Assembly (NCBI RefSeq): GCF_006345805.1
Contig: NC_043000.1
Location: 6,200,001 to 6,264,000 of the forward strand
Origin: Octopus sinensis
Taxonomy: Eukaryota
Reading direction: 5' to 3'
DNA: 64,000 bases
The notes below the pieces were generated by a model. That model had not been told where the DNA came from. It searched no databases and was given only the letters and a program-made list of their open reading frames with translations. Of the stretch, positions 1 to 64,000 are shown piece after piece. A program made the position numbers and the translations under genes. Every line of letters starts with the position of its first letter. The stretch's first letter is position 1.

Positions 1-22
1 TGGTAACTGCTGATGCTGCTGT

Positions 23-225
23 TATTGTTGTTAAGCAACAAGATGGGTAAGGGTTATTAGGTGATGGTCTAGGACTTAGGGGCGGGGGACCCCAGACCTT
101 GGAAAAAGAAAAAAATTTGGTTGTCTTGTTGTAGTCAAGGGCTCTTCGTTGACGCCCGACACCACTGGAAGGTGGCCCTCGAAGTCGCTGGAAATGGAGA
201 TCTCCAGGTCCAAATTCTTGAATGG
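23..225 (-). mobile_element. 5'-truncated retroposed insert (unclassified LINE/SINE 3' end) inside the Tigger remnant
   Basis: Flanked by a 16-bp direct repeat CTGCTGAT(G/A)CTGCTGT at 7-22 and 226-241. It has an (AAC/AAT)-type tail on the minus strand and is GC-richer than background. Confidence 0.55.
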
Positions 226-835
226 CTGCTGATACTGCTGTGCATTTTTCTGAGGAATTTTTTGAAGTGATGGATGAGGGTGAATATTTGCCAGTCCAAG
301 TTTTTAATGCAAATAAAACAAACCTTTACTTGAAAAAACTGCTTGCAAAAGAGTTACATAGCTGAAGAGGAAGCCTCAAAGCGACTAAATGCCTGATAAC
401 TACAGTTCTGTGATAACAGCACTGAAGATTATAAAGCTGAACCACTGTTTATAGAACATTCTGTCTGACCTCTTCCTTTCAAGATCATTAGCATGATAAC
501 TCTCCCTGTGCACTGGTGTTTTAACCAAAAATAGGGTGGATGACTAAAGAGAAATATGAAGAGTGGTTTATGACCCACTTCCATGCTGAATTGAAAACAA
601 CTGTGCCAGGAAAAATATTTTTTTAATGGAGTTTTTGCTTTAGATAGCTGTTCTGACTATCCTATAAACTTAATTCACAGTGGTTTGTCTAATACCTAAC
701 ACCATTTCATAGTGATAGTTCTTAAACCAGGAGATGACAGTTACCTTTAAGCTTCTCAAACTTATCTTTGGGGCAATACACAAGGCACTGGTGGACAATA
801 AGGAACTAACTGTATAGCAATATTGGAAATGACTA

Positions 836-1049
836 AGGTGGTGAGCTGGCCAAATTATTAGCAGGCTAGGCAAAATACTTTGTGGCCTTTTGTACGGCCT
901 TACATTCTGAGTTTAAATCTGCAGTGACTGATTTTGCCTTTCGTCCTTTCGTGGTTGATAAAAAAAGTACTAGTTGAATTCTGGAGGTCAATCATATCAA
1001 TTTACCCCCACCCCTGAAATGGCTGGCGTTGTGCCAAAATTTGAAATCC
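836..1049 (+). mobile_element. SINE family B (tRNA-like head plus Meta-like domain)
   Basis: AGGTGGTGAGCTGGC head and GCCTTTCGTCCTTTCGTGGTTGATAAA core. A 16-bp TSD ATATTGGAAATGACTA lies at 820-835 and 1050-1065. Confidence 0.85.
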
Positions 1050-1515
1050 ATATTGGAAATGACTATGTTCTTTAAAATATTTACTTCATTGGCAAAAGCC
1101 CAGCATGTTGTAAACCATGCTTGTCTTTTGAATGGATGGCACAAGTTATTGCCTGACACAGCCCCACCACTTCACTGGTTTTGGAAAGGGTAACATGATT
1201 CTAGTCCTGAATCAGAGCAAGAGTATTAACCATTAGTTGTAGATGGTTTTTCAAAAGTTGCACCAAAATTACATCAGACATGGTGGAAGTTTCTGAGCGA
1301 AAATCAAATGACACAAAGATCTTGAAATTAGTCAACAAGGAACAAAATGACATGGGTATAGAAAACAATGCTGATGATCGTGCAGTGGCTAGACCAACAT
1401 AAACACATCAAATCTAAAAAGAAATAAGGTCCCACTATAAGCAGTTGACTGATCTCATACATGACACAGGCCCAAGTTTTGGAAGAAAATAATCTGTGAT
1501 TACTATTTTAGATAA

Positions 1516-1826
1516 GGAACACTCTGTTGGTTACGATGATGAGGGTCCCAGCTGATACGATCAATGGAACAGCTTGCTCATGAAATTAATGTGCAAGTGA
1601 CTGAGGAATCCACAGACACATGTACCCCTAACGTAGTTCTCAGGGAGATTCAGCGTGACAAGGCTGGCCCTTTGAAATGCAGGTACAACTCATTTTTGCC
1701 AGCTGAGTGGACTGGAGTAACATGAAATAAAGTGTCTTGCTCAAGGACACAACACGTCGCTAGGAATCGAACTCACGACCTTACAATCGTGAGCTGAATG
1801 CCCTAACCACTAAGCCACGCACCTTC
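1516..1826 (-). mobile_element. SINE family C (tRNA-derived, GTGTCCTTGAGCAAGACACTT core)
   Basis: A-box TGGCTTAGTGG and B-box GAGTTCGATTCC on the minus strand. A 14-bp TSD ACTATTTTAGATAA lies at 1502-1515 and 1827-1840. Confidence 0.85.
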
Positions 1827-2130
1827 ACTATTTTAGATAATGGTATTGCATCCTACAAAGAAACTTATATGGAACGACGAGAATCTGGTAAGAAGTCAAT
1901 GGCAACAACTTTCTTCAAGAGTTTTTCTGTATCTACTGCCCCAGTTTAAGGACTATCTCCAGCACCCTCACCTGCACTGCAGTGAGTAGAACCAGTGTTG
2001 AGCTTCTCCGGGGTCATCACTACTATCATTTCCTTTGTTCTTAATCTAAAGCTCACACACACATTAAGATAATAACAAAGACCCTTCGTTTCCTGGTACA
2101 CATCTGACTGTACAAGTCTCCCTCTCTTTC

Positions 2131-2165
<35 letters not shown>

Positions 2166-2354
2166 TTCTCTATTACCAGATAAATAACATTCCACTGGAA
2201 CTCCTCTGCTATGTACATCCTGCAGCAATTAGAATTTCCTAAACTCGTATAATTATTCATTCTCACATCCTAGTATAAGAGAGAGATTTACTTTACACTA
2301 ACTCACAGATAAAAAACAATTAACATAGTTCTATATCTAAGAGATGAGGAATTA

Positions 2355-2500
2355 TGTACATTATTTACATTATTTACATTTGATGGATATTTGTCCTCAT
2401 CTTGTTTGTTGTTAACACAACATTTTGGCTGATATACCCTCCAGCCTTCATCAGGTGTTTTGGGGAAATTTCGAACCTGGGTTCTCATTCCTAAGGTATT

Positions 2501-2559
<59 letters not shown>

Positions 2560-2640
2560 ATTATTATTATTATTATTCAAGTCACTGCCTGGAATTGAAC
2601 TCGGAATCTTGGGGTTAGGAGCCCGCACTTCTAACCCACA
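2355..2640 (-). mobile_element. tRNA-headed SINE-like element with internal (AAT)n(AAC)n and a Penelope/hammerhead-like 3' part
   Basis: Minus strand: B-box GAGTTCAATTCC, then a microsatellite at 2502-2577, then CTGATGA-A-GGCTG..CAGCC-AAAA, then an (AATGTAAAT)n tail. Confidence 0.6.
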
Positions 2641-2689
2641 GACATGTGGCGTAGTGGGTTACATCAAATGTAAATAAAACCAATTAATG

Positions 2690-2965
2690 TAGGCGCTGCG
2701 TAGTTAAGAAGTTTCCTTTTGAACCTTGAGATTTTAGGCAAGTGTCTTCTACTATAATCCTGGGTTGATCAAAGCCTTGTGAGTGAATTTGGGTGCCAGA
2801 AACTGAAAGAAGCTCATTGTGTGTGTGTGTGTGTGTGTGTTTGTCTCCCCCAAAAACTGCTTGATGACTGGTGTTGGTGTGTTTACATCCCAGTAACTTA
2901 GTGGTTCAGCAACTAATAAGTTTGTACTGGAATCGATTTGTTCAAGTAAACCCTTCAAGACTGAA
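2690..2965 (+). mobile_element. SINE family A, degenerate
   Basis: Contains GGCAAGTGTCTTCTACTATA, AAAGCCTTGTGAGTG and a central (TG)n. Confidence 0.75.
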
Positions 2966-3385
2966 AAAAAATAACGGGTAAAAGATGAAAAAAAAATAGA
3001 CATCCACAACTCAACATAGATATACGAGTACCACCAAATATCTAAATGATTCTTAGATGTTGATAAAGCATGATGGCAATACTTTTTTACTATTTTAAAA
3101 GAACAGAGAATTCCAAAAGTGATTCAAAGGTTGAGAGCTTTGTGCCTGGCGTTTATTCAACTAAACTCCCAGCCCTTGTGTCACCTTTGGAACTTCTTGC
3201 TGATTAAAAATAATTAAAAAAAAGTATATATATACTATATACAGAGTTTTAGCTCTTGTTCTATCTATCTGTCTGTCTATCTATATACATACATACATAC
3301 TTACAAACATACAAACATACATACATACATAAAATAACGATGGTGGCTATGATAAAAAAAAGAAAAAATTCAATCATCACTAATT

Positions 3386-3745
3386 GGCACAGGAGTGGCT
3401 GTGTGGTAAGTAGCTTGCTTACGAACCACATGGTCCCGAGTTCAGTCTCACTGCATGCCACCTAGGGCAAGTGTCTTCTACTATAGCCTTGGGCCGACCA
3501 ATGCCTTGTGAGTGGATTTGGTAGACAGAAACTGAAAGAAGTCTGTCATATGTATATGTATATATATATGCGTGTGTGTGTTTGTGTGTCTGTGTTTATC
3601 CCCCTAGCATTGCTTGACAACCGATGCTGGTGTGTTTACGCCTCCTTACAAAGAATAAGTCCCGGGGTTGATTTGCTCGACTAAAGGTGGTGCTCCAGCA
3701 TGGCCGCAGTCAAATGACTGAAACAAGTAAAAGAGTAAAAGAGTA
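3386..3745 (+). mobile_element. SINE family A (most abundant repeat in the window)
   Basis: GGAGTGGCTGTGTGGTAAG head with B-box-like GAGTTCAGTC, central (TA)/(TG)n, and a GACTGAAACAAGTAAAAGAG tail. About 25 related copies occur in the window. Confidence 0.9.
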
Positions 3746-3854
3746 AATTGTGACTGAGCGTGCAGGGTAGCACCTTCTCTTATTTCTAGCTGTGTAGAAT
3801 TAGTTACAATTGAATTATATGTGTGTGTGTATATATATGTATGTATATATATAA

Positions 3855-6630
3855 CGAGGTAGTCAGAGTAAGTGATAGAGTACTTAAGATTAGATTAGTG
3901 CTTCACCATAGGTCAGCTACTATCATCTCGGCATATGCCCCTCAACCAGGGCTACCGGAAGGACACAAAGACCAATTCTATGACACCCTATTGCGGACTA
4001 CCTCGTTGACAAATGACAGTGACCTCCTCTTCGTGGCAGGTGATTTCAATGGACATGTTGGACGGCATGTCGGGGGCTTCCATGGCGGGCATGGAGGCTA
4101 CGGTTTTGGCTCTCGTAATGAGGAGGGAACCAGGCTGCTGGAGTTCTGTGATGCAAATGACCTTATGGTCTGCAATACCAACTTCAGGAAACCCACCTCT
4201 CACCTAGTCACCTACCGTTCTGGCAGACACACTAGCCAGATTGACTACATCCTTGCCAGAAAAAGGGAAAGAGGGCTGCTTATAAATGCCAAAACCTTTC
4301 CAGGTGAAGAATGTACTCCTCAACATAGATTAGTAGTTAGCGACTTCAGGATCAGAGCTAAATGGTTGCCCAGAAGAAGACCTGCTTGGAGGAGAAGGGT
4401 CTGGAAGCTTAAGATCCTGCAAATGGACAGAGATTTAGAGACATACTACTCGAAGCCTTTGACGAATAGAAGGGGATATAGCTTCACTTAATGTGGAAAG
4501 CAACTGGAGATTTCTACGGGACAATCTGCTGACAGCCACTGACCAGATCTGTGGATGGAGCAAAGTACCATCTCGACCCAGAGTAACATGGTGGTGGAAC
4601 ACTGTGGTTGACAGGGCTATTAGACAAAAGAGACAGGCTTGGAAGGACTGGAAGAACGGTGGTAGCAGGGAATGGTATCTCACAGCTAGAAGGGAAGCTA
4701 GGAGACAGGTTTATTTAGCCAGAGGAGAAGCGGATAAGAAAAAATTTGCCAATGTTCTGAGCCGTGAGGATGAAAGACTTGAGGTATTTCGTGTTGCAAG
4801 ACAGTGTGTGAGAGAGAATCGTGATGTGGTAGGAGAGAAGTGTGTTCGCATGGATGATGGTTCACTTGCGCTAAATGAGGATGCAAAGAGAGAGGTTTGG
4901 AGATGCCACTATGAAAGGTTGCTGAATAAAGAAAATGAATGGGATATAAGAGAGAGTCTGCCGAATGTTGACCCTACAAAGGACCAGCTATCCGAGTTGA
5001 TAGTTCCGTGGTAGCTAAGGCAATTAGAAGCATGAAGACAGGGAAAGCCCCAGGCCCATCAGGAACTACTGCAGAGATGCTCAAAATATCTGGCAGTGTC
5101 GGCTATAACCTAGTCACCCGTATAGTCAACCAGGTGATACACGAAGGAGTCATACCCAATGACTGGTGCAGCAGCATACTAGTCAACTGCTACAAAGGTA
5201 AAGGTGATGCCCTAGATACAATAATTACAGAGGTATCAAGCTGTTGGATCAAGTAATGAAGGTTACGGAGAGGGTCATAGCCCAACTAATTAGAGAGAGA
5301 GTTAGTTTAGATGAGATGCAGTTTGGGTTCGTGCCAGGGAAAAGTACCACTGATGCTATATTCCTGGTAAGGCAGCTGCAGGAGAAATACCTAGCCAAAG
5401 ATAAGCCCCTGTACCTGGCTTTCGTTGACATGGAGAAAGCTTTTGATAGGTCCCCCGATCCTTATCTGGTGGTCAATGAGGAAACTAGGGATAGATGAAT
5501 GGCTGGTGAGGACTGTGCAAGCCATGTACAGAGATGCCGTAAGTAAGGTTAGGGTTGGCAACATGTACACAGAAGAATTCAAAGTAGAGGTTGGGGTCCA
5601 CCAGGGTTCAGTACTCAGCCCCCTCCTATTTATCATAGTACTCCAGGCAATTACGGAGGAATTCAAGACAGGCTGTCCCTGGGAGCTCCTCTACACTGAC
5701 GACCTTGCTATTATTGCTGAGTCACTATCAGAACTGGAGGAGAAGTTCCAGGTGTGGAAGGAGAGTTTAGAATCAAGGGGCCTTAGAGTCAACCTAGCTA
5801 AAACCAAAGTACTAATAAGTAGGAAGGTAGACAATCCACAAATGTCTTCAGGAAGATGGCCCTGCTCGATCTGTAGAAAAGTGTAGGTAGAAACTCTATA
5901 AGATGTACCCAGTGTAAGCTATGGACACATAAGAGGTGCAGCAATGTCAAAGGTAGGCTAACTGGGAGATAGTTTTTGTATGTGGCAGATGCTCGGGAGC
6001 ATTAACCTCCGAAAATCTGCAGAAAACAACTTCCGTCACTTTCCAGGGGGAAAAACTAGAAGTAGTTGATAGCTTCCGTTATCTAGGTGACCAAGTCAGT
6101 AGTGGGGGTGGTGCGCTGAAAGTGTAACTGCTAGAATAAGAATAGCCTGGGCAAAGTTTAGGGAGCTCTTACCTCTGCTGGTGACTAAAGCCTCTCGCTC
6201 AGAGTAAAAGGCAGACTGTATGATGCGTGTGTAACGAACAGCCATGCTACATGGCAGCGAAACATGGGCCGTGACTGCTGAGGACATGCGTAAGCTCGTG
6301 AGGAATGAAGCCAGTATGCTCCGATGGATGTGTAATGTCAGTGTACATACTCGACAGAGCGTTAGCACCTTGAGAGAAATGTTGTACCTAAGAAGCATCA
6401 GTTGTGGTGTGCAAGAGAGACGATTGCGCTGGTATGGTCATGTGGCGAGAATGGATGAAGATAGGTGTGTGAGAAAGTGCCAATCCCTAGCAGTTGAGGG
6501 AACCCGTGGAAGAGGTAGACCCAGGAAAACCTGGGACGAGGTGGTGAAGCACGACCTTCGAACTTTAGGCCTCACTGAGGAAATGACCAGCGACGAGACC
6601 TTTGGAAATATTCTGTACGTGAGAAGACCA
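3855..6630 (+). pseudogene. Frameshifted RTE ORF2: APE endonuclease, reverse transcriptase with an inserted PHD finger, and C-terminal domain
   Basis: Consecutive ORFs 3823-4491, 4493-5014, 5008-5256, 5244-5498, 5425-5886 and 6244-6693 join through 1-nt frameshifts. Confidence 0.9.
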
Positions 6631-7300
6631 GGCAGGACAAGTGCCCAGCCCACTTATGAATGCTTTCCTCCCTTGGACACAAAGACCTGTTGAGGCAAGC
6701 GAAGTCGATATAGAACCTCATCCGACGACAGACAACCCATGCCAACCCCCTTTGCTTGTGAAGACATGTTGGGGCAAGCGAAATCGAAATCAAATTGAAC
6801 CAGCCAGGATCCCTGGTCTGGTGGACGTAAAAGCACTATCCGACTCGTGCTGTGGCACGTAAAATACTCCAATGCGACCGTACGACAGGTACTCATGCCA
6901 CCCCCTTTGCTTGTGAAGACATGTTGGGGCAAGCGAATCGAAATCGAAATCGAATTGAACCAGCCAGGATCCCTGGTCTGGTGGTACGTAAAAAGCACTA
7001 TCTGACTCGTGGCCGATGCCAGCACCGCCTCGACTGGCTTCCGTGCCGGTGGCACATAAAATACACCAATCCGACCGTGGCCGTTGCCAGCCTCGCCTGG
7101 CACCTGTGCAGGTGGCACGTAAAAAGCACCCACTACACTCACGGAGTGGTTGGCGTTAGGAAGGGCATCCAGCTGTAGAAACATTGCCAGATTAGACTGG
7201 AGCCTGGTGCAGCCTTCTGGCTTCCCAGAACCCCGGTCGAACCGTCCAACCCATGCTAGCATGGAGAACGGACGTTAAACGATGATGATGATGATGATGA
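3855..7300 (+). mobile_element. RTE-clade LINE, 5'-truncated in the endonuclease, with a long 3'UTR and (GAT)n tail
   Basis: APE motifs (SAYAPQ, AGDFNGHVG, SQIDYIL) and RT motifs (KAPGPSG, QFGFVPGKSTTDAIF, FVDMEKAFD, GVHQGSVLSPLLF, YTDD, FRYLG). RTE C-terminus LRWYGHV..RGRGRPRKTW. Flanked on both sides by (TA)n. Confidence 0.95.
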
Positions 7301-7556
7301 TGATATATATATATATATGTATTATATATAAATATATTATATATATATATATATAATATATTATTATATAAATATATATTATATATATATAAATTATATA
7401 TATTATATATATATGTATGTATGTACACACACACACATGCACACATTAGAAGGTTGTTTGATATGGCTGGCCAGAAAGTGACCGTTGGCTTCACACCTAT
7501 AAGGCACCTAGCTATATAGGTGACTTGTCAGACTCAAATGGCCAGAGGCACATAAC

Positions 7557-7614
<58 letters not shown>

Positions 7615-7898
7615 GTACACATGTGTGTGTGCTTAGAGAGAGAGAGAGAGATATGTAAGAATGTATGTGTGTGTAAAGCCTTTGTGTCCTAATCTACTTA
7701 ATTGGAGGATAATCAAGATTGATTTATAACCTTTTGATTGTCGGAGGCAGCTAAAGCAAATATTGGCAATCAACTTAGTTGTGTAATTAACAAAGGAAAG
7801 GAGAAAAGGACTGACCTCTTCACCCTTAACTGGCAAACAGCCCCAAAAAAGACAAAAACAACTAATTTTAGGAGTAGAGCCACAGTAAAGTAAAAGTG

Positions 7899-7934
<36 letters not shown>

Positions 7935-8254
7935 TGTTGTCTATGTGATTCCAAAAACATTATCAAATGTACTTTTAAGCGTACGTAAAAGTGTAAATAC
8001 CATTTACTCACATCTTATGATCACTCTATTATCATGTCATCAAATTACTTTTAAAACAAACTTTTAATTTTCTTATGTTTTGATAGACAGTCTCTTGAAC
8101 AATACTCTGTGCAAAATCAAAAGTATGGCACCCTAGTTATAATACTGACTTGAACTTTTAACTGGTTTTCTCTTGAGGTCTCTGGGTGAGAGACTTGGAG
8201 TCAACTTCTACAAATACAGAGCAAAAGCCAAACAAAAATGATAATAATGATAAT

Positions 8255-9310
8255 CCTTTCTACTATAGGCACAAGACCTGAAATTTTGGGGGAGGGGTTA
8301 AGTGGATTACATCAACGCCAGTGTTTCACTGGTACTTAATTTATCAAACCCTGAAAGGATAAAAAGAGAAGTCGACCTTAGCAGAATTTGAACTCAAGAC
8401 ATAAAGACAGGAATTTAAGAGGAGGAGATTATTTGACACTATTGACCCCTGATTTACAAAAAGCAAAGTTGACCTTGGCAGGATTTGAACTCTGAATGTA
8501 AAGAGCTGGAAGAAATGGTGCTAAGCATTTTTTATAATATGGAGGCAATTCACTCAGCTTGCAATAACAATTCCTAACAATTCTGCCAGCTCGCCGCCTC
8601 ATAATAATTTTTGGTGGAAGGCCAGCAATATCAGGGGAGGAGTAAGTCAATTACATCGACCCCAGTATTCAACAGGTACTTATTTTTATTGACCTTGAAA
8701 GGATGAAAGGCAAAGTCAGTCTTGGCAGAATTTGAACTCGGAACATAAAGGCAGACAAAATTCTGCTAAGCATTTTGCCCAGCATGCTAATGATTCTGCT
8801 AGCTCACCACCTTGATGATGATGATGATAATAGTAATCTTTTCTACTCTAGGCACGAGGCCCAAAATTTTTTGGGAGGGGGCCAGTTGATTAGATCGATC
8901 TCAGTACGCAACTGGTACTTAATTCATCGACCCCAAAAGGATGAAAGGCAAAATCAACACTAGCGGAATTTGAACTCTGAATGTAAAGACAGCATTTCAC
9001 CCGTGAAGACACTTGCCCAATATCTCAAAGTTCAAAAGGAAACTTCTTAACTACACAGCACCTATGTTAATTGGCTTCATTTACATTTGATGGATATTTG
9101 TCCTCATCTTGCTTGTTGTTATTTTGTTGGGTAGGGTGCTTGGTGTCTAGTCAATTACATTGACCCCAGTGCTTGACTGGTACTTAATTTATCAACCCTG
9201 AAAGGATGAAAGGCAAAATCAACTGAGCAGGATTTGAACTTAGAATGTAAAGAACCGGAAGAGGTGCTGCTAAGCCTTTTGTCTGACACACAACAATTTC
9301 AGACAGCTTG
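8255..9310 (-). mobile_element. Cluster of about 5 SINE family B copies
   Basis: Repeated GAAAGGATGAAAGGCAAAGTC...GAATTTGAACTC blocks near 8350, 8460, 8700, 8935 and 9200. Confidence 0.85.
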
Positions 9311-9327
9311 CAACAACAACAGCAATA

Positions 9328-9648
9328 ACAAGAGCACTCAGAGAGCACAAACTTCTGCCCAGGCAAAACCAATGTCCTCTCAACGATTAATCAGAGATGA
9401 TCTTTAAAATGAGAATATCTGAAATAAACTCAACTGCTCTCACAAGTGATAATACTAAAAATGAACCCAACCGCTCTCAAAAATTGAGTAAAAAACCGGA
9501 AAAATAATCCAGAATTCTCGTCCTGTACTGGATCAGTCCTAAATTCTAATCAGTTCATGCTAGTCACATGACCAAACATCGCTGAAAGTTTCATTTAAAT
9601 CCATCCAGCAGTTCTTGAGACATCTTGTCCACAGACAAACAACCAAAC
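9328..9648 (+). mobile_element. Helentron-associated (HINE/DINE-like) non-autonomous element, 3' part missing
   Basis: Starts ACAAGAGCACTCAGAGAGC and contains AAAGTTTCAT..AAATCCATCCAG..TTGAGA..ACAGACAAAC, which resembles HINE 3' modules. Confidence 0.5.
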
Positions 9649-10069
9649 AAGCACCCCATATAACCTCACATAACTTTTTCATTTTTTGGAATTTTCAGAA
9701 AACTTTTGAGAATTTGTGTTCTACACACAGGAATTTATACAATTACAATAACATTTTGGCATGTGATTTAAGGGAAATTTAGCTGTTGCTTTTAGCACAT
9801 CATACCTTCCTCGTTTTTATGTTTTTCAATATTTTTCTCCCCATAAACATATTTGATGGTCCAATGCTGGGATTTAAGCAAAAGAATTCAGATTATCTGT
9901 ATTCTAAACTCTGATTTATATTAAAAAAAAAAAATTGAAAAGGGGTTGAAATTTTAGGATTTATGGGGGATAAAAAAGTTTTTTATCATGGATTCCCATG
10001 TGTAGGAAACAAATTCACAAAAATTTTCTAAAAATCCCAAAAGATAATGAGGGATTATATGGGGGGCTT
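9649..10069. mobile_element. Foldback MITE with imperfect TIRs of about 85 bp
   Basis: AAGCACCCCATATAACCTCA...AATTTGTGTTCTACAC pairs with GTGTAGGAAACAAATT...TGAGGGATTATATGGGGGGCTT. Confidence 0.65.
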
Positions 10070-10977
10070 AAACAAGAATCCCACCTATAATGATAGCATT
10101 TGTATACATGAAAAATGATATTAATACTAGTAATAACAAGAACAATATTTTGGCAATAGAATGATACGAACATTAATGCTTTTTATTGTGTATTTAGCAA
10201 ACACTTAACTGCAATAAATAAGAAAACAAAAAACAAAACACGACTATATCTTAGTTTTAGTAGAATGGAAGAAAACTATTACAAATTCTCTCACCGACAA
10301 GTGCAGAGTTTCAACAAAGAAATAACATAAAAATGCAGATTTGGTATGACGAGATGATGAGAAATATCTCCTGACTGCCAAAGCAAAGATAATTACATAA
10401 ATGTGCAGGTGTGCAGGTGTGTGATTGTGTGCAAAGTGAATGTATGTGAATATGTACATTTATACATGTATACAAGCATGTGTGTATCTGTGTGTGTGTA
10501 TAGTAGCTGTTTTCTTGTATATGAGCAAAGCCATTGCTAGAAAGAATCACTGAAATGAGCCATTGATGATGCAGTGTGAGGCCCTTGTATGACTAGCCAA
10601 AGTTTTGCATATTCTATTGCATAATTGCACAGCTATGCTGGCTGGCAGAGGGTCCAGATGCTACAGTATGAAGTCTTTTAACATGCCTTTTCAATCCTAT
10701 AAACTGAAAGGTACACCTTTCCACAGGCTGCACATGTTCTGTTGTGAACGATAGCTGTATCACAATCTACACAGGGTTGATTCCCCTGAGTTTTCTGATG
10801 GCTAACCAGGCCTGCATGACTCAAGCATTTCCTTCCAGGAATCACAGACATAAAAAGCAGCACCCCCTCATTTTCCACTGTCTGTTTTGTATGTATGTGT
10901 GTGTGTGTGCATGTGTGCACACATGCACGCTTGCACACATGCATGCTTGCACACATGCACACTTGCACACATGCATG

Positions 10978-11706
10978 ACCAAAGCTTTTTGAGTGGATTT
11001 GGTAGATGGCAACTGAAAGAAGCCTATCAAATATATATAAATGTATATACTCTTTTACTTGTTTCAGTCATTTGACTGCAACCATGCTGGAGCACCACCT
11101 TTAGTCGAGCAAATCGACCCCAGAACTTATTCTTTTGTAAGCCTAATACTTATTCTATCTTTTTGTCGAACTGCTAAGTTACAGGGACGTAAATACATGA
11201 GCATCGGTTGTCAAGCGATGTTGTGGGGACAAACACTGACACACAAACATATATATATATATACATACATACATACATACATACATACATACATTCATAC
11301 ATACATACATACGACAGGCTTCTTTCAGTTTCCGTCTACCAAATCCACTCACAAGGCTTTGGTCAGCCCGAGGTTATAGTAGAAGACACTTGCCCAAGGT
11401 GCCACGCAGTGGGACTGAACCTGGAACCATGTGGTTGGTAAGCAAGCTACTTATCACACAGCCACTCCTACACCTGTATATGTATATATCTATGTGTGAG
11501 TGTCTTTGTGTTTGTGTTTGTCCTCCACCATCACTTGCTGATGTGTTTATGTTCTTGTAACTTAGCAGTTCAGCAAAAGAGACTGATAGAATAAGTACCA
11601 GGCTTATAAAGTATAAATAAATACTGGGATCGATTTATTTGACTAAAAATTCTTCAAGGTGGTGCCCCAGTATGGCTGCAGTCTAATGACTGAAACCAGT
11701 AAAAGA
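10978..11706. mobile_element. SINE A (-, 11049-11474) nested in the central microsatellite of SINE A (+)
   Basis: Plus-strand halves at 10978-11040 and 11476-11706 bracket a full minus-strand copy. Confidence 0.8.
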
Positions 11707-11848
11707 TATATATATATATATATTTTCAAAATTATCTGAGTAATAACTTCATGATGGGCATTTCAAAGTTCCTATACAGTTACTGGCTACCATATGCCTT
11801 CATACAGCAAGGATATTCCCTGAGCTGGATAAACATGTGGAATTCCAT

Positions 11849-12243
11849 TACTCTTTTACTTGTTTCAGTCATTTGACAGTGGCCATGCTGGAGCACAGCC
11901 TTTAGTCGAGCAAATCGACCCCAGGACTTATTCTTTGTAAGCCTAGTACTTATTCTATCGGTCTCTCTTGCCGAACCGCTAAGTTACAGCAATGTAAACA
12001 CACCAGCATCGGTTGTCAAGCGATGTTAGGGGACAAACATAGACACACAAACATATACACACACATATATATATATATACATATATACGACAGGCTTCTT
12101 TCAGTTTCCATCTACCAAATCCACTCACAAGCTTTTGGTCGACCCGAGGCTGTAGTAGAAGACACTTGCCCAAGGTGCCATGCAGTGGGACTGAACCCAG
12201 AACCATGTGGTTGGTAAACAAGCTACTTACCACACAGCCACTG
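11849..12243 (-). mobile_element. SINE family A
   Basis: Full family A consensus on the minus strand. Confidence 0.9.
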
Positions 12244-12760
12244 TGTATAGAATTCATATAAAAATTTATTCAAGAAGAAGATGGTAAAACAGGCTTTGAT
12301 TACGAATTACATTTGTTTCTGTGCTGTTGCACAAGCTTTAAGTTGCTGAGTTTTCATTCTCATATCATCATCATCATCACCATCATCATCCGTTTAACGT
12401 CCGTTTTCCGCGCTAATTACATAAAATTATTTTATAAATAAGTATATAAATAAATATGATTCAGCAACTGTTCTGTGCCAGGACTTCACCGAGCAGATTG
12501 CTCTGACATCACTGCCGGATGGATCTCTTTGAATTTCCCCTCTTTTATATGCTATTGAATAAAAATATCTTTCTCTCCTTTGCTGTGTGGTTCATGAGTT
12601 CAAGGCCACACAAGTTAAAAATACCACATATACATATACATACATACATATATATATATACATACACACACGCACATGTATATATACATATATATATATA
12701 TGTATATATATATACACACATACACACATATATTATATATATATATACACACATACACAC

Positions 12761-12820
<60 letters not shown>

Positions 12821-13084
12821 GGTTGTAGCAAAACAAAAATAAAAATAAAAGTTTCAATTACAAAAAAAGAGACTAATTCATTAATGGAAGTGAAAGGAAA
12901 TAGATTTATAAATGCATATCAGACCTAACTCCAGTCTTTTTATTTTATTGTAAGCTTGTCTCTCAGGCTGGTATCAGTTGCTGTCGAAGAGTTAAGACTT
13001 GAACTAGAATTATCTATCATCATTGGAGTCTGTCTTGCTATCTTTTTAGGAATATGGATTTACTAGGAGGATTTACTGGTATGG

Positions 13085-13570
13085 AAGCTAACCGGCTTCC
13101 GTGCCAGTGGCACATAAAAGGCATCATTCGAGTGTGATCGTTACCAGCATCACCTTACTGGCACTTGTGCCCGTGCTAGTAGGGTGCCAAAAGCACCATC
13201 TGAGCGTGATCGTTGCCAGAGCGGCTAACTGGCTTCCGTGCCGGTGGCACATAAAAGGCACCATTCGGGCGTGATTGTTACCAGCGTCGCCTTACTGGCC
13301 CTGTGCTGGTGGCATGTGTAAAAAGATTCGAGCGAGGTTGTTGCCAGTGCCGCCTGACTGGCCCTGTGCTGGTGGCACTTAAAAAGCACCCACCACACTC
13401 TCAGAGTGGTTGGCGTTAGGAAGAGCATCAAGCTGTAGAAACATTGCCATATCAAGATTAGAGCCTGGTGCAGTGATCTGGTTTGCCAGCCCTCAGTCAA
13501 AATCATCCAACCCACGTTAGCATGGAAAGCAGACGTTAAAAGATGATGATGATGATGATGATGATGATGA
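13085..13570 (+). mobile_element. RTE LINE 3'UTR fragment with about 5 repeat units and a (GAT)n tail
   Basis: GTGC-N-GGTGGCAC-TAAAAAG-CACC cores, then TGGCGTTAGGAAGAGCATC, GACGTTAAA and (GAT)n, as at 7000-7300. Confidence 0.85.
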
Positions 13571-13614
13571 GAGGATTCGCAGTCCCCCGCTCCTGTTGCT
13601 TTTAGTCACCTCTT

Positions 13615-13730
13615 ACGTGTGGATCAATGGAGTGAAGAAAGCTTTGGTGGTTAGCGGTGTTGGAGTGAGAGAGGCAAGAGAGTTTATAAATGATAGGAAA
13701 GCTTGGAGAGTGTTTGTGGATGGATGAGTG
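13615..13730 (+). mobile_element. RTE-clade ORF2 C-terminal remnant (different family)
   Basis: Translates to WINGVKKALVVSGVGVREAREFINDRKAWRVFVDG*. Confidence 0.55.
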
Positions 13731-13934
13731 AATTTTAATGCTACTCAAAGGGGTACGGAATCAGCATGATGCGGCAGGGGTAAGCAAGCATATGCTGTTG
13801 GGCCCTGCTGCTGATTTTGAGGGTTGTGTTCTATGCCTTGACCCAAGCATAGAACAGAGCTTGCCTCTTTGAGCTGGGAAATGAATGGAATGCCTGATGT
13901 GTCTTGTTGTGGCCACCTCCTCCTAAAATAAGGC

Positions 13935-14230
13935 CTCTTTTACTTGTTTCAGTCATTTGACTGCAGCCATGCTGGAGCACTTGCCTTTAGTTGAGCAAAT
14001 CGACCCCAGGGCTTATTCTTTGTAAGCCTAGTACTTCTTATTTTATCGGTCCCTTTTGCCAAACCGCTAAGTTACGGGAACATAAACACACCAGCATCGG
14101 TTGTCAAGCGATGTTGTGGGGATAAACACAGACACACAAACACACATATACATACATTATATATATATATATACATATATACAACGGGCTTTCTTCAGTG
14201 GGACTGAACCTGAAACCATTTAGTTGAGAA
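13935..14230 (-). mobile_element. SINE family A, internally deleted
   Basis: Family A 3' half plus a truncated head. Confidence 0.8.
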
Positions 14231-14759
14231 TAAAAACTCAGCAACTTACAATACATGCAATGGCACAGAAACAAATGTTGAAATTTGTACTTAAAGCCAT
14301 TTTTTTCCATCTTCTTGTATACATTTCTAAATAGACACACACACACACACACACAGATCCCTCTTTAAGTTTATTTCTACAGATTTTCTATAGAATTTAG
14401 AGCCAGCTCTGAGAGTTATGACATTTCGTATAATAAATGTGTCTATGTAAACAGTGTGACTGAAGATAGAGAAATAAGTAATGGGTGTATATGCACATTT
14501 CAGGAATTCCTGCTCTTTTTTCAGAACGACATCCCACCCATTAACTATCCATCAACATATTGCATAAGGAGCCACTAAGTTAAGCAGTGTAACACTATTG
14601 GATCGACCAATTTATATATTAAACACATTCCTGGTGACTAATATGTGCAAATTAATTGCTGGTAGGAACACCATATTTCATTTTTGCAACCATAATATGC
14701 TTCCAAGTTTATTGAAGCTTTATAAGTCCTTGTCAGTGGCATTTCTGATTTCCCATCCA

Positions 14760-15123
14760 TGATCACGTAAAAAGCACCATTGGAGCGTGATCATTACCAG
14801 CGTCACTTTGCTGGCACGTAAAAAAAATATTTGAGCGATGTCGTTGCCAGTGCCGCTAGATTGGCTTCTGGGCATGTGGCACATAAAGAACGCCATATGA
14901 GCATGGCCATTTCCAGTACCGCTTGACTAGCCCTTGTGCCGGTGGCACGTAAAAGCACCCACTACACTCTCAGAGTGGTTGGCGTTAGGAAGGGCATCCA
15001 GCTGTAGAAATTCAGCCAGATCAGATTGGAGCCTGGTGCAGCCATCTGGTTCGCCAGTTCTCAATCAAATCGTCCAACCCATGCTAGCATGGAAAGCGGA
15101 CGTTAAACAATGATGATGATGAT
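14760..15123 (+). mobile_element. RTE LINE 3'UTR fragment with about 4 repeat units
   Basis: CACGTAAAAAGCACC cores, GGCGTTAGGAAGGGCATCCAGCTGTAGAAA and (GAT)n. Confidence 0.85.
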
Positions 15124-15734
15124 GTTCTCTCAGATTACTATTCAGTCCTGCCACAAATCTGCACGGTTTGAAGCATAGGTGACAGTCAAAAGTAGTAACA
15201 TACTGTGTGCTTCCAGCTGGTTAGGTCTACACATGTCACCACTCTTCCATTACTATAGGACATTCAATAGATAGTATGGCAAATGAGGTCACCACCACAA
15301 AGAGACACCTGTACATAACGGGATTTTATCAATAAATGCTTGTACAACACAAATACTATTCTCTGAATTGCCATGAATATCACCCAATGACATACTGAAG
15401 GGAGATACCAGTAATTATGTGAAACTGCAAGTTTTACATCAGAGTATTCCTCTCCTAGTGTCTCATTCATGGAGGTTTTACTGCCCTGGCACCAACCACG
15501 AGTATTTCTGAATCTCTGTGCTCAGATGGATTGTCATCACATATGTTAGTTAACCCAGAGGGGTTGGACACTGACTGATGTTTCTATTCACGGCCAGAGT
15601 AAACATGGGAAAGAGGTGGTCCCACACTCCTCAAACCGATGGAACTCCATCACCAGAACCCCACTACCTGGTGCAGTTTAAAATCAAGTCACACCCAAAA
15701 CATATATACACATATATATACACACACAAATAAA

Positions 15735-15958
15735 AACACCATTTGAGCATGGTCGTTGCCAGTACTGCCTCTCGTAGAAGTACCCACTACACTCTCGGAG
15801 TGGTTGGCATTAGGAAGGGCATCCAGCTGTAGAAACTCTGCCAGATCAAGATTGGAGCCTGGTGCAACCATCTGGTTTGCCAGTCCTCAGTCAAATTGTT
15901 CAACCCATGCTAGCATGGAAAGCGGACGTTAAACGATGATGATGATGATGATGATGAT
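15735..15958 (+). mobile_element. RTE LINE 3'UTR fragment
   Basis: Same terminal ~200 nt and (GAT)n tail. Confidence 0.85.
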
Positions 15959-16357
15959 ATATAAAAATAAATATATATATACACACATACACGAAAATCT
16001 GTAAACACACATAAACACATAGATCAACATATATATATACATATACACAAGTATACAGAAATGTATATACAAATATTTATATATACAAACACACATATAT
16101 ATAGATAGATTATGTTAATAAATTAACCCTACACTCATGCAGGGTTAATGCATAAATTTTCGTTCTCGTCAACAAAGCCACATGCAACTTTCAGCATATA
16201 TCAAGAAATAATCCAAGCATTTAGTTTCTCTAAGCTAAGATTTACCATAAATTAACAAGTAACTAATAAACAACTAACCATCAAATGAGCAGAAGTATTC
16301 CACCCTTTTCCTTCTTTATACCAAGCTTGCCTTCATACTTTAGATTTATGAACGTGT

Positions 16358-16525
16358 AGGCGTAGGAGTGGCTGTGTGGTAAGTAGCTTGCTTACCAACA
16401 ACATGGTTCTGGGTTCAGTCCCACTGCATGGCACCTTGGGCAAGTGTCTTCTACTAAAGCCTCAGGCTGACCAAAGCCTTGTGAGTGGATTTGGCAGATG
16501 GAAACTGAAAGAAGCACATTGTATA
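16358..16525 (+). mobile_element. SINE family A, 5' half
   Basis: Head consensus ending in (TA)n. Confidence 0.85.
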
Positions 16526-16869
16526 TATATGTGTATATATATATATAGATATATATATATATATATATTGTTGACTCTAATTTTTTCAGTTATATATATA
16601 TATATATATATGGCTCTTTACCTTTTGACAAACAGTCTAAGCAGCAGAGAATGTCTTAATTAGGTACTCATAGTCTTATTCCTGGAGCTTCTGTCATGAC
16701 TGATTCTTCCTATGTTTGATGAGAAAATTTTGCTGCAAAATCCGCAAGCAAAGAAGGTGCTACAGGGCCATTGTATGTTGTCTTTCTGTTTCTGGCATTT
16801 TGCTTTGAGCGCCAGGATGTTTTCTTCCTCAGTCTTTTTGACTCTTTGGTTTACAATGCTAGAGCATCA

Positions 16870-17040
16870 TTCACAAAGCCTTCCAAGTATTTTCTCTTGT
16901 AATGGCAAGTTGGCTCAGCGTAGCAGACCCAAAGAACAACCAAAGCTGAGATTTAAGGACACATATGAGAGCAGCCTGACCAAGTGTCACGTTGATGCAA
17001 AGACTTGGGAAAAGTTAGCTGAAGACAGAACAGCACAGAA
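16870..17040 (+). mobile_element. RTE/BovB-like ORF2 C-terminal remnant
   Basis: Translates to GKLAQRSRPKEQPKLRFKDTYESSLTKCHVDAKTWEKLAEDR. Confidence 0.65.
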
Positions 17041-17737
17041 TATTTATATATTATATATACAATGCAAAAACACTTTGAAGACCATGATAGTCAATAAAAT
17101 AAAAATTAAATTTAAAAATTTATTTGTTCTGTATGGCCTCATACCAAATGAGTTATAGACTAATGATTGAGGATACCTGATGTATAAGATTGGGATTATT
17201 CTATCAGTAACATTTGCTGAACTGCTAAGTTATGGGAGCATAAACAAATCAACACTGGTTGTCAAACAGTGGTGGGGAGAAACACAAACACACACACAGA
17301 CAAACAGAAGTCTTTGGTAGGCCTGAGGCTATTGTTGAAGACACTTGCCCAAGGTTCACCACAGTGGGACTGAACCTACAACCGTGTGGTTGAAACTTGG
17401 AGGCAAAACTTTTAAAAGACTACAAGAATGTAGATCTTTAGTTGTATGTAAAATTATGACATGGTGACTCAAGTTGGTCAGATGAAGAGAAGAAATGTCT
17501 ACTGATATTTTTCTTACAGAAAATAATCAGTTCTAAAATTATTCAAAGACATTCTTTATATAGAAAGCATCCTTGAGAAATTTCCCATTTTATTGCTGTC
17601 TTTGATTCATTTGACACTATAACTGAAATAGGAGAGGTGTTACACATGCCATTTTGGTATGTATCATGCCAACCAGCTAAGAAATAATTCCAGTGTAGTC
17701 TCTATAATTAGAAATAATTGTTCATCAATATTCAATA

Positions 17738-18122
17738 GGCATGGCTGTGTGGTAAGAAGTTAGCCTCCCAACCACATAATTCTGGGTTCAATCCCATTGC
17801 ATGGCACCTTGGGCAGGTGTCTTCTGCTATAGCTTCAAGCCGATTATAGCTTTGTGAGTGGATATGGTAGATGGAAACTGAAAGAAGCCTATCGTATGTG
17901 TGTGTGTGTGTGTCATTGTGAGTGCTTGATCAGCACCACTGTTTGGTAACCGGTGTTGGTGTGTTTACGTCCCAATAAATTAGCAGTTCGGCAAAAAGAC
18001 ACTGATAGAATAAATACCAGGCTTAAGGACACAATTACTGGGGTTGATTCATTCAACTGAAACCCTCCAAGGTAGCGCACCAGCATGGCCACAGTCTCAT
18101 GACTGAAACAAGTAAAAGATAA
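17738..18122 (+). mobile_element. SINE family A, older
   Basis: Full family A architecture. Confidence 0.85.
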
Positions 18123-18695
18123 AATTGAACAAAACAGAAGAAGAACTGTGAATTCAGCTGACCACAGAATCTGAGAATCCCGACGAGGTCGACTTTCTTC
18201 ATTCTAGGATCGATTAAATAAATAGTCAATGCTATCAACCGTACAATAAACGGTCAAAACCTCTGTTATTATGTCATAGGCTCTGACTCTAACCCAGACT
18301 GGCTCCACTTTATTTTAAAGAGCTTGGTCAGGGGTGGAAAGGCAACACCTACCACCCTTTACTTTATTATTTAATATATTTGATTTACGTTTTTGTTTTG
18401 AGATCATCCGAAAAGGGGTGAGTAGAAAGGGTAAAAGTTCACTTCAAACTGGTTACCCAGACCGATTGCGAATAAACACAATGAATTCCACTAAAGGCAC
18501 TCAAAGTAAGTAGCGATGTAAAATCAAGGATCAGATCAATTCTCTCCATCACCCAACCAAAATTAAACAAAGAACTGGAACTAATTATGTCAAGGAAACT
18601 TGTCCCACGTTCTAACAATTCAACCATCATGCCATCGTCTTTTACAATTACTTTTATTGACCATAATAAAAAAACAAACTCCTTAAGATTATAAC

Positions 18696-18720
18696 AGATA
18701 GATAGATAGATGGATAGATG

Positions 18721-18766
<46 letters not shown>

Positions 18767-18960
18767 TAGATAGACAAACTGACAGATAGACAGACAGACA
18801 GATAGATAGATAGATGGATAGATGGGTAGATAGATAGATAGATAGATAGATATACAGACAGACAGACAGACAGACAGACAGGTAGATAGATAGACAAACT
18901 GACAGATAGACAGACAGACAGATAGATAGATAGATAGATAGATGGATAGATGGGTAGATT

Positions 18961-19005
<45 letters not shown>

Positions 19006-19006
19006 G

Positions 19007-19075
<69 letters not shown>

Positions 19076-19076
19076 T

Positions 19077-19116
<40 letters not shown>
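18696..19116. repeat. Compound (GATA)n/(GACA)n microsatellite
   Basis: Direct inspection. Confidence 0.95.
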
Positions 19117-19117
<1 letters not shown>

Positions 19118-19544
19118 GGGGAGGGAGGTGGAGTAATTTTTAGAGGATCGTCGTCTGCCTGAGTTACAATACATTCAGACGAAAACGAAACTAAGAAATA
19201 CTTGTGGTGCCCTACTTTGAGATGGGTAATGGAAACAGTTCCACATTGAGTGTCAGCTTTTTATTTATGTTGATATTTTTAAAGCAACCAGTCAAGACCA
19301 AAGTGGGACGTTTGTTTCTTTAATTACTGATTTTTATTTTCATATATATATATATATATACACACAAAGAGTGATTTGTAAGAATAATTAAGAAAGTGTA
19401 ATTGGTCTAAAAGAATCATTTGATGTAGATCTATTTTAAACCGCTAAGTGCGTTATATCTAATTGGAAACACGAAGACAAATGAATAAATAAAATGAACA
19501 AGTGTAATAAATAATTACTTGAAATGTATTCTTATAGAAATATG

Positions 19545-19546
19545 TG

Positions 19547-19588
<42 letters not shown>

Positions 19589-19616
19589 TATATATAATAT
19601 ATATATACACACGCAC

Positions 19617-19671
<55 letters not shown>

Positions 19672-19752
19672 AACAAGTATGTGTATAGATATATGCAAAC
19701 TTAGCTATATATGAATATGTATCGATGTATGCTTATATATATTATATATATA

Positions 19753-19806
<54 letters not shown>

Positions 19807-20354
19807 GTATGTTTTTCGCTCTTATATTTTCCTTATCTATATCTATTTTTCTCTCTCTCTCTCTGTCTAATATATATAATATATATATTGTGTGTATATA
19901 TATATATATATATATATTAATATATATTATATATATATGTATGTATACATGTGCGAACGAGTATGCAAACGAAAGTAACACTCAACAAATATCGTTAATG
20001 TTACGCGTATATATATATATATATTATATACACACAAACACACACCCACAAACACACGTAACTGTATGTATGTATCTATATTGAATTCAACTTACCACGC
20101 TGTTCGTTTTGCGTAATTTGTCGGAGAGAAAATGCCACGAATTTAAGGCGTTTGAGTAAAATCTCATTCCAACTTGGATGTCTTGGATTCAAATGGGTTT
20201 CTAAAGACTACCAGAGCTTAAATCTCTGGATCGATCTTTCATTCAACTCGTGTGAAGAAAGAGAAGCTTATGTGTGTTGACGCTGATCCGAAGCGGAACT
20301 GCGCGCTTTTCGTTGTGTGTTTTTTTAGCTTTATGTTTGTCTAAGATGTATATA

Positions 20355-20398
<44 letters not shown>

Positions 20399-20496
20399 TG
20401 TACGGATGTGCGAGTTTATGTGTGTGTGTGTGTATGTATATCTATGAGTGTGTATGTGTGCATGCATTTACGTAAGAACATATATATGTATGTATG

Positions 20497-20530
<34 letters not shown>

Positions 20531-21067
20531 AGTGTGTGTGTTTGCATTTATCTAATTATACAGAAAAAATCAATAAAATGAAAGTGTGTATTTATGTATT
20601 TGTTTGTATTTATATAATTATCCAGAAAAATAAAATAATTATAACATAAATGTGAGCATGTGTTTGTGTGTGTACATACATACATATATTATATATACAT
20701 ACATACACACATACATACATACACACACACACGTGTGTATGAATGCACGTGCGTGTTTTTATGCGTGCGTGAATGTGCTTGCGGGTAAGTTCTGTGGTGT
20801 GTGTGTGTGTGTGTGTGTTGTTTATATAATAAATTTTTTCAGAAAATCGATAATACAAATAAATAGCAAAAATATGAAATCAATCCTTTTTGTTTAATGA
20901 AGAGACATACTGCTCAATTAAACTTTTTATTCCCCCCCCCTCTCTCTCTCTCTCTCTCTGTGACTTCATACCTGCTTGAAGAATGATGCTCACACCTGTT
21001 CATTTCTGGATGTGTGTCATCTTTGCATATCTATAAATATCCACTTAAGTGCCTGCGCTCTCTCTCT

Positions 21068-21135
<68 letters not shown>

Positions 21136-21299
21136 TTATATATATATATTATATATATATATATATTATGTATGTATGTATGTATGTATATAAAATATTG
21201 ATAAAAATGGTAAGACAACAAAAGAAAGAGGCACACGTGTATCTATATAACACATACATACATATATATATATATACACATTTATACATTATATATATA

Positions 21300-21355
<56 letters not shown>

Positions 21356-21420
21356 TATATTATATATATATACATACATACATATATATACATACACATA
21401 TAATATATATATACATAAAG

Positions 21421-21490
<70 letters not shown>
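19545..21490. repeat. Field of (TA)n, (AG)n and (TG)n microsatellites around a unique island at about 20085-20340
   Basis: Direct inspection. Confidence 0.9.
20096..20167 (-). CDS. Candidate alternative first coding exon (MRFYSNALNSWHFLSDKLRKTNSV), phase 0
   Basis: ATG at 20167, 24 open codons, and a strong donor GTG|GTAAGT at 20096/20095. It lies in a CpG-rich unique island. Its phase matches the donor of exon 45549-46009. Confidence 0.45.
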
Positions 21491-21492
<2 letters not shown>

Positions 21493-21607
21493 GACACATA
21501 CACATTCTTTTACTTATTTCGGTCTTTGGACTGCGGCTGTACTGGAGCACGGCCTTGACAGGTTTAGTCAGACAAATTGATCCCATAACTTAATTTTAAA
21601 CCTAGTA

Positions 21608-21658
<51 letters not shown>

Positions 21659-22389
21659 GTGTATGTGTGCGTGCGTGCACCCCCCCCCCCCACCCCCCCC
21701 CGATACATGCGAATAGTTTTGATGCGTTTAGCAGAAGCGTTAAACCTGTCGGACAAAACGTTTGTGGTATTTAATTAGGCCCTTTAAATTTTGCATTTGA
21801 ACCCTTGTTGATTGCTGTCCACTTTGCATTTCAATTTTCCAGTGTTCGATAAAATAAAGTAACAGTCAAATATTCGGTGACTGATTCATATAAAGCATCC
21901 AAGATGTGAAAACATCTAAAACAGAGATGTAATACCTCAGAGTCAAAGTTATATATGTAAGCCCGCGTAAATACACACCGACGCAGTGACGCATACGACG
22001 AGCTGTGCGCATGAATTCCTTTCTACAAATGCAAATGCATATGTCCATGCATGCACGCACCTACACACACACACAAACACCTATTCAGTGACAAAATACC
22101 TTGGTTCACAAACTTACACAGAAACACATATCGTGTACAGATATTACTGTTTTGTGAATATGTGCGCATAAATCGTTTTATGAATGTATGCACCCCGGGT
22201 CATCTTAGTAACAGCATTATAGCCCACAACCACCACCACAATCCCGGGGAAAAGCAATGTATTGGACCCTATCGTCTTTAAAGACAGCAAACAGTATACA
22301 GAAGTCAGAATTGGGACCCTAGACCCGTATTCCTTCGACCCACCGGGCCTAGTATGTCTAAGGCAACAAAAACATGATGTAAAATTTCG

Positions 22390-22423
<34 letters not shown>

Positions 22424-22785
22424 CGTGCACACACACACATATATATAGATAGAGAGAGAGAGAGAGTAGATAAGAGAGAGGTACAGGAAAAAGAAATTCA
22501 TTCGCAGACGTCTGCCAAATCAATATGTATGTGCGTCAGTGTATGTAGGCAATGTCAGCAAATGGATCCACCTGTTTGGCCTATTTCAATGTAATAACAT
22601 CTCTGTTCAACACATTTGACATAAATTTGTTGGAAACCCGGAACTTATTGATTGGCCTTGTATCTCATCCCCTTCCACTTTGCTTTCATCGAATTTACTT
22701 TGGATTGGTTTGCCCTTAACAAATACCAAGCGAAAGAACTATACAAAAACAGAAGTGGGTGACAGACAGGTCACTCTCTCTCTCT

Positions 22786-23597
22786 CTCTTTTACTTGCTT
22801 CAGTTATTTGACTGTGGCCATGCTGGAGCACCGCCTTTAGCCGAGCAAATCGACACCAGGACTTATTCTTTGTAAGCCTGGTACTTATTCTATTGGTGTC
22901 TTTTGCCAAACCGCTAAGTTACTGCGACGTAAACACACCAGCATCGGTCGTCAAGCGATGTTGGGGGATAAACACAGACACACAAACACACATATATATA
23001 TACATATACATACAACGGGCTTCTTTCAGTTTCCGTCAGTTTCTTCTTTCAGTTTCACAAAGCTTTGGTAGAAGACACTTGCCCAAGGTGCCAAGCAGTG
23101 GGATTGAACCCAGAACACAGCCACTCCTGCGCCTATAACATTGGTCATAATATAGAGTGTCAAAAGTCCACGTCGGCTCTGAACAAGCAGATCTAGAATC
23201 AATGGTTTTCTAATCTGACAATATCTTTTTATCCTTTACTTACTTCGAGCAGCCATGCTGGGGCACTACTTTGAAGGGTTTTAGTCAAACGAGCCCCCAA
23301 TCCTCACCCCCAATATTTATTTTCAAGCCTGGCACTCATTTTATCGGTGTCTTTCGCCGGGGACGTAAACACACCAGCATCGGTTGTCAAGCGATGTTGG
23401 GGGGACAAACACAGACACACAAACATATACACATATATATACATATATACGACAGGCTTCTTTCAGTTCCCGTCTACCAAATCCACTCACAAGGCTTTGG
23501 TTGGCCCGAGTCTATTGTAGAAGACACTTGCTTAAGGTGCCACGCAGTTGGACTGAACCCGGAACCATGTGGTTGGTAAGATAGCTACTTACCACTC
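22786..23597 (-). mobile_element. Two SINE family A copies (22786-23133 and 23230-23597)
   Basis: Family A consensus. Confidence 0.85.
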
Positions 23598-24012
23598 AAA
23601 ATAATTCCCGGATTCAAGAGAATCAAGTAGTTAAACAGTAAAGCACCAATGTCAGGTCAGTGGCAGCGATCTGACACGGATTTGCACTCTGCTTATCCGT
23701 ACAATCATAAATGACCGATAGAATACACGAGTCGTGAAGGTCACACATGAGTACACTCACTGCACCTATTGCCCCGCACTCAGAAGACCCTAGATCCAAA
23801 CGAATTGCAGGTCCCGAAATAGGTGAATGATAAACAAATAACAACAGATGGATTGTGGTTCACTACAGATATTTCAGACGTGTGTGTGTGTTTTGATGAA
23901 CAAAAGTGTTATATCATGCAAAGAATAAAAAAAAGCGCTTTCATCAGTTGAATACCCGTAAGAATTATAATTTTGAACATCTCAAGAACATATATTAAGT
24001 GGCATTTGACTC

Positions 24013-25261
24013 TGAAGGTAAGTCAAAAACTTTCCGCACTTTCGCCAAAACTTTCTGTAGTTTGGTCGCCTTCAACTCTAGCGTATTCTTGTGGCTACAT
24101 AACCAAGTGCTGGTGTTGATCACTCCAGTTTTCTTTCATGAGTTACAGAGTAAACATGGTCGTTCCACCAAAGAATAACAGTGATCGGTGATCCGGTTCC
24201 TCTGGCCTAAAGGTGAAGCAGGGGATAAAATTCAATGCAGGCTTTCAGTACAATACGAGGACAGTGCTCTACCGCGTAGAAGTGTGTATGAGTGGATCAA
24301 AAAGTTTAAAACAGCCAGACAAACGTGAAGACCAAAGAGAGAACAGAACGTCCACCAACCTCCACCGCTGACGTGAAGATTCAACAACCTCGAGAGATGG
24401 TTCTTCCGAACCGATGAGTGACCATGTGACCATCGATGAGGTGACATGTACTATGCAAATTAGTCATGGTTCTGCATACGAATTCGCTTCCGTAAAGTCT
24501 GTGCGAGATGGGTACCAAGAGAGCTTACCGAAGCGCATAAGCGCAATTGTGTAGAGTTCTGCCAACGCTGACTCGACTGCTTCAATGATGAAGGTGAAAC
24601 TTTTTTTTTTATGAGTTAGAGGAGATGAGACCTGTATCCGTCACTTAAAGTCAGAATCGAAAAGCAGAATATGGAGTGGAAACACCCGGGAACGCCGGCG
24701 AAAAAGAAATTCAAAACTCAATCTTCCGCAGAAAAAGTGACGCTAACCGTTTTGGGGACACACAAGGGCACATACCGGAATATTACCTGGAAATGGGTCT
24801 ACAGTCACCAGTGCAGGCTACAGCGAAATGCTGGCCAACAAACTGAAGCCAGCAATTCGCACCAAACACCAAGGTCTGTTGTCAAAGCAAGTGTTATCTT
24901 TGAACGACAATGTACGCCCCATAAACGGGGGTACACACCGTTGAAACCATAGCAACATTGGGTTTCGAGTTGCTGGGACACCCTGCATGTAGTCCAGATC
25001 TCACCCCTTCCGCCTATTACTTCTCTGGCCCACTCAAACATCTTTCACGGGGGTATCTATAGACTATGAACGAAGAAGCGAAGAAAGCAATGCATGAATA
25101 GCTGTGCAACGAGTAGAAAACCTTCTTCTCTGATGGAATCAGCAATCTTGTGGACTGCTGGAAGAAATGCATCGAAAAGCATGGAGACTAAAAAGAAAAA
25201 AATATGTAATTGTTTTAATAGATTGTAGAAATGTGAGTGTGTATAATTCTTTTACTTATCG

Positions 25262-25264
<3 letters not shown>
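24013..25264 (+). mobile_element. Degenerate full-length mariner (Tc1/mariner) transposon
   Basis: Motifs VYEWIKKFK, VCARWVPRELT, GDET, MEWKHPGTPAKKKFK, NDN, CSPDLTPSAY and WKKCIEKHGD. Imperfect ~28-bp TIRs TGAAGGTAAGTCAAAAACTTTCCGCACT and AGTGTGTATAATTCTTTTACTTATCGTCA. Length about 1.25 kb. Confidence 0.9.
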
Positions 25265-25312
<48 letters not shown>

Positions 25313-25822
25313 TTTGGTAGGCGGAAACTGGTGGACTTCTTTCCGTCTACTAAATCCATTCTCAAGGCTTTGATTGGCTCGAGACTATAATAAGAAGCAT
25401 TTGCTTAAGATGCCATGCAATTGGACTGAACCCGGAACCATGTGGTTGAGAAGTAAATTTCTTACCACACAGCCACGCCAAACCGTCATCTTTTAAACAT
25501 TTGTATTGTAAAGGTTTAGTCTAGATAAGGGTCTGCAATATTAAATTCATCTCACTTCACAGCAATAGAACTTCACTGGACTTTTCTGTGGATTGTCTGT
25601 TGTCAACGCAGACTATAACCAAAGTCCCGAGATTCTGTATCCAACGAATCGAATTTTTTTTTAATCTTTTAAGATGGTAGAGAGTAATTTGGCTGTTATT
25701 TCTAGCAAGCTAAACTTGACTCAATTTTATATTAACAGTGATAGTGGCTTACAGGCGTTAAATTAGAATTAATGAGAAACGAAAGTTGTTTAAATATAAT
25801 AATATTCACAATAATAACAAAT

Positions 25823-26700
25823 ACGATGATGATGTTGAGGGAATTTTCCCTTTCAAACGGATCTTTATGGGATTTTCCTATTCAAACGGATAAAACGCTA
25901 GAAAATAGCAATAATAGACTAGGAAAAGCTAAGTTGGTTACTAATTGATCCATCATGTCCGTTTGATTCCTTATGGAATTTACGGAGGTAGCGAGTTACC
26001 ACCCGTAACCTTTAGGTATACACAAGCTTTCAATAGTTTTTCAAATGCTGATAATCTTTCCAGTCACTAAGAGGAAAACTTTCAGTAGAAGCTCTACAGA
26101 ACATTCTGTTTCAATCTCTTTCAACCATTTACTCTTTACTCTCTTTTACTCTTTTACTTGTTTCAGTCATTTGACTGCGGCCATGCTGGAGCACCGCCTT
26201 TAGTCGAGCAACTCGACCCCGGGACTTATTCTTTTTGTAAGCCCAGTACTTATTCTATCGGTCTTTTTTGCCGAACCGCTAAGTTTTTGGTCGACCCGAG
26301 GCTATAGTAGAAGACACTTGCCCAAGGTGCCACGCAGTAGGACTGAACCCGGAACCATGTGGTTGGTAGACAAGCTACTTACCACACAGCACTCCTGCGC
26401 CTATATTTCTTGTCTATATTTCTATTCCCAATTCTCAACACACCAGTTGTTACAAGCACAACTTGTACAGTTTTCATACTCCAAATTTTTGCAATTTCAA
26501 ATTTTACAGGATTGTAACTTTTAAATTTTTCATCCGCTTTCTTTACAATCCTGGAATCAAACGGACATGACGGCTCAATTAGTAACCAACTTCACTTTTC
26601 CTTGTCTATTATTGTTATTTTCTAGCTTTTTATCCGTTTGAATATGAAAATCCCATAAAGATCAGTTTGAATGGAAAAATCCCCCCAAAATCATCATCGT
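25823..26700. mobile_element. Non-autonomous DNA element with TIRs of about 150 bp; contains a SINE A at 26130-26402 (-)
   Basis: 25823-25970 is the reverse complement of 26553-26700 (e.g. TTCAAACGGATAAAA..CTAGAAAATA vs TATTTTCTAG..TTTTATCCGTTTGAA). Confidence 0.8.
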
Positions 26701-26729
26701 CATTATTAATATTGTTATTATTATTTCAT

Positions 26730-28065
26730 GAAAACTCACAGCTTATTTTGCTGAGTTTGATAGAAAGTGTCAGCTGTCCACAGCCGGCAGACTAAGGTGA
26801 CACTGGTCATGCTTCAAGAATCCTGCAAAGAATTCTTGCAGTTCTAAGCAAAGCTGATTTTTGTAGGTGTTCTACCTTTACATTTATACCAATCATATTG
26901 AGCCATGCTGGTAGCTGAGTGCTGATACTTCCAAGTGTGCCAATTACTAATGGCACCTGGTCTACTCTCCTCATTGACCACAACCTTCGTATTTTCCACT
27001 TCAAATCGTCATAGTTGTTCATTTTTTCTCCTTTCACATCGATCTTGTTGTTACCGGAGCATGTTATGTCGATTATCATACATATTCTTATTTCTTTTTT
27101 TTCTTTCACCACAACAAAGTTCGGTTTCTGATGTCTGGTCCCTAAGCTTTTCCTGTAAGATGTCAGCTCAGTTTTCCATCCCACCATACTTCTCTTCAGG
27201 AAACACGTCACATTCCTCGCAATTCCAAACAGATCTAAGCACTCAATAATCCACGAATGGGGAATCATATCATAAGCTTTGCGATAGTCAATTCAGATCA
27301 TTCCCATATTTCTTCTCCTTTTTGTCAACATTACCATTTTATCTATCAATAGTTGATCTTTGGTATCTCCTTTTACAGTCTTTTTCTTCCGTCGGTAATA
27401 TATATCGTTCTCATCAAGAAATTAACACTGTTCTTCTGCAATTCCTCCGGACAGTAACTTCCACATTAATGGGAGGCAGAAAGTTGGTCTGTAATTGACA
27501 ACTTCTTCTTCTGCCTTTAACCCCCCAACGTGGAGTATAGGCCACTTATAATTGAATTCCATGTCGCATAATTTTTGGCTTCTGTACTTATACTCTGCCA
27601 TGAATGTCCCCCTTTCTCTAGTTCCTTTTGTGTTGATCTATGCAACGAGTTCTTAGGCCTACCTCTCTTTCTATATCCATCCGGATTCCACTGCAAAGCA
27701 CTTTTCGTTACATTTGCTGTGTCTATTCTAATTCTGCTACCAATCCACTTCCACTTTTTCTTAAATATTTGCTCCCTAATCGAAACTTCGTTTGTTCTTT
27801 GCCATAGCTCCATATTACTTATGTGTTGGGGCCATCTAATTTTAAGTATACTACGCAAGCATCTGTTGATGAATGATTGTATTTGCTTATTTGACTTAAC
27901 TGATGTAATTGACAACAGCATTTCCTTTTGATGCATCCTTCAGGTACAACACCGTTCGTCCTCATTGTTATCTTGAATTTTACAAGAACCTTTCTATCGG
28001 ACAAAACCCTTTGTAATTTTCGTCCTGTATTTTATCCTTACATCTTTCTTTGATTTTTGTTAGCC
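26730..28065 (-). mobile_element. R4/Dong-clade LINE remnant (RT N-terminal part fused by deletion to the restriction-like endonuclease)
   Basis: GRTVLYLKDASKGNAVVNY/RPTFCLPLMWKLL, IDYRKAYDMIPHSWIIECL, and the RLE end IIDITC..KMNNYDDLKW..PLVIGTLG..LQKSALL. Both flanks are (TAA)-rich. Confidence 0.75.
27503..27903 (-). mobile_element. 5'-truncated RTE LINE inserted in the R4/Dong remnant
   Basis: QSFINRCLRSILKIRWP..KWKWIG..ALQWNPDGYRKRGRPK with a (GAA)n tail. A 13-bp TSD TGTAATTGACAAC lies at 27490-27502 and 27904-27916. Confidence 0.85.
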
Positions 28066-28748
28066 CTTGTGGCCAATAAACCAGAATTAATTATTATTAT
28101 TATTATTATTAATATTATTATTTTATCTGAAACTGAGGTGTGTGTGTGAGAGAGAGAGAGAGAGACAGTGAGAGAGAGAGAGAAAGAGACAAAGGGAGTG
28201 GGAAAAACATCCAATGAGTTATTTCAACGAGAAGTAGAGCATCCGATTGAAGAGGATGTCCAGCTGACAGGTATAAGCAAGAGTCCAGAGAGGATGAAGG
28301 GAGTGAGCAGTTACACACACACAGACACGCGTGCATACACACACACACACACACAAACACACACGCACACACACACAAGTCAAAAAACAGATAATAAATG
28401 CACAAACAAAGGGAAAACAGACACAGGTCACCAACTGGTCATCACTTATCGGCCAGAAGGTCAAACACAATTTCGCGCCTTACATTAATATTGTTTCCTT
28501 CTTTCTGGTGGCGCCAGCAACAACAACAAGAAGAAGCAGCCGGGAAATGGGACGAAAACGTAACAGAAGGAGAAGGAACAAACAGGAAATGGATAAAAAT
28601 GCAACAGAGAGAAGTGGACACACGGACATGAATGGATGCGATACAAGACGAGGTCGTAAGTGGACGGCCGAGGGTTAAAGAGGAAATGAATAAACAGAAT
28701 ACGGCCTTAGGACCAGACAGACACACACACACACACACACACACACAT

Positions 28749-28912
28749 GGCGCAGCGTGGCTGTGTGGTAAGTAGCTTACTTCCGAACTACATTGTTCCG
28801 GGTTCAATCCCACTCCATGGCGCCTTCGACAAGTGTCTTCTACTATAGCCTTATGCCAACCAAAGCTTTGTGAGTGTATTTGGTAGACGGAAACTGAAAG
28901 AAGTTTCGTCGT
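28749..28912 (+). mobile_element. SINE family A, 5' half
   Basis: Head consensus. Confidence 0.8.
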
Positions 28913-29331
28913 GTGAAAGAATAAAACAATTCCAGTCAAGTTTCAAAATATTGAAATATCACCAAAGTTGTTTCCTGTTATTCTTTCAATAATGATTCGC
29001 TCTGTTCATTCGTTGTCGCCTATTTCGAAATGTATGCAATTTATAGAGACCGAAATCACAGGAGTCACCAGGGAACCACACACAACAGCTTACTGTGCGA
29101 TGCCAAGACTCAAGCAAGCACAGATTTATAAGTTTAAGCACTTGGGCTTCATTATTGATCAAACAGTAGACTGCAGAAAGAAAATCAGAGCCAGACTTTG
29201 GTGCTGGAATATCAGCGTTAAGCTCACGCAATGCAATGAGAAGAGACTGTGTCCTCAACAAAACATGAAGCTGAGGCTTTTAAAAACCCTAATCTAGTCG
29301 ATATGGATGTGAAACATGGACCCTAAGGATA

Positions 29332-29552
29332 TATTTCTTTATTGCCCACAAGGGGCTAAACATAGAGGGGACAGACAAAGGGATTAAGTCGATTATATTG
29401 ACCCAGTGCGTAACTGGTACTTAATTTATCGACCCCGAAAGGATGAAAGGCAAAGTCGACCTCGGCGGAATTTGAACTCACAACGTAACGACAGACGAAA
29501 TACTGCTAAGCATTTCGACCGGCGTGCTAACGTTTCTGCCAGCTCGCCGCCT
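29332..29552 (-). mobile_element. SINE family B, young
   Basis: Near-consensus with CpGs intact. TSD TAAGGATA at 29324-29331 and 29778-29785. Confidence 0.9.
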
Positions 29553-29556
29553 TTAA

Positions 29557-29776
29557 CCCTTTAGTATTCAAACCGGCCATATCTGGCCAAAATATTTAAC
29601 CTGTTATATATTGAAACTGACCAGATCTCACCTTTCATCTCAGCCCTACCATGTCATTCTAAAACTCAAAAATCACATCACCGAAATCTCTAAACTACAA
29701 GATAATGCATGATTAATTCAAACCATTTTAAATAAACAAGCATCACATTTGACAGAATAATCTGAACACTAAAGGG
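29557..29776. mobile_element. piggyBac-type MITE
   Basis: TTAA at 29553-29556 and 29777-29780, with TIRs CCCTTTAGTATTCA and TGAACACTAAAGGG. A degenerate reverse copy lies at about 49092-49315. Confidence 0.85.
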
Positions 29777-32023
29777 TTAAGGATAGCTGACATCGAGCAA
29801 CTAAGGGCGTTCGAGATTACGTACTACAAGCGAGCACTAATCAGTTGAGTGACCTGTGGAATAAACGATCCAATTCCGGAAGACAGGCGAGAGAAACTAT
29901 AGTCGTTGACAATGGTTATGCGACAAAAACTGCAATATTTTGGACATGTCAGGTTTTGGAACCTCTGTGTCCACGTCTATGGGAAAGATGAAAATGGAGC
30001 AATGACTTAAAGGAAATAAGCGAGGAGGACTCTGGAGTGTACAGCTGCAGCACGAGGCTACTGTGTGGTGAAGAGTTGTGGTTGTGAGCGAGGTACCGGA
30101 TTCTCAGTCATAAGGATGGGCACATATATTCATTCATTCATTTACACACGTGCACGAACACACGCACGCACACACACACAAACACACAGTGTATGTGTGG
30201 TAGCGTGCGTGTCTACGTATTTATCCTCAATAGATCCTCTTAGCGATTTTTGGTACTTCTTCGGAATCCACCCCCATAAAAAAAAACTCACAACAATTAA
30301 ATAAATAAAGCAAAAAGGTATTGTTTCACAAGCCAGTAAAATATTTTAAAGAAAGGCGACGCATTTATTTTTGACTACTTGTATATAATGTAAAAAAAAA
30401 ATGCCCGCCAGCGTCTGAAAATGTTTTGTATTAACTATTTCTTTTCAAACGTTTCACTTTTGCGTCTTAATTAGACATGAAAAAATCTATTACTGTTGAA
30501 GTGGCTTTGATTAAATCTTATTTCAAATCATTTATTTATTTTACTTTTCACGCGGTTCCTTTGTAACTTAATCCATGGCAGACAGTGTGAGGAGACTTGA
30601 GTCAATTATACACATTGCAAATATCAGAAAGGATGGCGAAGGAGAAAGAGGTTAGGGGATGGAAAAGGGCACTTGCTGAGGAGCGGAAGGAGACGAAAGA
30701 AAAACACGTACGTGACTCCTATCTATTACAGGCACCGTCTGGGAAATAACCAAGTATTGGATTTAGAGAGCGTGTAACAAAACAAGTTTTGTTTTGTTTT
30801 GTTTGTAGTGGTCCAGTGTAAATGCAGAGCTCCCAGACAGGCATTGTCATACGAATGTTATACGATATTTGCGGGCGTTTAGACATTTCTATATTGCTGG
30901 TAAATGTTACTAGGTGAAGGTATGGAACATGCAAACGTTCTTTTGCGTCACGAGTAAAAGTAAATCGATAATATAGTAATTATAAATATGTTTTAATTTA
31001 GAAGGAAAAGAGCACGAATAACATGAAAGAAAAGAAAAACTGGTGATATTTTCGAGGCTGACCTCAATCAATTTATCATTCATAGTTCTTGTAATGTTGC
31101 CAAGTATATATATATCCCTTGACAATATTTTATAATATCAATGATTATTATATATCATTACTATAATCAAACACTATATTGATGATTAAAATATTACTCC
31201 TTGTTTCAAATATTATAGACTTTTCAATCCTTTCGCTTTTGGGAATTCGAATTTATTCTTAAATCTTGGAGAGAAACTTTTTTTTTTTAATCTGGTTTAC
31301 AGTCACCAAGGGTAAGTAACTCGTGCTAAATACATAGAGTTGTCTCCTTCTGCGATAAACTCGTCTCAAACCTGTTTCTTTCTTATTTAATTTTTTATAA
31401 AGCTTACGTTTATATCAGTTAATTTTCCAGTTTGTGTGTCTTTTTGTTAACCCTGAAGACAAAGGTTCAAAGTTGGGTTCTCAGCTCTTCAGCGGTGAAA
31501 AGTTCACCCCCAACCCCGCCATACACATACTTTATTCTTAATATTGAACATAAAAGTAATTGGATTGGTAGTACCACAAGCATGCCAGTCAAAATGCTTT
31601 GCTGTATTTGTTCTCGCTTTTTACTTACTGAATTCAAATCCTGACGAGGTCAGCTTTACTTTTCAACCCTCCAGGGTCGATAAAATAAAGTACCAATCAA
31701 ATAACAGGGGCTGATTTAATCGACAATCCCTTCCCCGAATTAATCCCTTTCTAAATTAGAAACAATATTTACACTAGGACCAGACTAATTACATTTAGAG
31801 CTCATTATCAGTTCAACCAAAACACTGCTCACTTGGGGGGTAAACACTGCACAACGAAGCAATTATACAGAGAAGTCCAGATTTTACCAGACACTATCAC
31901 AGAAGGAAGCGACACTAAAAATGCAAACAAATGCCATGACAAGAAAACCCACGTAGAATTCTTGATATAATAAGAAATGATAATTCATGGGAAAAACAAT
32001 GAATTTTTTAGAGAAAGATATAT

Positions 32024-32410
32024 AGGAGCAGGCATGGCTGTGTGGTTAAAAAAACTCATTTGGTGACCACGTGGTTTCGAGTTCTGTCCCTGTGTGTGGC
32101 TCCTTAGGCAAACGTTTTCTGATATATCCAAAGACTAACCGATGCCTTGAGAGTGAATTTGGTAGGTGGGAATTGTGTAGAAGACCATCGTAAGGGGGTG
32201 GGTGGGTGTTTGTACCCCAAACCCCTAACACTTAGTAACTGGTCTTAGTTTGTTTACGTCCAAGTAACTTGGTGGTTCAGTGAAAAAGATCAATAGAATA
32301 AATTCCAGACTTAAAAAAAAAAAGAACTGCAGTTGATTTGTTTGACTAAAAACCCTTCTAGGTGGTGCTCCAGCATGACCACAATCTAATGGCTGAAACA
32401 GGTAAAATGG
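32024..32410 (+). mobile_element. SINE family A, old
   Basis: Degenerate consensus. Confidence 0.75.
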
Positions 32411-32589
32411 TAAACAAACAGATATGCATTTAAAAGAGTTTTTTTTATGTAAGCTTATTATTGAGAAGAAAATTGTGGAACTTTCGAACAATTCGGTTAT
32501 CTCAAAAACTGCATAATTTGAGAGAGCAATACAAGAGAAATGGAAGAATGAAGATTGGAAAAGCTAAAGATATTTCACAGAAATTAAAA

Positions 32590-33452
32590 CATGTGGCTGT
32601 GTGATAAGAAGTTTGTTTCCCAACCACATGATTCCTGGTAAGTGTCTTTTACAACCAAAGCCTTGTGAATGGATTTGGTAGATGGAAACTAAAAGAAACT
32701 AAAACAAGGCGACAAGCTGGCAGAACCGTTAGCACGTCAGGCGAAATGCTTAGCAGTATTTCGTCTGCCTTTACGTTCTGAGTTCAAATTCCGCCGAGGT
32801 CGACTTTGCCTTTCATCCTTTCGGGGTCGATAAATTAAGTACCAGTTACGCACTGGGGTCGACCTAATCGACTTAATCCGTTTGTCTGTCCTTGTTTGTC
32901 CCCTCTGTGTTTAGCCTCTTGTGGGCAATAAAGAAACAGGAAACTGAAAGAAGCCTCTCTCTCTCTGTGCGTGCATCCATGTGTATGTCTTTGTTTGTCT
33001 TCCTAGCGAAGGTTCGTGACTTGGGTGTTCAGGTATTCAGCTCCTGATCGTGATTTCAATATCCAGCAGCACGTTGTTCCAGTCCACTCAGTTAGCAAAA
33101 ATGAGTAGTACCTGTATTCCAAAGAACCAGACTTGTCACATCCTGTGTCACTCTGAATCTCCATGAGAATTACATTAAGGGTACGTGTGTCTGTAGAGTG
33201 CTCAGTTGCTTGCACATTAATTTCACAAGCTGGCTGTTCGGTTGATCATATCAATTGGAACCCTCATCATCATGTCTGATGGAATGCCAGTTTGTCTTGC
33301 ACCACTGTTTGACAGCCACTGTTGGTTTGTTTGTCCCCATATCTTAACAGTTCAGCAAAAGAGAATAACAAAGTACTGGGGGTTGATTTATTCTACTAAA
33401 ATTTTTTAAGGTGGTTCCTCAGCTTGGCAACAGTCTGAGTGAAACAAATACA
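32590..33452 (+). mobile_element. SINE A carrying nested SINE B (32706-32937) and SINE C (33006-33288)
   Basis: Family A segments resume after each insert. TSD-like GGAAACT(A/G)AAAGAA flanks B and GTTTGTCTT flanks C. Confidence 0.8.
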
Positions 33453-33764
33453 AGATAACACAAGGCCAATACAAAACTATTGATTAAAATAAGAGATAAG
33501 GTTTTATAGCGTTAAATTACTAAGCATAGATTTCTTACACTGAGATAGAGCCATAAAATTATAGGAGAAATTCAAACCAACACTGGTATATAACAGTCAA
33601 AATAACAGAGTCCAAGGAAACTGGTGGTGGTCTGCTTTGGTAAAAATTAGTAATACTTATTTTATTGATTTTAGCAGAGTGCTAAATGATTCTTGAAAGG
33701 TTTAAGATCAGAATGAAAAAGCAATGTAACTTAATGCAATTTCTCTGCCATTGCTCTATAACTA

Positions 33765-34410
33765 TCTTTCTCAACCCTTTTTGACCTATGGATCCCTTTG
33801 ATTCCTATTTTATTGAGGTGGTCCCTCCAAGCCGTTCAATATTTAAAAAATCTCATTGCATTTTTATAATTAAATATCATTAGGAATTATATAAAAAAAA
33901 ATGTGCTAAAATATTTTGTGTATTACTCTTTTACTTGTTTCGGTCATTTGACTGCGGCCATGCTGGAGCACTGCCTTTAGTCAAACAAATCAACCCCAGG
34001 ACTTATTCTTTGTAAGCCTAGTACTTATTCTATTGGTCTTTTTTGCTGAACCACTAAGTTACAGGGACGTAAACACACCAGCATTGGTTTTCAAGCAATG
34101 TTTGGGGGACAAACACAGACACACAAACGTATACACACACATACATATATACGATGGGCTTCTTTCAGTTTCCGTCAATCAAATTCACTCACAAGGCCTT
34201 GGTCGGCTCGAGGCTATAGTAGAAGACACTCGCTCAAGGTGCCACATAGTGGGACTGAACTCAAAACCGTGTGGTTTGTAAGCAAGCTAATTACCACACA
34301 GCCACTCCTGCACCTATAGAAGTATTTAGAATTTATTGCAGATAAATTCTAGCAACAAAATTTTATGTGAATCCTCAAGGGCCATATAGACCTCAGTTGA
34401 GAACCAATGG
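33765..34410. mobile_element. hAT MITE (same family as 35269) interrupted by SINE A at 33925-34315 (-)
   Basis: TTCTCAACC..CCTATGGATCCCTTTGATTCCTATTTT at the left end and GTTGAGAACCAATG at the right end. Confidence 0.75.
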
Positions 34411-35268
34411 TCTATAATTTCTGCCATTCTATTACTTTGCACGCGTGCACGCACAAACACACGCACGCGCATGCGTGTGTGCGTGCATGCATGAGTCTAT
34501 AAATTGGACCATAATAGTGAAAATTTCATTTTCACCATACATGACGCACATGTGCAAAAATCAAAAACGTACAAACCTAAGACAAAACAAATATTCAATT
34601 CCGATGCATTGCAGAGAAAGCAAAAGTTGAGAAAAACCAAAATTTATGCAACTGACAACATAAGCAGGTGAATTAGCGAGCACAATATCAGGAAGGAATA
34701 CAATTTCTAAAGACCATGTGAAAGATCATCTCCCTCAGTGCTCGTAACGGTAATTAGAGATGACTATTCTGACAGAAAATACATTTAGAAAAGTTTTGTT
34801 TCAAGTTACAAAGTGATGGTGATGTATTCAATCTAGCCTTTTATATGGAAGAAGATGAAGCAATTCAACAGAAAGTACAATAGCTAAATGCTTTAATACT
34901 GTACAGTAGATTTGTTAAAGTATTGGAGACATATGCACATGTGTGCACACACACAAACACAATCACCATCATCATCATCATCATAATTGTCATCACTTCC
35001 ACCACCACTATCATCATCATTAGTCCATTTTTCATGCTCTCAGGTTGTCAAAGTCCAAATAAATTCTTCTTAGGAACCACTGTTGTGTTATTTTGACTGG
35101 GTTTCTATGGCTTGATGCCCTTCATAACACCAACCACTTTACAGAGTGTACTTGAAGCACTTTCCAATGATACCAATATTAATAAGGCTGTTGTGTCCTC
35201 AGTGAGACAGGAGCAAAGGGACTTCACAACCCTACTTTTCCTTTGCTCACATCCCAATTCCTCTAGAG

Positions 35269-35581
35269 CAGGGATCCTCAACTATTTTTTTACCTATGGA
35301 CCATTTTGATCCCTATTTCACTTAGGTTGACCCCCATAACCATTCAATGTTTAAATAATCCTATTGTATTTTTATAATTAAATATTATTAGGACTTGTAT
35401 AAAAAATTATAAAATTATTTTGTGTATTGTGGCTGGATAACCAGTTTAGTGCACATAAACTTAACTGGTCTGAGGCACAATTTTTTCATGGTCTCTGAAA
35501 AATTACCATGGTCTCCCAATTTACTATATTGCATCCATGGACCCTGCAAAATCTTATATGGACCTTGGTTGAGAACCCTTG
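35269..35581. mobile_element. hAT (Charlie-like) MITE
   Basis: Perfect 8-bp TSD CTCTAGAG at 35261-35268 and 35582-35589. TIRs CAGGGATCCTCAAC and GTTGAGAACCCTTG. Confidence 0.85.
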
Positions 35582-36291
35582 CTCTAGAGGTTGTATGGAG
35601 GAAGACCTTTTGCCATGGCAGCAGCAGCAGCAGCATAGAAATGGGTAACTTGCATATTTGATCTTTGTAAAAACTACCCTAAGTCATGCACTTTTACCCA
35701 GATAATATGACCAAGGAAGAGGAAAGAGAGAGAGAGAGAGAGATAAAGAGAGCAATGTCAGTAGAAAAGCCAAAATGAGTGAATGAAAGGAGAGAGAGAG
35801 AGAGAGAGAGAGAGGGTCATTGAGTTGAAATCAGGAGAGAGTGATGGACAATAGCAGAGGTGGACAAAGGTAAGGGTAGGTAACAGATGACAAAAGAAGT
35901 GGCCTAGGGAAGAGTGAGTGATGACTGGCAGTATAGAAAGGGTAAACTTAAAGTATATTGGGTACAAGAGGTTCAATGCAGTCTGTTATACATAGGCCTA
36001 ATGAAGGGTGAGAGACACAGCTTGATGAGGATGGAGGTATGTGAGAAGTGAATGCTGTTAGACACCAAATCTTTTGACACCGTGAGAGTAGCACAAATGA
36101 GTAATGAAGGGATGAGTTAAGTGATGAAGACATTGCTGAAAGAGGGAGGCGGGCAACAGATTGATGAATGCAGTAGTGGTCAAAGGTATGGGGGATGCAG
36201 GGATACAATCAAATATAGGCTTGGGAGGATACAAATATATGCACACACATACATACACGTGCGCAGACACACACACACACAAGCCTGCTTC

Positions 36292-36452
36292 TCATTTGAC
36301 TGTGGCCATGCTGGAGCACCACCTTTAGCCAAGCAAATCAACCCCAGGACTTATTCTTTGTAAACCTAGTACTTATTCTATCAGTCTCTTTTGCCGAACT
36401 GCTAAGTTACATGGACGTAAATACACCAGCATCGGTTGTCAAGCTATGTTGG

Positions 36453-36487
<35 letters not shown>

Positions 36488-36638
36488 CATATATACAACA
36501 GGCTTCTTTCAGCTTCTGTCTACCAAATCCACTCTACTATAGTAGAAGATACTTTCCCAAGGTGCCACGTAGCGGGACTGAACCCAGAACCAAGAGGTTC
36601 ATAAGCAAGCTACTTACCACGCAGCCACTCCAATGCCT
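36292..36638 (-). mobile_element. SINE family A
   Basis: Family A consensus. Confidence 0.85.
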
Positions 36639-36694
36639 ATGAAAATATTTGACTTCATTAAAAAAATTAATAATAGTAATGGTTTATAATTTAA

Positions 36695-37175
36695 GTACAA
36701 GGAGTAATTTTGAGGAGAGGGGATCAATCAATACCATCGACCCCAGTGTATGACTAGTACTTTATTTTATTGATCCCAGGGAAATGAAAGGTAAAGTTGA
36801 TCCTGGTAGGAATTGAACTCGGAATGTAAAGTTGATCCTGGTAGGAATTGAACTCGGAATGTGAAGTTGATCCTGGTAGGAATTGAACTCGAACAAATAC
36901 CACAAAGCATTTTTAATGATGCTCTAATGAATCTGCCAGCCTTAGTAAATAATTATTTCTACAATGAGCACAAGGCCTGAAATGTGTTGGCGGGAGTGGT
37001 GGGAGGCTAGTTTGTTGCATTGATTCCAGTGTTCAGCTGGTACTTGTTTTATTGATTCCAAACAGATGAAAAGCAAAGTCGACCTTGGCAAAATTTGAGC
37101 TCAAAACATAGAGTGCTGGAAGAGAGGTCATTCAGCATTTTATCTCGGATGCTAATGATTCTGTCAGCTACCACC
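36695..37175 (-). mobile_element. Two SINE family B copies
   Basis: Meta-like core. One copy has an internal 35-bp triplication. Confidence 0.75.
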
Positions 37176-37184
37176 TTTCTTTTA

Positions 37185-38005
37185 TCATCATCATCGTCGT
37201 CGTTTAATGTCTGCTTTCCATGCTAGCATGGGTTGGACGATTTTGACTGAGGGCTGGCGAACCAGATGGCTGCACCAGGCTCCAATCTGATCTGGCAGTG
37301 TTTCTACAGCTGGATGCCCTTCCTAATGCCAACCACTCCGAGAGTGTAGTGGGTGCTTTTATGTGCCACCGGCACGAGGGCCAGTCATGTGGTACTGGCA
37401 TCAGCCACACTCAATGGTGCTTTTACATGCCACCTGCACAGGAGCCAGTCCAGCGGCACTGGCAACAACCACGCTCGAATGGTGCTTTTTACATGCCACC
37501 TGCACAGGAGCCAGTCCAGCGGCACTGGCAACAACCACGCTCGAATGGTGCTTTTTACATGCCACCTGCACAGGAGCCAGTCCAGCGGCACTGGCAACGA
37601 CCACGCTCGAATGGTGCTTTTTACATGCCACCTGCACAGGAGCCAGTCCAGCGGCACTGGCAACAACCACGCTCGAATGGTGCTTTTTACATGCCACCTG
37701 CACAGGAGCCAGTCCAGCGGCACTGGCAACAACCACGCTCGAATGGTGCTTTTTACATGCCACCTGCACAGGAGCCAGTTAGGCAACACTGGCAACAATC
37801 ATGCTCAAATGGTGCTTTTAACCTTCCATTGGTACAGGTGCCAATCAGGCGGTACTGTCATTGGCCACGACAGTGATTTCACTTGCTTCAAAAGGTCTTC
37901 ACAAGCGTAGTTTATTGTCCAATGATTGAAGGGTACTCTTAAATGGGCTGGTTATACAGTACTGGCATAAGCCATGGTTATGGTCTCACTTGGCTTGCTG
38001 GATCT
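37185..38005 (-). mobile_element. RTE LINE 3'UTR fragment with an expanded repeat array
   Basis: (CAT)n tail at the left, the conserved 3' terminus, and the array at 37352-37860. Confidence 0.85.
37352..37860 (-). repeat. Tandem array of 8 units of about 66 bp (5 near-identical)
   Basis: GGTGCTTTT cores start at 37352, 37416, 37481, 37547, 37613, 37679, 37745 and 37811. Confidence 0.95.
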
Positions 38006-38336
38006 TAACTAAATAAACAACAATTTCAAATTTTGGCGCAAGGTCAGCAATTTGGGGGAAAGGAGTAAGTTGATGACATCAGCCCCAGTGCTCAACTAGT
38101 GCTTTATTTCACTGACCCCAAAAGGATGAAAGACAAAGTTGACTTCAGTGGAATTTGAACTCAGAAAAATAAAGACAGATGAAAAACTGCTATGCATTTT
38201 ATCAAGTGTGGTAATGAATCAGCCAGCTGTTGCATTTGCTTATTAATTATATAAATAATGAAAATAGTTTCATTTCTATTAAAAGCTTTTTCATGTTTTT
38301 TTTTATTACCTCCACATTTTATATTAATCGCTTATG

Positions 38337-38446
38337 GAAAGAAAGAAAGAAACAAACAAACAAACAAACAAACAAAGGAGAGAAAGAAAGAAAGAACGAA
38401 GAACAAAAGAAAGAAATAAAGAATGAAAGAAAGAATGAAAGAATGA

Positions 38447-38505
<59 letters not shown>

Positions 38506-38536
38506 GAAGAAAGAAAAAAAGAAAGAAAAGAAAGAA
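38337..38536. repeat. (GAAA)n/(CAAA)n microsatellite
   Basis: Direct inspection. Confidence 0.9.
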
Positions 38537-39764
38537 ATGTAATGAAGTTAATTGAAAATAGCCTGTTTCAAGGAGGAATTTTCTATGAGTGGAATAATTC
38601 AGGGACGAAATTTTCAAAGGTGGAACTTTCAAAGAGATCTTCAATTCAGAATCACTTGACCATATTACTTGGTTTCTTATTTTACAAGTCTATTTTAATT
38701 TATACCATCGAAATAGGTGGTGGTGGTGGTCGTGGAAGTGGTGATGGTGGTAGTGGCAGTAGTGGTGGTAGTGTGGTGGTAAGGCATTTATATAATAACT
38801 AAGCTCTTGGCTTCAGCATTTCTAAACGGTGGTTGAATGTCTTAGTATTAAACTTAAGCTGCAGATGTTCTTTCTTTTAGCTGTAATGATTTTTCTAAAT
38901 AGAGATTTCTATAATGCTGACAGAGTGTGCTATCTTTCTAAATAAAACCTTTACAATGCTGTTACAATTCAACATGAACGTCAAAGATAATTTAAGCAGC
39001 TGTTATTTAATCACGGAACAGTTTCTCACTTTCAAATCAACTTAGCATATATTTTGCCTTTCAGAATAAACAGAGAAAAAAAAAGAGTATTATGCTGTGT
39101 GGCTAAAAAGTTTGTGTCTTAACCACATGGTTTCAGGTTTAGCGTCTCTTCAGATAATTCAGACAAGTGAAGGGCTGTCTTAGGAACCTCATAAGCCCAT
39201 GACAATTCAATGCATTGGGCCCAACAGTATTTCTTTTCTGAGGGCAAGCCACAGCACATATGGATCAGAATGGGGCCTAAAAACTTGTGGGCTCTCTGGG
39301 TAACTGCCCAGTGTGTCCATGCCTCGAGACAGAACTGGACAAGTATCTTTCATTATAGAATCAGGCCAGCCAAAGGCTTGTGAGTGAATTTGTTTGACAG
39401 AAAATGAAAACGATAGCCCTCTCTCTCACTGTATGTGTGTGTGTGTGTGTTTGCTTACATTTAAACATGCATCTATGAAAGTTGCAATGTATGAATAGTA
39501 ATGTTGCCGTTAGTTCTCCTATCAACAAATCATCCACTCACTTCGCACCTTTCAAAAGTGCATTGAACAAAAAAATCTCTTACTTGAAAAGTAGACAAGG
39601 GTTAGTGACAGGAAAGGCATCCAACTGTAAAACAATACCTCAGTAACATTTAAGTGCCTGATTCACTTGAACCATGATTTAGTGTGTGTGTGTGTATATG
39701 TGTGTGCATGCATGTGCATATGTGTACATGCATGTGTGTGTGTGCATGCATATGTGCATGCGTG

Positions 39765-40205
39765 TTCTGGATCCACAGTTTGATTAAATGCAATTCTAAT
39801 ACCTTCCCTCGGTCTGGAGGTGGATAAAACTCAACTCAAGGTCATATGTTCCCTGCTTTAGTTCCCCACTGTACAATTCTTGCTTCAAACACAGCATTCA
39901 AGTGAATTCAGAAGGATTGAATTGTTTAGTAAAGTGCATGCAGACATCTATGGCATCCTTAAATCATTCATCTTATCAAAAAAAAACCATTTCTCTGCTA
40001 ACATACTTTCCATCTACTAACCAATCTACATGTCAAAGACCTATGGGAAATATGCTGATAGGATGACGAATTTTTCTTATAAAAATGGCAGAACTTTTAT
40101 GCAGGATTTCACTTGTCCTGATGCTCTAGACCCCAGCTATCTGGCTACTTCCCTAATGACTCCTGAGAAAACAGTGCAGAATGTAGAAAAAGCAAGATTA
40201 ATAAA
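39765..40205 (+). mobile_element. CRE-like non-LTR retrotransposon C-terminal remnant (restriction-like endonuclease)
   Basis: LNAILIPSLGLEVDKTQL and YGKYADRMTNFSYKNGRTFMQDFTCPDALDPSYLATS resemble the CRE motifs WLNALP..LGL.LD and DGKRPDG.T..PWK.GR...WD.TC.DTLAPSY. Confidence 0.55.
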
Positions 40206-40212
40206 GGAATTG

Positions 40213-40740
40213 GGGTCAGTCCCATTGCGTGGCACCTTGGGCAAGTGTCTTCTACTATAGCCTCGGTCCAACCAAAACCACGTGAGTGGATTTGGTAGAA
40301 GGAAACTGAAAGAAGCCCATTATATATATGTATATATAAGGCATGCTTGTGTGGTAAGAAGCTTGCTTCTAAACCACATGGTTCTTGGTTTAGTCCCACT
40401 TCATGACACCTTGGGCAAGTGTCTTCAACTATAGCCTTTGAGCAAACCAAAGCCTTGTGAGTGAATTTGGTAGACAGAAACTGAAAGAAGCTCATTGTGT
40501 GTGTGTGTGTGTGTGTCTTTGTGTCTGTGTTTGTTCTCCGATCATTACTTGACAACTGGTGTAGGAGTATTTATGTACCCATAAATTAGTTGCTCAGCAA
40601 AAGAGACTGACAGAATAAGTACTAGACTTTAAAAAAATAAGTCCTGGAGTCAAGTTGTTTGATCAAAACCCTTCAAGGCAGTGCTCCAGCATGGCCACAG
40701 CCAAATGACTGAAACAAGTGAAAGTAAAAGAATAAAAGAA
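40213..40740 (+). mobile_element. SINE family A (fragment 40213-40330 plus full copy 40339-40740)
   Basis: Family A consensus. Confidence 0.85.
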
Positions 40741-40994
40741 AAAATACCAGATATTTATAATGACGAAGATATTTCACCATTTTCTTCATTATTGTCAAAA
40801 TTAATTGAAACACAGGCAGTGAATTTCAACAGAAATATGGTAAGAAAATGGTTAGCCTCAAAAAGGTTTCTCTGCCCAGCATTATATGAATGTCTCTCTT
40901 GGTCAGTGGATGACTCTTATGGCAAAACTGCACAACTGCCATGCTGTTTCCTATAGCCTCACCTGCCACTCTAGGCTGGTTAGCTATTAGGTCT

Positions 40995-41417
40995 TTTACT
41001 CTTTAACTTGTTTCAGTCGTTTGATTGTGGCCATGCTGGAGCACCACCTTTACTTGAGCAAATCGACCCCAGGACTTATTCTTTGTAAGCCTAGTACTTA
41101 TTCTATCGGCCTCTTTTGCTGAATCGCTAAGTTACAGGGACGTAAACACACCAGCATCGGTTGTCAAGCGATGTTGGGGGGACAAACACAGACACACAAA
41201 CATATAAACACACACGCACATATATACATACATACATGCATACATACATATATACAATGGGCTTCTTTCAGTTTCAGTCTACCAAATTCACTCACAAGGC
41301 TTTGGTCGGCCCGAGGTTATAGTAAAACACACTTGCCCAAGGTGCCACGCAATGGGACTGAACCCAGAACCATGTGGTTCATAAGCAAGCTACTTACCAC
41401 TCAGCCACTCCTCCGCC
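40995..41417 (-). mobile_element. SINE family A
   Basis: Full consensus. Confidence 0.9.
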
Positions 41418-42139
41418 TTACCAAATAATTCACAGCCTGTGAATTATTTCCATATTCAATGTTCACCCCTATAACCAAATGCTGTTCTTCTATTGAGAGC
41501 TGTCTTAACAGCATTATATAGAATTGAAACCCCTTGACCCTTGAGGTGCCAAGGCAACTCTTAAAATGACTCTGCTCCTATCCACTACCTGGAAATTTAC
41601 TAGGCAGGAGTTCTCTTCCCCCCATCTGCCAAAAATCTCAATTAATATTTCCTCAAGCAGACTTCACTCTGCCCATTGTTCAAGGCATCCTTTCAAAATC
41701 AAACCTGATAGTAAAACTTTCTCTTATAATTAGATATTCTTCTAAATTCTTTTCCTGCTACTTACAAAATGCCTCAGAGACATTCCATATGATTGTGATT
41801 TAAATCATCTCATTCAAACATTTACGCAATGCAAATCCTTGAAAATTGGCTTAAGAAGTTCTAATTCTACTTACAGCATTAGGAAGAAACCATATTATAA
41901 ATTTTTGGTTTGTTTGTGTTTTTTTTTAAAATCCAAGTTTGCCGTTGCAGTTTAGTAATAAACTCTTAGAATGGTTAATAACAAATCGTGTTGTGAAAAT
42001 AGGTTTCATTTCACCGATCTTTTAAGAAATTACTTAGCAACATAAATTGATTTCACAAGCATTTAAACTACCTGCTTGCTCTAGTTCCAGTTTGCAGTTA
42101 ACTAATTCAATTTAGTATAGTATTCTCATTTTCTCAAAA

Positions 42140-42617
42140 TCATCATCATTGTCATCATCGTTGTTTAACGTCCACTTTCCATGCTAGCATGGGTTGGACG
42201 ATTTGACTGAGGACTGGCGAACCAGATGGCTGCAACAGGCTCCAATCTTGATCTGGCAGAATTTCTACAGCTGGATGCCCTTCCTAACGCCAACCACTCC
42301 GAGAGTGTAGTGGGTGCTTTTACATGCCACCGGCACGGGGGCCAGTCAGGCAGTACTGGCAACAGCCACACTCAAATCTTTTTACACATGCCACCGGCAC
42401 AGGTGCCAGTAAGGCGATGCTGCTAACGATCACGCTCAAATGGTGCCTTTTAAGTGTCACTGGCACGGAATCCAGTTAGCCACTCTGGCAACGATCACGC
42501 TTGGATGGTGCTCTTAGCACCCTACTAGCACAGGGCTCAAGTGCCAGTAAGGCGACGCTGGTAACAATCTCACTTGAAAAGGTACCTTTTATGTGCCACT
42601 GGCACGGAAGCCGGTTG
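42140..42617 (-). mobile_element. RTE LINE 3'UTR fragment with about 5 diverged repeat units
   Basis: Same unit order as 13085-13570, in reverse complement. Confidence 0.85.
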
Positions 42618-43611
42618 GGAATTTAAAAAATGGAATTTAAAAAATGGAAATTATATAGTTAAAGGAGTGTCTATACATTACTAATTCATGAAAGAGTTTT
42701 ATGACATTTTTCTAGATTAACATTTTGTCAGTCCTCCCCCTCCTCCTCCTTTTCATCATCATCATCATCACCATTTAAATGTCTACATTTCTATGTTTGT
42801 ATGGGTCAGATGAGAGAACACTGAAGCAGAGTTTTCTATGGCCAGATACCCTTCCTGTATCAAACCCTACTTGTTTCTAAGTGAAGTAATGATCTTCTGG
42901 TCTATCAAATAACAAACAGTTTGGACATGTTTACATGTAAAACTAGAAATAAATGACACCATAGGGACGAGCCTTTTGTTTACAAACATTACACAAGACA
43001 TGTCATAATGCCTAGACATGCTCTCATGGCTGACTGCAAGTAAATGACACCAACAGTGTGGCCATTGTTTACAATCAACAAACACATGTGAAGACAAAGC
43101 AAATATGAACCCACACATACACACACATATACACATGCCTGTGCACACACACACACGTATACAGAGTACGTTTTAAAAGAAAATGAACTTAAACAAAATT
43201 TAATCATTAGTAAAATGTTCAAAATAGATTTGCTCCAATATAATTAATTTGCCTAATGGAAAGAAAAGTAGCTTCAGGTTTTACTAGTTTAAAACATTCA
43301 AGCCAAACCAACAAAATCTCACTATGTTGTCATTCAAGTTGCTAGAAATAGCAACCAAATCTCCTTTTAATTATACCTTACTATCTTTAAACAAATCAGG
43401 GTTGGGAAGGAGGCATACAGGTATAAAAAAAAAAGGATGAGAATGTCACACCTCAAATGCTTTTGTACATAGGTCTACCTGATAAAAGCTGACCTGGGGC
43501 TAAATAATAACAACTGAGTTTCATGCACTTTCTCTCTATCAGAAATGAAAATAAATTCACATGAAAAGATTCTTAAAGACCTGTAACTGAATAAGTATCA
43601 GGATAAATATT

Positions 43612-44215
43612 ATAATAACAAAATTATTGTATACAGTGCCCAGGTGCACCATAACTTGTCAAAAGTGCATATAAAGCATACGCAGTAATGTACAAATGTC
43701 TGGAAAGTGAACAGTGTATGAGTCAGATAGATGCTAACAACTGATGCTGGCAGTTTGTTCCATACTTCAGCAACTCCTAGCATGAAAAAATGTTTCCGAA
43801 AGTCATGGGAGCTGTGCTGTTTTCTGACTTTGTAAACATGTCTACAGGTGTTAGACAGGTGAAGTTTGAAAAGGTGCTCAGAGTTATTGTTAGTAAGATG
43901 GTTCATAATTTTATGGGTGTCTGCCAAGCCAGCTGCCAGACATCAGAGTTTCAATGTATCCATGCCCAGGGAAGTAAGGCGTTCAGGATATGGCAAATGC
44001 CTGATGGAGAGTATTCTCTTGGTTGCATGTCGCTGAACAGTTCCAGACAATTAATATCCTGGGCAAGATAGGGGTTCCAGACCGGTGATGCAAATTCCAA
44101 GTGAGGCCGCACCATAGCTATATAAAGCCTCAGATAGAGAGCCGGAAAGCAGCTCACAAAGGACTTGGTAAGTGATCCCAAGACACCCTCAGCCTTCTTG
44201 GCAATTTTAGCATTG
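43612..44215 (-). mobile_element. CR1-clade LINE 3' fragment
   Basis: LYIAMVRPHLEFASPVWNPY..DINCLE and RKHFF..VAEVWNKLPASVV with an (ATT)-type tail. A 3'UTR scrap also lies at about 47578-47624 (+). Confidence 0.8.
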
Positions 44216-44319
44216 CTCTGTAAAATTTCACACAATTACTGAGCACTTACAGAAATTTGATGAAACCTCTAATATTGCTCTAAAATTAAGTAAAACAACC
44301 CTTGTTAAAAAATGAAGAA

Positions 44320-45365
44320 CTTTTAGCATGCCAAGTAAAATGCTTAGCGGCATTTCATCCATCTTTCCATTCTGTGTTCAAATTCCACTGAGGTCAATCC
44401 TTTTGGGGTCGATAAAATAAGTATCAGTTGGTGTAAAAAATTTACACCCTCCCCTGAAATTTCTGGCCTTGCACCAAAATTTGAAACTATTACCATTAGT
44501 CAACTAGTTAACTATTCAACTATTTAATTAATCGACTGATTAATCATTCAATCAATCAATCAATCATCTAAGTTCACCAGAGTCCTTTCATTTCCATTCG
44601 CAATCTCAACAGTAACATGCCATCTCATCTCCTGGGCTGATAAACCTAGCTGATTGGTTGACTGATTGACTGAATAATTAATCAAGCAATCAATGAGTTA
44701 ATTAGTTGAATGGGTAATTAATTGATTCATAAAAGTTCTTTCAGGCCTTGTGGCTATGCACAAGGCCTGGAATTTCAAGTGAAGAGGCTATTCAATTACA
44801 TTGACTCCAGTACTCATCTCATACTCATTTTATCAACCCTGTGAGGACAAAAGGCAAAGTCAACCTTGGTAGATTTTGAACTCAGAACATGAAGACACAT
44901 GAAATGTTGCTAAGCATTTTTGTCCGGCAGGCTAACATTTCAGTCACCTTAGTTAGCTAATAATAATGGTTTCAAATTTTGGCAAAAGGATGGCATTTTC
45001 AGAGTAGAGGGTAAATCGATTACATCAACCTGAAAGGATGAAAGGTAAAGTCAACCTTGGCAAAATCTGAACTCAGAACGTGAAGACAGATGAAATACCA
45101 CTAAGCATTCTATCTGGCAAACTAACAATTCCACTGCTTAGTTGACTAATAATAATCCTTCCTACTACAGGCACAAGGCCTGAAATTTGGGGGAGGGGGA
45201 TAGTCAATTACATCAACCCCAGTGCATAACTGGTACTTAATTTATCGACTGCGAAAGGATGAAAGGCAAAGTCGACCTCGGCGAAATTTGAACTCAGAAT
45301 GTAGCGGCAGACAAAAGGCTTCTAAGCATTTCACCCAGCGTGCTAATGATTCTGCCAGCTCAATA
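44320..45365. mobile_element. SINE B (+, 44320-44490), foldback (44500-44730), then three SINE B copies (-, 44750-45365)
   Basis: Family B cores. The inverted repeat TATTCAACTA..TGATTAAT..TCAATCA pairs with TGATTGA..ATTAATCA..TAGTTGAAT. Confidence 0.75.
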
Positions 45366-45548
45366 ATAGTAAAAGAAGTTAAACAGAACCAGCACATGTG
45401 TTTATTATTGGCACAGTGACTGTCCCAGTTTACAACAAAATCTGTTTCAACACATTGATTTCACATCAAGAATCCCACAAGCCAAACACAAAAATAAAAT
45501 AATTACAGCACATGCTTCTGAGAAAGGTTTCTAATAAAAGTGTCTTAC

Positions 45549-46009
45549 CTGTATGGAAGGGATGGTATTTTCAACCACAGATATTTCACTATCTATGTCA
45601 ATATCTTGGCTATCAGACTGTATCTGTTGAAGCAAAGTATCCTGTTGTAGGTCTGCTATTTGAGGAGTTAGTGACGGGTCACTATGACTATGTTCTCCGT
45701 TTAATTGCATGATTCTGTGCTGCAACTCAACAGGTGCAAAAAGAACATCGTAGTCCGGAGAATTCCTATTCAGGTTTGATGTGCTAAAAATATTTGGTTG
45801 ACTTCCACAGAGGTTTTCAACTTCACTTTTGATACCTTTGCGTTCTCGACTCTTCCCACGTATCCTTTCAGTGGATTTTCGAAAACTATCCCACAGCTTT
45901 TTCCGGCGACTAACAGTTGGGGGAGATGCAGTTGGTGAAAGTGTTTCATCTTTGCTTAGATCTCCAGAACTTTTAGCTTTTCTCCCCTTTTCTTTCTTTT
46001 TTTTTGGTC
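45549..46009 (-). CDS. Internal coding exon of a host gene (basic/Ser-rich, likely disordered N-terminal region; weak resemblance to MCTP-family N-termini)
   Basis: 461-nt open frame in non-repetitive sequence (PKKKKEKGRK..RRKKLWDSFRKSTERIR..CGSQPNIF..IPSIQ). Acceptor TTGTTTACAG at 46011-46010 (phase 1) and donor CAG|GTAAGA at 45549/45548 (phase 0). Confidence 0.8.
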
Positions 46010-46126
46010 CTGTAAACAATAAAACACACCATCAAAATATATGATTTAATTAATAATTAAACACATGGTTTATCAAATATACAGAGACACACAAACATAT
46101 ATTTATAACTTTTATTTATCTTCTAT

Positions 46127-46728
46127 TTTTTACTTGGTTCAGTCATTAAACTATGGCCATGCTTGGGCACTGCCTTGAAGAATTTTTAGTCAAATGAATC
46201 GACTCCAATACTTCTTTTTTTTTTTTAAGCCAAGTACTTATTCTATCAGCCACTTTTGCCAAACCACTAAGTTACGGGAGCCTAAACACACCAACATCCA
46301 TTACCAAGCGATGGGCAGAGGGGGTGTTCAGCACAGGCACAGAGACACACACATATATATATACTGCGGGAAGGACTGTTTCAATGAAGTCGCATCTTGT
46401 CCTTGCCTTCGGAACGAGGAGTAGATGAAACAGGGACAACTGAAGAAGGGGAATATTCTTTATGTTGTATGTCTCGTTTCTCTGTTTTTTTTTGTTGTTT
46501 GAAAAAAAGTTCGTTCCTATGTTTTTTTTTATGTTTTCGTTTCTCATTGTGTTCAACGTTTTGTTTTTGATGTCCTGTACCCATATATGCATGTATATAT
46601 ACATATATATGCAGGTATGTACATATATGTATGTATATATGCATATATTTATATATATATACACACATACACATACACACATGCACACACACGCACACAC
46701 ACACACATATATATATACATATATAAAC

Positions 46729-46772
<44 letters not shown>

Positions 46773-47215
46773 GGCTTCTTTCAATTTCCATCTACCAAAT
46801 CTACTTACAATGCTTTGGTCAGTCTGAGGTTATAGTAGAAACACTTGCTCAAGGTGCCATGCAGTGGGACTGAACCCAGAACTATGTGGTTGGGAAGGAA
46901 GCTTCTTACTACACAGTCACTCTTATTTATTCTTATTTAAAGTCTGGTACTTATTCTATCAATCTCTTTTACTGAACCACTAAATTACAGGGACATAAAC
47001 AAACCAACATCGGTTGTCAGGTGGTGGTGGAGGCAAACAAAATCACACACAAACATACATATATGCAATAGGTTTCCACACAGTTTCCATCTACCAGGTT
47101 CGCTTACATTGTACTGGTTGGCCTAGGGCTATAGTAGAAGATACTCAAAATACTACAGAGTGGGAATGAACCTGAAACCACATGGTTGCTAAGTGAGGTT
47201 CTTAACAACACAACC
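46127..47215 (-). mobile_element. Two SINE A copies; the first has a ~220-bp unclassified insert (about 46363-46585) in its central (TA)n
   Basis: Family A halves flank a non-A sequence. Confidence 0.75.
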
Positions 47216-47928
47216 AACAACCATAGCTGTACTTATTTATTTATTGTTAAACTAGATTTGTTAACACTAAATTCAGTCACATTTTTCTCAGTGTATCTCT
47301 TAGAACTGTACAACTGTAAATATAATATTTTTAGAAATAAATGATAGAAAAATGTATTTAAAAAAATTAGAATTAAAAATTAAAAAATAAAAGTAACAAA
47401 TGTTAAAAAAATGCTCTGGTAACAATATCCAGATTAGAACTAAAAACTGCAACTTTAAAATAGATGAGAAAGAACAAAATTTTTAAAGGATCAGCTTTAA
47501 ATGCTACTTTTATAACATAAAAGTTACCACATGGTAACTATAGCTTTTATAACTTTTGTGTGTGTTTGTGTGTGTGTTGTGGTGCACCTGAGCACTGTAT
47601 TCAATAATTTCATTATTATTATTGCATAATGTCATTTATAGTATATTTCTTTCACTGTACACAACGGAGGTGATAATATGAATCAATTTTTTTACTTCAG
47701 TAAAGTACATGGCATTTATTTTACTGACCCCAGGGAGATGAATGGCTAAACTGACACTAACCATATTTGAACTCTGAAATATGAACCATAAAACTTTGAA
47801 ACAACAATTTAAGTTCTCTACACTGCGAGCTGCTCACCCTTCTCTTTTAGTACTTATAGAACTGATTTTCTCGTTTTGGTATAAGAGAAGTAAGAGTTAA
47901 AATTCCATAAGTTTTTGGAAAAGTATAA

Positions 47929-48141
47929 GTGAGGGGGGCTGCTGAAAAGATCCTGGCTTTAAGAGTATCGTGAAAGGACTCGTTAGAAGCCCAACCTTTC
48001 AAGTATTTTTACAGGCCTTAGAAAAGCTGGAAGATCACTGCAATAAGTGTGTGAATCTGAAAGGGGGATACGTTGAATAAAATCATAATTAACTGATTTT
48101 CTTTTATCCAAAGCCAGGAACTTTTCAGCCCCCACCTCATA
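47929..48141 (+). mobile_element. Internally deleted mariner derivative (MITE)
   Basis: TIRs GAGGGGGGCTGCTGAAAAGATCCTGGCTTT and AAAGCCAGGAACTTTTCAGCCCCCACCTC. It retains the transposase C-terminus LEKLEDHCNKCVNLKGGYVE*. Confidence 0.85.
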
Positions 48142-48364
48142 AATCAAATGAATTGTGTCTCCAACTCGAAATGAAAGACGATTTAAAAAAACTATTTATC
48201 TTCCTTGTTTTTTGTTTTGTTTTTGGACAATGCACGAAGCCTAATATTTTAAGAGAAAGGAAATGAGTTGTGAAGTTCATAGTTACAACTTTTTACAATG
48301 CAATTTGACTGAAGTTGAAATTGTCTCAACTTAAGATTCAGAAAATGACTCAGAACGATCTTAC

Positions 48365-48401
48365 CTTTTGTCCTAAGGCACTTGCCGTTTATGTTCTTCA
48401 T
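48365..48401 (-). CDS. Candidate first coding exon (MKNINGKCLRTK+G), phase 1, splicing to 46009
   Basis: ATG at 48401 with an in-frame TGA 5 codons upstream. Donor AAG|GTAAGA. The G plus GA rebuilds the Gly codon of exon 45549-46009. Local CpG enrichment. Confidence 0.55.
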
Positions 48402-50074
48402 TGATAAAAATATTCAGTTATGCAACAGTTGAGATGATTACTAACATATAATGTGTCTTGAGACAAATTCCTCTAAAATTATTGTATCGTGTGCTGGTAA
48501 AATATTGTATTTATCCATAAAGATACAGCTGTTTGATTGATATTAAAAAGACAGCCCAACTGTAAAATCCACGCCAGAACACCCCTAACTACTACTACTA
48601 CTACTATTATTAATGCCAGGGTGGAAAAGTTATAATAAAACGTTAGCAGAGAGTGGGATATAGTACATCACTTTAAATAGCGCGAAGCAGACAACCAAGA
48701 AAAAATAACAATTGATTTGGAAGCAGTGTGAGAGAAGCATCAGGGAAGAAGATTCAGATAATCGATGAGCTGGTGTTGTACTCTGATCCAAAGTGAAATG
48801 AAAGGAAAAAAATAGATCACACTATCATGGGAAACACAACATTTACTAACAAGACTGAAAGGTAGCAGGTGTTTGTGAATAGTGTTTAGTAAACCAAGAT
48901 AGTAAAATGGTGAAATAAAGTAAAAGCAATAAAACACTAAGAGATAGAGAAACTGTTTATCTGTAGTGCAATGCAATTACTATATAAAGGAAATTTGAAT
49001 CAATCCATAAATGTTATGATGTGGGGTGGTTAATGAAATGTATATCATATTTTCCTCTGGTTACTGGCCACGATAACTTGCTGGTGATTGTTTAACTGTT
49101 CAGCTGGCAGATTACTTTGTCAAATCTAATGCATTATTTATTTATATTGCTTTGAATTCATTATTTTTGCAGCTTTGAGATTTTAATGATGTGATTGTTT
49201 ATTTTCAGAAATACATTGTAAGGTAGGCGTGAGAGACTGGATCCGGCTAGTTTGAATATAAAGGAGGTAGAACATTCGGTCTCAGATACAGCTGGTTTAA
49301 ATGCTAAAGGATCAAGATCTTAAGTCAACCCTGATTAACCTAACTTATATCAAAGACAATCTGGCCATGACAATCCCATTGTTTTACAAGTATACCTCGA
49401 ACAAGACTATCCAATATGTCTTATTTTCTTGTGTGTGTGTGTGTGTGTGTGTTTTAGAGTAGGGTGTGCATATGTGTGTTTTATAGTAGAGTGTGTATGA
49501 AGAAGATTTGGCTGCTATTTTTTCATAAGTCAAAGAACCACAATGAGATGCCATCATTGTCATATTCAGTAAACTGTGATCAATGCTGATGTTATTATGT
49601 TGACATGGTGACAATAACAGAAATAGATATTTGTTATTAACTTACTTTTTTTATTCATTTACTCATTAGTGCAGTGGAGATGACTCAATCAATGTACCAG
49701 GTGTTAGTAAAATAGAAAGCAAGAAACTCACTCCAAATCCCATTCAGGTGTGATGAACATAGATATTTCACCATTTTTGTGGCATATCAACATCACATAC
49801 TTGAATTGAATCAGAGGCAAGCTGAATCACCAGTCCATGACTGCATGTGAACAGTGTGAAAAAGCCATTTGCAGGTATGCCCAGATGATGCATACATAAC
49901 GATAAATTCAAGTATGAATTAGAAGTGGTACGAGTGTAGTAAAGGTTATTGAATAGACATGCTCAATGGATGTGTTTTGCTTGTTTGCCACCAGGCTGCA
50001 ATGTGGCATGGGTGCATGTTGCTATGGAAAAGTACTCAATATATAAAGTAGAGTTAATAATATTAATAATAAAA

Positions 50075-50540
50075 ATAATCCTTTCTACTATAGGCACAAG
50101 GCCTGGAAATTTAGGGGCAACGACCAGCCAATAACACTGACTTCCAGTATTCAACTGGGACTTATTTAATCGACCCAGAATGGATGAAAGGTAAAGTCAA
50201 CCTCAGCAGAATTTGAACTCAGAATATAAAGCCTGAAGAAATGTCGCTTCTACCAGCTCACTATCATGATGATGATGATGATGATTTCTTTGACTTGCCT
50301 CAATGATGTCCAATGAACAGGACTTTACAAGAATTGTTTCTCGTTTAGGTATAAAGCCAGCACTTATTAGGGAAAGGTTTGTTAGTCAATCTCACAGTAT
50401 TTGACTGGTACTTTATTTTATTGATCCTTAAAGGATGAAAGAAAAGTCGAACTCAGTGGTGTAGTGAAAGGGGGATTTGAACTTAGAATGCAGCAAGCTG
50501 GAATGAGTATAACAGAACATTCTCCTTGATACCAATACTT
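50075..50540 (-). mobile_element. Two SINE family B copies
   Basis: GGATGAAAG..GTC..GAATTTGAACT cores. Confidence 0.7.
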
Positions 50541-50833
50541 CAGCCAGTCAACCACCATATTTGTTTATGGAGTAAATTGGAATTACATATTTGTGATCAT
50601 TCACTTTCAAGAGCTTTCAATTAACCTTATACTCTGGAAAAAATACCATCTTCCAGATTGATAAATCATCAGTCAATGAATCATATGTGATATTGTTTAG
50701 TCTCAGGAATTTTCAAGTTCTCTGAAGAGTTTTTTATTTTGTCAATAAGGTCTCCTAGCTTTTCTGTCATCACAGTTACTTTGCTACTCCCAGCACAGCA
50801 AAACCAATTCTGAGAAACAAGTACCAACCTTAA

Positions 50834-51053
50834 CCCTTTCATTACTGTATTTATTTTGAGATGCTCTGTGTTTCTTTCAGTTATTTTAAGTATAACAAAG
50901 AATTTAGTAAAATAACTTAGTTATCATTAAGCTAGTGTTAGGAACATAAATTGTGACTAAGGTTTGGTGGAAGGTTTTAATTCAAAACTTATGAAAACAA
51001 AACATTTGTACTCAGAGCCAGAGTTGGTTTCAGCCGGGTTGGTAATGAAAGGG
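50834..51053. mobile_element. piggyBac-type MITE (second family)
   Basis: TTAA at 50830-50833 and 51054-51057. Perfect 12-bp TIRs CCCTTTCATTAC and GTAATGAAAGGG. Confidence 0.9.
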
Positions 51054-52199
51054 TTAATATTTGACTGACACTCTTTAGCAATGTCAACTTCTTACATTAT
51101 TGACCTCAAAAAAGGAGGAAAGATAATACTGACCTCAGCAGGTCTGGTGAATCAAGTTAAGCCTTGACCCACCAGACTTATGACCAGAGGTATTTCAGTT
51201 ATAACTGTCTCATCTTTTATTTACTGATAGCGTATCTATGCTGACACTATCTAATATACCCAGCCTTTATTTTGTAAATGAGGGAGGTTTAGCTGCTAAT
51301 CCTAGCAGGATGAGTGACAGAATAGAAGCTCTTTCTTTGAGAGTTTGTTAATGAAATAGATACTGCTTTTTATAAACATGAAGTGAAATGTTACTTAAGT
51401 GCCTAGCAATACACTAGACATGTAATAGTATTTAACAGCAGACCTTATTGTGTGATAATTATTTCAGCTGTCAGCCCCTTATAATGAATATGTATACAAA
51501 TTTAACAGGATTTGACCTTAGAATCGTTGTCATCGTCATCAGCAGCAGTAGCAACTGCCAACTCTTGAAGTGTGGGTGGCTTTTCCAAGCTCCCTGAAGA
51601 TTTTTTATTTTGTTAGTAGAGTCCCCCATTCTTTCTGACATCATAGACACTTTAATTCTTCAAATCTCTAATTTTTTTCATTCTTTATTTCATCCTACAA
51701 TCCTATGATAATTTCCTTTTGTTGTGAAGACCCTTTTATTAATTTTTCCTTTCTCTCTTTTCTTCCCCTTGTATCAGTTTAGCAGATAACATATTTTCTT
51801 TTTGTTGTTGTTGTTTGTTCTTTCTCGAGCCACGCCTGGCTCATAAGGGCCAGTTTCCCAGTTTCATTGGCATATAGGTTCCCCACCTGGATGGGATGCT
51901 GGTCCATAACAATTTTCTTTTTAATACCAGGCAAATTAGGGCAGCAAGTTGGCAGACCAGTGTCCCATCCAGGTGCAGAATATATGCCATGAAACCAGGA
52001 AACCAGCCCTTCTGAGTCAGCATGACTTGAGAAGGTAACTTTTAACTTTACTTTTTTAACCCATCTCAACAATCCTTTCTTCCTTTTCCTGTTCTCGTCT
52101 ATAGCAAAGCACTTGTTCCATCCCCTCTATCATATTTTAGCATCTCCACACCTGGCACAAAGATACCTCTCCCAATACTGCACCTCCACTATATCAAGG

Positions 52200-52480
52200 G
52201 GTCTTGTCTTACAATTTAGTTGCCGGTGCCATAAAAAGAAGCACCCAGTGGACTCTGTAAAGTAGTTGGTATTAGGAAGGGCCTCTAGCAGTCATAAAAA
52301 CCAAACCAAAGCAAATAATGGAGTCCAAAGCATCCTCAGGCTTGTCAGCTTCAATCGAACCATCCCACCCATGCCAGCATAGAAAGCAGACATTAAATGA
52401 TGATGCCTGTGATGATAATGATGATGCTTATGATGATGAGGAGGCTTACGATGATGACAATGATGATGATAATGGTGATG
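52200..52480 (+). mobile_element. Old RTE-type 3'UTR fragment with a decayed (GAT)n tail
   Basis: GGTGCCATAAAAAGAAGCACCC..TTAGGAAGGGC..CCCATGCCAGCAT. Similar old copies lie at about 56690-56880 and 59745-59900. Confidence 0.65.
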
Positions 52481-53683
52481 ATTGTTCACCTTTTCTTTAT
52501 GATAACTTAGGAGGCAGGGAAGCACCCATAACTCTTTTCAAAGCCTCCAAGGTGGATGGGAGGAAGTTACCCTCAGGCTGAACGCCTAGCCTGATAGCAG
52601 ACACTATGAAAGGCACTAATAAAAAAACAGGTAGTCATTTATATTTGATGATGTATTAAATGAATACAAACATTTAAAATCAAAATATGTCTCTGTCTCC
52701 TAGTTCACAAATGTTTAAATAAACTATATTCAGTAACCTTTCTTCTCAGAGCAATAACCCCTGCAGTGGCTAAGTCAGTTGCATACAACAGCCAAGTCAC
52801 TCACATTACTTGACTTGTGCTAGAGATTTGAGATTTGTGATGAAGAATTCTACTGCTTTATTGCTAGTGGTGTAAAGAAAAAAAAATGAACAATACTAAA
52901 TTGTAAGCTTTTACTTATAGTGTAACACACAAGTAAATCTCAAGTATATATGTGCATTTGATGACTACTAGATAATTGTCATGTGCAGCCAGCTGTTGCA
53001 GCTGTGTGCATACGTGTGTGTGTGTGCGTGTACTCACACATACTAAGTTACAGGGAATAAACATGGACTCCACTTTTCAAAAGATGTTAATGTAGACAGA
53101 CACATACAAACACACACACACATGCATACACAGACACGCATACACACACATGTGCACACACATGCAAGCACACACACATGCGCACACACAGCACACACAC
53201 ACACGAATGAATATGACAAGTGTCATGGATGAGTGAACAAACTTTCAATGAACCAAATCCATATTCTATTTCTCGCTTATTGTTTAACCACAGGTCAGCC
53301 TAGACAAGCAGAACTATGACCAAAGTCATTCTTGAAGTGACCATCTCACCTTTTCAGACATGGTTTACCACAAACTACATTATGAACTATAACTTACATT
53401 GAAAAAAAAAATAATTATGACAGAGAGTGTAATTCAAGAGAGATTTGACTGCTATGACTAGCAAGTGAAGTGATCATGTCAAGTTTCTTTATTGACATGC
53501 TTACAATCTAGTTTCATGACCTGGTAAAAGGGTTTTAATTCACTCGTTAATGCTTTCATCTCATAAAATGCACAAATGTCAATACTGACTTAATATTTCT
53601 TCTGTTTATCGAACAAAAAGTAACAAAAAAAAACCAAAAAAAAAGCCACCAGTTGCTTGTTTATTCTTGTTTTAATATTTCAT

Positions 53684-54212
53684 AGGCATGGCTGTGTGGT
53701 TAAGGAGTTGGGTTTGCAGTCATATGGGCTCGTGTTCAATCCCACTGTGGTATCTCAAGTAAATATTGTCTACTTTATTTAGCTTGAGCTTCAGGCCAAA
53801 TAAAGCCTTGCGAGTGATATTGATACTCTTTTACTTGTTTCAGTCATTTGAATGTGGCCATGCTGGAGCACCGCCTTTTAGTCGAGCAAATCGACCCCAG
53901 GAATTATTCTTTGTAGGCCTAATACTTATTCTGTCGGCCTCTTTTGCCGAACCGCTAAGTTATGGGGATGTTAACGATGTCAGACGATGTTGGGGGGGGG
54001 GGACAAACACAAACACACACACACATGCATATATATATATATATACATATATACGATGGGCTTCTTTCAGTTTCCATCTACCAAATCCACACACAAGGCT
54101 TTGGTTAGCCTGAGGCTATAGTAGAAGACACTTGCCCAAGGTGCCACACAGTGGGACTGAACCCAGAACCATGTGGTTGGTAAGCAAGCTACTTACCACA
54201 CAGTCTCTCCTA
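53684..54212. mobile_element. SINE A head (+, 53684-53815) abutting a full SINE A (-, 53825-54212)
   Basis: Family A consensus. Confidence 0.85.
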
Positions 54213-54814
54213 CTGTGTGTGTGTGTGTGTGTGTGCATATGTATGTACATGCATGTGTGCATATCACTAGCGTAGCTAGAGTGTGTGCTGACCAGGGTAG
54301 CCGTTCCGTTTGCCATCCCCAGACCCCACAAGAAACACATATTGCCTACGGCAGACCCAAAAACTGTGCATTTCCAGTAGTTCATTTCTTTTTTTTTTTT
54401 TATAAAAATCAGGAATTATCACATACCATACTATTTCAATGCAATCTATTCTGGCTTATAGCCTACAACAGGATGAAAAGTGCCACCCAGGGTGGACTGC
54501 CCATGCCACCACCACCCCAGTTACACTAGTGGTGTGTATCCAAGCATGCATGAGTGTGCCTTTAATGTTAATGTCTTTAAAAAGTGGAGTTAGAGTTTAT
54601 GCACCTTCACAGTGGAATGTAAACATTCATGAAGACATGTGTATGCATGCATACACACAAACACACACATATATTTACGATAGGTTTTATACCAACCACA
54701 TTCACTCACAAGTAATAGCTTGACCCAGGGCTACAGTAGAAGATGCTTGCTGCATAATGGGAAAAATATTACTATCATACACACACACACACATCAGATA
54801 CTCACTCACACACA

Positions 54815-55075
54815 ATGACCATTGTTACATTTTCCTGCCTTCAAAAACTACATTCTCTATTTCTCACAAACTTCTGGTCATTTACTTTTTGGCCATGTAA
54901 TAACACGAGCTTTTCTCCAGATTATCTGCTCCTTCCTCCTTTTCCACTTCTCTGGACTTTTTCCTCTATCCGATGAAGAGTCAAGCTTCAAAACTTTTGT
55001 TAATCTAAAATATTCACCATGTACATCCAATTGACTTTTGTAGCTTTTTTCCTGTTATTCTTTTTGTTCATGAAT
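54815..55075 (+). mobile_element. Possible Penelope-like terminal-repeat remnant
   Basis: A pyrimidine-rich run, then CCGATGAAGAG..CTTCAAAAC (degenerate CTGATGA..GAAAC), then a T-rich tail. Confidence 0.35.
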
Positions 55076-55375
55076 TTGCCTGTGTGTGTGTGTGTGTGTG
55101 TGTGCGAATACGTGCTCTTTTTTTTCTCTTTACAAATAATTGCTGCATGATGGAACAAAGGCTTCCACCATACAGCAATTAGCATTCATTTAAGAAGCAT
55201 TCACGGTAGACAAATCTAAACAGACATGCTTATTAAATATTAAACTTTTCACTTTGTCAACATCAGGTTGAATCAGAAATCGGTTTACAAGGTTAAGCTC
55301 CAATCCTGCATCATGTGCAGCTTGACATTCTTTGATTCTCTCAATATTTCCAGCCAATGGACTGTGCCATATCTA

Positions 55376-55776
55376 TCTTTTACTTCTTGTTTCAGTCGTT
55401 AGACTGTGGCCATGATGGGGCACTGTCTTGAAGAATTTTAGTTGCATGCAACAACCCCAGTACTTAATTTTGGTTTTTGCTAAACCAGGTACTTATTCAG
55501 TCAGTCTTTTTTGCCAAACTGCTCAGTTATGGGGACATAAACAGCACCAACATCAGTTGTCAAGTGGTGGCAGGGGACAAAGACATGCACACACTCATGC
55601 ACACACACCTATATACAATAGGCTTCTTTCAGTTTCCATCTACCAAATCCACTCACAAGGCTTTGGCTGGCTATAGTAGGTTGTAGTAGAAGACACTTGC
55701 CCAGAGTGCCACACAGTGGGACTGAACCCAGAACCATGTGATTAAGAAACAAGCTTTTTACTACACTGCCACACCT
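55376..55776 (-). mobile_element. SINE family A
   Basis: Family A consensus. Confidence 0.85.
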
Positions 55777-55948
55777 GTTTGGATTATATCAGCAACATGG
55801 AGAGAGGTGTCTTACATACCTGGGCAACTGGTAGACTTTCCCCCACAAAAAAATCTAATCCAGGCTTGTCTCTTAGAGAGGAACTTTCCAGCTGGTGCAG
55901 ACACATGGTGCTGAATGCAGAACAAAGGTGTCTTACAATATATTAGAC

Positions 55949-56180
55949 CAGTACTTCTCAACCATTTTGTACCTATGGACCCCTTTGATTCCTGTTTTAC
56001 TTGGGTGGGCCCTCACAGACATTCAGTGTTTAAGAAATCCAATTATATTTTTATAATTAAATATTATTAGAAACTGTACATTATTAAGATATTTGGTGCA
56101 TTGTAGAAGTACAACCAATTTATTGCACATTTTATGTTTTATGATCACAGGGCCATATGGATCCTGGTTGAGAACCGCTA
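55949..56180. mobile_element. hAT MITE (family of 35269)
   Basis: TIRs CAGTACTTCTCAACC and GGTTGAGAACCGCTA, with shared internal sequence. Confidence 0.8.
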
Positions 56181-56405
56181 GTCTAAGGCTATGTTTGGAT
56201 ATCACCTAAGTTTGCTTACAGTGACCCAAGTATTTATTTTATCAACTTTGGAAGGATGAAATTTGAAATCAGAATGTAAAAGTTCAGAATCAAATACCAC
56301 AAAATATTTTGTTCCAATGGTTTATTGATTCTCTTCTTCCAACAGAATTTAAGCCATTTGCTGGAACCATATCACCAACTACACTATAAAGTATCAATAC
56401 ATTCT

Positions 56406-56440
<35 letters not shown>

Positions 56441-56889
56441 CAGTGTTTATAGCTGTTCCATCAGTAGAACATACAATCAATTGCTGTAAGGTTATGGTTT
56501 CAAATCACAACCCACCCTCACTGTACATATGGATTCAGAAGCACTAGGTGGTGGTTATACCTACCAAATAGTTTAGTATGATCTGAAACAGGACCTGGAC
56601 TTCTTAACATCTAGCATAATGCCACACCCACTTCTACTATAGTCCCACTAAGTCATGGGAGCTTTTTAATTTGTGAGTGACATGGCTGCCTCACAGGTGC
56701 TGGTGCCATGAAAAATTAACGCAGTATGTTTTGTAAAATATTTGCTATTAGGAAGGGTATTCAACCATAGAAGCCATACCAAAGAGCAGAATTAAAGTTG
56801 AATGCAGGCCTCTGACTCATAAAATCCTGTTGAGCCACCCAATTCATGCCAGCATGGATGTTAAATAATGATAATAAGGATAAGGATGA

Positions 56890-57105
56890 AGGCAGCAAGC
56901 TGGTAGAATTGTTAGCATGCTGGGCAAAATGCTTAGCAGCATTTCATCCATTTGCATGTTCTGAGAACAAATTCTGCCGAGGTCAATTTTGCCTTTCACC
57001 CTTTTGGAGTTGATAAAATAAATACCAGTTGAACACTGGGGTCAATGTAACTAACTTAGCACCTTCCCTGAAACTGCTGGCCTTGTGCCAGAATTTGAAA
57101 CCACT
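56890..57105 (+). mobile_element. SINE family B
   Basis: Full consensus inserted in a (GAT/AAT)-rich tail. Confidence 0.85.
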
Positions 57106-58139
57106 AATGATAAGGATGACATCTTCCAGTGAGAAGGGATTTTTATTAATGCTAATGGATTTTCTTCTCCTTATTTGAAACAATTAAAAATTATTTTCAG
57201 TTAAACAAACTGAATATGGGAGCTTGCACTTAAAACACTATCCTGGCCCTAACATAATTCCAGCCAACCAGAGAAATGTCTTTTGGTACTCTTTTCCTTT
57301 CATGTTTCTGACAACAACTTTCAATGTAACCTTGTTATATGAACCATTACCATTTATATAACATTAAAAATTACTTTGCGGAAATTTTAAAAATTTCTAT
57401 TAGATAAACTTTTAGCAGATAATTTGATCTAAGTAAAAGAATAAATTTACATTAAGAAAGTTTCATGTTTTACTATTCTCAACACCAAACTTCTTAACAC
57501 TTTCCCAGTTAAATTGATACTAAGCTGAAACCTGAAACAACTAGCGAACGTGACTGCAAGTCAAAATGTAGTACCTATTCCACCTACCCACTTACATTTT
57601 AAGACAACCTTCAAGCGCAGCTCTGCTTTTTACCATTTTATTTCTCTTCATTTCCCATAATTCTATATTATTCATTTACTGATATTTTCTTCAATATTCA
57701 GGAATATTACAATTAAAATGGCAACTTACGACACAACATAAAATGCATAGAATTCTCCAGAGAATTCTAGAACATGTTTTTATGTATCTATTTTTAATTG
57801 ACTTTATAATGTGACTTGATGAACTTGGCATTGTTTATGATTTCCTCTCATGCTTTGCAGTCATTTGCAATGCCAGATGTGGTCATCAATCTCAGGAAAA
57901 AAAAAAAATTGGAATAAAAAAGCAACATAATTGTTTTAATGTTTCTAACATTTGAGAATGCTTCATTTTCTCCACTGAATAATAATTAAAAACAAATGCT
58001 TTTAGTTTTCCTTTTATTTTTTTAATTTCATTTATTTATTTGTGTTTTTTTTCTCATATACATTAAAACCTGTGTATTAATAACTAAGTTTCTTAATATC
58101 TTTATTATATTTCAATACTTTAAACCAGAAAATATATCT

Positions 58140-59647
58140 CTTTTACTTTTTTCAGGCATGTTGACAGTGGCCATGCTGGAGTATCACCTTTTTAGTCAAA
58201 GCAATCGACCCCTGGACTTATTCTTTGTAAGCCTGGTTCTAATTCTATCAGTCTCTTTTGCCAAACTGCTGAGTTATGGGGACGTAAACACACCAACGTT
58301 GGTTGTCAAGTGATGGTAAAGGGACAAACACAAATATATACTATATATATATATATATATATATATCATCATCATCATTTAGCATCCATTTTCCATGCTA
58401 GCATGGGTTGGACGGTTCAACTGGGGTCTGGGAAGCTGGAAGGCTTCATCAGGCCCAGTCAGTTTCTACGGCTGGATGCCTTTCCTAACGCCAACCACTC
58501 CGTGAGTGTAGTGGGTGCTTTTTACGTGCCACCTGCACAGATGCCAGACAGAGCTGGCAAACGGCCACGAACGGATGGTGCTTTTACGTGCCACCGGCAC
58601 GAGGGCCAGGCCAGGCTGGCAACGGACACGAGCGGATGGTGCTTTTACGTGCCACCGGCACGGGGGCCAGGCGAGGCTGGCAGCGGACACGAACTGATGG
58701 TGCTTTTACGTGCCACCGGCACGGAGGCCAGACGGGGCGGTGCCGACAATGACCATGATCGGATGGTTCGCTTAACCACAGCTGCAATTTCCACTGATGT
58801 TGATCGACCTCAATTTTGGTTCTGCTTTCTGATATCTGATTTGATTTGGTTTGATTTTTATTTTGATTTTGACTGTTCTCACTGGTCTTGCCGGGTCTTC
58901 TCATGCACAGCATACTTCCATAGGTCTCGGTCTCTAGTCATTTCCTTGGTGAGACCTAAAGTCTGAAGGTCGTGCTTCACCACCTCGTCCCAGGTTTTCC
59001 TGGGTCTACCTCTTCCACAGGTTCTCTCAACTGCTAGGGTGTGGCACTTTTGCACACAACTATCTTCACCCATTCTCATCACATGCCCATACCAGCGCAG
59101 ACATCTCTCTTGCACACCACAACTGATGCTTCTTAGGTCCAACTTTTCTCTCAAGGTACTTACACTCTGTCGATTATGAACACTGACATTACACATCCAT
59201 CGGAGCATACTGGCTTCATTTCTTGCAAGCTTACGCATATCCTCAGCAGTCACAGACCATGTTTCACTACCATGTAGCATGGCTGTACGTACACATGCAT
59301 CATACAGTCTGCCTTTTACTTTGAGCGAGAGGCCTTTTGTCACCAGCAGGGGTAAGAGCTCTCTAAACTTTGCCCAGGCTATTCTTACTCTAGCAGTTAC
59401 ACTTTCAGCACACCCACCCCCGCTACTGACTTGGTCATCTAGGTAGCGGAAGCTATCAACTACTTCTAGTTTTTCTCCCTGGGACTGGTTTCTTTCACCT
59501 TCCAACTACCAAATCCACTCACAAGGCTTTGGTCAGCTGGAGGCCATAGTAGAAGACTTGCCTAAGCTGCCACGCAGTAGAACTGAACTCAAAACCATGT
59601 GGTTGGGAACCAAGTTTCTTACCACACAGCCACACAGCCACACCTGC
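58140..59647 (-). mobile_element. SINE A split by an RTE LINE insertion (halves at 58140-58365 and 59487-59647)
   Basis: The family A 3' half and 5' half flank the LINE at the central (TA)n. Confidence 0.8.
58366..59485 (-). mobile_element. 5'-truncated RTE LINE, same family as 3855-7300
   Basis: Uninterrupted ~200-aa frame (QGEKLEVVDSFRYL..RGRPRKTWDEVVKHDL) nearly identical to 6045-6630. The 3'UTR has 4 repeat units and a (GAT)n tail. Confidence 0.95.
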
Positions 59648-59902
59648 TCAGATATGTGTTTTCTAACCCTCCACTCACTTCAACCATCAAACTAAACAGC
59701 TCTAGAGATTTTCTATTTTGAAATATTTTTTGTACACTTATATAAAGCACCCAGAACACTCTGTAAAGTGGCTGGTATTAGGAAGAGCATCGAGTCATGG
59801 AAACCATGCCAAAATAAGCAAAATGGAGCCCAGGCAGCTCTCTAGCTGACCAGCTTCTGTCAAACTATTCAACCCATGCCAGCAAGAAGAAAGGACATTT
59901 GA

Positions 59903-60018
59903 TGAAGAAGAAGAAGAAGAAGAAGAAGAAGAAGAAGAAGAAGAAGAAGAAGAAGAGAAGAAGAAGAAGAAGAAGAAGAAGAAGAAGAAGAAGAAGAAGA
60001 AGAAGAAGAAGAAGAAGA
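59903..60018. repeat. (GAA)n microsatellite
   Basis: Direct inspection; it extends from an RTE-type tail. Confidence 0.95.
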
Positions 60019-60897
60019 AAAAACTTAATACAAAAGCACAATTTTTTAAAGAAATATTTTCTATTATTGCAAACAGTTATCTATACAAATAACTATTTGG
60101 TCTGGACAAGGTTGTTTATGGAAGGGTTGAGCAGGCAGAGTCCTCAGGTACCTCCTCCATAGAATCTTATCAGAAGCAACTGTCACTAAATTTTCTGACT
60201 GGATTCCAAAGCGTGTCCAACTGAAACTATGGATATCTTCCACCCATCTGATTCTTGGTCCATCTACTCCTAGGTCTCCTTCCAGTTGGTTTGACGTGAA
60301 GAATTCATCTTTAGATTCTTTCTGTGACATTTTAATCACTGTGATTTCTTTTCCCCTGTGACATTCTCATCACTTATGCTAAATTAATTCAATGAATTCT
60401 TTACTTATATGATTTATTCAGATGTTCAATAGTTTGTCACACCTTAAACTCTTCACAACAAAGTTGTCATATCTCCCCCGCTAAGTGGATATTATATTCA
60501 TTTTAATTAACTGCAGGGGATTTCCAAGGTAATAATACAAACTACTTTTATTTATTTCATTAGCCAATCAACATTAAGAAATGCATGACAAATTTGGCCC
60601 AAATAGGATGTGAACTCAAAATAGTTAGGCACTAATTTACTGAGTTTGCCAGAGAAATTCAATCATTTGTTTTTCTATTCATTTTTATTTTTTCTTGTGT
60701 TATTTGAATTAATACAAAAAAATAGTTTCATCATTGTGTTTTATGTTTGTTTTTGTTTTTTGTAATTCTATTCTTCCTGTACAATTTTTGTTTATTATTT
60801 TTAAAATTTTGAATACATTTTACCTCTTTTCAGACATATGATGATGGAGTGCTAAGTACAAAAACAAAATGAGAAACAAACAGGTGCAGCATGGTTA

Positions 60898-61242
60898 GGC
60901 ACAGGTGTGGCAAGGAGCTTGCTTTCCAACCATATGGTTCTGGGTTCAGTCCCATTGCATGGGCAAGTGTCTTCTAGTATAGCCTCAGGTCACCCAAAGC
61001 CTTGTAGGTGGATTTGGTAGATGGAAATTGAAAGAAACCCACCATATGTGTGTGTGGTGTGTGTTTGTCCCCCCATCAGTGTTGGTGTGTTTATGTCCCT
61101 GTAACTTAGCAGTAAATGAATTGATAGAATAAGCACCAAGCTTTAAAAAAAAATAAACACTGGGGTTGATTTGTTCAACTAAAACTTCTTCAAGGCAGTG
61201 TCCCAGTATGGCCACAGTCTAATGACTGAATCAAGTAAAAGA
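60898..61242 (+). mobile_element. SINE family A
   Basis: Family A consensus. Confidence 0.85.
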
Positions 61243-62733
61243 CAGAATTTATCTGAGAGCCAAATACATTGAAAACAAACAAAAAAAAAAGATAAAACCC
61301 ACCATTTTATTACATAAATATGTGGTTGGTACCACTTTAGAATCAAATTATCAATTAATCTTATTTCCCAATGCCACAGAAGGTATTTTTTAAAGATATT
61401 TATGTATAAAGGGCATGTGTCTACAAGGCCACTTGTACTTCTGCCAAAGACAGCTAATATGGTAAAAACCTTTGAAGTTGTTCTCTTGCTTGTCAGACCA
61501 GAGCATAATTTTTCCTTAATCACCGTATTTAACCCTACTGTGGGTAATTATGATTTCTAAATTATTGTAAATAATCAAATCTACTTATTTTTATTACTTG
61601 TAAAAGTATCTATTCTGCAAACAAATAAAAAAAAAATTGTTTCATGCTATCACCAAAAGTCTTGCATAACTTATATCCATTGTGGCACAGAATGGAAATC
61701 AAAGACACAAATTGGAAGATGAATAATATTTAAGTGGTTTTAAAGTATTTGATCTCCTGCCTTCCTCGGTTATGTGACCAAATCATTGCCAAATGACACA
61801 ACTCCATGATGGCTACAGTTGTACCAAATTACCTCAATTTAAGTGCAGTTTTCTTTTATAGTTAAATTCATATGGCTGGCATTCAACCAACACAAAATAT
61901 ACACAAATTTCTAAATCTGGGGAGGAAATATCATTTCAAACAATATGGCATGTTAAAGAAAATAAAATTCCATAGATGATATTTTTTGTTCTTTTTTGGA
62001 ACGGTACCAAGGAAAGAATAATTTAGCAACCTTAGTGTAAAAAAAACCTATTCAATGTTAGGATAAAAAAATATATACACAGCTAATATTTAGACAAGAA
62101 CCTTTACAATTTTCACTGATGAAATTGTAAAAATAGAATATATTATTCATTATATTCTTTGTAACAAACAGGATCTCATGAATTCTTTACTTTGAATACT
62201 GTTTAGATCTTCAATATGAAGGCAAATAACCATATAAATAGATAACTCATTGAAATAGATCTTCCAACTTGGCTTTTCATTGATATAAACCAAATGGTTT
62301 GGAAATTTATTTCCTGTCAGAGATTGTGTGTGTATGTCTGTGTATAAATGAATTCCCTGTGAGTGTGGCAGTATTGGCCTCACCGCTATACAAAATCTAC
62401 AAAAACAACAGCTATTAAAATCAGAATATTGAACATATTCCTTTTATCACTGTTAAGTAAGCTCAGACATCAAAAAAGGTAGACTGAAAACCTTGTTCTT
62501 CAAAATATTTCTTCTGAACTTAAAATGGTTTCCTTCAACTACAGTTTTTGTTCCCTGCAGCAGTTACCTGACACCATTTTTTCTTATTACCAAATGAAGC
62601 AGTAACTGGGCACAATAAATGCTTCCTTTTTATGTCCTTTCTGCTTTCTTGTTCTTCTTATGATTACCATCATAGCAAATTAGACACACTCCCTATTTTT
62701 CCCCGCCACCCAACAGTGAATTCATCCATCCAT

Positions 62734-62790
<57 letters not shown>

Positions 62791-63490
62791 AGTGAGGTGT
62801 TTAATGTCTTTCCAGTTTCTCAAAAGCTCATTAAGTATGATATATTGTGAATAACCCTTATTTTATTAGTGGCCGGGCAATTCCTGCATTGAAAAGATTC
62901 TAGGGAGCATACAAATGTTTGGTAAATAAGCCACTTCTACATTGAATTTAAGTGATTTTCTTTTCCTCTCTTCCATATCCATATCTCAATACTTGCAACA
63001 GACAAGCAAGTTACTGGAAATCATGACATGTGTGTGTGTGTGTGTGTGTGTACGCATATATATATATATATAGATAGATATACACACACAGATAAGTTGC
63101 TGTAAGGAGTATTTTTATAGTTCTGTAGCCTTCTAGCTATTCTCTGCTATTCAGTGGAGTTGAGAAGGATTAGTAATAGTAACTATACGGATGAAACAGA
63201 TTGAAAGAATCACAATAAGTAAAATATATATTTCATGCAGGTACAAGATTTGAAATTTCTGTAGGTCATTCAACTTACTAGAAATAACAATCAAATCACT
63301 CTCTTAAACCACACTGTACTGCTTTTAATAAACATGATATTGTGAAACTACACTGAATAACATAATATTAGACATCCATTAAAAGACAGGATTGTCATGG
63401 CTGGAGCAGTTTATGATCATAGGTATACTGAATTGGAGAAGACCAGAGGCTAAACAACAATACGATAGTTGAATTCATGACCGTATATGA

Positions 63491-63767
63491 CAGTGGTTCT
63501 CACCGTGGAGTTTGTGGATCCCAAGGGATCCACAGAAGTAGTATTGGAGTCTGTGAGTCATGTTGAAAATTTTAAAAGGCTGCAGTATAAAACATACAGT
63601 TGCTCAGATATGTTTTTCAAGTGAGAGATGAAATTGGGTAAAAGAGTTTCATGATTGTTAATGAAATAACATTACTGAGTAGGTAGACCTTCCAAAAGTT
63701 TGAGATCAGTGGGAAAGTTCATTTAAAGAAAAAGAGTCCTTAGAAGTGTAAAGGCCAGGGACCACTG
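63491..63767. mobile_element. Probable hAT MITE (different family)
   Basis: Ends CAGTGGTTCTC and GGGACCACTG. Confidence 0.5.
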
Positions 63768-64000
63768 GTACATACAATAATTCAGTACCTTAATTACATA
63801 TTAATGTGATTAGAGATATTCACTGGGAGCCTTTTGGTTAATCACAGATAATGTTATCTAACAGCTTTTGCCACCAAAATCATTGGTTCCCCAAACATGC
63901 TTAGAATATTGATATTTCATCTGTGTAATGTTATCAGCAGGATGTTGTTACTCAAAAGAGACTGTAATAAACATTTAAGTCTAATAATAATTAAATATAA

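Follow-up and report, generated by a model that had tools for sequence, protein, structure and literature searches.

The window considered in this work is a stretch of 64,000 nucleotides from Octopus sinensis (contig NC_043000.1, positions 6,200,001 to 6,264,000, forward strand), and positions given without a locus label refer to it. At 37352-37819 the window contains a tandem repeat, which TRF reports with a period of 66, 7.1 copies and 94% matches. The initial annotation described an array of ~66-nt units here, each with two sequence motifs; the array exists, and both motifs are present as described. On the minus strand, the region 37352-37876 consists of eight units that bear a core: a degenerate unit comes first, six of a single type follow, and a distinct unit stands last. 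The example core listed in Table 1 offers two interleaved stems whose loop lengths fit an H-type pseudoknot, namely stem 1 of 5 bp with two G-U pairs, a 1-nt loop, stem 2 formed by GGTG/CACC, and a 7-nt A-rich loop.

The array lies in the 3' UTR of an RTE LINE, the setting that had been supposed: the host copy starts at the last ORF codons, and the same RT C-terminus lies upstream in nearly all sister copies displayed. This copy (37184-~38005) is 5-9% diverged from its subfamily majority, its best other genomic match over the whole copy reaches 85%, and no clear target-site duplication was found for it. The other copies previously noticed in the window were recovered, with cores at 7042, 7105, 13365 and 58539 and three further units up to ~58720, and the TAAAATA variant of the A-rich loop is present in the core at 7042. 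A second local expansion is found nearby at 36791-36891, where a 35-nt unit is repeated 2.9 times (98%) within another SINE-like repeat. In addition, 45534-46031 on the minus strand contains an exon-like open frame of 166 aa, and the array may sit, in sense orientation, in an intron of the gene to which this frame belongs.

Table 1. Positions of the array, its host LINE copy and related copies in the window
Feature	Position	Strand	Remark
5'-truncated RTE LINE copy	37184..38005 (5' end approximate)	-	last ORF codons, whole 3' UTR, (GAT)n tail
LINE ORF stop codon TGA	37986..37988	-	same position in sister copies having the RT C-terminus upstream
First unit, degenerate, type U1	37811..37876	-	stems partly broken in the lineage as well
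Six type-U4 units	37416..37810	-	hairpin GCCAG/CTGGC and core
Example core	37679..37704	-	predicted H-type pseudoknot
Last unit, type U5	37352..37415	-	unit class with core intact in every lineage type
Domain homologous to RTE 5' UTR (leader) segment	37293..37334	-	38/42 identity to locus L231
3'-terminal stem-loop and (GAT)n	37184..37239	-	likely the true reverse-transcriptase priming signal
Near-full-length RTE copy, younger subfamily, 3' UTR array	3814..7290	+	cores at 6974, 7042, 7105
Truncated RTE copy, four units	58367..59490	-	tandem repeats and cores in the window
3' UTR-only copy, several unit types	13090..13570	+	tandem repeats and cores in the window
3' UTR-only copy, several unit types	42150..42610	-	tandem repeats and cores in the window

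The LINE family has endonuclease and RT domains (Pfam PF14529 and PF00078), and open frames of 1042-1043 aa are found in its loci L078, L079 and L088. It shows the traits of RTE elements: a single ORF with an APE endonuclease and RT, a (GAT)n tail after a terminal stem-loop, and 5'-truncated copies. Judging from this anatomy and from the likeness to RTE leaders and tails, the family is assigned to the RTE clade. A metagenome scan with the RT C-terminus returned ten distant loci, none of which has the unit, and searches of viral contigs with four patterns returned zero, zero, one (a chance match in a phage ORF) and zero matches. Just before the ORF, loci L075-L090 contain a pyrimidine tract followed by AG, which resembles a 3' splice site at the ORF start, and tandem duplications occur in their 5' region. 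Inside the LINE RT region at 5860-5990 (plus strand) there is a cysteine-rich, zinc-finger-like insert.

Unit number varies freely among young full-length copies, including those with higher-order repeats of ~190 nt. Tandem units of ~28, 63-66, 99 and ~190 nt are seen in the family, and all of these lengths include the core, a pattern consistent with slippage there. The core is not a product of chance, since a 25-nt pattern of it has 39,734 exact matches in the 2.72-Gb genome as against none for the reversed pattern, and since a strict pseudoknot template fits once in a real 740-nt UTR as against 0.003 times per shuffle. The terminal stem closes with CG-TTAAA both at 37239-37202 (minus strand) and at 7240-7285 (plus strand); the unit core has the same motif, so the core could mimic the 3' end.

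Five type-U4 units are 0-1 of 66 bases apart, while the parts of the copy outside the array differ from the subfamily majority at 10/190 and 18/209 positions. The local run is therefore younger than the insertion, and the recent amplification of five near-identical units that had been proposed is borne out. Sister copies contain 0-1 type-U4 units in 25 of 29 cases, two in three cases and three, the maximum, in one; 134 of the 146 unit clusters in 950 kb of contiguous blocks, chosen as dense in this LINE family, have 1-4 units. A locus-specific, homogenised expansion that is younger than the insertion is what distinguishes a TE-derived minisatellite, and the run at this locus is very probably a neutral minisatellite of that kind. 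Contigs of four runs break at the repeat and so give no reading on polymorphism of array length. By itself, the flagged array is ordinary. The functional array of knots envisaged in the initial annotation is not supported here: the amplified units have a stem 1 weakened by two G-U pairs, and their expansion took place locally, after the insertion.

Elsewhere in the genome the same 66-nt unit forms three giant arrays of ~130, 84 and at least 83 copies (73-127 scored units), up to ~8.6 kb long. Each of them (L201 at G000:C12:49210347-49218988, L202 and L203) still ends in a LINE tail, and they are likely length-polymorphic markers. None of their 282 scored units keeps the GGTG strand of stem 2; all read AGTG, a stem-breaking variant. 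Inserted copies were also compared by CpG decay, for which 275 of 377 units could be assigned to a lineage type: pair-breaking decay is found at 55/284 sites and decay outside stems at 146/916 (p=0.20), with tolerated decay at 40/214. Since GGTG is lost throughout the giant arrays and decay rates are alike in and outside stems, inserted copies and their expansions are blind to structure. Locus L152 (G000:C1 near 11217400-11218450) contains a 99-nt unit, repeated in tandem ~11 times, in which an old-family core is joined to the leader-derived domain described below.

These data bear on the proposal that arrayed knots serve as exonuclease blocks or small-RNA precursors, with selection acting on the array as such. 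In its favour, nucleases can be blocked by compact pseudoknots, and RNA-seq contains much sequence of this LINE family (in run X21, one of three runs from one study, 41,300 of 12.9 million records), the reads being unstranded and coming from many copies. However, the units amplified here and in the giant arrays are weakened or broken, and searches of the region at E<=10, of five young loci and of the whole window gave no relevant Rfam match. Moreover, no defined read ends or read-end pile-ups occur in any of the three runs, although their long unstranded libraries make this a weak test. No indexed record containing the stretch is listed as RNA, which counts neither way. We consider this proposal highly improbable.

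Among the source lineages the core is constrained, its stems being kept and its loops free. Clustering of 657 of 685 units yielded 39 types that occur at three or more loci, and changes were counted by parsimony on 31 distinct types, six with non-homologous leaders and two duplicates having been dropped. Per non-CpG column there are 0.29 changes in stem 2, 0.5 in the hairpin stem and 0.83 in stem 1, as against 1.43 in the A-rich loop, 3.2 in the linkers and 3.6 in the hairpin loop; overall, the rate of change among lineages is some 4-10 times lower in stems than in loops and linkers. The excess conservation of GGTG/CACC over the loops is thus found at the lineage level, as the pseudoknot prediction had anticipated. 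The 1-nt loop between the stems (N) takes A, C, G and T, with 4 changes after CpG masking; it had been listed as C, A or T, which was right as to its freedom and incomplete as to its bases, G being a lineage variant as well. N=T and the Y positions of stem 1 were considered as covariation and rejected; they are largely CpG decay and therefore not evidence for structure. Pseudoknot pairing is possible in 28 of the 39 lineage unit types, including 13/13 last-unit types (one is misclassed, and the clusters are not independent), and among the inner unit types 11 of 26 contain a broken pair.

Conceivably, nothing in the unit is selected. It would then be a neutral VNTR whose stems seem conserved through RT mutation and slippage concentrated in the loops and through profile seeding on intact cores. 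The profile was indeed seeded on core-bearing units, a bias toward core conservation, and the free variation of unit number among young copies and the range of tandem unit lengths given above are what such a VNTR would show. Seeding bias does not, however, explain the free base between the stems: a single-base loop flanked by two near-invariant stems takes all four bases. Furthermore, both stems are kept in every last-unit type, and a similar layout occurs in SINEs and RTE leaders of distant phyla. We give this account little credence and regard it as very unlikely.

Whether the conserved stems form a pseudoknot is a separate matter. The H-type core predicted by the initial annotation stands insofar as the pairing is possible in most types, the stems are conserved and N is free; it does not stand as to covariation in young families, where two-sided change is seen in 0/4 pairs of stem 2 (35 sequences). 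In the 35 real representatives, 93% of cells are paired in each stem. The terminal pair of stem 1 varies (U-G in 14, C-G in 9, U-A in 9), a pattern that CpG decay can mimic, and two-sided changes of the hairpin in the alignment likely come from three leader-type rows that are possibly non-homologous. In an older family the junction base is C, so that stem 1 loses one pair and stem 2 gains it (726 exact matches); stem 2 can also be lengthened there. Among the first 100 of 1,370 matches to this family, position 47 has a Watson-Crick partner at 66/67 in 82 copies (shuffled mean 52): G is found with C at 67 in 50/55, T with A at 67 in 19/31, and A with T at 66 in 9/13. These complementary changes in the extended stem 2 are suggestive only, because they represent about three related lineages, two registers are allowed, and 9 of the 31 T47 copies read TC and have no partner.

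Without a pseudoknot, the RNA would form nested hairpins (stem 1, GCCAG/CTGGC and CCAT/GTGG), and GGTG and CACC would owe their conservation to a protein that recognises their sequence or to common descent. The invariance of stem 2 alone also fits protein recognition of sequence, and nested hairpins agree with the lack of stem-2 covariation in young families. They also agree with the folding energies at N=C, where the nested minimum-energy fold (-8.6) matches or beats the knot (-7.0 to -8.9, a rough estimate). For the six amplified units the knot is estimated at -3.4 to -5.2 kcal/mol as against -3.3 for the nested fold, using rough penalties and no coaxial or tertiary terms. Pseudoknot energies are within 1-3 kcal/mol of the hairpins, and the stability predicted for the knot is marginal. 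Over whole UTRs, nested ensembles give both stems probabilities of 0.00-0.40, which means that the knot has competitors; the highest nested probability, up to 0.84, is that of the GCCAG/CTGGC hairpin. Excess stability of nested folds was not seen, either for the whole copy (z +1.0) or for pieces of it (z -0.8 to +1.0). The Nin/Snail domain and the second Deu motif, which keep stem 1 and the A-rich strand without this stem 2, likewise suit the nested hairpins. On the other hand, alternative partners of GGTG/CACC are far more variable than the stem-2 partners (column 38 has 8 changes and column 64 has 0), lineages with N=A or G lose the extra hairpin pair, and the old family has the complementary changes described above. 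On balance, we find nested hairpins alone somewhat unlikely. An upstream CACC as the partner of GGTG and the CCAT/GTGG hairpin were tried as candidates and rejected, their pairing being less conserved than that of stem 2.

The origin of the module can be approached from the 42-nt domain behind the last unit. At L231 its counterpart directly precedes an endonuclease ORF of the same type, and a SINE that has a tRNA head and a similar tail (L232-L235) contains the domain as well. Loci L231-L235 are eukaryotic RTE and tRNA-SINE sequence in contigs filed as bacterial MAGs, likely by contamination. By eye, the leader domain of the present copy (37334-37293) may hold a stem, an A-rich strand and a second stem; the loop GGCA and a downstream TGCC are kept, and the linker varies. 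In hagfish RTE-2_EBu, the leader domain is preceded at the 5' end by a twister-ribozyme-like string (PMC7245038, supplement 2). In this LINE the core array takes the place of that string; the leaders of hagfish RTE-2 and RTE-4 carry the leader-domain motif (PMC7245038, supplement). The leader domain and core are absent from the shared 5' region of the LINE itself (first 1250 nt of 20 long loci), where matches lie only in older neighbouring elements. The layout of body motif, RTE leader piece and RTE tail is known for SINEs from Kojima 2018 (PMC5786205). Because of the leader match, and because published SINE bodies of moth, hagfish and squid show by eye the core's arrangement of stem, A-rich strand and second stem, the 3' end of the LINE was likely captured from a SINE-like element. 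A different abundant element at 42780-42870 (minus strand) has the leader domain and tail without the core; the core is thus not needed for all RTE-mobilised elements here.

The explanation that we favour, and consider reasonably probable, is that the locus is the tail of a dead RTE copy in which a unit multiplied after insertion, and that the core is a real RNA pseudoknot borrowed from a SINE-like element and kept in active lineages. The original 3' end of the LINE would have given way to a tail from a bipartite RTE or SINE-like RNA. In the source RNAs, at least the last core would form an H-type pseudoknot whose A-rich strand packs against stem 1. This knot would most likely be a site at which the protein-RNA particle of the element itself docks or is compacted. 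Reverse transcription would be primed apart from the knot, by the terminal stem-loop and (GAT)n, to judge from RTE tails in PMC6007223, where RTE 3' hairpins are described. Young copies would come to differ in unit number through slippage around the core. Once a copy has inserted, unequal exchange or slippage would produce local runs such as this one and, elsewhere, runs of more than 100 units. The parts of this model are not equally firm. That the knot folds and is selected in the source RNA may be put at slightly below an even chance, and its protein-docking role is doubtful. The unit core is a credible candidate for a structured module.

In its predicted compact H-type build, with a 5-bp stem 1, a 1-nt loop, a short stem 2 and a 6-7-nt A-rich loop, the core resembles luteoviral frameshift knots, preQ1-I and pistol P1. 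It differs from these in that it lies outside any ORF, has no slippery site and has no Rfam match at E<=10. As an expansion of retroelement tandem units, the array is comparable to the SVA VNTR. Satellites from retroelement 3' UTRs are well known, as PMC9659126 relates for PisTR-A from Ogre and for the cetacean L1 satellite. There, as here, tandem units of a 3' UTR expand into homogenised arrays; the unit here has, in addition, a conserved structure-compatible core. The present family shows one LINE tail seeding kilobase minisatellites, and its core is a mark of tens of thousands of genomic loci represented among transcripts. Compared by description only, the octopus RTE LINE of Petrosino et al. 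2022 (PMC9115989) is of the RTE clade, with an ORF of ~1100 aa and UTRs of ~600 nt. The accessible text of that paper describes no 3' UTR repeats ('tandem' has 0 matches).

The likeness to the Nin/Deu SINE domains that had been pointed out holds at the motif level. By eye, the Deu/Nin/Inv domains and the HaSE1 body contain a stem CGTS...SACG followed by TWAAA, as in the core. Again by eye, the moth SINE HaSE1 and the first Deu motif combine a 5-bp stem, a 3-nt loop and a TWAAA strand with a second stem of 4 bp, GG..CC, placed in pseudoknot order; the letters that pair are not those of the core, and they differ among moth, hagfish and human. A longer-looped version offering GTGC/GCAC is seen by eye in IdioSINE2 and in vertebrate RTE leaders; as noted above, the second Deu motif and the Nin/Snail domain keep stem 1 and the A-rich strand only. 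Note that the likeness extends over ~23 nt and was judged by eye, that the loop lengths differ between the SINE domains and the core (shorter loops here), and that the 70-330-nt domains are otherwise missing. A search of this genome with the exact Deu-type pattern gave 0 matches. A tRNA- or 5S-derived head, the trait of Deu/Nin/Inv elements, is replaced in copies of this family by the RT C-terminus upstream. In the literature we found no paper that joins a pseudoknot with the Deu/Nin/Inv domains or quotes the motif, and repeat databases may already annotate the unit.

Why the middle domains of SINEs stay conserved across phyla is stated to be unknown in the accessible passages of PMC4824008 and PMC5804259. 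A bolder possibility, which we think quite unlikely, is that the core is the minimal version of an ancient fold, namely a short H-type pseudoknot that a CG-UWAAA A-minor strand closes. This fold would also be present in RTE leaders and in Deu/Nin/Inv SINE bodies from insects to humans, would here have been multiplied in a LINE tail, and would be the functional unit of the conserved domains. If so, the fold would be a handle for, e.g., a retrotransposon protein or the ribosome, and a 26-nt unit would make the conserved-domain question directly testable. The closest known systems are the bipartite RTE-derived SINEs and non-autonomous RTEs, in which, according to PMC5786205 and PMC7245038, a body motif likewise precedes a piece of RTE 5' UTR and a 3' tail of RTE type. 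In contrast to these, the module described here belongs to an autonomous LINE whose ORF is intact, and it makes up the 3' UTR of that LINE; it lacks a tRNA head, and its body motif is repeated in tandem. A 26-nt structure-compatible core that has probably been captured by such a LINE, and is kept intact by it, offers a small and testable candidate for the conservation of SINE domains.
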